DNA from: Octopus sinensis | Taxonomy: Eukaryota | Assembly (NCBI RefSeq): GCF_006345805.1 | Contig: NC_043002.1 | Span: 72,354,001 to 72,418,000, forward strand | Direction: 5' to 3' | Length of the DNA stretch: 64,000 nt | In this document: piece by piece, positions 1 to 64,000 of the stretch | Position numbering within the stretch: the stretch's first letter is position 1 | How the letters are laid out: each line of letters starts with the position of its first letter | Notes under the pieces: model-generated | Told to the model about the DNA's origin: nothing | Database searches by the model: none | The model's input: the letters and a program-made list of their open reading frames with translations, nothing else | Position numbers and translations under genes: made by a program

Positions 1-615
1 GAACGTTTTTCTGATCTTGATGCATGTTCTTCAAAACTAAGAATTTTTGAAAATCCATTTAACTCTGTTATTGGAGACTTACCTTCTGAGTTACAAATGG
101 AAGTTATTGATTTGCAATCCAATGACATCCTAAAGGACAAATATAAAGAGGGAAATTTGATTGAATTCTACAAATGCCTTCCATCCGACCAATTTCTTCA
201 TTTAAGGAGGTTTGCCTGTGAATTCATTTCAGTTTTTGGCACCACATATTTGTGTGAGAAGACTTTTTCAAAGATGAAATACACAAAATCCTGCTACAGA
301 TCACAATTGTCTGATGAACATTTAAATGCATTGCTTGTTATTGGAACCACTCATTTTGAACCTCAGTTGGACAAAATTTTTTCAGAAATGAAACAATTTC
401 ATGTTTCCCCTATTGATCAAAGTTAAAAAAAACATGTTAATTGTTACTGATATTATATACATTGTGATTATGTACTGAATAAATAACCTTTTTTAATTAT
501 TAATTCACTATTTATTTATATTATTTTGGTAAAATAAATAATTTAGAACCTTGGCCCCCGTAGCTTTAAAAATTCAGCAATGTGGCCCTCCGCTGGAAAA
601 CTTTGGAGACCCCTG
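1..615 (+). mobile_element. hAT (Buster/Charlie, GTF2IRD2-like) transposon 3' end: transposase C-terminal dimerisation region plus right TIR
   Basis: ORF 97-426 has ISVFGTTYLCEKTFSKMKYTKSCYRSQLSDEHL (hAT dimerisation signature). TIR TTTGGAGACCCCTG ends at 615 and is followed by CTCTAAAG, a Buster-type 8-bp target with central TA. Confidence 0.9.
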
Positions 616-623
616 CTCTAAAG

Positions 624-941
624 TAAAGATTGTTTGCCAACATAATGTGGCAGTCACGGTTGGGACGAATGTTACTGTTATTTAACCTCAACAAACATCG
701 TTTCCAGTTACTGAATTTCTGCAAGTACTTGATAACACCATGATACCAAATTTTGTCGATTTTCAAAAGAAGTCGCTACTAGTTACGTTTGAAGTATTCT
801 TTGAACAATGAGATGTCAGTTTACCTGGAAAGAAACAACGCAGTTATTAATAAGAAGAATTAAGATTAATGCATGCAATTCCAGAGCCCTAGTATCACGC
901 CTTCACAGTCAGCCTATGAACTTTTCTGCCGCCCACCCTCA
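624..941 (-). mobile_element. mariner 5' remnant
   Basis: Minus strand reads GAGGGTGGGCGGCAGAAAAGTTCATAGGC (mariner-type terminus) and KIDKIWYHGVIKYLQK (mariner N-terminus-like). Confidence 0.6.
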
Positions 942-1090
942 TTATTGACTAGCCCCTTCCCTCGTATTCTTAATACACTCCGGCAGATTCGAAGATGAAC
1001 ATGATAATCGCGTTGTGTTTCGTCATAGAACAACTTCTCCTTTACAATGAATGTGTGTTCATAACTCTTCCATTTTATTAGCACGAAGGA

Positions 1091-1138
1091 TTCTGAGACG
1101 ACCAGTGTTTCGACAACGTTGCATCTCATCAGCCAGAA
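1091..1138 (-). ncRNA. minimal type I hammerhead ribozyme
   Basis: UUCUGG-CUGAUGA-GAUG caacgu UGUC-GAAAC acugguc GUC/UCAGAA: intact core, 6-bp helix I, GUC triplet. Confidence 0.7.
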
Positions 1139-1305
1139 GCGACTTGGACTAATGAATCTAACAGAAATTGGAAGCTCTGGTTTATAACTTCAGCAGACAA
1201 ACTAGTTGCTGATTCGTGCTGTTAATAAATGATGTATTGTCGTTTAGCTCCTGGTCACCCTTGATTAAGTAGATCTCTGACCAGAGAGGTTCTAGTTATG
1301 ATCAC

Positions 1306-1346
<41 letters not shown>

Positions 1347-1362
1347 TATATATATATCTAGA

Positions 1363-1409
<47 letters not shown>

Positions 1410-2006
1410 TTTGGGTGCTATTTCTAGCAGCCCGATTGACGACAGATTTTCTACCATTGACTTGCTTTCATTTTACACTGTTCATGATTAGGCCCAGCTC
1501 AGCCCTGTTCGAGTAGATCTCTGATCAAAGGCGTTTCAACAGTGCCCAGTCCTATCCTTTTGTATAACAGGGATTACTACTTTGATTTATTATAAACGGT
1601 AATACCTTTGTTGAGTGAATTTGGGTCTTTTTTCTAGCAGCTCAAGCAACCGCATTCCCGTCAAAACTCTCTTTTGCTTAGCTTCATTTTAGAGATGTGA
1701 GGTCAATGATAGAATGTATGTTTTAAAGTAAAATGGTCGGAGACGACCAGTTTTCTTTGATATCCAAAGAGCGGAAGCTGTAATACTATACTTTGTTAAA
1801 TGCCGTGTTGATAGAAGAATTACATCTGGAAGAATAGACCAACCATTAAAGAATGCAGAAGTCATCTATAGATCTGCCAAAGAGGAAGGCACAACACAAA
1901 AGGGGAACAGGAAGAAAATAGTCTAGTTTTTCAAAGGATTATACATACATACATACATACATACATACATACATACATACACACACACGCGCGCGCGCAC
2001 GCACAC

Positions 2007-2061
<55 letters not shown>

Positions 2062-2465
2062 TAAATGGTACTCAAGTATCGCTAAAGCCTTAGGGTTGAA
2101 ATGTATAAAAGACTAAATGAATAAAAGGATATATAGTCATAAATGCACACATACATACACACATATACACATATCCATATATACATATATATACATACAC
2201 ACACACATACATATATATATATATATCTATATACGTACACACACACATATATATATACACATACACACACACATATATATACATATATATACATATATAT
2301 ATATATATGTATATATACATATGTATATATATATATGTATATATATGTATATATAACAAAGTATATATATATACATATGTATATATATATATATAATATA
2401 TATATATATATGTATATATATGTATATGTACACACACACACACACACACACATGTATACATACAT

Positions 2466-2738
2466 ATGAATAATAGCAAATGGATTGAACGACATCCTTT
2501 ATTTAAAATCACTACAATTGTTTCCACACATCGTTACATCCGCACTACACTGGTGGGATGATACAATTAACATATTGTGTAATCACTATCATCCATTAAA
2601 GGTGCAAAATGTGCTTCTTCCGGTGATTATTTTAACATAATTCGTTCGTTAGATCCTATTGTTATTTCACTCTGTATGAGAATGTGGACGAGCTCTGCGT
2701 AGCACACTACAAGGCATTTGCTCAAAATCTGCTTAACT
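2466..2738 (-). mobile_element. microsatellite-embedded Penelope-like non-autonomous element with degenerate type I HHR (2507-2628)
   Basis: AAUCAC-CGGAAGA-A-GCACA...long stem II...UGUGUG-GAAAC-AAUU-GUA/GUGAUU, with core U4>G. A related fragment lies at about 22400-22510 in the opposite orientation. Confidence 0.55.
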
Positions 2739-2795
2739 ATACATACATACATACATGTATAAATATATACATACACACACACACACACATATATA

Positions 2796-2855
<60 letters not shown>

Positions 2856-2863
<8 letters not shown>

Positions 2864-3061
2864 TATATACACAAGGGTACTACATGAGTACCTATATCGC
2901 TAATGATAGAAGTCAAAAAATACTTCTGTACCACTGAATATATTTTTTCCTATCTTGTCTGTAATAGATTTGTGACTATTCGGTGATACAGAAGTATTTT
3001 TTGACTTCTATCATTATCGATATAGGTACTCATATAGTACCCTTGTGTATATATGTACATA
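2856..3061. repeat. fold-back/MITE-like inverted repeat inside (TA)n
   Basis: About 85-bp arms 2856-2940 and 2977-3061 with a 36-nt spacer. The near-identical peptide TQGYYMSTYI(A/D)NDRSQKILLYH on both strands reflects the inverted repeat. Confidence 0.9.
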
Positions 3062-3065
3062 TCTA

Positions 3066-3096
<31 letters not shown>

Positions 3097-3209
3097 CATA
3101 CAGGCACAAGTACACACACATACATACACACACACACACACATTAACCTCGCATTATTTGCTTTGATTCTCTCTGCTGCAAATCCATTCTTCCGGCGGGT
3201 AATGGGTAC

Positions 3210-3697
3210 TCTTTAACTCTTTTACACGTTTCAGTCATTTGACTGTGGTCATGCTGGAACATCGCCTTTAGTCGAACAAATCGACCCCAGGACTTATTCT
3301 CTGTAAGCCTAGTACTTATTCGATCGGTTTCACTTTTTGCCGAACGACTAAGTTTCTGCGACATAAGCACCGCCTTTTGTCGAACAAATCGACTCCAGGA
3401 CTTATACTTTGAAAGCCTAGTACTTATTCTATCGGTCTCTATAATTCCGAACCGCTAAGTTACGGGGACAAAACACACTAGCACCGTTTGATAGTGGGGG
3501 TACAAACACAGACACTCACACACACACTCACACGCACACGACGAGCTTCTTTCAGTTTCTGTCCACCAAATCCACTCACAAGACTTTGGTTGACCCGAGG
3601 CTCTAGTAGAATACACTTGCTCTAGGTGCCACGCAGTGGGACTGAACCCGGAACCATGTAGTTGGGAACCAAGCTTCTTACCACACAGCCACACCTG
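3210..3697 (-). mobile_element. tRNA-derived SINE family B (CORE-like box ACCTTGGGCAAGTGTC, internal microsatellite, RTE-like tail)
   Basis: Homologous copies at about 20485-20895(-), 22562-22935(+), 31533-32020(+), 34820-35222(-), 44150-44300(+), 46185-46570(-), 53180-53680(-) and 63423-63560(-). Confidence 0.85.
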
Positions 3698-5730
3698 CGG
3701 GTAGTAGGTGAAAAAAATAAAATCTCGGCCTAAATTGGCAGAATTATAAGAGCATAGCCAAATGTTTTACACTATTTGTATTAGTTCATAGCGTTCCGAG
3801 TTCGAATTCCTCCCATGATATTGATAGGTGATATAATTAATCACCATCGTTGGCACCTAGGGAACCTTTCGTGGAGCAGTGGCGTGACTAGAGTGTTTGT
3901 GATGCCCCAGGCAGTTCTTGAGTTTGTCACCCCTCGTTCCATCCCCGCTAACCATTCAAGCTTCAACAACACACCCAAAAGTGTCGTCCCCATAAAAACG
4001 TCGCCCGAAAGAGACTTCCTGCCCTCCACATTGCGCTACCTGCAGTGAAGTCGTCCTTTTTGGAAACCGCTGGTTTCCAGTTTAAGGTTACCCTCTTCCT
4101 TCCTTCCTTCCTTCCTCCTCTCCCTTGGTCTATGAGACCCTGTAAAGGTTCATAGGATTCTGCCTTTCCACTTGACTAAACGATAAAAAGAAATGCAACT
4201 TTTTTTGGGGTCTTGGGTGTTCAGTTCTTTTCTTTTTGCGGAACTGTTATCTTTTTGTCGAGCTGTTTTGTGCTTTCTACGCATTCATTTGATTTCTCGA
4301 TGTCCTCCGCTGTGTCCATTAACTACATAAGACAAGAAAAAGACCTACAAACCTGGAACATATTGCATATTTCATATCTTGGCATCGCGTTGTTTTCTAT
4401 TTTGGCCACCAATTCCTAGAAAACCTCAACGATAAAAATTAAAAAAAACATTATCAACATAGATGGTAAACTTCAAGAGTCACTCCGAGGCGAATGTAAA
4501 TAAACACAGATCTACACACAACAATAAACAAGTACTTGATGCAAAACTCAAAACAAACTCTGAATGCTGTTCCAAATAACAACGTAGTAAGTAAACGTGA
4601 CAAGAGCAATATGTTTGTAATCAACAGCACCAGCAACAACAAGAACCGTGTTTAGTCGACATAGCAGACTATTTGTTCTACTCCACCAAAATCGTATAAA
4701 ACAGCAGGTAGGATCGTGTTCCAAACACGGCAGTCATTAACAGAACAACAGAAGCTGTCTTCACTCTCACCTCGAAGAATCGAGACACAAGCCTGATTAG
4801 TTGGAGCGTGTGTTTCTTGCGTTACATTGATAAGCACAAGACAAAATGGTCTATTCGTTTCATCGTGTGTAAATGTAATTCATTTAATTAATGCAAATTG
4901 CTTGCCGTCAAAATTTAAGTTAATGAGAGCAAGTAATTAGCGACTGGACTGTTGTGATTTCGATTCTAAATATAATCTCACGAAGCATTGTATAATTTGG
5001 CTGTTGTAGTTGTTGGTGGTAATGGTGGCGGCGGCGAAGGTGGTGGTGGTGATGGTGGTAGCGATGGCGGTGGTGATGGCGGCGTTGGTGATAGTGGTGT
5101 TTAGCCTTAGATCGGTAGATCGATGTTTAAAGGCTTTCAGTTGTAACTATCCCACTTTTTAAATTCTTTTATTTATATATATATTTTTTTTATTTTAGCG
5201 ATTTCTGGGACTACAGTATCCGAAGCCTTTTGCATTTTTTTTTTCTCTTCAAGACGGCTGTGTTTGATTTGAAGGAAATTTAGATTACTTTCGGAGTTGT
5301 ACTTGCCTGGCAAGTGATTCACAGTGGTACAGTAATCAACGACCAGATCATAACTGATGTGACGGAAATTTTGACACTAAAAAGTAAATGTTTAAGTGAA
5401 GTTAACAATCTTTGTGGACTTTTGAATGTCTAATATGTGTATTCTTCCCTGCAATTTCTTTACATGCTTTTTAAATTTTTTGTTTACGGTGGAACTCGAA
5501 GTAGATAAAACTATAAATAATAGAGTGAGTAATATTGGATTAAAAGACCCCATTTGATGGGAAAATAACCGAAGGCTACCAACAGGACATTAACACATAT
5601 TTGTGAACTTGACAGACGGGCTGTCCATGACGCTAAACAACACTTTCAGTTTTCTGTATTCATTCTTGGAGCTTCGATTTTGCCATCGAGAATTGTAAGA
5701 TGTTTACATTATAACAATTTAGAAAGAGTG

Positions 5731-6270
5731 TTGCCGGTTCGAGATAAACTCTACAGGCACGGAAGTGCCGTCAGCCGAGCATATCCGAGATGCGCGTAGG
5801 GCAACGAAACTGTTCTTGCACGCACTCGTCCAGTGCCCCAGTATTCTATTATCAGATTATTCCATTATTATCATATTCTATTATTATCATATTCCATTAT
5901 TATCTATTCCATTATTATAAGATTAAAGTTCGCATGTTATTGTTCACTGACAATTTATTGAAGAGAAAAGAAAAAAAAGGATTACCAGTACCCCAGTATT
6001 GCTGACCTGTGGGCTTATATCACACATCTGCTGTCACGTGTGGGATGGAACCGGATATCAGCTGAATCCATCGTAAAGATCGCCCCGACGCCTTCTTTTA
6101 ACCGGAAGGGCAGGCAGTTTTTATTTGCTTGGTGGTCATGGCGAGAGAGGTTGTATGGTAGACGCGATTGAAAGGGCTGAAGTCAAACACTCTCCTCGTT
6201 GGCCAACCCAGTCCTGTGCCGTCCTTAATGTTTTCTTTATGTAAACCCTTTGTGGTTAATAAAAAAATCA
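5731..6270 (+). mobile_element. Tx1/L1-type LINE ORF2 C-terminal remnant, interrupted by a short insertion
   Basis: LPVRDKLYRHGSAVSRAYPRCA*GNETV.HALVQCP (zinc-knuckle region), then SIADLWAYITHLLSRVG...MAREVVW*TRLKGLKS. Confidence 0.7.
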
Positions 6271-6274
6271 TCAC

Positions 6275-6309
<35 letters not shown>

Positions 6310-6692
6310 CCAACAGCGGCAGCAGCAGCACCACCACCACCACCACCATCCCCATTATCATTATCATTATTATTATATGTTTATTACACTTCTAAAAGCA
6401 TAGTGGTGATGGTCGTGGTGGTGGTGATGGTGGTGTGAGCATTTACGAAACGCAGATAAAGCTAATGAATATGTGACACCTCCAAATATATATTCATATT
6501 CATATATATATATATATATATATATATACGTAAATATATTAACAAATGATAACATAACCAAACACATACAATGGTAGCAATAGTATTGATGGTGGTGTGA
6601 AGCATATATGGATTTGTGGATCTGTGACACCTGTAATGTACATGGGATTTAATTATACGAAATAACGACAACAACAACAGCAACAACAATAA

Positions 6693-6723
<31 letters not shown>

Positions 6724-6878
6724 TTATGTATGTATGTTTTATGCGTGTGCGTAAGTGTGCACGTGGGTTGGCGTTTCCAAACGATTTCTGTGTCTAATCT
6801 GTATAGTATTATATACAACATTGAACTCCATATACACGTCTGCATAACACACATTCATACACATTTACCATCCGATGT

Positions 6879-6937
<59 letters not shown>

Positions 6938-7796
6938 CACACACACATACACGCACACACACATACACGCACGCATACACACACATATATAAGGAGCTAT
7001 CTGCAGACTACTAAATATAAGATGAGTTCAATATAGCTTTTTTTAAAAAATTAATTGAAATTACAAACAATGCTAATGCGGAAAAAAATCTCATTAGCGT
7101 TAATAAGAATGCAGACAATATCCGATATTTCGATGAACTAGACATTGAATTTTTACTAGTGATATGTAGTGAGTGGCGGGTGGGTATATTTTGTAACCAT
7201 GGTAACAAACCTGTGTATGTTTCGCTCTTTTGGATCTCTTGGGTGAAGTATTGGTCATTCAACGAAATCCAGGATCTCAGAAAGACTAACTGAAGTTTGT
7301 GCGAGTGTGTGTGCGTACGTGTGTATGTGAGGATGAGGCGAATTATAATAATGATGACAAATTTTGCCACAAGACCAGCAATATTAAGGGAAGAATAAGT
7401 CGATTACATAGACCACAGTGCTCAACTGGTACTTATTTTATCAACTCAGAAAGGATGAAAGACAGAGCCAACCTCGGTGGAATTTGAACCCCGAATGTAA
7501 AGAACAGGAAAAAATTCCGCTAAGCGTTTAGTCTGACTTGCTAATGATTCTGCCAGCTCGTTACCAGAGTCATTAGCAAGTCAGACTGCCGAAATGTTCC
7601 CCGACTACTTACTGAATACAAACATATAGTTCAGTGTCGGTTACCATAGCTAACGTAATGAGCTGAATATTGTTTCTGACTAATTAAAATCATGACCTAA
7701 ATAAGTATATTTACATATGCACATTGATATATTAGAATATACATATACAACCTGTGCTTTTTTTATTCTTCACACAACTTTTACACTGTGGAAGAC

Positions 7797-7864
7797 TCCC
7801 TTCATCAGCTGTTGACAGATCACACTGCGGTTTCGGGACTTTTCGACATGATCGTCCTTCAGTG
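7797..7864 (-). ncRNA. degenerate hammerhead-like motif, permuted strand order
   Basis: CACUG..CGAU-C/AUGUCG-aaaag-UCCC-GAAACCG-CAGUG..CAACAG-CUGAUGA-A-GGGA. Confidence 0.45.
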
Positions 7865-8346
7865 GTGCCGAGTAACCATGATACTTTCAAGGAATATCTG
7901 CGTTGTTTTGGCCTACACTATATTAAGCAGTGGTTTCTTTCGTTCTCTTGTTATTCATGACACCACCTCACCAAACCAGATGTAGCGCAAACAACCCCAA
8001 CAAGGTCATTACTGTTTTGTTTTACTATTCACAGGGTATTTTGTTTTCATTTTCGCTCATTCTCTCAGATGACTGTGAAGTATTCTAATACATATGAAAG
8101 CATATGTATGATGTGATAATGTGAACATCTACATGGAACTGTAAAATATATATAGAACATTCCAGATGTTTAGTTTGTAGTATGTATACATGCACACATG
8201 TAGACACATGCAAACATTTGGATATGGACACACATACGTAAGTTAAAGCATACTAATTCACACACATAATAATGTGCATGAATGTAAACGTACATAGCGG
8301 CACATGTTCCTTCGTGGACACATACATACATACATACATACATACA

Positions 8347-8380
<34 letters not shown>

Positions 8381-9067
8381 CATACATACATACATACATA
8401 CATACATACATACATACATACATACATACATACATACATACACACATACATACATACATACATACATAACATACAATTTCAGATAGATAGAGGCAGAGAG
8501 AAGCCGAGAAGTCACGAATATGAAAACGCAATGAAAGAGCGTGGATAGTTGTAACAAATCCGAAAAGTAAACCGGAACGACTCTAAATATAATCAACAAA
8601 TACACAGTCAAATAAATAGATAAATAAATAAATAAGTAAATAAATAAATGAATTAGAAACCATATGCGTAGGAGTGACCTCACTGTTGCACTGTACTAAG
8701 ATTGGCTTGCTTTCTTGTAAAACGACGTATGCTAGGCATCAGATATAAAGGTGTTCTCTTCGGTTTTATTTACCAATAAGCACTAAGTTATGTGATATTG
8801 TTTTCTAACTTTGGCACAAGGCCAAAACGTTTGTATGGAAGTGGTGAAGTCTACTGAATCAAGCTTGATACATTACTGATATGTAGCTTTTTACGAACTC
8901 CGAGAGATTTGAACACAAAACATAGAAAGGTATAATTGAATACCTGTAAATAATTTATTCCGGCGTTCTCCTGCTGCTGTTATTGTAACCGTTGCGAGCA
9001 ATCACCTTTCGAAGAAATATGATATGAATAATATTAATATTTATATAAAAATCTAGTTTCCTTCATG

Positions 9068-9173
<106 letters not shown>

Positions 9174-9244
9174 AATATAAACTTACTTGGAAATGAATGC
9201 GTGACATTCAATTAAATAATAATAATATAAATAATAATAATATA

Positions 9245-9293
<49 letters not shown>

Positions 9294-9312
9294 ATATATA
9301 TATATGCATATA

Positions 9313-9735
9313 TGGATACAGGACGTCACCAACTGTGTAAACAACATGAAAAACAAAAACAAACGAGTTAAATACGCAAGCAACAGGAGAAAAAATAAGA
9401 AAACAAGACAAGTAAACTCAGAGAAACGACCTTGCATCAGTTGTCGGCTGTCTATCTACTCCTCATTTCGAGCATTCAACGACAATATGAGTCTTCAAAG
9501 ACTGTTACTCCCATAAATTTTAAAAGAAAATTTAAGATTTATGGAGGGTCTGAGATGGGAACAAAAACAGGATGGTGGAGACATACAAGGAAACCGAACG
9601 AAAACAAAGATGGAGGGTCGTTAGACCAGAACAAGAAGAAAATAATGAAAGGTGGGAGAAATATTTTCTTTGAAAAGAGAAAAGATAGAAGAGAGAGAGA
9701 AAACAAATGGTTCAGTCCTTTGAAGGTCTATGCAT
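9313..9735 (-). mobile_element. (TA)n-embedded non-autonomous element (probably Penelope-derived) with permuted HHR-like motif at 9430-9491
   Basis: Bounded by (TA)n on both sides; a homologous inverted copy lies at about 25530-26012. Confidence 0.6.
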
Positions 9736-9886
9736 ATATATATATATATATATATATTATTTATATTATATTATATTATATTATTTTATATCATATGTCA
9801 TATATATATATATGTGTGTGTATATATATATATGTGTGTGTGTGTATGTGTGTGTATGTATGTATGTATGTATATGTATATGTATA

Positions 9887-9921
<35 letters not shown>

Positions 9922-9923
<2 letters not shown>

Positions 9924-10175
9924 CGGGAAGCTTTATGAAAATAAACAAAAGACGAAGGCAGGTGGAAAACAAACGAACAATTGTATTAGTATGGCGCTCA
10001 GGAAATATAAATAAAACAAGTCTTTAACGTTTCGAGCCTACGCTCTTCAACAGAAAGATACACAGAGAGAGAAAAACACAGAAAGAAGGAGAGAAAAAAA
10101 TGCGTGCAGTAGCTAACGAATCAACATGGCGATCTGATTTCGGCCAGAGGTCAAAGATCAAACATGAGACGCGAG
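9922..10175 (-). mobile_element. (TA)n-embedded Penelope-like element with variant minimal HHR (10021-10058)
   Basis: UCUUU-CUGUUGA-A-GAGC guag GCUC-GAAAC-GUU/AAAGA; sister copies at 26333-26500 and 27864-28070. Confidence 0.65.
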
Positions 10176-10179
10176 ATAT

Positions 10180-10211
<32 letters not shown>

Positions 10212-10215
10212 GCAA

Positions 10216-10250
<35 letters not shown>

Positions 10251-10319
10251 TGTATGTATGTATGTATGTATGTGTGCATGTATGTATAACACGATGTGTA
10301 TAATGTAATGTATTAATTA

Positions 10320-12056
10320 CACTGTATAACAATGAAAAAAAATCGAAATGAGAATAACCTTTTCTATGAGTATTTTGTGTGTAGATGACGAATATTACAT
10401 CCGTTTCTTTCTGTGACTTTCCAGTTTCTCGTAAATTACCATCTTACTTGAGTGCAAACAGGATTGGGCCGAAACTGACAGCCCTAAAAGTTATGAACGA
10501 ATTTTGATGTAATTTTAATGGGGCATTCCTAAGGTATTTGTCAACCTAACCTATGAAAATTATAATTTTCGTAGTATTTTTATAGTTAAATTGATCCAAA
10601 TGCGTGATAAATCTGACAAGAAATCACACCTCATCGCCCAACCTGGACTCAGTGATCTAGTTCGGGATCTAACACTTACTAAACAACAGAGTGAAGTCCG
10701 GCCTCATCTCTGCAACAATGGAACCTGCTGGATAAAGATGCTCGAATTACAGTATTTAGGAAGCGTTCTACAGACCTGCAGCAATTCTTCACTTTGGAAA
10801 ACAACATGATTTATTGTAATGATATCAGAGACCTGTTCAATGCCCTTGAGCTGACTTATGAACCAAATGAGTGGAGGTTATACATAGATGCATCCCTTTG
10901 CAGCATAAAAGCGGTTCTATTGCAACATGGGAACACCATGCCTCCAGTTCCAATCGCTCACTCAGTCATTTTAAGAGAGACATATGAGAACCTCGCTTTT
11001 ATTCTAGACTGCATGGGTTACAAGGAGCACGAGTGGCTAATAATTTGTGTGGACTTGAAAGTAGTAGCTCTACTTAATGGGCTACAAACTGGATACACCA
11101 AGTTTATGTGCTTCCTTAGCAAGTGGGACAATAGGACTAGATCAGAACATTACGTACGCTCAGAATGGCCACCTCGAGAAACTATGACGCCTGGATAATA
11201 ATGTAAATCATGAGCCACTAGTTAAGAAGGAGAAAATCATTTTGCCACCACTGCATATAACACTAGGTCTAATGAAGCAATTTACCAAAACACTGCAACA
11301 TAACAAGCCATGTTTCCAGTACTTTAAGGCGATCTTCCCTAAAATAAGTGATGCCAAGATTAAAGAGGGCATATTCGTAGGCCCTCAGATTCGTCAACTT
11401 ATAGCTGATGAGGACGCTGAGCCGACAATGGATGAAACTGAGCTAGCGGCCAGACATGCATTCAAAGATGTATGCAAAAGACTTCTGGGAAAGCACCAAA
11501 TGGCCAAGCGGGAGAGTATAGTGCCTAATCAAGTGCTACCAAGATCTCGGATGCAATATATCACTGAGGATACATTTTCTTCATTCTCATTTGCCCTTCA
11601 TTTCAGAGAATTCAGATGTGAGTGATGAACATGGAGAGATGTTCCATCAAGATATAGTGTCAATGGAAAACAGGTATAAAGGAAAATGGAACCCAGCTAT
11701 GCTGGTTGACTTCTGCTGGAATCTGAAGCGTGACACACCTGAGACGCCTTATAAACGAAGTAAATACTAAAATGTAGGGTAATATATTATACAATGCTAA
11801 CAAAAATGCCGATTCCTTACATATTTATGAATTAATTACATTAGACATATTTGATCTGACTTTGTGAGCAAAATAAATTTATGACATCGTGGAAATTGGT
11901 ATAAATTGCATAGTTATAAAGTCGGTAATTTACCAGAAAATATGACGTGATGGGAAATTTTTGTTATAAAATTCGAATTTTGCACAATGATCTTCATAAT
12001 AAAATGTACATGAGAACTGTTTTTTTATTCTTGATCCTGAAATTTGTAGCACAGTG
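10320..12056 (+). mobile_element. Chapaev3-type (CMC) DNA transposon with a disrupted transposase
   Basis: Termini CACTGTATAACA...TGTAGCACAGTG flanked by 3-bp TSD TTA. Transposase motifs WRLYIDAS, CVDLKVVALL, LPPLHITLGLMKQF, KIKEGIFVGPQIR and SDEHGEMFHQDI are split by stops and frameshifts (10591-11765). Confidence 0.85.
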
Positions 12057-13139
12057 TTATTTGTGTTGGTAAATATTTGGTCAAAACCTCACAAAATTAT
12101 GGCCTTATATTCTAATGATATGCGAAACTAACAATATTATAACAATATTATAAATATTCGACATTAAAGTCAATATTTTCTCCTGATAGAGATCTTGTAG
12201 TTCTCCGTTTTGGCTGCGAGTCGTTGAATATCTGATCTATATATTATCAAGGGTGTATTAATTAACTCCATCAAGTGTTTATTTCTAGTGATTAAACTCC
12301 ATTTCAGAGGACAGTAATTCACAGCAATTTGTTGTGTAGAAAATTGAAATGAATTTTACGCTAGTTTTCTTTTCAATTTAAGATATTTTATTCCTGGAAC
12401 TTGTTTCCAGAAATTAGTTACGGACGGAGATTTGTTGATTATCTTTAAACTAACGTTCTATAATTCCATTAGTTCCATTTCCATTGCAGATGATTCTATG
12501 ACCAGAGGTTCGACAATTAGTTACCATAACTGACCATATCAGCTATGAATGGATTTATATAAGAAACGTGAAGCAGGACTTCAACTTCAGCAAAGTCTTT
12601 CACTCCTGATTAGGAATTTATCAAGCAATCCTTGTAATTTTTTTTTTTATTCCTCTAATTTATAGTCTTTCATTTCAATACCAGAGAAAATGCAAGGCAG
12701 CGAGCTGGCAGAATCGTTAGCACATCGGGCGAAATACTTAGGGGTACTTCGTCCGTCTTATGTCCTGAGTTCAAATCCCGCCGAGGTCGACTTTGCTTTT
12801 CATCCTTTCGTGGTCGAAACAACAAATACTATTTGAGCACTGGGGTCTAAGTAATCGATTTAACTACTAGGAGAAATTAAGAGTTTTTAAAAAATCTGCA
12901 CCCTCTGTCAAGCCATGTCGAACCAGTATGACAGAGTAGGCTCATCAAACTAGTATAATCTCAAGTTCAAATTCACAGCCTCCACATCAGACTGTGGTTA
13001 GTGGAAAGAGCATTCCGAGGCCTTCGTCTTGAAGTGGACTGAACATATGTAATCCAATCCAAATTTTAATATCAGAGAATATGCTTGCTCTCCTACTGAG
13101 ATAAATGACTGAATATTTTTGACAATATATCTCTTATTT

Positions 13140-13490
13140 TATGAAGGTTGTACCGAAAGTAATGTAAAAACGGCATAATCTTTTTATTAATTGCTATAAG
13201 TCGTTCAGATTGCACATGTTGATAGAATAACTCTTCTATATAAAGGTACAACTCAACATAATCTCCATCCATCTGTGCACATTGCCATTGTCAATGGTGT
13301 CGTTTTCATAAAGAACCTGTATAGGCTTCAGTGGATGTCAAACAGCCTGCACTCCTCCTTCATCAGTGACTCAATGACAACGCGTTGCGTCTGCTTGGAA
13401 GCTATTGTTTGCTTGCAATGAAGAGCAGAAAGAAAGTTACTATAGAGAAAGAGTCACCCAACCGACACGTGCAAGTTGAACGACTTATGT
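13140..13490 (+). mobile_element. degraded mariner 5' fragment
   Basis: Terminus-like TATGAAGGTTGTACCGAAAGTAATG and an EKESPTD-like peptide remnant. Confidence 0.35.
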
Positions 13491-13493
13491 CAG

Positions 13494-14760
13494 TTAATAC
13501 AAAAGTTTCACCCACCCTTGCACACTTTCAGCAGAACCTTCGTAACATAATGTTTTATTAATTTTATTATTTCTTTGAAAAGTCAAGTTGCAAGTTCGTT
13601 GCTTATTCATTCTATCAGTAAGGGACATCAGATCTTGTACCCATTCATTATTTTCCACTTGAGGCTGGGATCTTTTCATTTCTTTTAGAGAAGTAGCAAT
13701 AGGATCCCACAGATTCACAAACCTACTCAAGAGTGATTGCCTGGTTAACTAGTTGACTTGTTGGCTGGGTGGCTTCCACTATACAAAACAGTAGAAAGAG
13801 ACTTCAATAATATTTCTGAAATGCTGGCGGGGTTTTTTGTCAGTTAAGTGTGTGAAATCGACAATTTCACGTAGAGGTTTCTTAGCGTTTTCATACTTGC
13901 AGTGTCTGATTGCCACGTATTCACGGCGAATAATGCATTAAACAATGAGAACTACTAAAGAGCTGGGATAATTTTTAATAAATGCAATTAATACTACATT
14001 TCCCCGCCACCATTGCGGGTGTTCCATCTGTTGTAACACTGATGAGATTATTCAGTGGAACATCAGTATTTGTTAAGGCTCTGTCGTAGATGTTTTTGAT
14101 GTTATCACTGCGCGTTGTTTTTTTTTTAAGTATTACTAAATCCAACATCTCTTCTTACACAGTTACATTAGATGAAACAACGAACAAACACTGCTAGTTG
14201 TACAATGTCTTGTATATCGGTAAGATTCCTCCAAAGCTGAACTAAATGTAAGAGAATTCTTCAAACTCTCTCGTATTTTGTTTGCACTATCAGCTACGAC
14301 CTGAGAGACAGCGCTTCTCTGTAGGGTGGCAAGGAACTGCTGTGCTTTAGTCGTTGAAGTTGAGCAGTGTTTAGATCTGACACTACAACAAATTCAGCAA
14401 TATTCTTTGTGACAAAGGCAGCGAGCTGGCAGAATCGTTAGCAGCATTTCGTCACTTCTGAGTTCATTTTCTCCCGAGGTCGACTTTGCCTTTCATCCTT
14501 TCAGGGTGGATAAATTAAGTACCATTTGAGCATTAGGGTTGATGTAATCGACTTACCCCCTCGCCCTTTGAAGTAAGTATTCTTCGTGGCATATTTGCTA
14601 TCAGAATTTAAGCATTTAAATCGAGCAATATTTTAGGACATAACAAACTTGGCTTCAGTTATTACATTTGGACCCCTTATAAAATTGTATTAACAGAGTC
14701 AGTTTGCTATCTAGCGATGGTTTCAACATGGCGAATTTTTTTTTTCCTTAATTACAATTT
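13494..14760 (-). mobile_element. degraded hAT (GTF2IRD2/SPIN-like) transposase, interrupted by a SINE at about 14416-14570
   Basis: Remnants FSSALEES..DIQDIVQLAVFVR, VTTDGTPAMVAG, HYSP/CIIR-like and LSRFVNLWDPI...EWVQDLMSLTD. Confidence 0.7.
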
Positions 14761-15256
14761 AGAAGGATACTCATACAAAAACTTTTTGAGGTTGCTTCAT
14801 AATAACGTATCAAGTTATTGGTTTATGTGATGAAACCGTGACAGACGGCAGAAAGAGAAGACAGAAGTTTTTGCGATGAATGCAAAATCTTTCTATCTAT
14901 TCTTCTCTTTTCTTTCTTCCCGCGTTGGGTCGTCAGCATTCTATATTACACTAACGTTCTGATATTGATTTGGAAATATAAGGCAGATATTGTTAATACT
15001 TATCGATATTTTAATCGGTTGTTTGGACAAAATACAACAGTATTTAGTTGTATTTCTTCACGTATTAAGTTCAAACCGCGACGAGGTCAACTTTGCCTAA
15101 TATCCTTTGGGATCATGAAAATAAAGCACAGATCAAATACTGATGTCTAATATTCCTATAAGACATCTTAGATGTGAATGTTATTATCGTAAACGACAAG
15201 ATCTATATAGACTAAAATGTGTTCTAACCGTGAACATCCCAGTTTATTGTCTACAA

Positions 15257-15514
15257 CAGGGATTCACAACCATTTTTTAGCCACGGACCACTTAGATTCC
15301 TATTTTATTCGAATGGACCCCCGTAGTCATTTAATGTTTTTAAAAAATACTATAATATATCAATAATCAAATGTTATTAGGAATTGTATTAAAGAATTGT
15401 TAAAATACTTGGTGTATTGTATTAGTATAACCAATTTATTGTACATAAATTTTAACAACAAAATCTAAGGATCCCTAACGATTATATGAACCCTTGGTTA
15501 AGAACCAGTCACTG
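15257..15514. mobile_element. hAT-Charlie MITE
   Basis: TIRs CAGGGATTCACAACC and GGTTAAGAACC(AGTC)ACTG; perfect 8-bp TSD GTCTACAA at 15249-15256 and 15515-15522. Confidence 0.85.
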
Positions 15515-15981
15515 GTCTACAAGGTATTATATTTTCCAATGTGCCCTTTATTTCAGAATGATTGGATACCACTTAAAAAAAAAATGGAGTGATTGCATAA
15601 TGGTTCTTGAATATTTCATGCAGTTTTATCAGCATGTGGCTTTAAAATTCATAATGGTTTCGAAACATCAATAATATCAAAGGCAGTATTAAAAAAACTG
15701 CTGGAAATAGGCGGAACTGTTGATAATAGTCTTTAGAATTTCTATAATAAATAATTTTTAATTGTTTCGTTCTCGATTCTGGCAAAATAATAAAGTCAAG
15801 ATAGGATTTTGTTCTGTTATACGTCTAAGTAAAACCGCCATGATGATATAGCACAGCGAGCCATTATTTTGAGAGAGAATATTTTTAGAGAGCAAAAAAG
15901 CAACACGAAAGATCTGAGATCTAGAAAGGGATGGATTAATATATGTGTCTATGTATGTAAGCATGTATGCATCTATGTATT

Positions 15982-16054
<73 letters not shown>

Positions 16055-16226
16055 TGTGTTTGTGCGTGTGTGCGTGGGCGTACGTGTGAACACAAAGAAC
16101 TGTTCGTGAGTTCAGCCTCGAAGAAGACTAATGAGGAAAATTCGGCACCAGAGATTCTCTTTTGCTTTTCTCTCTTTTTCTTTCCTTTTATTTCTCTTTG
16201 TCTTGCCTATCTGTCTGTCTCTGCCG

Positions 16227-16270
<44 letters not shown>

Positions 16271-16654
16271 TCTATGAGTCTCTCTCTCTCTCTCCTTCAC
16301 TTTCCAGTATGCGTACACTCTCTCACACCCGTGTGTATTCAAACATTCATACACAATCAAAGACGGTGTGGGTGAGGGGAAGCCAACTATCAAAATATAT
16401 ATACATAAATACTACGACACCTAACCAAACGTGTGCTATTCGTGGAACTGAACGAAGAAAAACTGGCAAAAAACGAAACAAAAAAAACCCAAAAACATAG
16501 TGGCTTACGATGGTGATGGTGGTGGCGGCAGCACGACGACGGTGTCGATGATGATAATGCTGGAAATGCAGATAAATGGTCCGTAAAGTATAAGTAAAGA
16601 ATCACGAAACAGGATGTTAGTATGGATAGACGACTGGAGTTATCCAGAACTGAG

Positions 16655-16708
<54 letters not shown>

Positions 16709-16731
16709 TAATAATAATAGTAATAATAATA

Positions 16732-16779
<48 letters not shown>

Positions 16780-16895
16780 GTGATGATGATAATGATGATG
16801 CTGCTGCTGTTGATGATGATGATGGTAACGATGATGATGCAAAATTATAATTATAATTATTGTTGTTATTATTTTTATTATTTTTATCATCATCG

Positions 16896-16970
<75 letters not shown>

Positions 16971-17030
16971 TATTATTATTATTATATTATTATTATTATT
17001 ATCTTCATCATCATCATCATCATCATCTGT
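16655..17030. repeat. opposed trinucleotide arrays (AAT)n/(GAT)n then (CAT)n/(TAT)n
   Basis: Direct reading. Confidence 0.9.
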
Positions 17031-19149
17031 CTCGTCATTAGATCTTTCAGTTCATTTGTACTTTTTCTCTTAGTTTTACTAGGAAATACCACAGATAATC
17101 CTGCTTATGCCCTACCCCAACCGCCCATTTCTTTTTTTTGCTTTTGTTTTTTGGCCTTCATTTTATCGGTTTCTTCTCTCTGTTTTCTTTGGTTTCTTAC
17201 ATCCGTTCTTTTATTCTCCATTTCATTTTTCCTTGTGTAAGAGTATGTATGTATATACATACATATATATATGTATATATATATATATGTATGTATATAT
17301 ACATATATATATATACACACATATATATGTATATATATACATATATACGTATATATTCATTTATATAGATGAGTATATATATATATGTATATATGTGTGT
17401 GTTTATGTATGCTTATGTACGTGTGTGTGTTTGTGTGTGTGTTTGTATGTGTGTTTGCGTGTTTGTGTGCACATGTGTGTGTGTGTGTGCATTTCGCTTT
17501 TTTTTCTCAAACTGATTCTTCATGACGTTATGTTTAGTTTTTTCTCGCATCTTTTGCAATTATCTTTTTTTTTATTTTGTGTCTCGACCTCATTAAGTAT
17601 TTTTCTTTAGTTTCCATGTTTTTTTCTTCTTTAGATCCTCAGATCCTCAGATCTCATTTCTTCTCTGTTCATTCCTTTGGATATTTCATTTTCACAGACA
17701 AAAATAATTGGCATCATTTCTTCAACTATCTACGTTCGTAGTTCAAATCACAGCTTCTCTGATCTTATCTTTCCTCCTTCCTTGGCCAAATATGATATGT
17801 GGCTTTACGTTTCCCTAAAAGCCTGTAACACTTTTCTTAGGGGCGGTGGAAAGCCGATTACTTCAACTCCAGTCCTCATTTGATCGTTATTTTATCGGTA
17901 CACTCCGTAAAGGCGGAGAGCAAAGCCAGAAGAAATGTAGCTAAGCATTTTGTCCGACGTGCTAACGAGTCTGCCAGCTCGCCACTTTTAGGTCAAATAT
18001 AATATATACCAGTAAACATTTCGTTTGACTGTGTATCTCCGTGTATCAGCTTTGATTTAGAATATCTCTATTCGTGTGGGCTTGTGTCTACAAATTCCTT
18101 TTTAGTACAAGACCAGCAGTTTCAACGGGAAATGCCAGTTGATTACATCAGCCCCAATACTTAACTAGTGTTTAATTCAGCAACATTTGGGATTCAGAAC
18201 GTAAAGATGGACGAAATGCCTCTAAGCATTTTGCCGATGCGTTAATGATTCTACCAGTTCGCTGCAATATCATGGACGGGCCAATAGTTCTAATCCTGGA
18301 TGGTGGCGGTGGTGGTGTTGTCTTTGTCTTTTATTATTACGGGGCCGATAAAATAAAGTACCTGTTACATTTGCTCGATATAGACAACAACAATCTACTT
18401 ATAAAAACTATCAGACACCGACAATATGTATGTGATGATGGTGGCAGCGGCATGAATTGTAGTGGTGGCGGCAGTGGGGAGAATGGTGGAAGTTGTGATC
18501 GTTATAATCATCGTGATGGAGCTAATGGTGACGACGTTGATAGTCGTGATGATGATGATGATGATGTTGGTGGTAATCGTAGTAAACGGTGGTGGTGGTG
18601 GTGATGGTGGTAGAAATGATGGTGATGATGGTGGAGACGGCGGTGGTGGTGATGTCATTTGTCGTCGCGATGAGACTGGTAGTGATAGTGATAGTGATAA
18701 TGATGGTATGATGGTGGCCATGGCAATGGTGACGTTGGTGATGGTGGTGTAGGTGACGGCAGCAGTAGTGGTAGTGTTGATGGTAGCGATGGTAATGGTG
18801 ATTGTAATGGTGATGATGATAGTGGTAATGGTGGACGTGATGACGATGAGGGTAATAGATGGGATGGTGGAAGTGATGATGGTGGTGGTGGTGGTGGTTG
18901 TTAGGGTACTGGCGGTGGTGGTGGTGGGGTGGGGGTGTTAGTGATGGTGATGGTAGGGGTTGTCGTGGCACTGGTGATGGTGGTGGTACGGGTGGTGGTG
19001 GTGGTCGTGATCAAACAGATGACTGTTTCTTGAAGGCTGGCTTATCTCATAAGCTGTATATTAAAGATTATTTAATGAACAAAACTTTGGAATTTCGTCT
19101 TTAGCTCGATTCGGTATTATTGTAATTAAAGAGGATACATAAATATTTT

Positions 19150-20380
19150 TTTCTACTCTAGGCACAAGGCCCGAAATTTTGGGGGAGGGGCCAGTCGATT
19201 AGATCGACCCCACTACGCAACTGGTACATAATTTATCGACCCCAAAAGGATGAACAGTAAAGTCAACATGGCGGAATTTGAACTCAGAATGTAAAGACAG
19301 ACGAAATACCGCTAAGCATTTCGCCCGGCGTGCTAAAGTTTCTTATTTATTTATTGCCCTCAAGGGGCTAAACATAGAGCGTCAAACAAGGACAGACAAA
19401 GTAATCAAGTCGATTACATCGACCCCAGTGCGTAACTGGTACTTAATTTATCGACCCCGAAAGGATGAAAGGCAAAATCGACCTCGGTGGAATTTGAACT
19501 CAGAACGTAACGGCAGACGAAATACCGCTAAGCATTTCGCCCGGCGTGCTAAAGTTTCTTATTTCTTTATTGCCCTCAAGGGGCTAAACATAGAGGGTCA
19601 AACAAGGACAGACAAAGTAATCAAGTCGATTACATCGACCCCAGTGCGTAACTGGTACTTAATTTATCGAACCCGAAAGGATGAAAGGCAAAATCGACCT
19701 CGGTGGAATTTGAACACAGAACGTAACGGCAGACGAAATACCGCTAAGCATTTCGCCCGGCGTGCTAACGATTCTGCCGCCTTTAAAAGTAATAATTATG
19801 GCTACTCTAGGCAAAAGCCCTTGAAAATTTTGAGGGAAGGGGACTAGTCGATTACATCGACTCCTGTGCGCAACTAGTACTTATTTAATCGACCCTGAAA
19901 GGATGAAAGGCAAAGTCGACCTCGGCGGAATTTGAAACCAGAGCGAAGCGGCAAACGAAATACCTATTTCTTTACTACCAACAAGGGGCTAAACACAGAG
20001 AGGACAAACAAGGACAGACAAACGGATTAAGTCGATTATATCGACCCCAGTGCGTAACTGGTACTTATTTAATCGACCCCGAAAGGATGAAAGGCAAAGT
20101 CGACCTCGGCGGAATTTGAACTCAGAACGTAGCGGCAGACGAAATACCTATTTCTTTACTACCCACAAGGGGCTAAACACAGAGAGGACAAACAAGGACA
20201 GACAAACGGGTTAAGTCGATCACATCGACCTCAGTGCGTAACTGATACTTATTTAATCGACCCCGAAAGGATGAAAGGCAAAGTCGACCTCGGCGGAATT
20301 TGAACTCAGAACGTAGCGGCAGACGAAATACCGCTAAGCATTTCACCCGGCGTGCTAACGCTTCTGCCAGCTCGCCGCCT
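19150..20380 (-). mobile_element. tandem array of six tRNA-derived SINE family A units (Meta-domain-like centre)
   Basis: Head GGCGGCGAGCTGGCAGAA, box B GAGTTCAAATTCC, centre GCCTTTCATCCTTTCGGGGTCGATAAATTAAGTACCAG. Other copies at about 7360-7560, 12695-12860, 14416-14570, 17840-17990, 27050-27240, 40255-40485, 41997-42213, 42907-43147, 50237-50467, 58005-58505, 59160-59560 and 63080-63420. Confidence 0.9.
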
Positions 20381-21026
20381 TAGGATAAGTAAATATTAAA
20401 ATGTCTCTAGTGATTACTAATCAAGTTTCAAATGTCACCTGGTCAGTTGCCGCTTCACTAATGATGAAGGGATGTCAATCATACTCTTTACTCTTACATG
20501 TTTCTGTTATTTGACTGTGGCCATGCTGGAGCACCGCATTCAGTCGATCAAATCGTCCGCAGGACTTATTCTTTGTAAGCCTAGTACTTATTCTATCGGT
20601 CTATTTTGCCGAACCGCTATGTTACGGGGAAGTAAGCACACCAGCATCGATTGTCAAGCAATGCTAGGAGAACAAACACAGACACACAAACATATACACA
20701 CACATACATACATATACATATACATATATACGACGGGCTTCTTTCAGTTTCCGTCTATGAAATCCACTCACAAGGCTTTGGTCGCCCCGAGGCTATAGTA
20801 GAAGACACTTGCCCAAGGCGCCACGCAGTGGGACTGAACCCGGAACTGTGTGGTTGGTAAGCAATCTACTTACCACACAGCCACTCCTACGCCTATACAT
20901 GAACAACTCTAACAGAAATAAAAAGAAAAAAAACAGTTATTAGATTATGACGACGACGACGACGGTGATGATGGTGGTGGTGGTGATGATGATGATGATG
21001 ATGACGACGACGACGACGACGACGAC

Positions 21027-21067
<41 letters not shown>

Positions 21068-21700
21068 CGATGATGATGATGAGGAATACGACAACGACGA
21101 CGACCACGATGATGGCAACAACGATGATAATAGCGACGACAATGACGATGACGACGATGATGCTGTAGGCGATGTGTTAGTGGTAATTATGACGATGACG
21201 ATGACGATGACGATGAGGACGACGACGACCATGACTACTACGACGACAATGACGATGACGACAATGGCGACGATGACAGCGACGACTGCGACGACGATGG
21301 TGATGTTTCTACCAAGTTTGTCTTTTTAGAGCCGCCTGCTTCGTATTTATCATGTCTATTAACAGATGTCAGTGAAATATTTCAACTGCCTTTCCGAACA
21401 TTGGCAGTATGTGAAATTTGGTAAACAAGAATGGTGACATTCGAGACTGTAATTTCGTGATTCCCTGCTAAACAGTTTACGTTCGAGATGACATATGGTA
21501 CCTCGGTACGTGTATCTAATGAGGAATCCAGTCGCATTTTTAATCGCACACCTGGCGTTTCGAAAACGCAGGTCACCGAAAAAATATGCAAACAGAACGA
21601 AAATAGCTGGTTAAAACAAATACAACATTAGCACATACATTTGCACATCTAGCTTTTGTCTTTCCAAACTATTTTTCTGTCTGACTGTATGTGTATGTGT

Positions 21701-22362
21701 GAGGGCGCGTGGCTTAGTGGTTAGGGCATTCGGCTCATGATCGTAAGGTTGTGAGTTCGATTCCCGGCGACGCGTTGTGTCCTTGAGCAAGACACTTTAT
21801 TTCACGTTGCTCCAGTCCACTCAGCTGGCAAAAAATGAGTTGTACTTGTATTTCAAAGGGTCGGCCTTGTCACTCTCTGTGTCACGCTGATTATCCCCGA
21901 GAACTACGTTAAGGGTACACGTGTCTGTGGAATGCTCAGCCATTTGCACGTTAATTTCACGAGCAAGCTGTTCCGTTGATCGTATCAGCTGGGACCCTCG
22001 TCGTCGTAACCGGCGGAGTCTTTTAAAATGTGTATGTGAACGTGTGTGTGTGTGTGTGTTAACGATAAACGTCGCCCTTTTCAAGCCTAGCCAGGCTCAT
22101 GGTTTCCCGTTTTCCCGGGTTTCTGCGGCGTATGTGTTCCCCACCAGCTGGACGGGACACACCAGTCCATCGCAGCGTTACTCAAGAAACAGGAAGAGAG
22201 AGTGAGAGAGTTGTGGCGAAAGAGTACAACAGGGGTCACCACCACCCCTTGCCGTAGCCTCGTGTAGCTTTATGTGTTTTCGCTCAATAAACACACACAA
22301 CGCCCGGTCTGGGAATCGAAACCGCGAGTCCGCTGCCCGAACGACTGGGCCATTACGCCTCC
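21701..22362. mobile_element. two tail-to-tail tRNA-derived SINEs (family C/D)
   Basis: Box A TGGCTTAGTGG, box B GAGTTCGATTCC and TGTGTCCTTGAGCAAGACACTT on +; a minus copy carries V-domain-like CTGCGATGGACTGG. Relatives at 42600-42830, 47589-47840, 52770-53075, 55110-55400 and 56175-56500. Confidence 0.8.
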
Positions 22363-22935
22363 ACGTGTGTGTGTGTATCTGTGTGTGTGTGTGTTACGTA
22401 CAAATTAAATTAGATTCGGGTAAAAACTTTGTAGTATGCTATGCAAAACCCGCCCGCAGTTATTGGTTACCAGCTGTCATCATACAGAGGAAATGCACTT
22501 TCTACTATCAAATATGATATGATATGATATGATATATGATATGATATGATATTATATTATATGCTTCCGGGTTCATTCCCACTGCGTGGCACCTTGGGTA
22601 AGTGTCTTCTACTATAGCCTCGGGCCGACCAAAGCCTTGTGAGTAGATTTGGTAGACGGAAACTGAAAGAAGCTCGTCGTATATATGTATATATATATAT
22701 ATGTATGTGTGTATATGTTTGTATGTCTGTGTTTGTTCCCCCCCCCCCAACATTGCTTGATAACAGATGCTGGTGTGTTTCTGTCCCCGTAACTTAGCGG
22801 TTCAGCAAAAGAGACCGATAGAATAAGTACTAGGTTTACAAAGAATAAATCCAAGGATCGATTTCCTGGACTAAAGGCAGTGCTCCAGCATGGTCATAAT
22901 CAAATGACTGAAACAAGTAAAAGAGTAAAAGAGTA

Positions 22936-22995
<60 letters not shown>

Positions 22996-23352
22996 ATTAT
23001 ATATATATATAAGTATGCGTGTGTGTATGTATGTATGTATGTATGTATGTATGTATGTATGTATGTATGTATGTACAGAGTATAGAGTGTAAGGTGTGAT
23101 TTACAGAAATTGAATATTGAGAAAAAAAGTCGTCAGAATTTTGGGGAAAAAATCTTTTTATTTCTTCATTATTATTAGTGCTTTCATTCCTTTCTCGAAC
23201 TTTTGTCAAATAAAATTTTGTGAATGTACAAACAGCTTGTTCATTTATATAAAACAGATGATTTTGGGGGTTCTGTTTAGAAGAGAATATTTTTTTTTTT
23301 TTTGCGTGAGGTTCCATGACAATGGAGATGGATAGATAGAAAAATAAGTAGG

Positions 23353-23448
<96 letters not shown>

Positions 23449-23449
23449 C

Positions 23450-23515
<66 letters not shown>

Positions 23516-23798
23516 GTAGAGGGAGAGACAGAGAAGAGGTATTCCCCTTCCTATCCACCATTGATTTATTTTTTAGTCCTTTACTATTGTATTGGAACGG
23601 GTTTAATGATGGTGACCTCTTAAAAAAAAATAAAACAAAAAACAACATAAACCATAAAAACAGGTGCAGTTTGATCATCACTGAAAGTCATTTTGCTTTC
23701 TTTCTCTTCCCCTTTTCCTTCTTTTCCCCTCTTTCTTTCTATTTCCCCTCTTTGAATTATATTTAGAATACAAAATGTACTGTCTCCCTTTCCAAACA

Positions 23799-23885
<87 letters not shown>

Positions 23886-23891
23886 CACAAA

Positions 23892-24810
<919 letters not shown>

Positions 24811-24833
24811 CAGACAAACAGACAGACAGACAT

Positions 24834-24876
<43 letters not shown>

Positions 24877-24883
24877 GTAGATA

Positions 24884-24961
<78 letters not shown>

Positions 24962-24963
<2 letters not shown>

Positions 24964-25530
24964 GCATACCTCGGCTTAAGTTGTTTTGATTTAAGTCGTT
25001 CTCGGTTATACGTCGTTTTTAAAAATAAAAATCAAGTTAAGTCATTTTACTCGACTTTATGTCTGTCCGTCACAAATATTGGAATCGTAAAATCACTAGA
25101 AAACCGTTAAAAGCACATAAAATCATATTACTGTACAATAGATAAAAATAAAAGCATATAAAATCATATTAAAATACGTACAGTAAATGTTAAGATACAC
25201 ACACCATTTCGGAGCTTATATTTTACCATGTCTTATTGCAAACCGCATTCATAAATAAAACGTCCGCGATGTACGGTAAACACCGTCTAATTGTATTCAT
25301 AAATTTACATTACACTTTTTTTTTTACTGTACAGTATTAAGAAATAAAAATTATTTGTTTGTAAGCTAAAATAGGTTTTTATTAACCACGCATTTTTGAA
25401 AATGCATCCATAAATAAAGTACAGAACTGGGAAAGGTTATTATCGGTTTAGTCTAGAGACAAGTAAATTCGGCCTGGCCTAGCCTAGCCTAGAGACAAGT
25501 TAATTCGACTTAAGACATTTTTCGACTTGT
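24962..25530. mobile_element. Tigger/pogo-like non-autonomous element
   Basis: Begins AGGCATACCTCGGCTTAAG with repeated CG(A/G)CTTA subterminal motifs, mirrored near 25500-25528. Confidence 0.45.
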
Positions 25531-26021
25531 CTGCTCTATCTTCCTCCCCCTCTTTCTTTATCGCTCTCTCTCTCATTGCTTACACGTGATCATCGTCCAT
25601 CTTTCTTTTCCTCACGTGACCATCTTTCTTTTCTTGCTCGGACGTTCTAAGGACTGGACGTCTTCTATCTCTCTCTTCCATTTTTTCTCTTCTCAAAGAA
25701 AATATTTCTTCCAACGTTCGCTATCTTTACCCTCGTTCTGGTCTAACGACCCTCCATGTTTGTTTTCGTTCGGTTTCCTTGTATGTCTCTAATGTCCTGT
25801 TTTTGTTCCCAACTTTGACCCTCCATAAAATCCAAAATTTATTTTGGAAGTTATGGGAGCAACTGTCTTCGAAGATTCATATTGTCGTTCAATGCTCGAA
25901 ATAATGAGTAGATAGACAGCCGACAACTGATGTAAGGTCGTTCTTTTCTATTCTTTTCTCTCGTTGTTTGCGTATTTCATGCTGTTTACTGTTGGTGACG
26001 TCCTGTACCCAAATATACATA

Positions 26022-26073
<52 letters not shown>

Positions 26074-26086
26074 TTATATATATATA

Positions 26087-26290
<204 letters not shown>

Positions 26291-27384
26291 TAGATACACA
26301 CACATATACATACATACATGCATATATATATTATGGTCGAAATTTACAGAAAAACAAAAGACGAAGGCAGGTGTATGAACAACAGGCAGGTGTATTAGTT
26401 TGACGCTCGGGAAAGTGAGAAAGTCTTCTACGTTTCGAGCCTACGCTCTTCAACAGAAAGGGATAAGAAAAAATAAACAGAAAGAGAATAAAAAAACGAG
26501 TTCTGTCTATTTACTTTTGAGATGAATGCGTGTGAATGGTTTATGTTTGTGTAAATGTATGCAATACACACAAACACACACACATACACACACACATCTA
26601 TATATATCACATTATAACATCGTGTGTGGCTATGTATACCTGAGTTTTTGTGGTTCTGTGCGGTGAATGTGTGTATACTCACATATATAATCAAAGATTT
26701 TTCGATACCAGCACATTCAACCCTTCTCCGTTTTGAGAGAAAAGGACGCCGTGCCTTGTGCCCCATTATCCTTTGTACTGCGTAATGTTTCTAATTCAGT
26801 GAGAAACAGGCAAACAGGCACGCACACAGAAAGCTAGACAGGCAGGCAGACAGGCAGGCAAGCAGACAGGCAGGCAGGCAGACAGGCAGACAGGCATTTA
26901 GTGAGCTCCAGCACTTCATTAGTACTTTATTTATCGATACCTTCGAAGTAAAAAATGGCAATGGGGACCTCGTTGGAATTTGAAATCAGAACGCAAAGAC
27001 CCGGAAATAATACGGCGAGGATTCTATACGACGTTCTAACGACATAGAGGGGAAAAACAAGGACAGGCAAATGGATTAAGTCGAATACATCGACCCCAGT
27101 GCGTAACTAGTACTTAATTTATCGACCCCGAAAAGATGAAAGGCAAAGTCGACCTCGGCGGAATTTGAATTCAGAACGCAAAGACAGACGAAATACTGCT
27201 AAGAGTTTCGCCCAGCGTGCTAACAGTTCTACCAGCTCATAGCCTTTACAGCCATTTCTAATATTGCCTCACAATGATGAAGGAACATTACACTGACTGA
27301 GTACAAAAGTATGAAGGATTGTACTGATTTCGAATGAAATATAATTAAAAGTAATTGATAATGACCAAAAATTACGATCGTCAA

Positions 27385-27800
27385 CACAAATGACCGAAAT
27401 GAGTTTATTCCGAAGGGTCTCCGGAATAACGTTACACGACAGGGTGCATAGGTCGGATATCAGGGAGTCCCTCCAGGTTGAGTTGCAACTTCGCATTGAA
27501 AGGTCGCACAGAGGTATTAAGGACACGTCATAAGAATTTCGCAGGAAAGAATAACAAGACGGATTCTTCGAGCTGAGTCAACCAACAAGAGACCAAGAAC
27601 GAGATGGTTGCATAATACTCATAGGTTCGATTGATTTTGCTCGGAGAATTCAGCCGGAAAATCTAATGATAGTTCCTTCTGTTATGACACTTTGAAGGGG
27701 GGGGGCGCCTGAAGACTATACACTATACACTAATATTCTTTAGGATGGTGCCCCAGTATGGCCACAGTCTAATGACTGAAACAAGTAAAACATAAAAGAT
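27385..27800 (+). mobile_element. RTE-clade LINE 3' remnant
   Basis: EMSLFRRVSGITLHDRVHRSDIRESLQVE...ITRRILRAESTNKRPRTRWL, followed by the tail GGTGCCCCAGTATGGCCACAGTCTAATGACTGAAACAAGTAAAA. Confidence 0.8.
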
Positions 27801-27831
27801 AAATATATATTTGATAATATATATATATTTG

Positions 27832-27866
<35 letters not shown>

Positions 27867-28429
27867 AGAGTTTACGAAGAAAACAAAAGACGAAGACGGG
27901 TGGTGTACAAAACAAACAGATGTATTAGTATAACGCTCAGGAATAGAAAAAGTCTTTTACGTTTCGAGTCTACGCTCTTCTACAGAAAGGGACACAGAAA
28001 AAACAAGGAGAGAAACAAGGAGAGAAAAAAGGAGAGAGAAATGGAGAGAGAAAAAAGGATAGAAAAATATATATATATACATACATATAGTTAGAACACA
28101 TGTTTGTGTGCCAGTATTCCATAGTTTGACCAAATTTAACTATCACCATTTTGTTTTCTCTTTTAGCATAGCATATTCAAGGATTCTTTATACTACATAG
28201 TCATCCATTTGTAAGATAGTGTAAAATGTGAAGCAATTCAGTTACTTATTTTAGCAGGTTGACTGATTTTATAGAGGCTCTTTCATTGGCAGATTTGTAA
28301 TTTTTACTTATAACTAATCAGACAGCTAACATAGATTCATATCTAATTAAAAGCTTTGCTGGTGTTAAATTTCTAGGATTAGTGGGGGTGGGGGATTAGA
28401 TGAATAGATGGAAGAATGGTACACACAGC

Positions 28430-28835
28430 ATACAAAATATAGTAATGTCCCAAGAGGAAAGCCGTCACTTAGGGCCCGTCAAAGAAACCATAGATCCAGG
28501 ATTATCCTGATGACTAAGAGTAACTGTCTTCATCAGAGCTCTGGATTACAAGTGTATGCTGAAGGTAAGTTCATTAATTCGAACCGTACTGGACACTTTC
28601 ACCCACCTTTCGACAAATATATTCGGAGCAGCACCTCCCACTTTACCCATAACTCCCTCTCCAAGTGGAACTCGGAAAAAAAATGATGAGTGCTTGACCG
28701 AAAGGGAAAGGCCTTGACTTCAGACCTTTTAATTCTGTTCACCTCACAATCTTCTTCGCCATAGCTATCAGACAGAAGAAAACCGCTTGATAAGTGTGAT
28801 CTTCACGATGGATATAGCCTATAGTGAGATACGTT
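28430..28835 (-). mobile_element. Tx1/L1-type LINE 3' remnant
   Basis: SIVKIT..AVFFCLIAMAKKIV..LKGLKS..GQALI aligns with 5990-6210; its 3'UTR is similar to 52690-52750. Confidence 0.6.
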
Positions 28836-29491
28836 CTACATGTGACAACTGTTGTTTAAATTAACACCATTAATTAAAAATACTTGATCACTAAAAGAGC
28901 ATACATCTGGAAAAGTTCTAAGTAGCGACACTTCCGTATCGGCAGAGTTTAATTCTAACTGGTAGTGACACCCTGTAACATCTCTAGACAGGGATTTTTC
29001 TAAGTTAACCATAGACGCTGAACCGAAATTCTTCCCAAGCTGGTTCTCATCGAGCTCCAAAGTTTCTTTAAGAATGTCACCAATCTTTCCTGTCACTAGT
29101 CCTCAAATCAAGTTCCACCGGTTGCATTACCCAAATGGTAGAGGACCGTGAGTTCCGAAAAATATTTACTTTACATATATATAGGCATGTAAACTTAAGC
29201 GCGCGAGCGCGTACACACACACACATGTAGTCGAGATCAACCAAAGTCGAAGCACAAGCAGACTGTCATTTTTTGTATGATAAACACACTGACAGACAGA
29301 CACACACACATACACAATTCCATAATATACAATACATTATATTCATATACATACGCATACATATATATGTGTGTGTGTGTGTGGTGTGTGTGTGTGTGTG
29401 AGGAGTAAAGAATAGCTCACTTTCCCCTTTCTTCCTAGATGTACAGATGTGTGTGCCTATGTATGCATAAGTATGTATTTAGATAGTTAGT

Positions 29492-29615
<124 letters not shown>

Positions 29616-30474
29616 GCATTTATGTTTTGCTATGTATGTAAGGACCCACTACTGTTTGCCAAGGACAGAATATTTTTAAACTTTTCCATCAAGGATCTTC
29701 CAATTCTCTCAAAACAGCACAAACAAGAAGCTAATCCCAGTGAGAATATTCAAAATTCTACTTCGTTAAATTCGCCATTCCCTAAAGCTCAGCTGTTTCA
29801 TTCTGGTGACTGCTTTGAAGATAAAAACATTTGCGGCATTTCCTTGGCATTACTCCTAAGGAAGTCGTTATAACAGATCAGCCACTCCTGGTCTGAAGAC
29901 CCCTCATCAAATGTAGCTGGGTTTTTTTTTTATAAACTCCAGCATATACAGTAAATTTATCAGATTGTTTTTGTTAGTTTTTGTTTTATTGTATTTTATT
30001 TCTCTGTCAGTCTGAATACCGTTGAGAAGCCAACGGTGTGAAAACTTGGACAAAAGCCAATATATGACTCAATGATATTCACGATTAAAATCTTAAAATC
30101 TTACATCTTATTCAATAAGTTTGTTAATGTAAATCCTCCTTTCTATTTATTTTGCAGATATATGCGTTTGTGTCAAGTCGTTGGAGAATGTCCAGTCGGT
30201 TAAGGGCTTTCTTTACTGTTTTTTTTTCTGCAGTTATTTCAACAGATATTTCTCAGAAACGCTTTTGATTCCTTGATGACGAATACTTTCGTTTGGCTTA
30301 TTAAGAATTAAGGGGTAGAAGAAATAAAAAAAGAAATGTGCACTGTGTACTCATAGTTGCACTGTACATACATACATACATACATACATACACACAAATA
30401 TAAACATACTAATATGTACACGCATACATACACACACATATATATACATACATACGCTATATACACATACATAC

Positions 30475-30522
<48 letters not shown>

Positions 30523-30701
30523 CGCATATATACATACATACACACACATATATATATGTATGTATGTATAGACGCATACACAGAGATACACACATACGCA
30601 CGCACAGGGTGTATGTAAGTAATATTTAACTTATTTTATTTAATAATTTATCACTCTCTCTTTCTCCTACTCTGTGTACGTACATATATACATGCATGCA
30701 T

Positions 30702-30788
<87 letters not shown>

Positions 30789-31689
30789 TATATTTGTATT
30801 TGTGTCTACCTGTCTTCGTACTTTAAATTCCTGATTCAGAATGCGGTCTACCGTTCATAACAGATTAGTTCACCGTTTTTGTTTTTTTTTAATTTCTTTT
30901 CGGTGTAAAAATAATAGCGTTTGATATTAATCATAATGTGAACGTTCGGATCCAGTTAAAGTTCAGATTTCTGTATCATATCAACGAAATGGACTTTTTT
31001 TCCTTGTCTTCGATCACTTGCAATATTTTTTAAAAATAAAAACAGAATGAACAATCGAGACTAAGTCAACGCTAAGAACTCTGTTGTTATTGTTGTTGTT
31101 GCTTTTAATTTCTTCTTTCACCTTCAGACAGACATTTCAATATCTTTATAAATCGATACAGCTCATGGACTATTAGTGAATTTGATACAAAGGCAAAATT
31201 TTCGAAGCTGCTTGTAATCATATATATGTCTACCTATCCGTCAGTCAAAATGAATGTCGAGCTTTCTTTTAGCTAATCTATCTGTCTGTCTCCATCCATC
31301 TCCTCGCACACACACACACAAAGGTGCGCGCGCGCCGGCGCTGGTGTCACGTAAAAAAAGCATCCAGTCCACACTGTGTAATGGTCGGCATTTGGAAGGG
31401 CATCCAGCCGTAAAAACCATGCCAAAACAGACACAGCAGCCTGGTACAGTCTTCTACCTGGCCAGCTCTTGTCAAAACGTCCAACCCATGCCAATATGGA
31501 AGATGGACGTTAAATGATGATGAGGAGGATTCAGGAGTGGCTGTGTGTAAGTAGATTGCTTACCAACCACATGGTTCGGGGTTCAGTCCCACTGCGTGGC
31601 ACCTTGGGCAAGTGTCTTCTACTATAGCCTCGGGCCGACCAAAGCCTTGTGAGTGGATTTGGTAGACGGAAACTGAAAGAAGCCCGTCG

Positions 31690-31772
<83 letters not shown>

Positions 31773-32052
31773 ATGTATGTAAGTATGTATGTATGTGTGT
31801 GTGTATATGTTTGTGAGTCAGTGTTTGTCTCCCCACCCCAACATCACTTGACAACGGATGCTGGTGTGTTTACGTCCCCGTAAACTAGCGGTTCGGCAAA
31901 AGAGACTGGTAGAATAAGTACTAGGCTTGCAAAGAATAAGTCCTGGGGTCGATTCGCTTGACAAAAGGCGGTGCTCCAGCATGTCCGCAGTCAAATGACT
32001 GAAACAAGTAATAGAATAAATGGAAAAGAATACACACGTACGTACACACACA

Positions 32053-32109
<57 letters not shown>

Positions 32110-32113
<4 letters not shown>

Positions 32114-32356
32114 GTGTTCAAAAAGTCTCTCCGCAGTGAATTTTTTCATCCTGATTCTCCAAGATATATTTCAAAGCATGTGTAGAAGAGGCAACTTATT
32201 TAATGAAAATAAAGGACAACACTTCCAACACCTCGTATAATGTTTTTTTTTTTTTTTTTAAAGTCTTGTAAAGTCTAATATATTCTTTTGTACCATGTTA
32301 TAAATATTTATTTTGCAATAAAATACTAACTGCGGAGAGACTTTTTGAACACCCTA
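32110..32356 (+). mobile_element. Tc1/mariner MITE retaining the transposase C-terminus
   Basis: Perfect 27-bp TIR AGGGTGTTCAAAAAGTCTCTCCGCAGT; internal QSMCRRGNLFNENKGQHFQHLV*. Confidence 0.85.
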
Positions 32357-32676
32357 TATAAATATATGTGTGTGTGTGTATATTTATATATGTATGTATG
32401 TGTATATTTGTGTGTGTGATTATCATCAACCTCTGGAAATTGCTTTCTCGAGTTCCAGGATTCATATGGCATGTTACCTGAAACCACATTTGTGCCCTGA
32501 AGGAGATGCCAGTCCGTCAGAGAGTTGCTCATTTACAACTGAATGATCTGTAGCAACGTGGAATGAAATGTTTTTTTTGCTCAAGAACGCAACGCACCAC
32601 CTGGTCCGGGAATTGAAACCACCATCTTGCGAGCAACATCCTAGCCACTTGGCCGCACACCTTCACTTATATGTGT

Positions 32677-32717
<41 letters not shown>

Positions 32718-33039
32718 GTGTGTGTGTGAACAGACATACACCCATACCACACATACGCGCGCACACACACATTTCTATCTTCTCACGCACACACGTGCTC
32801 AATGCATATGTCTGTCTATCTAATTAAATATCTACATCTAATCTATATCTCTATGTTTGGCAGCTTATCTCTATATCTTAGTAGTTCTGAGCGTTTAAGC
32901 ATTAAAAGAAGGATTTAATTTTAATGATAATTCTAACGTTATAATTAGCATTGAAAATAAGAGCTAATAATTAAATAATTATGAATTTAAGAATGGGAAA
33001 ATTATGACATTTTTAAAATGAAGATATAGTAAATAATCT

Positions 33040-33279
33040 TATTAATAGTTATCGCCAAGCTAAACTGGCAGTTCGGGAAAATAGGACGAATGCTGCTGTT
33101 GATTAGCTCTAAGAGGCCATCGCCTCTAGCTAGCTATGTGACACACGAACCTGTGTCCATTGTAACAGGTTCGTGTGTCACATAGCTAGCTAGAGGTGAT
33201 GGCCTCTTGGAGCTAATCAACGGCAGCATTCGTTCTATTTTCCTGGACTGCCATGTTAGCTTGGCAATAACTATTAATA
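33040..33279. repeat. long near-perfect palindrome
   Basis: 115-nt arms, 10-nt loop (33155-33164), 9 mismatches. Confidence 0.95.
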
Positions 33280-33981
33280 TCCAGTACCGCTATCGTAGTC
33301 TCCCTTATAGGGACTTAGAAATATTAATATTTCTATCAATAATTGTTATTGCTATCATAATTTCGAAAAGCAGCGAACTGGCAGAATCGTTAACACGTTG
33401 GGCAAAATGTTTACCGGCATTTCGTTCGTCTATACGTTGTGAGTTCAAATCTGGAAAGACGAAAGGCTGTCAAGCTGTGTTCAAATTGCACCCAGCTTGA
33501 CAGCCTTTCGTCTTTCCGGATTTGTTGAAATAAGTAACACACGGGTCGATGTAATCGGTTATCGTCACAAAAACACGCACACACACACACACAGATTTTT
33601 AGGTGTGTGGTTTAGAGGTTACGCTTAGGGGTATTGCATTCACGATTCTATACATATATATATATATATATATACACTGAAAAGTGCAAATTAATCTTTA
33701 TTAGATAGCACGAAATCTTAAAATATAGGATTATCCAAAATTTTTCAATCTTGCTCATTCCACCTTGGGTTATAGAACACATTTAGAGTAGATTGTAGGT
33801 ATTTGACATCTACTTCTAGCGTATAGGTTCTACATTCCAGCGCCCTTAATTATAATTATATTTTTATAATTGTATACTTAAAAATTAATTTTTACCGATA
33901 TAGTCGGTTTTTTTTTATATGTTAGCCACTGATATAAACATTTTAATGATTATATCTTCAATTTATAAGTGTATATATATA

Positions 33982-34751
33982 CTGGGTGCGGTGAATATAT
34001 TGTCGCCTAAATTACACAGAAATGAAAATAACACTGACATCTCATTACCAAACAATGATTACCAAAATTACATTAAAATAACTTGAAATACTGAGCAGTA
34101 AATTTATTCTGTAAAATCGCCATTGGCTTCAACTACGGCCTCCAGACGACTCCGAAATCTCTTGCAACTCTTCTGGACGGTCTCCTTGTTTAAGTAGGTG
34201 ATTGCTACCATAATCCTTGCCTTCAGTTTATCTTTGGTGTTAAAAAGAAGTTTTCTTGGTCTGTCGCTCGACTGCGCCCCACACATAATAATCAAGGGGG
34301 TTGCAGTCTGGGGAGTTAGGTGGCTAGATGTTAGGCGGGATGTGGTCTCAGAAATTGTCTGACAGCCATGACTGGGTTCTCCTGCTTGTGTGGCATGTTG
34401 CAGAGTCCTGTTGCCAGACATAAGGTCTTCCATCAGCTATCCTCTTTACCCAGGGCAGCACTACCTCCTCTAGGCACTTGATGTAAGCCTCCGTGTTCAG
34501 TGTAAGGCCGTATGGGAAGACGAATGGAGGCATAACTTCGCCATCACTAGTGATCACTCCAAACACGATGATGTTGATAGGATGTTTGGATTTTATCACT
34601 CTCGGTACATGTTTTGGGGACTCAGATTGACACGCAACACTGAAATATTCGTACTGGAGCTTCCGGCGCGAATGCCAAACAGTACAGCATGTCATTTCCT
34701 AATTTCTGGCAGAAAAATATAAAACGACGACAATTTACCCAAGGCACCCTG
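33982..34751 (-). mobile_element. internally deleted maT (DD37D) transposon
   Basis: WQQDSATCH...PPNSPDCNPLDYYVWG with 37 residues between the last two Asp; imperfect TIRs CTGGGTGCGGTGAATATATTGTCG and CAGGGTGCCTTGGGTAAATTGTCG. Confidence 0.85.
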
Positions 34752-34761
34752 TGTATATGTA

Positions 34762-34797
<36 letters not shown>

Positions 34798-35020
34798 AAA
34801 GATAGATAGATAGATAGATACCCTTTTACATGTTTCAGTCATTTGACTGTGACCATGCTGCAGCACCGCCTTTAGTCGAGCAAATAGACCCCAGGACTTA
34901 TTCTTTGTAAGCATAGTACTTATTCTATCGGTCTCTTTTGACGAACCACTAAGTTACGCGAACGTAAACACACCAACATCGGTTGTCAAGCGATGTTGGG
35001 GGGACAAACACAGACACACA

Positions 35021-35059
<39 letters not shown>

Positions 35060-35221
35060 GACGGGCTTCTTTCAGTTTCCGTCTACCAAATCCACTCACA
35101 AGGCTTTGGTCGGCCCGAGGCTATAGTAGAAGACACTTGCCCAAGGTGCCATGCAATAGGACTGAACCCGGAACCATGTGGTTCGTAAGCAAGCTTCTTA
35201 CCACACAGCCACTCCTACGCC

Positions 35222-35305
<84 letters not shown>

Positions 35306-35942
35306 CATGCGTCAAACTGAAACTCTGAATAGCGATGAAATGAATAGTTAGCTACAAATGAATATATTCAGTTATGGTTTATTTAATTACCCATTTGTAA
35401 CACGTGAAAGTGGTTCAATAAGGTTATTTTTCATTTTGAAAATCACATGATTATTTGAACCAATTAAATATACTTCCATCATATCAGCTCAAATGGACTT
35501 TCAACCTTTCTGTATACCACATGACTCTGTTCTGAAGCTATTTTCAGTCCATCATGATTGGACACCGATAGGGCGTTCTTACTTTCAAGCTGTTTAAAAG
35601 CGACGACGCAGCGGAATGGTTAAGCACGCTGGGTAAAGTGCAAAGTGGTATTCCTTCCCGTTCTTTATATTCCGAGTTCAAATCCCGCCTTCACCTTTCA
35701 TGCTTTCAGGGTCGATAAAAGGAATACTAGCCAAGTACTAAAGTCGATTTAAAGTCAAAATTGCTGGCTTTGTGCCAAAATTACAAATGAATTTTAAGCC
35801 GTTTTGAAATAAAAACGCAATGTCTGTTTTGAGCAATATTTTTTCCACCGTTACATAAGCATTACCATTTCTCGTTTTTGTCAGCGTTTGTCGCAGTGCT
35901 TGCTGGCAGCACGCCGAACTGCAAAACTGTACCGTCTCTCTG

Positions 35943-36000
<58 letters not shown>

Positions 36001-36001
36001 G

Positions 36002-36053
<52 letters not shown>

Positions 36054-37096
36054 GCACACATACACTATCTCTTGTAATTGAATCAATTACAAGAGATATA
36101 CAAGAGTATAATCAAAGGAATATTTTTCTCGTATTTTTCTTTGTCAGTAACAGTTATACTTCAAAATAACATTGAATTAGGCAAAACTCGTCGTACATTT
36201 ATTTTCATATAAATTTTACCTGAAAAACAAATATTGTTCCACAAATACCCTCTGCCATCAACAAACAGGTTTCTATCTTGTGAACATTTAGTCATTTTGT
36301 TTCATACGAAATATTTTCAATTTTTCGCAAATTAATTTTCTGTTTTTATGTGACCAATGCAAATATTAATGAAAAAAAAAAGGCATGGGATGGGGGCGAT
36401 ACATACCCTACTCACAGATAAATTTGTTCGCAAATTATAGTTTGGCTTACAATGCGTTACTTACCTGTGCTTATTAACTGAACTGAATTAAGTTTTGTAA
36501 GTGTTTGGCTAAACTTGCTTATCAGGAAATTTGTAAGTTCGATTAAAAAATTTTTTTTTCTATTTTTAATTATCACCATTATAGGTATTTATACTCCGAT
36601 AAAATTAAGAAATCAACTCGAAAATAAAGGTAACCCTCGAATCCATCTCTGTACACACACACACACACATACACACACAGACACACACACACACGCACAC
36701 ACACACACACCACATACACGCACGGTAGCATATCTATGTATGTATTTATGTATGTTTGAAGATAATCAAACTAAGTTTTCATCCTTTCGAGCCACCCACC
36801 CAATGAGTATTTCTGCCAAATTTGGTGAAAATGCAGTCTGACATTTTCCAGTAATTTTGCAAACAAACTAAGACGATACCATGCTTTCATTTACGCGCGC
36901 AGGGTAACATTAATAACAATAATGATGATGATGATGATGATGATAATAATACTTTCTACTATAGGCACAAGGCCTGAAATTATGGTGAAAGGGATCTAGT
37001 CTAAAATAGGTGCTCAACTTGCAAAATAAGGTATGTATGTATGTATGTATGTATGTATGTATGTATGTATGTATGTATGTATACTTGTGTTTATTT

Positions 37097-37147
<51 letters not shown>

Positions 37148-37263
37148 GAAGATATGAATTTCGAATAGTCACATATCTGTCTATCACACATATTGTGAAG
37201 GTAATGAACAAAAGCTAAGACATTTAAGACATATATATGTGTGTGTGTGTGTATTTTATTTGA

Positions 37264-37310
<47 letters not shown>

Positions 37311-37542
37311 ATAATAGTGTACATGTTGAAGGCAGTTTTCTCTTGTGTTTAAATGCACACTATTTTATATTGAGAATATGTTGCCTATTGCCTTTTTATA
37401 CATGCTAGGCCACTGGTGGTGAAATTTCTAAAAACATTCCCTACCCTATATTTTACACACACACACACACACATTCATATAGTTATAGCTTTGTGTGAGT
37501 GTGTGTATTATGTGTATTGTTGGGTAAGAATGTAAATAGGTT

Positions 37543-37860
37543 CATTATCGAACACTTCAGTCTTGAAATACTTTCGTGATTGAATATATTCGTTCTATCT
37601 TAGAAATGCTACGATACACCAGTAACTATAGTGATGCACGCCATTTTCTCCAAAACGGTTAAGTTTTATGTTTGTGTGGCTTCAGTTGTTTTGTCGATCT
37701 GCCGGTGGTTATATATTCGAAAATCAATATTCTAACGAATATTAGTAGAAGATATCCAACTCCATAGTTTTTCAATTATATTATCCATATTGAATATTTA
37801 TCAATTTAATGTTTTCATTAAATTATGAAAATATTTAAGGAACGGAAGTGTTCGATAATG
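37543..37860. mobile_element. MITE-like element with about 40-bp imperfect TIRs
   Basis: CATTATCGAACACTTC(A/C)GT... inverted at both ends. Confidence 0.55.
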
Positions 37861-38589
37861 TTCGACATTGTTTATTGTGTCTGATCACAATAGTTAGGAG
37901 GGGGCCTGTGTCTGCCGGTGAAGCCGAATGGTTTAATGCTAGTTATAAAACTTTAATTAAATTAATTTCAAATGATACTTTACAAAAATAATATAGTTTT
38001 AGTTTCAAAAACTGAAAAAATTGCATATTATTTTCATTATATCAGAAGTTCTTTCATCACAGTATTTATTGTAAAACTGTGAGCCCTGCTTAAAACAACA
38101 TTAAACTAATCTCTTGTACCTCAACCTATTCTCATTTTCCTTCTCCCACTCAATCAGTCTTTTCGTGTTTTCCAATGAGTGAAATATGATAAACATCTCA
38201 TCCTTCCACTCACTTTCATTTTACGTCTTTATTATTCATTCATTCTCTATTTGCTGTTTGATTGCACCTTACTTCCATTCTGGCTCCTTAGTGTAATAAT
38301 TCAACCGATGTCTGTCTGCCTAATTTCGCTCAGAAGGCTTTGGTTAACTCGGCAAAACTTGCTTTAGATGCGACACAGTGGGATCGAGTCCGGACTTTGT
38401 ATTGCGAAGTAAACTGCTTAATCATTTGGTCATGCGGTGTCCACACACATACATAATGCACACGCGTGCACACATGTATATACATAGTTATATGCATATA
38501 CTTCGCTTTTTCTTTATTAGTATACTTTCTTGAAGGAGAGAGCTGATTTCTAACAAAAGCTTCATTATCGGAATTTGAGTAAAAATAAT

Positions 38590-38880
38590 AACTGTTACAT
38601 ATCGAACTTTAAAGGCGTACATATATTTTTACTGTTCCACGCGCAGATTGAATTTGTAAAGTGCATGTTACTCGGTCTCTTTCTGTGCTTGAAGATTCTA
38701 AAATTTCCAGATTGTCCACATAGACAATTAGTAACATAGCCAAATGCACCAATGATTAATGGTATAAATGTAAATTTATAATCCAAGTAGAGGACCTAAG
38801 GTTTCGAAGCGGTCGCCCATAGATATTCTCTTCGCAAATTTTGGAAGACATATTCAATTTGCAGGTCACCTAGCCTCTAT
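38590..38880 (-). mobile_element. RLE-type non-LTR retrotransposon 3' remnant
   Basis: DYKFTFIPLIIGAFGYVTNCL resembles the region just after the RLE core (IPIIVGALG). Confidence 0.55.
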
Positions 38881-38889
38881 GATTCTATA

Positions 38890-39095
38890 CGAGGGAATGC
38901 TGAAAAGTGTATGACATTGAGTAAAAAAATACAGGAGGATCAGTAAATTATGATTTTATTCAATATATTTCCCTCTCAGATTGACACACTTATTGCAGAG
39001 GTCCTCTAAGCCTTGTAAAAGAACTCAGGAGATTGGGCCTCCAACCAAGCCTTTCGTGATGCCCTTAAAGCCAGCAACTATTCAGCACTCCCTCG
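38890..39095. mobile_element. mariner MITE
   Basis: TA-CGAGGGAATGCTGAAAAGT ... ACTATTCAGCACTCCCTCG-TA. Confidence 0.8.
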
Positions 39096-40655
39096 TATGA
39101 CTTTTTTTTTTCTGTCCCAAATAACTGAATTGGGTCTGTTATGCTTGCACTTGGCAGAAGCTTTTGATGGGATGCATAAGTATGTGTTCTTCTCTTTCGT
39201 TTTTTTTTTAAATTTAGTGTAAATCTTGACGGTCTCCGGCTTGGTAGCGAGATTGCGAAAGGAAAGCATCTTTTTTTGTTCATCATCCTTTAAATCTTAA
39301 GGGGGTCTTGCAGATTTTTGTAGTCTCAAATATCGTAATCATTTGTAGTGTATGGATTAAAGATACGCGTTCATTCTCCAAGAAGACAAGTTCAGCCATA
39401 CTTTGCTCCAGCTGGGTTGGTATGTCTTCTGTTGGTATGAAGATGAAAGTGTATGTATGTATATGTATGTGTGTATGTATGTATGTATGTATGTATGTAT
39501 GTATGTATGTATGTATGTATGGGTGCCTGTGGGTGTATGTATGTGTGTGTGTATGTATGTACGAATGTACGTATGTATGTTCGCATGTATGCATGAATGG
39601 ATGAATTGATGGATGGATGGTTGGTAGGATGGTTGGATCGATAAGGATACGTGTACTTTCTCTCTGACTTCCATCAAACGTTACGAGTGTCAAGAGCATT
39701 AGTACTAACATAGTCATAATATATAAATGAATTTATTCTTCTATAATTTTTTTAAACAACAAAAAAAAAGATAGCTTCTTCTTTAGCGCATGCGTACTCT
39801 CTCCATCCTGCTTCTTAAAACCTCGCCCAAAGAACTCTGTTCTCTTGGGACATCATAAATTATTCTCCTCAGTACAATGTTTGTTTTAATAGTTAAAACA
39901 TCGCTTGAACATCCAATATCGTTTTACCGTTGCTTGCTGAATTTGTGCATCTGTCGACGTTAGAGCTTCTGCGTTGTTGCTACACCTGCTAGACATAGCA
40001 GTAATCTCACCCTTTAAAAAGATACATAGGTTTATGTAGTCTGAGGGACACTATGACAGCAATTAAGCAAGATATTTACGTATGGAATGCTTTTATTATA
40101 AGTCTGTTGATCGGAACAGACTCGAGAAGCTAGACAGCGACAACATCAGTACTGTCAACAAGAGTAACGGCAACAACAATAACAATAAAAATTACCAACA
40201 AAACATTTAGTAACTAAAGTACCAACAGCGTGCGTTATACATACGTATATATATATTTCTTTACTACCCACAAGGGGCTAAACACAGAGGGGACAAACAA
40301 GGACAGACAAACGGATTAAGTCGATTACATCGACTCCAGTGCGTAACTGGTACTTAATTTATCGACTCCGAAAGGATGAAAGGCAAAGTCGACCTCTGCG
40401 GAATTTGAACTCAGAATGTAGCGGCAGACAAAATACAGGTACGCATTTCGCCCGGCGTGCTAACGTTTCTGCCAGCTCGCCGCCTTTTATATATTATGCA
40501 TATACACACACTCACACACACATACATACATACATATACATACATACATACATACATACATACATACATGCATACATACATACATACATACTACATACAT
40601 ACATACATACATACATACACACGCACACACACATATATATATACGCACATGTATA

Positions 40656-41745
40656 CAGGCGTTGGACAAAATAATGGAAACATCTAGCACCATAGCATCA
40701 TAATTCTGAAATATCTATAAAACCATCAAAAGCTTGTTTATTTTTATGTTTTTGATTTATTATTAGTGTTGTTTAATATGTTTTGCTAAAATTGTTGTTT
40801 CTTTTAAGATATCATCAGAAAAAGGTAATTAAAATTCATTAAAATGACAGATCTATCGGACTTTCAAAGAGGTCAAATTGTTGGTTCTCGTATGGCAGGC
40901 GCTAGCGTAACAAAAACAGCTGAAATGTTTGGTGTATCAAGAAGTACTGTCTCGAAAGTAATGACAGCCTTTGAGAAAGAGGGAAAAAGCTCCGTGTTGA
41001 AACAAACTCCGAAAGAAAACCAAAACCTTCAGATAGGGACCGTCGGACTCTTACGTGAATTGTTAAAAAGGATCATAAAAGAACATCTCCAAAAATTACT
41101 GAAGAGCTTAATGACCACGTCGAGAACCCACTTTCCACAAAAACTGTTCCTCGGGAGCTGCACAAAGCCGGAATTCACGGGAGGGCTGCAATCAAAAAAA
41201 CCACTACTTTCAAAAACAAACGTTGCAAAGCGTTTCGAGTGGAGTAAAAACCTACAGAATTGGTCCCTAGAGCAGTGGAAGAATGTTATTTTCTCGGACG
41301 AGTCATCTTTTACCATATTTCCGTCCACCGTCCAAGTATAGGTGTGGAGATAGCCAAAAGAATCATTTGACCTAGGTTGCTTTCTTCCAACTGTTAAACA
41401 TGGAGGAGAATCTGTGATGATCTGTGTGTGAGTGTGTGGGGAGGCTATATCTTGGAAATCCGCCGGCCCATTGGTTTCCCTTCATGGCAGAATTAATAGT
41501 CAAGACTATGTATCTTATTTGATCAAATTCATCCTATGGTTGCGGAACTGATTCCGGAAGGAAACACAATCTTTCAGGATGATAATGCACCAATTCACAC
41601 AGCTAAAGTTATTACTGAATGGCACGAGGAACAGTCTAGTGAAGTTGAACATCTTATCTGGCCACCACAGTCCCCAGATCTTAATATTATCGAACTTTTA
41701 TGGTGCATTTTAGAAAAACAAGTAAGGAGACGATATCCTTCACCA
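40656..41745 (+). mobile_element. Tc1 (DD34E-type) transposon, frameshifted, right end missing
   Basis: TA-CAGGCGTTGGACAAAATAATGGAAAC terminus; MTDLSDFQRGQIVG HTH, VIFSDESSF, FQDDNAPIH and WPPQSPDLNIIELLW. Confidence 0.92.
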
Positions 41746-44636
41746 TTGGGGATAGTCCAATATATGCAAATTTAAAAAGTGGGGGTGAAAAAAAAGAAAA
41801 CAACAAAGTTTTGGGACAATCCAATGCATGCAAATATAAAAGATGTGTGGGGGAATCGAACGAATTTTAGAGTCAGTCCAAAATATGCAAATAAAGGCAT
41901 ATACCCATATTATGTATCCCTGTAAAAATAGGTTGAACCACGGTGTTTTCAGAGCTTCAAATGAGGATTGAATCATTCAGTGGTACATTTCATTCTTTTG
42001 TTTTCTACTCTAGGCACAAGGCCCAAAATTTTGGGGGAGAGGACCAGTCGATTAGATCGACCCCAGTACGCAACTGGTACTCAATTTATCGACCCCCGAA
42101 AGGATGAATGGCAATGTCGACCTCGACGGAATTTGAACTCAGAACATGAGGGCAGACGAAATGCCGCTAAACATTTCGCCCGGCGTGCTAACGTTTCTGC
42201 TAGCTCGCCGCCTTAGTGGCACATTTCATTCTGCGAGTTCAATGTCACAGATTTTGTTTTTTGTCTTTCTTTGATTTTTATGTTTTTCCTCTGAAAACTA
42301 GATTGCATTTACCAATCATCCGAATAATATAAAATTTAATTTAATCTGAGCTGATGTAAATATGAAAATCACAGCAAATTGTGAACTTATAATTTTCAGA
42401 TCAATCTAGAGAGTTAATTTATAGCTGGCAATGTTTGGCTCAACCAGTTTATGCTTAAGTGCAAACCCCGCCGGATCGTCTGTTAAAATCTATTGGATCA
42501 ATAACATATGGAGTTTAATAAAATCGTCAGTGCTTTTTCACTAAAATTTGAGACTATATTAGAAATTATAGATTTCTATAAGTCAAGGCTCCAAGTCAAG
42601 GCGTATGGCTTAGTGGTTAGAGTGTTGGCTTAATAATTATAAGATTGTCGTTTCGATTGCTGGACTGGTTGATGCGTTGTATTCTGGAGCAAAACACTTC
42701 ATTTCAAGTTGGTCCAGTTCACTTAGCTGGTAAAAATGAATATTCCAGCAATGGACAGGTGTCCCATCCAAGTGGGAAATATATACGCCAGAGAAACCAG
42801 GGGACCGGCCCTACTCTCCCTGCGGATTAATGTAGACTAACCATCATTGGCGTGGGACCAATAAATTTCGGAGAAGAGTACAAACGGTTGCTTCTCAATC
42901 CTGGTAGGCGGCGAGCTGGCAGAAACGTTAGCGCGCCGGGCGAAATGCTTAGCGGTATTTCGTCTGCCGCTACTTTCTGAGTTCAAATTCCGCCGAGGTC
43001 AACTTTGTCTTTCATCCTTTCGGGGTCGATTAAATAAGTAACAGTTACGCACTGGGGTCGATATAATCGACTTAATCCGTTTGTCTGTCCTTGTTTGTCC
43101 TCTCTGTGTTTAGCCCCTTGTGGGCAGTAAAGAAATAGGTATTTCACTGATAACTTATTTTATTAGATAAAAAGCAAAAATCAACTGAGGAGGGATTTGA
43201 ACACGGGTTGTAAATGGATGCAATTAAATACAAATTCTCATGGCAATTTCTCTAACACTATCAAATCTGCCAACCCACGCTCGAGACTGGCATCATTTCA
43301 TATAATTATAATTTAAGCATTAGAGATAATTATTATTAAAAAAAAAGTGTTATTACAAATGAGTTCTTGTTTACTTCTAGGTCGTCCCTGATTAAGTTCA
43401 CTTATAACCAGATTTTTTCAACCATGACACGGTCACATCTTTCCTTTTTTTTTAGATTTGTTTATCTAAGGCAACATTGTCGTTTTTTTTTTTCTTTTTG
43501 TAAGATGTTAGACTGTTTTGCTTTTTTTTTTTTTTTTTGTAAGATGAAGACTTGTTATGCTATTTTTAGCAAGCTGAACGAGCGTGTAGACTCTTGATTA
43601 AATGCTTGCGGAAACGTTAGAAACAGTGGAATGTCTTCAGTTTCATCTCTCCACTAAATCAAACCGGAGAGAGATTTTTATCCGTTATCTCTTTGCAAAT
43701 ATTAATACATTCATGTCAGTTCAGTCGACTATACTCCTTGGTAAATTTTGATTCGTGCCTGACCAAAAGAAATCATTATTAATCCCAAGATAAGAGCTGT
43801 GGATTGGTGCTGGATAAGGGCAGTTTCGCAAGCAAACAAAATGCTTTGTCATATTTAGCGACACCACTTTACTATCTGAGATCAAATACCAACAAAATCG
43901 ACTTTGCTTGCCATTATTCTGTGGTCATATCAAATATTACTGGTCAAATATTGCGTTTGATTTAATCGATTACATTCTTCAGAGTATGTGGCTTTCAGCT
44001 TATCCAATTGATAAAGTACTGCGGAAAGCAGGATCAAGAAAAAAATTGACAAATTGCCTTAATTTCTTTCGTTATCTACCTTTATGTTCTGAACTCAAAT
44101 CTCAAAGACGTCAGCTTTGCTCATTCTTTTCGGATTCATAATATAAAAGAGTATGTGACTAAGAAGTTCACCTTGCAGCCCCGGAGTTCCCAGTTTCGTT
44201 CCGTTACACGGCACCTTGTGCAAGTGTCTTTCACCATAACCTGATTGTTGACTAGTACCTGGTGAGTGGAATTTGGTGACCAGAAACTGTACGAAAGCCC
44301 TAATAACATGTGTGCGCGCGCGTATATACAGATGTATTTACACACTCACACACACACACACACACATGAAAGAGAACCGGAAAATTAGTCCTTTTCAAAT
44401 GAAGTTCCTTGCAAATGAAGTTCCGAGCTTTAGATATTCCCTAATCCCTCTTCTTATAGAAAATGCAGTGCACCTTAAACTAGAGGTAGTCTGATGGAAA
44501 CCGGAAACCATCAACGCTCTTGTTCTGAAATTGCGCTTTAAAATAAAAAGAATTAAATAAGTACCAAAGTAGATTATACTTCTCCCTTAAAATGCGTGGT
44601 TTATGCCGCCTTAGTTTGAAATCGTTGTTGTTTTAA

Positions 44637-46622
44637 TCCCTTCAGTCACTTTGTCCAGTGTATTCGACAACTTTTCAGCATAAATTGCAAAAGAAATATA
44701 TCAGGTTGAGTAAAAAGTAAGCAACATTTTCAAACATGAAATCCATCACAATATATTTCAACAATGCAGAAATTTTATTCATTAGAGTAAGTACCATTAC
44801 AATGAGCACAATTTTCTCAACGAGCTTCAAGTTTGTTTATTCTGGTAATATAAAGACCTGGAGTTCTGGGGCTGATGAACTCTTTGAACGCACTTTTAAC
44901 CTCGGTTTGATTTTTGAATTCCTTCTCTCGCAGGAAACCATCAAGGTGCTTCAAAAAGTGGTAGTCGGTAGGAGAAAGGCCTGAGGAATAAGCTCGGTGG
45001 GGAAGAACTTCGCAGCCAACTTCTGGAGCGTCATTAGTGAAACGTGTGGTCGAGCATTGTCATGAAAAATGATTGGCCTTCTTCTGTTGACCAGTCTGGG
45101 ACGGAGGAGTGGCAGTTTTTCGTTCATTTTGGAAAATCCATGGCAATATATTTCTGCATAATGGGTTTTCCGGGTTTTCAGAAGTTATAGTGGATTAGTC
45201 CAGCAGTACACCACCAAACAGTCACCATAACCTTCTTTTTGAAGAGTTATGGTTTTGGGAAGATTTTCGGTATTCATTTTCGTCCAACCACTGCGAAGAA
45301 CGTTTTTTTATTATTGTATAGAATCTGCTTTTCATCGCAAGTTACAATACAGTCGAAAAATGGATCGGTCTGGTTACAGAAAAGAAGCGACGAGTAAATT
45401 TCATATCTGCGCATTTTCTGATTTTCATTCAAATCATGTGGTACCCAATTGTCAAGCTTTTTTTGATTTTCCGATCGCATGCAAATGGTTGCAGGCAGTT
45501 TTCTGGCTAACTAGAAGTTCTTTTGCCAGCTCTCGAGTGGTTTTACATGAATCTTTCTCGATGACGGTCATCAGTGATATATGGGCGTCCACTACGCTCA
45601 CAACCTTCAAGGCTCAGGTCTCCACTGTGAAATCGTTTAAACCATTTTCGTGCTGACCACTCACTGGTCATATCGCGAACAGTTTCAGCTGCTTTACGTC
45701 CTTTTTTTGAAGTTGAATAATAAAATTGACCGAATATCGCGCTTTGACAGTTCCATTTCAGATGATTGTAACAACGGTGAAAAAAATATCAATGTTAATT
45801 TATTGATGCATTTGGGCAAATCTATGCCTGTATTACCAGACAAGTTTTTAAAAATTCAAAACTCTGTAAAAATCCGGTACAAATTCTTCTGGGTTCAAAA
45901 CGTTGTTTACTTTTTACTCAACCTGATAAATTATAATTGAGTCACAGTTACCAATTCATTGGACACCCCTAAAACATATATATAACCAAGGCCACGTGAT
46001 TCTGACTTAGTGTTTACTTACAAGCCATTGAAGATGGCTACGTCTTCTAATAAAGCTTACAGATGTAAGTAAACTGGTATTTTTTTTTACCTAGTGTTAG
46101 CAATATTTTATTTATTCATGCCAAAATTTAAGCATATGGAATATTGAATTCTTAAAAAATTTACTCAATATGTGTATTCTTTTATTCTTTTATTTATTTC
46201 AGTCATTTGACTGCCGCTATGCTGGAGCACCGCCTTTAGTCGAACAAATCGACCCAAGGACTTATTCTTTGTAAGCCAAGTGCTTATTTTATCGGTCTCT
46301 TAGGCCGAACGGCTAAGTTACGGGGACATAAACACACCAACATCGGTTGTCAAACGATGGTGGGGGACAAACACAGACATACAAACACACACACACATAT
46401 ATATATATATACGACGGGCTTCTTTCAGTTTCCGTCTACCAAATCCACTCGCAAGGCTTTGGTTGGTCTGAGGCTATAGTAGACGACACTTGCCCAAGGT
46501 GCCACGCAGTGGGACTGAACCCGGAACCATGTGGTTGGGAAGCAAGCTTCTTACCACACAGCCACGCCTAAAAATGAAAATTAAAAAATAGTTTAGGTTT
46601 TTTTTATTCGTGACTGAAGGGG
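44637..46622. mobile_element. piggyBac-type MITE carrying a nested mariner and a nested SINE
   Basis: TTAA-TCCCTTCAGTCAC ... GTGACTGAAGGGG-TTAA. Confidence 0.7.
44701..45926 (-). mobile_element. near full-length degenerate mariner (DD34D)
   Basis: About 30-bp TIR TCAGGTTGAGTAAAAAGTAA, TA TSD; WVPHDLNENQKMRR, IVTCDEK and AYSSGLSPTDYHFL. Confidence 0.92.
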
Positions 46623-46979
46623 TTAAAGGCCAACACATTTACCATTGACCTATGTGAAGCAAAACCGAGAATTGTGAGGTTCTTTCAGCGACGTTCTCTG
46701 ATGACTTAGCGAAGTTGTTCGCGCTATTCTTTTGAGTTTCGTACATCAAATATTTAATATTTATTGGTCACTTTGTAGGGTTGTGTGATTAAAATGTTGA
46801 TAAAGAATGGCGGTGCCCCAGCATGACCACAGCTCGTGAGCTGAAACTAGATAAAATGAAAATGAAAAAAAAGGAAAAAGATCTGAAGACAATTTGAGAA
46901 AAAAAGAAATATTTTCAACAATATTTTGAATAATACTAAGAAATGACATACATTTTGTTGTGTAATTTTATTAGTAAAT

Positions 46980-47087
<108 letters not shown>

Positions 47088-48035
47088 ATGCGTGTGTGTG
47101 TGAAATAAAAGATGTTGAAATTGCCAGGACGAATTGAGAGATAAGAGACTTCTTACTAACCTGAGCCAAACGACAAAATCTCTGCCGTAATATAAAAAAT
47201 ATTCCTCAAGATAACTAAATTCCAGGGTTTTACTTGTTATCAGATTCTAGACTTTTCTTTTATACATTTAGGCGCGAAGATTATGTTTTCTTTTTTGTCT
47301 GTCAACATTTATGGAAACTGACATCAAAAATGATTGATTGGAAAGAAAAATCAATAGGGGTTTTGATAAATTCAAGTATATAGTATATACCGCAGCTAGT
47401 TTTGGCGAATAATACCAAATATAGTATTACTAATTATATTCGCTGTAAAATATGCTTGAAACTTCGAAAATAGATGTTTTGCTAACAGACTGTGTAGTTC
47501 AATTGATCGTACAATTGAAAGCGCATTGTTGAACTGACGGAGCATGCAGATTACCTCTCAATTTAAGGAATGTTTTATGTGGACTGTAGAGGCGCGTGGC
47601 TTAGCGGTTAGGGTGTCAGCATCATGATTGTAAGATTATGGTTTCGATTCCTGGACCGGGCGACGCGTTGTGTTCTTTAGCAAAACACTTCATTTCACAT
47701 TGATCCAGTCTACTCAGCTGGCAAAAATGAGTAACGCTGCGATGGACTGGCGTCCCGTACAGCTGGGGAACACATACGCCATAGAAACCGGGAAACCGGG
47801 CCCATGAGCCTGGCTAGGCTTTAAAAGGGCGCATTTATTTTGTATGTGGTCTATCAGATTTGGCGCACTTGAAAGGATGCACACACACACACACACACAC
47901 ACACACGTGTGTGTGTATGTAATTATTTATGCATACGTATTTATAGGCACACGTTTATATATACACTAATATATATATATATATTCTTTTATTCAGTTAT
48001 ATGTTTCAGCCTTGATGCTGCGGCCATGTTGAGGC

Positions 48036-48103
<68 letters not shown>

Positions 48104-48191
48104 AAGTTAAATTTTCTTATAAAGTATATTTTTAAGTATACTTCACAATATATGGACTGTATTAACAAGTGCTCATTGCGTGCTAAATCGA

Positions 48192-48309
48192 AGGATAAGG
48201 GAAATTTTAGAAGGATCAAATCCAGATATGTTTTAAAATGTGTGTTTAAAATTATGCTGTGAATTCCTATTGATTGCCTGGATTTGTTCCTTCTAAAATT
48301 TCCGTGATC

Positions 48310-48311
<2 letters not shown>
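48192..48311. repeat. 33-bp-arm inverted repeat between (TA)n tracts
   Basis: GGATAAGGGAAATTTTAGAAGGATCAAATCCAG and CTGGATTTGTTCCTTCTAAAATTTCCGTGATCC. Confidence 0.8.
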
Positions 48312-48345
<34 letters not shown>

Positions 48346-48349
<4 letters not shown>

Positions 48350-48847
48350 CAAAGGGTAATCTGAAATATTGTAAATTTCCATTACCAGTGGCCTAGCGTG
48401 TAAAAATTTAGTCAATAGACTATACATAATTCATATAAATACAGTGTACATTTAAACACATAAGAGGTATCCATCATAGGACTACATGCACGCTAGAGAG
48501 GACAGTTAAATTTCAAACCACCATTAGGGACAAACTTTCGAAAGGAATGAAAAATAAAAACATTTACCATCTAACTCCTGGACGAATGGTTTCAGACTAT
48601 TTTTAGCAAATAAAATAATTTGCTAGGCGAATCCTTCTTCAGCAGGTACAGCTTAGATTACATATTTGCTAAAAAAAAAAAAGTCCGAAACCATTGGTCC
48701 AGGAGTTAGATGGTAAATGTTTTTGTTTTTCATTCCTTTCGAAATTTTATCACTAATAGTGGTTTGGAACTTAACTGTCCTCTCTATCGTGCAGGTAGTC
48801 CTATGATGGATACCTCTTATGTGTTTAAATGTAAATGTACACTGTAT
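48346..48847 (-). mobile_element. Penelope-like pLTR element with inverted partial duplication
   Basis: About 175-bp inverted arms 48439-48612 and 48663-48847. The terminus (AAGGGTA..TACCAGYGG.CTAG..TAGTCAA.GACTATA) is shared with 63660-63760 and, inverted, with about 37380-37450. Confidence 0.7.
48577..48646 (-). ncRNA. type I hammerhead ribozyme
   Basis: CCUG-CUGAAGA-A-GGAUU..UAGCAAAU/AUUUGCUA..AGUCU-GAAAC-CAUUC-GUC/CAGG. Confidence 0.75.
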
Positions 48848-48903
48848 CTATATATATATATATATATTATATATATATATATACATATTATATTATAGAT
48901 AGA

Positions 48904-49003
<100 letters not shown>

Positions 49004-50600
49004 TAATGACGTGTACGTTTCTATCACATAGATTCATGTGTGAGATCTTATCTCATTTTAATTAGGGTAAAAACAGCATTTTGGTATATTTTTACCTAGA
49101 TTTCATCAACGTATACGATTGCACCAAATACTGTAGCGTGACTTGGAAGTTGTGTATATTTAGCGAAGAGATTCTCCTCTATTTGTTTACATAATTTCTG
49201 TTATCACATCTCACATAAAAAAAAAACAAAAACAAAAAAAACATGACATGTTGTGAGTAGAAAACTATTGGATCAGCTAATTAATTTATCTGCTGAAAGT
49301 ACTGCTAATCAGTGTTTTAATACAACGAATATGCGCACGCGTATACATTTGTATATATATACATATCTATCCATCCATATATATACATACATTGTGTGTA
49401 TGTGTATATATATATATATATACACATACATACACACACATATACATTTGTATATATCTTTATATATATATATATATATAATATATATTATATTATTTAT
49501 ATATATATTAAATGTATGTATGTATGTTTATTTATACAAATGCATGTACGTATGTATGTGTATATATGTATATATGTACGTGTGTGCGTCTATGTATTTA
49601 TGTGTGTATATATGTGTGTGTGTGTGTGTGTATGTGTATAAATAAAATATGTAGAATGGGTTGTACCTGCATATAACCTTCGTATACACGTGAACGAACA
49701 TATGTAAACAAATAGATATAAATACGCTTGTCTTTTTTATGTCGTTTCTTTAGTTTTGTTTTCGGTTTGTTTCTCCTAACACACATAAATAAATAATATC
49801 CGACGAATCTGTAAGTCTTGTGGGATTTTGGTTCACATTCTGGTTAAACGGCTCTGCCAATTTACCGTTTTATAATGTGTGTTCGTGTGTGGACACATAC
49901 TTACATACATATATGTTCATACATTCATACATATACAAATACACGTACACACACACATATATACATATGTATACATATATATATGTACATGTATATCTAC
50001 GTATATATATATACACACATACACACACGCACGCGCACCTATTCACACACAAATTTCTGCTTCCGTGGAACATTGGAAGCAGAAACGGCTGTTGTATGGG
50101 ATAAAGTCCATTTGTATTAAAAAGTAATAATCGATGTTAGTAAATTGTAGTTGATCAATATTTCTCCATTTTCTGTTTACTTTAAATTTGATTCCGGATG
50201 AACTCATGTTTATCTTTGGCATTGCCTGTAACTTATTTTCTTTATTGCTCACAAGGGGCTAAACATAGAGGGGTCAAGCAAGAACAGACAAAGGAATTAA
50301 GTAGATTACATCGACCCCAGTGCGTAACTGGTACTTAATTTATCGCCCGCCGAAAGGATGAAAGGCAAAGTCGACCTCGGCGGAATTTGAATTCAGAACG
50401 TAACGGTAGACGAAATACCGCTAAGCATTTCGCCCGGCGTGCTAACGTTTCTGCCAGATCGCCGCCTTACTTTGCCTGTAACTTATGGGCATAATATGAA
50501 CGCTACTAACCTTATATATATATAATATATATACGTATATCTTACACACCCACATATATATATCAAATATATCTATCTGTATATATACACACATAACACG

Positions 50601-50645
<45 letters not shown>

Positions 50646-50783
50646 CACGTTGACAGTTACATATCGTGCTAGTTTATACTCTTCCATAAAATAAGACGTG
50701 TCTTTTAAATTAGTTCGATGAGCAGAGAGAAATACGCAGGCAATCTATACAAACACATAATGTGATGCACAAACACAAACACA

Positions 50784-50822
<39 letters not shown>

Positions 50823-51141
50823 CATTCCGTGATGCCATCGCGTAAACAATTTAACTATATTTCACTGTTTTTTCGTATTATGGAAATATAACCACAACAC
50901 GTTCTCCCAGTCTTAATTTTAATCTAATTTCAATTCAATTCATTGATTTTTTTACCACATAATCATACCAAGTTGCAATGTTTAAATAGATATAGCAGGG
51001 AATGACACAAGTGCCGCTGATGATCTGTGACAATGACGGAAATTAATGGCCAAGTGTCAAGAAATCTCTGTGGGATCGTGTAAGTGAAACAAACGGAACA
51101 ATGGTCAACAACAGCATCGAATAATTATAATAGTAATAATA

Positions 51142-51179
<38 letters not shown>

Positions 51180-51184
51180 AATAA

Positions 51185-52270
51185 ATGCTCTAATGCAGTA
51201 CCAGGCAGTGGCTGTCATGGCTTCTTATCTTAACTGATTGGAAGTGCTGTCATGTACATTGTTTTGTCTTGGTATAAAAGATGGGCTACAGCAAATAGTC
51301 TGCTCAATACCACAGATTTGCTAGTCAGTTGTTTGACCTTAACCAGCTGACCATGTCCCTTAGTGGCTGATGATATGTGCATCTCTGATCCTGAGCAGAA
51401 GTAGTGGGTGGGGGGCATCATACCCGTGTGTTGAAAGGAATTCTTAGAGGTCAAGAAAAGTAATAGACAAAGCAAAATCTCAACAATGGCTGAGAAGCTC
51501 AGGACACAAAGCGGAGACTGAAGGATTTTTAATTGAAGCACAAGATCAAAGCCTTCCCAACAGAAATCACCAAAGACATGTAAAGAAAAGAAATATGAGT
51601 AACTTCAGAAAATGTGGTGATGGAGAAGAAACAATAAATCATATTGTCTCTGACTTCCCGGTCCTGGCTAAGAAGGAATATATTCACTGACACGACAAAG
51701 TTGAGACCTATATACACTGAAAGTTATGCCAACACTGTGGAATAACAATAAAAAAAGAGGGTATAGGCACACTCCAGAAAAGTTCACAGAAAATGAAAAA
51801 GCAACCATACTCTGGGATATGACTACACACAGCTAGAGAAATTAAGGCCAATAGGCCAGATATAGTTGTCAGAGATCACCAAGAAAAAAATGCTTTCTAA
51901 TCGATGTATCAATACCAACAGATGACAATGTTTCTTTAAAAGAAACAGAAACTTTCAAAATGCAAAGATCTGGAAGTAGAGGTAACTCGAATGTAAAGCC
52001 TAAAAACAGAAACAATTCCTATTACAGTAGGCGCATTAGGTATGATAGAAACATTCAGGCAAATACATAAGAAAAACACCAGGACTTAAAAGTATATACA
52101 ACATACAGAAAATAGCACTACTACGCACCGCGCACATCCTACGTAAAACACTTTCAATACAGTGAAAATAAGAGCACCACAAAACAAATCACAGCACATA
52201 CCCAAGGTACATAGAGCTGCGCTCGTCAGTGCAATGAAAGTACGTGATAAAAATAAGACTACTGAATAAT
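51185..52270 (+). mobile_element. internally deleted R4/Dong-type (RLE) non-LTR element between (TAA/TGA)n tracts
   Basis: ETEGFLIEAQDQSL, RKCGDGEETINHIVS, H*HDKV, TILWDM, KANRPDIVV, LIDVSIP, IPITVGALG, IQKIALL.TAHILRKTL; no RT domain. Confidence 0.85.
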
Positions 52271-53418
52271 AACAAAAAATAATAATGATAATGATTATGA
52301 GGAGGAAGAGGAAGAGGAGGATTCTTTTTATTTTAGACACGAAGCTTGAATTTTTACGGGAGGGGGACAAGTCGATTACATCGACTTACATCGACAGTGC
52401 GCCACTAGAACTTATGTCACCGACCCCGAAAGGATGAAAGGCAAAGTCGAACTCGGCGGAATTTGAACTCAGATGATTTCTTTTATTTGCTAAAAACAAG
52501 ATGAGGAACATTAGAAGGACATCAAACAAGTTGAGAGACATTAAAAAGGCAGTTTACAATTTTTGAGTGACGAATGAGTTATAAAAAAAAACGAGAGATG
52601 CGATAAAAAGTACAAATAGAATACAAAATAAATGAACATATGGATGGTGCAAACTTCTTGATACAGAAGAGCCTCAAACTAAGGCAAATGAAGGATCCCT
52701 CCGCAATAGATTCAGGATTACCCTGATCATCAAAAGCTCAAGCCCTCATCTATTTTACGTTTATTAGTGAAGGTGCATGGCTTAGTGGTTAGCGCGTAGA
52801 GCTTACGATCGTGAGGTTGTGAGTTCGATTCCCGGACCGAGCTGTGTTGTGTTCTTGAGCAAGACACTTTATTTCACGTTGCTCCAGTTAACTCATCTGT
52901 AGAAATGAGTTGCGACATCACTGGTGCCAAGTTGCATCGGCCTTTGCCTTTCCCTTGGATAACATCAGTGGGGTGGAGAGGGGAGGCTGGTATGCGTAGG
53001 CGACTACTGGCTTTCCACAAACAATCTTGCCCTGACTTGTGCCTCGGAGGGTAACTTTCTAGGTGCAATCCCATATGAGGTACATATTTAGAGTTGTTCC
53101 ATTTATCCTGACCATTTTTACCATACTCTCTCTTTACTGTTTTATGTAGGATGTGCGCTGTGCCTAGGAGTGCTATTTATGTGTTTCAGTCATTTGACTG
53201 CGGCCATGCTGGAGCACCGCCTTTAGTCGAGCAAATCGACCCCAGGACTTATTCTTTGTAAGCCTAGTACTTATTCTATCGGTCTCTTTTGCCGAACCGC
53301 TATGTTACGAGGACGTAAACACACCAGCATCGGTTGTCAAGTGATGTTGGGGGACAAACACAGACATACAAACATACACACACACAGACACACACACAAG
53401 CACACAGACACAGACACA

Positions 53419-53492
<74 letters not shown>

Positions 53493-54087
53493 TATATATA
53501 TATATATATACATATATACGACGGGTTTCTTTCAGTTTCTGTCTACCAAATCCACTCACTAAGCTTTGGTCGGCCCGAGGCTATAGTAGAAGACACTTGC
53601 GCAAGGTGCCACGCAGTGGAACTGAACCCGGAACCATGTGGTTGGGAAGCAAGCTACTTACCACACAGCTACTCTTATGCCTCTTCACCCGCCTTTTGAC
53701 AAAATCGTGGAGCAGAGCACTCCTTCTCTACAAACACTTCCAATTTTAAGTGGAACTTGAAAAAAACCGATGCGCGCTTGATTGATGATGAAAACGCTTG
53801 TCCTCAACCTTTCCGGCCACGTCCATCACATAACCTCTTTCGCCATAAGTACTAGAGTGAAGAACACCATCTGTTTCCGCCATTTTAAAGGTCGGTTGTG
53901 AGACGGAAGATGACAATAATGATAATGCCGATGAAGATGATGATGATAATGATGATGATAGTTTTGGTGGAGGTGATGGTGTTGAATAGGATGATAGTTG
54001 TAGTGGTTAAGGCGGTGATAGTCGTGGTAGTTGAAGTGGTGAAGATTGTGTTGGTTGTGGCGACAGCGGCAGCAGCGGCGGTGGTGG

Positions 54088-54121
<34 letters not shown>

Positions 54122-54289
54122 GATCATGATGAGGATCGTGGTGGTGGTGGTGGTGGTGGTGGTGATAGATATGATGGAGGTGGTGATGGTGGTGACGGTG
54201 GTGACAGTGGTGGTTGAAGTGATGGTTGTGGCAGTTATGGCGGCGGTAATGATGTTGATGATGTCGATGATGACGATGATGATATTTAC

Positions 54290-54347
<58 letters not shown>

Positions 54348-54368
54348 CAAGCAGGCAGGCAGGCAGGC

Positions 54369-54452
<84 letters not shown>

Positions 54453-55799
54453 TGATTGATTGATTGATTTAAAAAGCCCCACTGATTTCCCAAGAAGCGA
54501 TTTATAGGAGGCAGGATCTCGATAATCCATTTTCAGACGTTGTACAAATTACTAATGCTTACCGATATAACAGCGAGTATTAGTTGAACAGAAGACAAGA
54601 ATATAGTGTTTTTTCCCTGTTTTGAAGTGAAAAGCTACGTTTTATTGCACTGCATTAATGGATTTCCATTATATGTACATATAAACATATATGTATGCAT
54701 GTATATGTATTATATATATATATATATAATATATATAATATATAATATATATATATATATATAATATATACATATACATATACATATACATGCATAATAT
54801 AATACACACAAACAGATGTGCGCAGACACGAATACGTGTTTATTGAAAACTTAAATGATGTCTTTTTAAAGAGAATTGATCTTATTAGAAATAATGTTTG
54901 AAAGGAATTGCGCATGCGCATTAAGCCTCTTGGACGTGGTTTCCATTACACATACATAACTATTTGACTGTAATCAGACATGTTTGATTACTTTAGAGGG
55001 CCAAAAGTTATTTAGACGGCGTGCCAAAACGAAAATTATTAGAGAATTTGATTAGGAAACGGGTATACATCTTTTACGCTGGATATTACAAACAATTTTA
55101 TTTATTTATGCGCCCTTTTCAAGCGTAGCCAGGCTTATGGGCCCAGTTTTCCGGTTTCTGTGGCGTATGTGTTCCCCCCAGCTGGACGGGACGCCAGTCC
55201 ATCACAGCGTTACTCAAGAAAGTTTGAGAGAAAGTTGGGCGAAAGAGCATAACAGGGGTCGCAATCACCCCCTGCCGGAGCCTCGTGGAGCTTTTAGGTG
55301 TTTACGCTCAATAAACACACACAACGCCCGGTGTGGGAATCGAAACCGCGGTCCTCCGACCGCGAGTCCGCTGCCCTAACCACTGGGCCATTGCACTTCC
55401 ACAGAGATGAATGAGCTTTATTTAAAATTATTCCCTAGATTCCGTTTCTTAAGTTTTAGCTTCACCAGGACGATGTTTATATGTACGTAGGTTTATCATG
55501 TGTCACCGGATTCATAAGGCCGGGATTTAGCTCGATCTACCTTGAAGGTATTGTCGACGGAGTTTTATCACACCACCCACTCCCTGGACGGGACGCCGGT
55601 CTGTCATATGGTTAACTTCCCAGTTATTGCTGGAACTCGCTTACAACTGAGTGGGCTGGAACAACAAGAGATGAAGTGTTTTGCTCAAGAACACAATGCA
55701 CCGCCAGCTACGGGAATCGAAACCTCAATCATACTATCATGAGTTCAACATCCTAACCAGTAGTCCACTGATCATTTAAAGTCAAAAATACATGTGCAT

Positions 55800-55935
55800 T
55801 ATTTACATTATTTACATTATTTACATTTGACGGATATTTGTCCTCATCTTGTTTGTTTCAGCTGAAATACCCTCCAACCTTCATCAGGTGTCTTGGAGAA
55901 ATTTCGAACCTGGGTTCTCATTCCTAAGGTATTTT
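55800..55935 (-). mobile_element. short element with truncated HHR (55855-55892)
   Basis: GACAC-CUGAUGA-A-GGUUG gaggguauuu CAGCU-GAAAC; the cleavage strand is missing. Confidence 0.5.
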
Positions 55936-57082
55936 TCAATGTTGTTGCTGTTTGCTGTTGTTGTTGTTATTGTTGTTATTATTATTATTTTTATTATTAT
56001 TATTATTATTATACAAATAATGTAAATAATGCACACAATTCTTCATCTCTTAAATATAGAACTGTCAAAAATACATTTTGATACTATTTCAACACTAACT
56101 GTATTTGTCATCTTATATTTTGTATTGTTGTCTGTTACATTTTTGTATTATCATTTATTTTATGTTTATTAGTGAAGGTGCATGGCTTAGTGGTTAAAGC
56201 GTAGAGCTTACGATCGTGAGGTTATGAGTTCGATTCCCGGACCGAGCTGTGTTGTGTTGTGTTCTTGAGCAACACACTTTATTTCACGTTGCTCCAGTTA
56301 ACTCATCTGTAGAAATGAGTTGCGACGTCACTAGTGCCAAGCTGCATCGGCCTTTGCCTTTCCCGTAGATAACATCAGTGGTGTGGAGAGAGGAGGCTGG
56401 TATGCATGGGCGACTGCTGGCTTTCACAAACAATCTTGCCCTGACTTGTGCACGGAGGGTAACTTTCTAGGTGCAATCCCATAGTCATTCCTGACCGAAG
56501 GGGGGGGCTCCTCACAGATGAATATGTACGTACATATATGCATCATATCTCATATATATATATATATAATATATATATATGTGCGAGATAAGATTCCAAC
56601 AACAGTGAGTATTCACCTGTACATTAAATATGTGGTTTCCATTTTAAAATCTTACAAACGATGATTCCAGGAAATTTTAATTAATCAGCATATTCTATTC
56701 CGCTATCGTCACATTCAAGCAACGCTAATGAATCCAAGGAAATCTGTTTCTGATAACAATGAGAGTTGTACTTACTTTCACAGGCAAAAGGTTATTTAAA
56801 AATTCATTGTTTCGGCTGATTGTAGATTGCTTTATTCGTGTCTAAAAGATATGCGTTTTCCGCATATTGAATAAAATTCAGATTATTTCGACGCTCTGGT
56901 TATGTCGGTCATATAAATAATAAAAGTGTCCATAGAATAGAACCTTGATCAATACCTATGGAGATAGATAGATAGGTAGATGAAATAACATTTTACCATT
57001 GTATACAGCATATTCATATCGACTAGTGAGGTAACTGTGGAACATGTGTTCTATAATGAAATAAGACACTGACTCTGAAAAG

Positions 57083-57083
57083 C

Positions 57084-57146
<63 letters not shown>

Positions 57147-57149
57147 GAG

Positions 57150-57227
<78 letters not shown>

Positions 57228-57249
57228 ACAAACATACAAACAAGCAGGC

Positions 57250-57318
<69 letters not shown>

Positions 57319-57345
57319 CTTAAACAAACATACAAACAAGCAGGC

Positions 57346-57429
<84 letters not shown>

Positions 57430-57451
57430 ACAAACATACAAACAAGCAGGC

Positions 57452-57508
<57 letters not shown>

Positions 57509-57535
57509 CTTAAACAAACATACAAACAAGCAGGC

Positions 57536-57600
<65 letters not shown>
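57083..57600. repeat. higher-order compound satellite
   Basis: TTAAACAAACATACAAACAAGCAGGCA x4, separated alternately by (GATA)n(GA)n and (GATA)n. Confidence 0.9.
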
Positions 57601-57937
57601 AACAGTCAAACAGTCAAACAGACAGACTGATAGACAGACAGGTAGACAGACAGATAGATCGAAAGATAGATAGGTAGTAAAACAGAAGGGCTCATTTAAA
57701 TTAAATCAAGGCAAAACAAAGGTGTATTAGCTGAAGAAGTGGAACCTTATGAAAACACAAACTTACATGTTACATGATGCTGCGTATTGTTACATGTAAT
57801 GTTATATAATCTATCCGTGTTCTACATAAAATTCGCAGCGAAAACATGTGTAGTCATACACAAAATACCCATCCGTTTCATATTTACATTCACACACATA
57901 TATATATATTCTGTAAATTTATACACACACACACACA

Positions 57938-57968
<31 letters not shown>

Positions 57969-58793
57969 CACCACACATATATATATATATATTCTATAAA
58001 TAATCTTTTCTACTGTAAGCACAACTGGTACTTAATTTATCGATCTCGGCGGAATTTGAACTCAGAACGTAAAGACAGACGAGATACCTATTTCTTTACT
58101 ACCGACAAGGGGCTAAACACAGAGAAGACAAACAAGGACAGACAAACGGATTAAGTCGATTACATAGACCCCAGTGCGTAACTGGTACTTAATTTATCGA
58201 CCCGGATAAGGATGAAAGGCAAAGTCGACCTCGGCGGAATTTGGACTCATAACGTAGCGGCAGAGGAAAAACCTGTTTCTTTACTATCCACAAGGGGCTA
58301 AACACAGAGGGGTCAAACAAGGACAGACAAACGGATTAAGTCGATTATATCGACCCTAGTGCGTAATTGGTACTTATTTAATCAACTCCGAAAGGATGAA
58401 AGGCACAGTCGACCTCGACGGAATTTGAACTCAGAACGTAGCGGCTGACGAAATACTGCTAAGCATTTCGCCCGGCGTGCAAACGCTTCTGCCAGTTCGC
58501 CGCCTTATATTCTGTAAATAATAGCAATAATATTTTTATAAGCTTATAAGCGATCACCGAGCATAAGATTTAAGCTTATAAAAATATTATTGTTATTTAC
58601 AGAATTGTAAAAAAATCGACGCTTCTTACCAAAGACCGTCGCATATGTGTGTGTGTGTGTGTGTGTTGTGTGTGGTGTGTGTGTGTGTGTAATATTTAAT
58701 TTTAAAAAAATTATGTTATTTTAAATTCGTCTTCCACACACTCTCACCGACCTATATCCATATCTACTGTATGCACACACACACACACACACA

Positions 58794-58826
<33 letters not shown>

Positions 58827-60191
58827 ATGCTACTAACTTGCTCGCCTCACTCGCTCACACATACATCACTCACATAAATACAAAAACACAGAGGCACCAA
58901 ACACCAACATACACACACACAGATACACACTCACTCACGCACACACACACATACACTCACAAGCCATTTTCACACACACACATATATATATATATATGTA
59001 TGTATGTATGTATGTATACTTATACTTTTCTGATTTCTATGTTTGCTCAAGAATACCACATGCCGCTCAGTCCAGGAATCGAAACCATGACCTTGCGAGC
59101 GTGAGTTCAACAACCTTGTGGCTAGGCCACGGCCTTCATTTTGTGTATGAGAAACGTAATATTAATTTCAAAATTTTATGCCAGAAAGGCAACTTTGGAG
59201 CGGGGAGGGATTAAATAGATTACATCGAGCCCAGTGCGTAACTGGTACTTATTTAATCGGCCCTAAAAGACTGAAAGGCAAAGTCGACCTCGGCGGAATT
59301 TGAACTCAGACGAAATACCGCTAAGCATTTCGCCCGGCGTGCTAACGATTCTGCCAGCTCACCGCCTTTATGAGAAACATATTATTGGTTTCGAATTTTA
59401 GCTTAAAGTCCAACAATTTGGGGATAAATCGAATACATCGACCTAGTGTTCAACTGCTAAGTCAACCTCGGCAGGTTTTGAATTAAGAACGTGAAGACGG
59501 ACGAACTGCCGCTAAGTGTTTTGCTTAGCATGCTAACGATCCTGCCAGCTCGCCGCCCTATAAGGAGCATAATATTTTGGAAGGAAAGAGAGTGAATATA
59601 CTCGATAGATTAAACGAGAATTTCCTGACAAAGTAGAGTCCAAATTCTGATTTCAATACTTGATAAACCCGTTGCCATTCAGTTATGTCTCTGATGTTTT
59701 TGGAAACATGTATGGAGAGAGACAACTTCCTGTTTCTTTTCCACAAAAAGTACAAATTTTTTCGTAACTTATTAAAATATACCGATACTGCGAGAATGAA
59801 ATCAAACCCAATAAATTCCTTTGCCGGGATGAAAATAAGACTATTGGAAACAACGATGTGTTACAAAGGGGCGCGGACGAGAGAGAACAATCGATTATAT
59901 CGACCTCGGTAGTTGACTTGTACTTATGTTATTAAACCCCAGAAGGATGAAAGGCAAATTCGACATCTGAGGGATGTAACTATTGTATAAGGAAAACTAT
60001 TTCACATACAATTCTTTCGTGATTTTTAGGTCTTATTTGTAAAAGACTTTACTCGAGATTCAGTTCGGTGGATTTGTCGATTTTCTTTTTTCAAAATCCA
60101 TGGAATGTTTCGTTTCTTCTTTTTATCTGAATTCCAATAAAGGAACTTTCGTTTTTGTTTAGAAACCGCCCGTTTCTTTATAAAAAGAATG

Positions 60192-60249
<58 letters not shown>

Positions 60250-60265
60250 ATATATAATACATACA

Positions 60266-60341
<76 letters not shown>

Positions 60342-60343
<2 letters not shown>

Positions 60344-60950
60344 TAAACAGTAAAAATAATTACAGACATGGACAAGAACATGAAACACCACAGAGACGAC
60401 ACAAGAACCACAGGACGGGACATTCGAAGCCCTCAGTCATCAGTCAAGAACCAGATCATCTTAGCAATTTCGGCTGATTAATCTTGAGATTGCTCCGATA
60501 TGGGCAGCCCGCCAAGGGAAATCTAAGCCAAGCGCATTAGATCCCCTGGAAGAAAGCTTCGAATGTATACAACACGAGGACGGAAAACGAACGAAGTACA
60601 CGAACAAAAATACAGAATACGTGACACCAATAAGAATACAAAAACGTAAAAACAATAACGGTAAAAATAAAAAACAAAACAAAACCAGGACGTAGGACAA
60701 GGGTCTTTCGACAGGACGAGTTGAGTATGGGGCTGGCTTGTGAAGTTGTGCCTAATGGCCGCAGGGAGACGAACAAATACGTGTTGCTTCGGCGACTGCT
60801 GGAACGAAAAGAGCGCTCAACAGCGGCTAGCGGTCACGTGAGAACAAAAGACAGGAGAAAGGGACAGATGGAAAGGGACAGATGAAAAGAGAGAGAAGGT
60901 GGACGAGGGAGGAGAAGAAAGAGACAGATCGAGGGGGCTGGAGGTGAGAG
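60342..60950 (-). mobile_element. (TA)n-embedded non-autonomous element with a structured RNA domain (60420-60566)
   Basis: Flanked by (TA)n; 11-bp closing stem plus internal helices and the hammerhead core strands. Confidence 0.6.
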
Positions 60951-62351
60951 AGATATATATATATATACATATATATTATATAAACATATGTATACACGCA
61001 GAGAGACACTTTCACATACACACATACACAAAGTAACATTTGTATTCCGTTCCGTGTATGATGGCTCCGCATCGAAATTGCTACTGAGATGGGTCACTGT
61101 TGTTGATATTTTAGTCCTCGTGTCAGACCACTTGGAGTCATCCTATAATTTAAGGCGTTCCAACCATGACCAACCGTTTTTTTTGTTTTTTTTTTTGTAT
61201 TTAGTGTTCAGACATCGAACACAACGTTATCTTTTCAAAAATTTAAGCATCATTTTCCCTGCGGCTATATTTAAGCTCTTCTTTAGCTTCTTCCAGATGT
61301 TTTTGTATTGGTTCTTTCCCTTTCGTTCCATATTATACAAAGTAATGCCACGTGGGTGAAAAGAAGCTTGAACGTTCCTATTTCCAAGTTCTTCAGCTGC
61401 GCAATATCCTTCCAGTTGACCAGTTCATATTGGTGGACACTTCAGATTTCGAAAGGCCGATCAGTCTACTCTTTCTACTACTACTATATTTTTATAAGGA
61501 AAGCAGTGCCCAAGGTCCCTTAAGAGGACATTCGAGACTAGATGGAGAAGAGGGAACCCTTAAACGGGAAACCTAGCTCGAATGCTTGCAATCGAATGGA
61601 TTCCATTAGAGCGGGTAGTGGTGTTAAACAGGGCGACGGACAACGTGTACCACCCAACAAGGCCAAGGAGTCTGAACAAAAACTGATTAAATTTGATCCG
61701 ACGTTCTAACAACTCCATCAACCAACCACCATAAGTTGGTATATCGTTATCGAATTGAGCCTGAAAGGATGTAAAGCAAGAAAGAAAAATGAAAAGAAAC
61801 ACGAGACTTGAACTCAGAGTCTCTCTTCCCCTATATAAATATATATATATATAAGAAGTTTTAACCGACACTTTAACAACCCGGCTAATTCACCACCTCG
61901 TTTCAGGGCGATAAAGTAAATTTGATCTGCTATTTTAGTTCCCAAACTTAATAACTGCCGTGATGCATATGATTTTTATAGACAATATACAATTACATTT
62001 AGTTGTTTAATTGGAGTTCATGTTGTTATATTTCGCACCACTAAAATGTTGTAAATCTTTAAATACCAGTATCGGCAGATTAGCTGTAACGCTGTTTTCC
62101 TATCTTTTGTAATTAATCCGCTATTCTATAGACATTCTTGGCCCGACTCCAGATTCCAGATACTATATTTCTATTTTATAGCTACAGTAAAATAAATAAA
62201 TAAATAAATAAATAGATAAATAAATAAAGTTAAAAACTAAGGTGAAAGCTTTCAAAAATATATATATTAGATTAAGTAGTCTTGACGATTTAGATTGAAA
62301 ACCGAACTCTTTAAATGAATTAGGGATTTACTTCGAGATCGACCACTGGCT

Positions 62352-62457
<106 letters not shown>

Positions 62458-63563
62458 TCTGCTTATATGAATGATTTCTTGTAAAATACGTAAATTTCGT
62501 TTGAAAACATCGCTTTTTATATTTATTACTTTACTTCTACTAAAGCTTGTTCAGGAGCGGAAAAGACGTTTCTCAACCACTTTGCTTATAAATATTATGA
62601 AGACGAAATATAAACAAGATAAAGTTTGCAGGGGAGAATGTCAAACACCTCAACGCTGCGTGAATCCTGGTAATTGTAAATATTTGCCTTGTTTGTTTTT
62701 TCGATCATAGCTATTATTGTGTATAGTAATTTCAATTAAGGATATCAACTGTTTTTTTTATTTTTTTTTATTTTTGTCAAAGAATATACATATAGATACA
62801 TCTATTCATGAAACGCCATCAAATGGCCTTTTCTGACATGTAAATAATGTTTGCCTCCGACTAATCTCCCACCATGAGGTTCAATTTGAAATACGGTAGG
62901 CATGTTTTTATTTGAATACCAGTCTTTAAAGGATTGTTGAAACTGGTGTAATGAAGGGAATAGCTTCAAAAGGTAAGCCGCGTAGCTCTAACGAAACATT
63001 ATTTACGTCATTCTTGTACAACATATTTCCCAGAGCAAAACGTTCTCTTTAATCAACTTTATAACCGTGTGATGATATTCCTTTCTACTATTAGCACAAG
63101 ACCGGAAATTTTAGGGGAGTGAGGCGCGTCGATTACGTTGACCCCAGTGCTCAACTGGTATTTATTTCATCGATCCAGAAAGGATGAAAGGCAAAGTCGA
63201 TCTCAGGGGAATTTGAATTCAGAGCATAAATTCGGAAGAAATTCTACCAACGATTGCCTGCTAACGATTTTGCCAGCTCACCGCCTTCAACTGCATGATA
63301 ATACCGTTTTCTTCTGGCGAGAAGTCGGCCGAGCTGGCCGAATCATTAGAACACCGGGCAAAATACCTAACGGCATTTCGTCCGTCTTCATGTTCTGAGT
63401 TCAAATTCCACTGAGGTCGACGCTACCAAATCCACTCACAAGGCTTTGGTCGGCCTGAGGCTATAGTAGAAGACACCTGCCCAAGCTGCCACGCAATGGG
63501 ACTGAACCTGGAGCCATGTGGTTGGTAAGCAAGCTACTTACTACACAGCCACTCCTACGTTTA

Positions 63564-63656
<93 letters not shown>

Positions 63657-63877
63657 TAATAATATAAGGGTAGCAAAAAAAGTCTAGAAAAAATTCTCCG
63701 CTACCAGCGGTCTAGTGAGAAAGAAAAGATAGTCAAAGACTATATAATATACATTCAACAATATAAGGAATGGCCCTGATAAGCCATTCGACTCACTAGA
63801 AAGAGCAGCCAAACTCAAACCGCTAAATAGTTGTAATTCTGAAATTGAAAGAGAAATAAAAACGTTTACCCGTTTCA

Positions 63878-63971
63878 TCTCTGGACTATGCATAGTTTCG
63901 ACAAACCTTGTAAACAAATTAATTAAATTAAATTAAATTTATTTACAACTGGCGTGTCTCGTCAGCAGAGA
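63878..63971 (-). ncRNA. canonical type I hammerhead ribozyme in a Penelope-like element (63657 to window end)
   Basis: UCUCUG-CUGACGA-GACA..UUGUAAAUAAAUU/AAUUUGUUUACAA..UGUC-GAAAC-UAUGCAUA-GUC/CAGAGA; all core nucleotides and helices intact. Confidence 0.9.
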
Positions 63972-64000
63972 AGCCGAGGACGAGAATATGTCCACGAGGC

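Follow-up and report, generated by a model that had tools for sequence, protein, structure and literature searches.

Hammerhead ribozymes with a shuffled order of strands have been described as types SGC (HRIMA-1 and its variants) and CSG (Eckert et al. 2023, PMC10085705), in which the blocks S, G and C follow one another in cyclic order and carry the CUGAnGA, GAAA and UH-site elements that were also identified in this study. In the accessible part of that report, type SGC is without representatives in known genomes, type CSG is known so far from two metagenomic sequences, the block of CUGAnGA and stem II is taken as uninterruptible, and an extra helix of SGC bridges the outer ends of stems I and II, similar to helix P described below. 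According to the available part of PMC3705267, the CChMVd (+) hammerhead tolerates one extra residue (A10) between A9 and G10.1; the variants A10C and A10G of this insertion are detrimental. In the pseudoknot hammerhead (Zhan et al. 2024, PMC11300833, in its available part), helix II is formed by long-range pairing, with the stem-loop connectivity of Pistol.

Among mobile elements, the minimal type I hammerheads of Penelope-like elements (PLE) and the non-LTR retrozymes, which are pLTR-derived tandem repeats that carry a hammerhead and have no coding capacity, have been described in the sections available of PMC4209133 and bioRxiv 10.64898/2026.07.22.740005. The Penelope-like Naiads are, according to the part of Craig et al. 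(2021, PMC8557442) at hand, without a canonical hammerhead, and the same source marks 10 'HHR_core' and 8 'HHR_half_core' entries, Naiad_Ovul among these. Within the literature searched (open papers, with the Eckert paper and the preprint taken without supplements), no account was found of a backbone exit between A9 and G10.1, of a core-opened wiring or of a Naiad hammerhead, and the words 'SGC' and 'pseudoknot' are absent from the main text of the 2026 retrozyme preprint as available.

We analysed a 64,000-nt window of the Octopus sinensis genome (2.72 Gb, rich in microsatellites). At 9306-9734 of its minus strand lies a member of a Penelope-like repeat without coding capacity, herewith designated family A; this copy is truncated at its 5' end, retains unit positions 230-653 and is inserted in (TA)n. 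With a probability of roughly 0.78, we interpret this locus as the decayed copy of a predicted self-cleaving hammerhead in which the strand order is shuffled and the core is interrupted between A9 and G10.1; the motif occupies the 3' end of a non-coding repeat, which a Penelope-like, probably Naiad, reverse transcriptase (RT) is likely to mobilise. The initial annotation had taken the element for one of about 420 bp, a size that was too small, the unit being about 650 nt long. Past the 3' (TA)n, the first 49 nt of the unit are repeated at 9174-9222 (minus strand), a 'tail' that is a hallmark of Penelope-like insertion.

Re-reading of the minus strand from 9491 to 9430 gave the order CUCAU, A, UUGUCG, a 10-nt link, GAA-AUGAG, a 15-nt link, CGACAA, CUGAUGC and AAGG, exactly as annotated at first; the 5 bp of helix III and the 6 bp of helix I are Watson-Crick pairs throughout, the 10-nt link has the same length as that at 60433, and the reading as a permuted hammerhead is borne out, the permutation being non-circular. 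The extent proposed at first, 9430-9491, is included in the structure, the whole of which spans 9428-9550. On the minus strand and in RNA order, it starts with the 5' strand of helix IV (GACCCU, 9545-9550), followed without gaps by hairpin V (9511-9544) and the 5' strand of helix II (9506-9510), of which the first base is G10.1 and which reads GAGUA here and GAGCA in the family. Then come the 5' strand of helix P, a bridge between stems I and II (9499-9504), a helix III strand ending in U16.1 (9487-9491) and A17 (9486), 3' of which the cut is predicted by analogy with the hammerhead core (9485-9486). The helix I strand 3' of the predicted cut (9480-9485) is followed by the 3' strand of helix II (UGCUC), GAA and the helix III strand from A15.1 onward (9462-9474), the 3' strand of helix P (9448-9453, with one mismatch to its partner in this copy), the second helix I strand with the core CUGAUGC (9434-9446) and the 3' strand of helix IV, immediately 3' of position 9 (9428-9433, again with one mismatch in this copy). 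It turned clear that helix II had been judged weak at first because the wrong strand had been paired; the true 5' strand lies upstream, at 9506-9510.

The deviation at position 9 is real, and it is a substitution of A by C rather than the one-base insertion that had been considered as an alternative. In family A this position is A in 28 of 31 aligned copies, and the two copies of the window carry C and U; the odd core is therefore a trait of the decayed window copy and not of the family. The consensus check proposed at the outset (CUGAnGA versus CUGAUGY) gave CUGAUGA as the family A majority, and the consensus, for which the lack of a closable helix II or of a catalytic core had been named as grounds for giving up the fold, has both. 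At 9434 the family letter was dominant in the contigs of all four sequencing runs examined, which were presumed to be RNA and contain family A sequence; from such contigs strand, ends and expression cannot be read. The window copy is thus a decayed member of its family, C9 as well as the mismatches in helices IV and P being decay, and as a ribozyme it is likely slow or dead.

The window carries a second family A copy on the plus strand (25544-26024, ribozyme at about 25817-25939), which is also decayed, with U at position 9 and two breaks in helix III. A member of the young family B lies on the minus strand at 60420-60566, within a copy of about 60343-60955, and shows the same architecture with an intact core, so that the structural comparison suggested with 60433 held good. 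The same suggestion for 7797 did not: as a third intact family this candidate was rejected, as it fails the descriptor described below, has only 2 genome matches and contains no pairable cleavage block. The minus strand there, at 7790-7900 (L057), carries CUGAUGA, GAAA and a possible upstream helix II plus helix P, with the pairable cleavage block absent; it looks like an old damaged relative and has one 70% genome match.

For a comparison of the fold between repeats, we used six families: A (31 copies), A2 (15), B (25), F (15), I (15) and N (20), all taken as best matches except that N was picked by a pattern containing the core. A is related to A2 and B to F, so the six are not independent. 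The hammerhead core, C3 U4 G5 A6 G8 A9, G12 A13 A14, the pair A15.1-U16.1 and H17, is the majority in all six families (in N by choice), and all 11 core positions are intact in 25/25 copies of B and 16/31 of A, though not in the window copy with its A9C. Helix III measures 4-6 bp and helix I 6-7 bp in the family majorities. Replacement of helix sequences between families was called at the outset the strongest argument for the fold; it remains the best one and is now seen in six families, which have the layout in common and largely different sequences. Between A and A2, pairs are swapped in III, I, P and V with the pairing kept; double changes inside families are rare.

The strand that forms helix II distinguishes these families from type SGC as described. 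The upstream strand, at a distance of 18-25 nt 5' of U16.1, forms 5-6 Watson-Crick bp with the strand preceding GAAA in A, A2, B, F and N, and in these five of the six families the first pair is always G-C. Shuffling gave P values of 0.019 (A), 0.018 (A2), 0.052 (B), 0.026 (F), 0.001 (N) and 0.75 (I), and partners swapped between families formed only 2-4 bp, the A/A2 pair excepted. Helix II of family I falls within a poly-G run; out of 13 parsed copies, 3 formed 5 bp and 10 formed 3 bp. Helices I, II and III are accordingly all present round a core with G10.1-C11.1 when the upstream strand is used, in part only for family I.

An SGC hammerhead of the plain kind, in which helix II would join the strand that follows CUGAUGA and one extra A to the strand that precedes GAAA, the upstream helices being incidental, was our first reading, and it failed in four families for want of post-core pairing; such pairing was also poor in most of the other pattern matches. 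Complete pairing of the post-core strand with the pre-GAAA strand, which the initial annotation had also taken as helix II, was found in 0/25 copies of B, 0/15 of F, 0/20 of N and 0/15 of I. This arrangement draws on the validated SGC ribozymes (PMC10085705, in the part available) and on the family A majority, which permits 4 pairs (G-C, G-U, G-C and U-G, thus two G-U), complete in 20/31 copies of A and 13/15 of A2; against it, the same post-core strand makes 6-7 bp of helix IV instead, and the upstream helix II has 5 Watson-Crick bp. Among 11 decayed singletons with a cleavage block, the upstream helix II was found in 9 and the downstream one in 5, a modest separation. We consider the plain SGC form very improbable. 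The order of cleavage, GAAA and CUGAnGA blocks in our families is that of SGC, but a helix II strand within 1-2 nt after CUGAnGA occurs only as the weak alternative in A and A2. In type SGC, as far as the available text describes it, CUGAnGA is contiguous with stem II; in the fold preferred here the helix II strand is located upstream of all the blocks, and helices IV and V are inserted between A9 and G10.1, where the chain appears from the modelled pairing to be opened. Compared with the insertion of the CChMVd hammerhead at the same place, given as a single nucleotide in the part of PMC3705267 available, the strand here would leave the core and return with two helices, and compared with the pseudoknot hammerhead, as covered by the accessible part of PMC11300833, the order of strands is another. 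What is probably new is therefore this core-opened wiring, a variant of the SGC ring order with a broken block C.

Helix IV, one of the two extra helices, joins the bases 3' of A9 to a more distant upstream strand over 6-15 bp; in N it is weak, set by hand and fully paired in 1/20 copies. Helix IV is poorly separated from swaps, partners from other families also reaching 5-6 bp. Hairpin V sits between IV and II; it abuts both without a gap in A, A2, N and I, and is set off from each by 1 nt in F and by 2 nt in B. Helix P links the II-III linker to the III-I linker, with 5-7 bp in A, A2, F, I and N and an unbroken run of 3 bp in B. The helices are short, and folding of single strands is unexceptional (z of -1.9, -1.0 and -0.9), as would be expected of a chance resemblance within an AT-rich repeat. 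We regard this explanation as negligible: a descriptor with at least 4 Watson-Crick pairs in each of helices III and I and a loose core matched the window twice (9491 and 60494) and gave 0 matches in each of 30 block shuffles, the pattern of a G block followed by a C block has 8195 matches in the genome against 353 for the reversed control (23-fold), and six helices recur in fixed order in six families. Among 40 diverse matches to this pattern, the cleavage block was present in only 11, the remaining 29 being partly truncated or inverted copies and partly other repeats or chance, and an ORF directly upstream was present in none. In the Rfam search, the 150 of 262 matches listed (E up to 10) contained no hammerhead model, only microsatellite-driven miRNA noise; a permuted order is not expected to match.

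The repeats carrying the fold have the form of Penelope-like insertions. The genome search with 411 bases round the family A motif yielded 4579 candidates, of which 40 were scored with 84-88% identity; the unit has no ORF, a fixed 3' end at (TA)n and variable 5' truncation. Within 55 family A loci, a tail (the first 36-49 nt of the unit past the 3' end) was found in 11, an inverted 5' arm in 10 and a partial tandem in 2. Family B is younger (95-98% identity, 1720 candidates, 770-nt unit), with partial tandems in 20/40 loci (two of the 20 being one array), and no ORF was found upstream of A or B. The hallmarks of Penelope-like inserts, according to the part of PMC8557442 available, are (TA)n targets, pLTR tandems, inverted arms and tails. 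With fixed 3' end, 5' truncation, tandems, inverted arm, tail and no ORF, family A thus has the features of a non-autonomous Penelope-like element. The predicted ribozymes described here differ from the hammerheads of PLE and retrozymes, which in the available sections of PMC4209133 and the 2026 preprint are of type I with a helix III of 1-2 bp and act as dimers: helix III is 4-6 bp long in our families, their strand order is permuted, and a single unit should be able to fold by itself. The type I fold with minimal helix III that defines non-LTR retrozymes was found in none of these families.

Families A and B are likely copied by a Penelope-like RT, and this is probably the Naiad RT. A link to Naiads is seen in family N, which in 11/30 RT loci follows an RT of the same orientation at a distance of 1.1-1.4 kb; at one locus (L285), a peptide matching the published Naiad_Ovul/Obim linker is followed by the RT and then by the motif. 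The published 3' motif of octopus Naiad has 199 exact genome matches against 0 for the control. In a non-systematic reading by eye of published Naiad consensus files, covering 52 of the 62 occurrences of 'ctgatga' and 24 occurrences of three other core words, the full layout was seen in two octopus and three coral consensus records and in two further records, and partly in a squid record. The complete Naiad ORF (N-terminal GIY-YIG, CxC linker, C-terminal RT) is another matter: family A is without an ORF, no Naiad ORF was present in the first 20 N loci, a Neptune-type query found GIY-YIG in 0/7 extended family N RT loci, and the Naiad RT loci seen are broken. A 141-aa RT piece was not recognised by Pfam and is 30% identical to a Neptune-type RT. 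No sequence shared with families A and B was detected in the Naiad RT loci searched, the fold alone being in common, and downstream of divergent RT loci no A, B, F or I motif was found in sense orientation. Family A thus resembles Naiads, as described in the available part of Craig et al. (2021, PMC8557442), in (TA)n targets, tandems, inverted arms and tails, but is without their ORF or 3'-end homology.

The broken state of the Naiad RT loci beside a family B of 95-98% identity leaves room for another mobiliser of the same ribozyme, a younger Neptune-type Penelope element or a HERO LINE, in place of Naiad. A younger element with RT followed by GIY-YIG and a (TA)n end does exist in this genome (L222-L226). 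On the other side, the layout is common to the Naiad 3' end, the Neptune-type end carries by eye an ordinary minimal type I-like motif, and the tails and inverted arms match Penelope-like insertion and not a LINE. We hold this assignment to be unlikely, with a real residual chance, and retain Naiad as the probable source. As separate observations, L222-L226 (for instance G000:C10:78697600-78704600) represent a fairly young Neptune-type Penelope-like element with RT, cysteine finger, GIY-YIG and (TA)n end, the 3' end of which shows by eye a minimal type I hammerhead-like motif with altered core and palindromic helix III; and in four nematode Naiad consensus ends of PMC8557442, in the part inspected by eye, the blocks follow the order C-S-G without a split and helix P is long, which makes them type CSG.

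The positions at which inserts begin were examined as traces of cleavage. Breaks were counted by eye in the 40 nt 5' of a fixed anchor for the first 100 of 1035 B matches and the first 100 of 641 A matches, with windows chosen afterwards and internal deletions excluded (4 rows in B, about 8 in A). Family B gave 15 breaks, of which 10 lie within 8 nt downstream of the predicted cut (2 exactly there), 3 within 4 nt 5' of it and 2 in the other 28 nt; none falls at an ATAT site 10-13 nt upstream of the predicted cut. The pile-up has P of 1e-4, or 0.004 after removal of 7 breaks at a TA-like site and 0.08 in the strictest window, 7 of the 10 pile-up breaks being located at that TA-like site. Family A gave 18 breaks, 11 of them in 9 of the 40 positions (P of 5e-4, or 0.03 without 5 at the anchor edge). 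Inserts starting at or just 3' of the cut are expected if cut RNA serves as template. The enrichment of insert 5' ends just 3' of the predicted cut is new; it hints at cutting in vivo, with TA microhomology as a confounding factor. About 85 of 100 copies run through the predicted cut site, and therefore most templates were uncut or religated.

The latter number also suits the possibility that the fold is real and does not cleave alone, being a hammerhead-derived signal for RT binding or priming, or requiring the protein of the element for the cut. The opened core is without precedent, and in the accessible part of PMC11167929 the hammerhead of Anolis Poseidon cut only with protein, its cleavage was dispensable for insertion in vitro, and reads ending at the cut were none. 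This is nevertheless improbable, as the 11 catalytic and core positions and G10.1-C11.1 are kept across families with little helix sequence in common, and the breaks drop sharply 5' of the predicted cut, with none even at the ATAT site.

If the predicted ribozyme is active, the RNA would run in the order IV5', hairpin V, II5', P5', III, cut, I', II3', GAAA, III, P3', I, CUGAUGA and IV3', with helices IV, V and II stacked at a position that tolerates one extra residue. Cleavage would presumably follow the general acid-base chemistry of other hammerheads (PMC11300833, available part). Transcripts of tandem copies may be cut at the ribozyme, and the RT may prime at the (TA)n junction, which lies some 150-180 nt downstream of a cut; running off at the cut it would leave inserts starting there, and passing uncut or religated sites it would leave longer and tandem inserts. 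Circularisation is conceivable, a cycle of cutting and circularising having been proposed for non-LTR retrozymes (PMC4209133, part available).

A wider proposal, to which we incline with modest confidence, is that this is a seventh hammerhead wiring, with a core that parts between A9 and G10.1 and is closed by a stacked pair of helices, and that across animal phyla it is the hidden ribozyme of Naiads and of the non-coding elements that depend on them (the Naiads of nematodes keeping the unsplit CSG), a ribozyme which cuts in vivo and has left fossil inserts that start at the cut. If true, the rule that the block of CUGAnGA and stem II is uninterruptible would fall, non-circular permutations would shift from environmental RNA to thousands of animal genomic copies, the apparent absence of hammerheads in Naiads, which are among the most abundant invertebrate retroelements, would be explained, and the tolerated exit point in the core would be a new attachment site for engineered ribozymes. 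A predicted ribozyme competent as a monomer, a young family and an excess of inserts at the cut make the role of hammerheads in Penelope-like elements directly testable.

Several minor observations were made in parallel. Three family B copies (G000:C1:36189274, 48059194 and 48059929) represent a variant in which hairpin V is apparently deleted and tandems are still formed, a natural test of the need for V. One family A copy carries a duplication junction at the predicted cut (G000:C2:22532210-22532265), and in another (L017, G000:C24:15510043-15513445) an internal segment of about 75 nt is repeated about 5 times head to tail. L081, L092 and L093 belong to another family with GAAA followed by CUGAUGA, only about 18 nt from the (TA)n end, and the frequent repeats L061, L068, L070 and L076 have GAAA ahead of CUGAUGA and lack a cleavage block, with (AAT)n tracts in front of L061 and L068. 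In the window, two long perfect hairpins (33108-33211 and 33445-33525) score only as miRNA-model noise and are probably remnants of inverted repeats, and a dispersed repeat of 180-240 nt, with many copies of 85-97% identity and probably a SINE, was found at 19383-20380, 27042-27245, 40249-40485, 42906-43145 and 58266-58505.

What the first reader, a model, noticed from the sequence alone, without database searches (positions are those of the whole stretch)
60420..60566. Candidate pseudoknotted hammerhead ribozyme whose strand order is not type I, II or III
Seen on the minus strand: AGCAAU-C/UCAAGA (60494-60482), a 10-nt link UUAAUCAGCC, GAA-AUUGCU, a 13-nt link, then UCUUGA-CUGAUGA (60449-60437). 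Helix III (AUUGCU/AGCAAU, canonical A15.1-U16.1, AUC triplet) and helix I (UCAAGA/UCUUGA) sit in exact hammerhead register. Established: types I-III are circular permutations of cleavage strand > CUGAnGA strand > GAAA strand. Here the order is cleavage > GAAA > CUGAnGA, which needs a pseudoknot or assembly in trans. Also seen: CCAUAUC/GAUCUGG pairing and an 11-bp stem (ACATTCGAAGC/GCTTCGAATGT) closing the domain. Helix II is weak in this copy (CUGA/UCAG with a CC bulge, or GGCU/AGCC). Inference: a fourth hammerhead topology used by Penelope-derived elements, which descriptor searches for types I-III would miss. I cannot check the literature for prior description.
Basis: partly seen in the sequence, partly recalled or inferred. 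Interest (0 to 1): 0.92.

Follow-up and report, generated by a model that had tools for sequence, protein, structure and literature searches.

The report
Rewired hammerhead ribozyme of Naiad retrotransposons
A young jumping-gene family with over a thousand copies in this animal genome carries a hammerhead-type RNA whose parts come in scrambled order and whose core strand is predicted to be opened by two extra helices; the same design recurs in many Naiad retrotransposons once reported to lack hammerheads, and copy ends pile up at the predicted cut site, so it likely cuts itself in living cells.

Summary
The motif is real. Its order (cleavage strand, GAAA, CUGAnGA) is not new: it is type SGC of Eckert et al. 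2023, reported from metatranscriptomes and not from genomes of known organisms. Sister subfamilies support an upstream GGCUG (60509-60505) pairing with CAGCC, so the backbone is opened between A9 and G10.1 and held by two extra helices. Eckert assumed this block is never split.

The motif lies in a young, ORF-less, (TA)n-targeting Penelope-like element (1,203 exact matches). Reverse-order hammerheads sit in 16 of 80 Naiad-related 3' UTRs (14 in the split form; antisense 0, shuffles 0.075) and, by eye, in published Naiad consensus sequences, a clade described as lacking canonical hammerheads. In 80 consecutive genomic insertions, 23 of 81 5' ends fall within 14 nt after the predicted cut and 1 in the 14 nt before. 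That is a likely footprint of cleavage in vivo.

Cleavage was not assayed and no intact partner element was found. Verdict: new variant of a known kind; interest 0.82.

The parts
60342..60955 (-). 5'-truncated solo copy (about 614 bp) of a 778-bp non-autonomous Penelope-like unit (family A), embedded in (TA)n on both sides; fixed 3' end at about 60342
   Evidence: unit length 778 from natural tandem L017
60552..60566 (-). P0 (closing stem), 5' strand
   Evidence: helices 1-2: 96.0% and 91.5% of cells paired, 3 pairs changed on both sides
60512..60549 (-). P1 hairpin, lying between the P0 5' strand and the stem II 5' strand
   Evidence: (helices 3-4)
60505..60509 (-). stem II 5' strand GGCUG (G10.1 = 60509), displaced upstream of the cleavage strand
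   Evidence: (95.2% paired; G10.1-C11.1 in 21 of 21)
60497..60503 (-). 5' strand of the helix joining stems I and II (Eckert's circled-I helix); one mismatch in this copy
   Evidence: (88.4% paired, 1 pair with A-U/G-C exchange)
60489..60494 (-). stem III strand AGCAAU ending in U16.1
   Evidence: 92.1% paired, 2 pairs changed on both sides
60488..60488 (-). C17; predicted cut between 60488 and 60487
   Evidence: 5' ends of genomic copies pile up from 60487 on
60482..60487 (-). stem I strand UCAAGA
   Evidence: 93.5% paired, 3 pairs changed on both sides
60472..60481 (-). 5-nt linker UUAAU and stem II 3' strand CAGCC (C11.1 = 60472)
60463..60471 (-). core G12-A13-A14 and stem III strand AUUGCU (A15.1 = 60468)
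60451..60457 (-). 3' strand GAUCUGG of the helix joining stems I and II
60437..60449 (-). stem I strand UCUUGA and core CUGAUGA (C3-A9); N7 takes all four letters across subfamilies
60420..60434 (-). P0 3' strand, following A9 after a 2-nt link, in the place where the stem II 5' strand would normally stand

Best explanation
The stretch is a hammerhead-core RNA in the reverse (S>G>C) strand order inside a young ORF-less Penelope-like element; it is predicted to fold with its backbone opened between A9 and G10.1 and likely cuts itself after C 60488. Predicted fold, 5' to 3': P0 strand, P1 hairpin, stem II 5' strand, I-II joining helix, stem III, C17, stem I, short linker, stem II 3' strand, GAAA, stem III, joining helix, stem I, CUGAnGA, P0 strand. 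P0 and P1 would form a two-helix insert that holds A9 beside G10.1, so the catalytic core would be the ordinary hammerhead core (2',3'-cyclic phosphate and 5'-OH products, by established hammerhead chemistry). Inferred life cycle: the element is transcribed through head-to-tail copies, and the ribozyme trims the RNA 146 nt upstream of the element's fixed 3' end. A Penelope-type RT/endonuclease supplied in trans, most likely of the Naiad clade, nicks (TA)n and starts reverse transcription at that fixed end. On cut RNA it runs off at the cut and leaves copies of about 130-146 bp (23 of the 81 ends sampled). On uncut or re-ligated (circular, about 778 nt) RNA it reads through and leaves long and tandem copies such as this one. 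Shown: sequence, copy structure, covariation, association with Naiad ORFs, pile-up of 5' ends. Inferred: folding, cleavage, identity of the mobilising enzyme, circles.
For: (a) Full pseudoknotted model on 21 sequences of six subfamilies: 92.3% of cells paired, 13 of 46 pairs changed on both sides, 0 of 500 shuffles as high; slid controls 23-49% paired. (b) In 80 family-A insertions chosen only by a 3' 29-mer: core 1 substitution in 925 cells, stems I-III 19 in 1,817, flanks 124 in 4,917 and 143 in 4,469. (c) 16 of 80 Naiad-related metagenome loci carry a reverse-order hammerhead in the sense 3' region: 14 split SGC, 1 CSG, 1 CSG with two hairpins between A9 and G10.1. Antisense 0, ORF part (161,620 nt) 0, 40 shuffles mean 0.075, maximum 1; none canonical. 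(d) Features the descriptor did not ask for: G10.1-C11.1 in 16 of 17 hits, I-II joining helix p <= 0.02 in 14 of 17, P0+P1 junction p <= 0.02 in 14 of 15. (e) L205 has the same two helices as closed hairpins with no linker in an unbroken chain, which is the split form with P0 capped. (f) 23 of 81 5' ends lie at offsets 0 to +13 from the predicted cut (3 exactly at 0), 1 at -14 to -1; hazard 0.027 per nt against 0.002-0.003 elsewhere; nine equally TA-rich control windows gave 9 events in 3,554 exposures, p = 2e-10. Subfamilies B (7 of 30) and D/E/F (6 of 19) show the same. (g) In the own genome the related family-C motif lies 0.8-1.1 kb behind decayed Naiad RT remains on the same strand in 5 of 17 Naiad-like loci fetched. 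(h) Type SGC with the same four helices cleaves in vitro (PMC10085705).
Against: No cleavage assay. The split form has never been tested, and Eckert et al. assumed the CUGAnGA block cannot be interrupted by more than 1-2 nt. The minimum-energy nested fold of this copy (-53.4 kcal/mol) keeps P0 and stem II but not stems I and III; a fold forced to hold stem III and the joining helix is -45.3, with pseudoknot helices not counted, so misfolding or a need for protein help is possible. Within the own genome stem II hardly varies (1 of 5 pairs changed on both sides, one sequence), and one of five whole-structure measures did not beat the shuffles (274 of 500). Counted by site rather than by cell, core conservation is only borderline (1 of 13 core sites vary against 64 of 181 flank sites, p = 0.064). 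The joining helix reaches p <= 0.02 in only 2 of 8 own-genome examples (window copy p = 0.24) and the junction in 5 of 8. 64 of 80 Naiad-related loci gave no hit in the 3' region, and a relaxed scan of 51 of them added none; some are cut short, 10 carry a twister-like motif instead. One of the 14 split hits (L202) is probably misparsed. The old family C shows no pile-up (2 of 20 calls at +5 and +7, both divergence or deletion by eye). In B, 4 of 30 ends were called at -14 to -1. No intact Naiad ORF was found in the own genome (96 of 2,221 candidates scored; 20 loci read), so the tie of young family A to Naiad rests on the shared motif, its place about 95 nt from the 3' end and the (TA)n target.
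Confidence: 0.86

Rival explanations
1. Plain type SGC: stem II is formed by bases right after CUGAUGA (CUGA/UCAG with a CC bulge, or GGCU/AGCC after a 5-nt insert), and the core strand is unbroken.
For: Downstream GGCU can pair with AGCC in 89.3% of cells. HRIMA-1 has a 1-nt insert at this position (descriptor). A switch between the two partners cannot be excluded in this family.
Against: CUGA/UCAG pairs in 67.9% of cells and does not beat shuffles. GGCU lies inside the 15-bp closing stem, which covaries, and C11.1 loses its partner in 6 of 21. In the Naiad relatives the best stem II partner, 4-6 bp with unrelated sequences, lies upstream in 14 of 16 hits.
Confidence: 0.05
2. The fold is right but the RNA is a slow or protein-dependent ribozyme, or mainly a binding and initiation signal for the RT; the pile-up of 5' ends comes from RT stalling or from joining to (TA)n at the UUAAU linker, not from cutting.
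For: In the anole Poseidon element the hammerhead cut only with protein present, was not needed for insertion in vitro, and no RNA-seq reads ended at its cut site (PMC11167929, passages). Most pile-up ends lie at +5 to +12, in and just after the TA-containing linker. 49 of 81 ends lie upstream of the cut, so most templates were read through.
Against: The excess stops sharply at offset 0 (23 against 1); equally TA-rich windows, including ATAT 11-14 nt upstream, show background. Stalling would be expected at the 3' edge of the strongest helix (P0), where no excess is seen. Catalytic core letters are kept while N7 and N17 vary.
Confidence: 0.07
3. The ribozyme works as a dimer or across neighbouring tandem copies, so that the strands meet in a canonical arrangement.
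For: Many copies are head-to-tail (17 of 81 ends sampled). Penelope type I hammerheads with palindromic stem III are known to cut as dimers (recalled from Cervera and de la Pena 2014 and Lunse et al. 2017, not read here). Stem III strands are self-complementary in L153 and L161.
Against: No choice of strands from successive copies puts the stem II 5' strand directly after A9 (sequence shows this). The P0 clamp and the 1-5 nt stem I-stem II linker close the domain within one copy. Family A stem III is not palindromic, and the pile-up is strongest in solo copies.
Confidence: 0.02

Closest known systems
Type-SGC hammerhead ribozymes (HRIMA-1 and SGC variants; Eckert et al. 2023, PMC10085705; main text parts 1-6 of 8 read, supplement parts 1 and 8 of 42)
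   Same: Block order S>G>C, intact core letters, short linker from stem I to stem II, and a fourth helix joining the far ends of stems I and II.
   Different: Theirs keep CUGAnGA joined to the stem II 5' strand with at most one extra U (descriptors). Here that strand lies upstream and a two-helix insert (P0, P1) occupies the A9-G10.1 link. Theirs come from metatranscriptomes; the paper states none were found in genomes of known organisms apart from one GCS candidate. Here it is a high-copy animal retroelement.
Type-CSG hammerheads (two metagenome sequences in the same paper)
   Same: Same reverse cyclic order and joining helix. L171 and, by eye, six nematode Naiad consensus sequences are intact CSG; L205 is CSG with the two-hairpin insert.
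   Different: The window copy is opened at another point of the circle (inside block C).
Naiad Penelope-like elements (Craig et al. 2021, PMC8557442; passages, metadata sheet and motif look-ups in the consensus file)
   Same: (TA)n target, partial head-to-tail tandems, inverted 5'-truncated copies, ribozyme core near the 3' end. Naiad_Obim and Naiad_Ovul carry the same split layout by eye, and that motif has 285 exact pattern matches in this genome.
   Different: The paper reports no canonical hammerhead in Naiads, only 'HHR_core' and 'HHR_half_core' labels. Family A has no ORF, so the defining N-terminal GIY-YIG, CxC and DKA cannot be seen on it.
Non-LTR retrozymes and Penelope type I hammerheads (bioRxiv 10.64898/2026.07.22.740005, abstract and passages; Cervera and de la Pena 2014, PMC4209133, search listing only; Frangieh et al. 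2024, PMC11167929, passages)
   Same: Short ORF-less tandem units with one hammerhead per unit, proposed to be non-autonomous Penelope derivatives.
   Different: Their hammerheads are described in canonical terms (type I with small stems II and III is recalled, not read here). The preprint text has no occurrence of 'SGC' or 'pseudoknot'.

Membership tests
Hammerhead ribozyme | Core CUGAnGA, GAAA and UH with A15.1-U16.1 and G10.1-C11.1 | tested here: met
   N7 and N17 vary, other core letters 1 substitution in 925 cells
Hammerhead ribozyme | Stems I, II, III flush with the core and supported by covariation | tested here: met
   (stems I and III: 3 and 2 pairs changed on both sides; stem II nearly invariant in the genome); unrelated stem sequences in 17 Naiad loci (these stems were required by the descriptor)
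Hammerhead ribozyme | Site-specific self-cleavage after N17 | not testable with these tools
   indirect only: 5' ends of genomic copies pile up from the predicted site
Hammerhead types I, II, III | Cyclic order C>G>S | tested here: not met
   order is S>G>C; Rfam hammerhead models do not match
Type SGC (Eckert 2023) | Block order S>G>C | tested here: met
Type SGC (Eckert 2023) | Helix joining the far ends of stems I and II; short stem I-stem II linker | tested here: met
   88.4% paired with an A-U/G-C exchange; p <= 0.02 in 14 of 17 Naiad hits but p = 0.24 for the window copy; linker 5 nt
Type SGC (Eckert 2023) | Block C unbroken: stem II 5' strand follows CUGAnGA within 0-1 nt | tested here: not met
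   it works like SGC but is not a member as defined by their descriptor
Penelope-like element (non-autonomous) | Fixed 3' end, variable 5' truncation, partial head-to-tail tandems, inverted 5' copies, microsatellite target | tested here: met
Naiad clade | Single ORF with N-terminal GIY-YIG and DK[AGT] before the RT | tested here: not met
   family A has no ORF, so it is at most a non-autonomous dependant. The motif-bearing relatives do meet it: GIY-YIG at residues 59-158 in 4 of 4 full ORFs scanned, DK[AGT] in 15 of 17 hit loci
Naiad clade | Linker CxC motif | not tested
   not scored
Naiad clade | Autonomous partner sharing family A's 3' end | tested here: inconclusive
   only decayed Naiad RT remains linked to family C were found; 96 of 2,221 candidates scored
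Retrozyme | Unit-length circular RNA | not testable with these tools
   upstream copies of tandems stop at the cut in 1 of 13 against 22 of 60 in solo copies (Fisher p = 0.051): a hint only

The most novel reading that the evidence does not exclude
Naiad retrotransposons, spread from comb jellies and corals to nematodes, crustaceans and octopuses, carry their own hammerhead lineage in the reverse cyclic order. It occurs as intact CSG and as a four-block form in which the A9-G10.1 link is opened and bridged by two helices. It is the 'missing' hammerhead of the clade and the first non-circularly permuted ribozyme in animal genomes, it cuts in the germ line (recorded in the 5' ends of hundreds of insertions), and it sits in a 3' UTR slot that other Naiads fill with twister-type ribozymes.
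Probability: 0.75. Interest if true: 0.88.

Novelty: new variant of a known kind. Interest (0 to 1): 0.82.

Why it matters
It would move non-circularly permuted hammerheads from rare metatranscriptome finds to a standing part of an animal retrotransposon clade, and explain why Naiads seemed to thrive without hammerheads. It breaks a stated rule of hammerhead architecture (block C cannot be interrupted), which widens search descriptors and gives a natural site for inserting helices next to the core. The step in 5' ends at the predicted cut is rare genomic evidence that a Penelope-type hammerhead cuts the RNA that is actually reverse transcribed; the one in vitro study of a Penelope element that I read (PMC11167929) found no such sign. 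That makes the open question of what these ribozymes do for Penelope elements (trimming, circles, or mere passengers) testable with a 147-nt RNA and with genome data alone.

Tried and rejected
Rfam: no gathering-level match in the window or in 20 Naiad-related loci, 8 of them with the motif; near the motif only microsatellite-driven hits. Sequencing runs: no RNA holder listed on record. Laying four runs gave contigs only, which cannot show ends or strand; one contig ends at 60487, but subfamilies differ at 60488, so branching explains it. A 27-nt pattern for the Naiad ORF start found 0. One degenerate pattern was mis-spaced and found 0. A profile search of the own genome was not available, so the search for an intact partner rests on one protein query. 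Three fairly intact C-terminal-endonuclease Penelope ORFs (L133-L135) carry no split motif within the stretch fetched. The family-A-like motif 1 kb upstream of an RT fragment in L146 is a separate truncated insertion. A relaxed descriptor found nothing more in 51 loci; L211 shows the two-hairpin CSG form with a stem III mismatch by eye only. The RT tree is the quick version, not the finished one (76 rows); it shows motif-bearing loci scattered over several branches, and I draw no order of events from it. Helix II as CUGA/UCAG or downstream GGCU/AGCC was rejected. Literature searches for prior description; none lists a paper on permuted hammerheads in Naiads or on a split A9-G10.1 form. The library lacks most subscription papers. 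The supplement of the 2026 retrozyme preprint was not seen, and the SGC alignments in Eckert's supplement were not read row by row.

Full report
Observation. The domain folds better than shuffles (z = -3.4). A descriptor of my own that accepts the three hammerhead blocks in any order, and the stem II partner anywhere nearby, scores it 42 with the cut after C 60488; 0 of 15 whole-window shuffles reach that score. Rfam does not know it.

The element. The motif lies in a repeat with 1,712 candidates in the own genome, the 40 scored being 98-100% identical; a 29-mer of its 3' part has 1,203 exact matches, control 0. Twenty flanked copies show an ORF-less unit of 778 bp with a fixed 3' end against (TA)n, variable 5' truncation and partial head-to-tail tandems; inverted 5' copies occur (L028, L282). 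This is the insertion pattern described for Penelope-like elements (PMC8557442, passages). The window copy is a solo copy of about 614 bp. The genome looks like an octopus's: a pattern taken from the published octopus Naiad consensus has 285 exact matches, control 0.

What is known. The order cleavage strand > GAAA > CUGAnGA is type SGC of Eckert et al. 2023 (PMC10085705; I read parts 1-6 of 8 of the text, and supplement parts 1 and 8). They showed cleavage, a fourth helix joining stems I and II, and found these RNAs in metatranscriptomes, none in genomes of known organisms apart from one GCS candidate. They assumed CUGAnGA and its two neighbouring stem strands form one block that cannot be interrupted by more than 1-2 nt.

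Correcting helix II. Older sister subfamilies exist: B (1,453 candidates) and D/E/F (422 pattern matches against 1 control). On an alignment of 21 complete copies from six subfamilies, which I picked from 42 distinct extracted sequences, dropping truncated, deleted and near-duplicate ones, the model with stem II formed by the upstream GGCUG gives 92.3% of cells paired and 13 of 46 pairs changed on both sides. None of 500 shuffles was as high on four of five measures; the fifth was not exceeded (274 of 500); slid controls give 23-49%. Related sequences can beat this shuffle without structure, so it is support, not proof. Downstream GGCU gives 89.3% but belongs to the closing stem. The chain is therefore predicted to be opened between A9 and G10.1: A9 runs into the 3' strand of a closing stem P0, and G10.1 is preceded by a hairpin P1 that follows P0's 5' strand. 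In 80 family-A insertions chosen only by the 3' 29-mer, core positions show 1 substitution in 925 cells, stems 19 in 1,817, flanks 124 in 4,917 and 143 in 4,469; counted by site the core contrast is borderline (p = 0.064).

Link to Naiads. Craig et al. 2021 describe Naiads as lacking canonical hammerheads and flag some as 'HHR_core' or 'HHR_half_core'. Reading their consensus file by eye around CUGAnGA look-ups (58 of 62, 30 of 43, 15 of 23 and 15 of 25 places seen for the four spellings, and 33 header contexts), I see the split layout in 10 of the 54 Naiad families (Bfor with a short stem I, 3_Chem, Amil, Aacu, Anas, 2_Movir, Plae, EuTe, Obim, Ovul). I see intact CSG in 6 nematode entries, and about 6 arthropod entries with a core and longer inserts that I did not parse. 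These readings were not computed.

Computed test. A decayed RT fragment upstream of the octopus-type 3' UTR (L078) seeded protein searches, an alignment of 38 proteins and 80 metagenome loci, the best 80 of 395. Four of four full ORFs scanned have an N-terminal GIY-YIG match, two of them below Pfam's cut-off. The descriptor finds a reverse-order hammerhead behind the ORF in 16 of 80 loci (14 split SGC, one of them doubtful; 1 CSG; 1 CSG with two hairpins between A9 and G10.1) and one more upstream of an ORF. Antisense gives 0, the ORF part 0, and shuffles a mean of 0.075. Features not required by the descriptor hold: G10.1-C11.1 in 16 of 17, joining helix in 14 of 17 and the P0+P1 junction in 14 of 15 at p <= 0.02; in 8 own-genome examples only 2 and 5 reach that level. 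L205 is the unbroken counterpart: two hairpins with no linker between A9 and G10.1. In the own genome the family-C motif follows Naiad RT remains on the same strand in 5 of 17 Naiad-like loci among 20 fetched. Against generality: 64 of 80 loci have no hit in the 3' region; 18 of the 80 have under 250 nt of 3' sequence, and 10 carry a twister-like stem-loop instead.

Footprint of cutting. I took the 5'-most copy of 80 consecutive insertions (all listed on contig C1 and the first five on C2) chosen only by the 3' 29-mer and mapped their 5' ends (81 ends, one locus inverted, one censored). 23 lie at offsets 0 to +13 from the predicted cut, 3 exactly at 0; 8 at +14 to +50; 1 at -14 to -1; 8 at -100 to -1. 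The hazard is 0.027 per nt against 0.002-0.003, the window starting at 0 is the highest of all 14-nt windows, and nine equally TA-rich control windows give background (p = 2e-10). The spread to +13 fits run-off followed by joining to (TA)n at the linker (inference). B gives 7 of 30 (with 4 called just upstream, two of them ambiguous by microhomology or inversion) and D/E/F 6 of 19 (0 just upstream; 7 of these loci served as their own references); these sets were chosen by score or pattern. Family C gives no support. Upstream copies of tandems stop at the cut in 1 of 13 against 22 of 60 for solo copies (p = 0.051), a hint that read-through templates lack cut ends, as a ligated circle would.

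Mechanism. I commit to an ordinary hammerhead core built in reverse order, with P0 and P1 replacing the A9-G10.1 link, cutting after C 60488 (0.86). The element's RNA is likely cut 146 nt upstream of the site where a Penelope-type RT starts; internal initiation at AT-rich targets is shown for the anole element (PMC11167929, passages). Cut RNA gives the short copies; uncut or circular RNA gives long and tandem ones. The mobilising enzyme is most likely a Naiad (about 0.75), but no intact one was found. Circles are about 0.4. The main weakness is folding: the best nested fold lacks stems I and III (-53.4 against -45.3 kcal/mol before pseudoknots), and the anole hammerhead needed protein.

Novelty. 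Ten searches found no paper on permuted hammerheads in Naiads or on a split A9-G10.1 form, within an open-access library. Perreault et al. 2011 (PMC3088659, 12 of 15 passages) describe only short core insertions in what I saw. The scan's own notes hold one CSG find on another genome and none for this genome. It works like a type-SGC hammerhead but fails that type's unbroken-block feature, so I file it as a new variant of a known kind. Interest 0.82.

Noticed in passing
window 63879-63975, minus strand: A canonical type I hammerhead (CUCUG/CAGAG stem I, CUGACGA, long A/U-rich stem II insert, palindromic stem III ACUAUGCAUAGU, cut after 63884) in another repeat, with an inverted partial copy just beyond the window end. 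It looks like the usual Penelope-type dimerising form; Rfam missed it at gathering level.
   Followed up: partly
L156, L166, L169, L174, L176, L182, L185, L192, L195, L221 (3' UTRs): Ten Naiad-related loci without a hammerhead carry a twister-like stem-loop (GTnnCAAG closed by a stem; in most preceded by GAGG and a T[TC]AA stretch) on the sense strand; antisense 0, shuffle mean 0.55. L156 matches Rfam Twister-P5 below gathering (28.7 bits, E 0.044). Similar by eye in Naiad_Mley, Naiad-1_Movir and bivalve Naiads Bpla, Mphi, Scon, Mmer. The Naiad 3' UTR may be a slot for either ribozyme class.
   Followed up: partly
L164, L178, L183, L184, L190 (3' UTRs): A shared motif containing CCGGAGCAC in five Naiad-related loci with neither hammerhead nor twister-like hit; related text by eye at the 3' ends of oyster and ark-shell Naiads. 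A candidate third structured RNA, possibly an unknown self-cleaver.
   Followed up: no
L166, L169, L176, L182, L185: Sub-threshold SECIS matches just after the ORF in a branch whose ORFs are interrupted by stops under table 11: likely further selenoprotein Naiads.
   Followed up: no
L205:3023-3120 and L211: CSG hammerheads with two hairpins set directly between A9 and G10.1 in an unbroken chain.
   Followed up: partly
L133-L135 (G000 C8, C17, C13): Fairly intact Penelope-like ORFs with a C-terminal GIY-YIG next to (CA)-rich repeats; a second, younger Penelope lineage in this genome that could also act in trans.
   Followed up: partly
window 19193-20332 and 58040-58453: Tandem arrays (periods 184-216) of an abundant dispersed repeat with further copies at about 59200-59560 and 63100-63290.
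   Followed up: no
proteins P0071-P0119: Many Naiad-like RT proteins carry a ubiquitin C-terminal hydrolase domain (PF00443); several motif-bearing loci have a long C-terminal extension (L162, L186, L187, L191).
   Followed up: no
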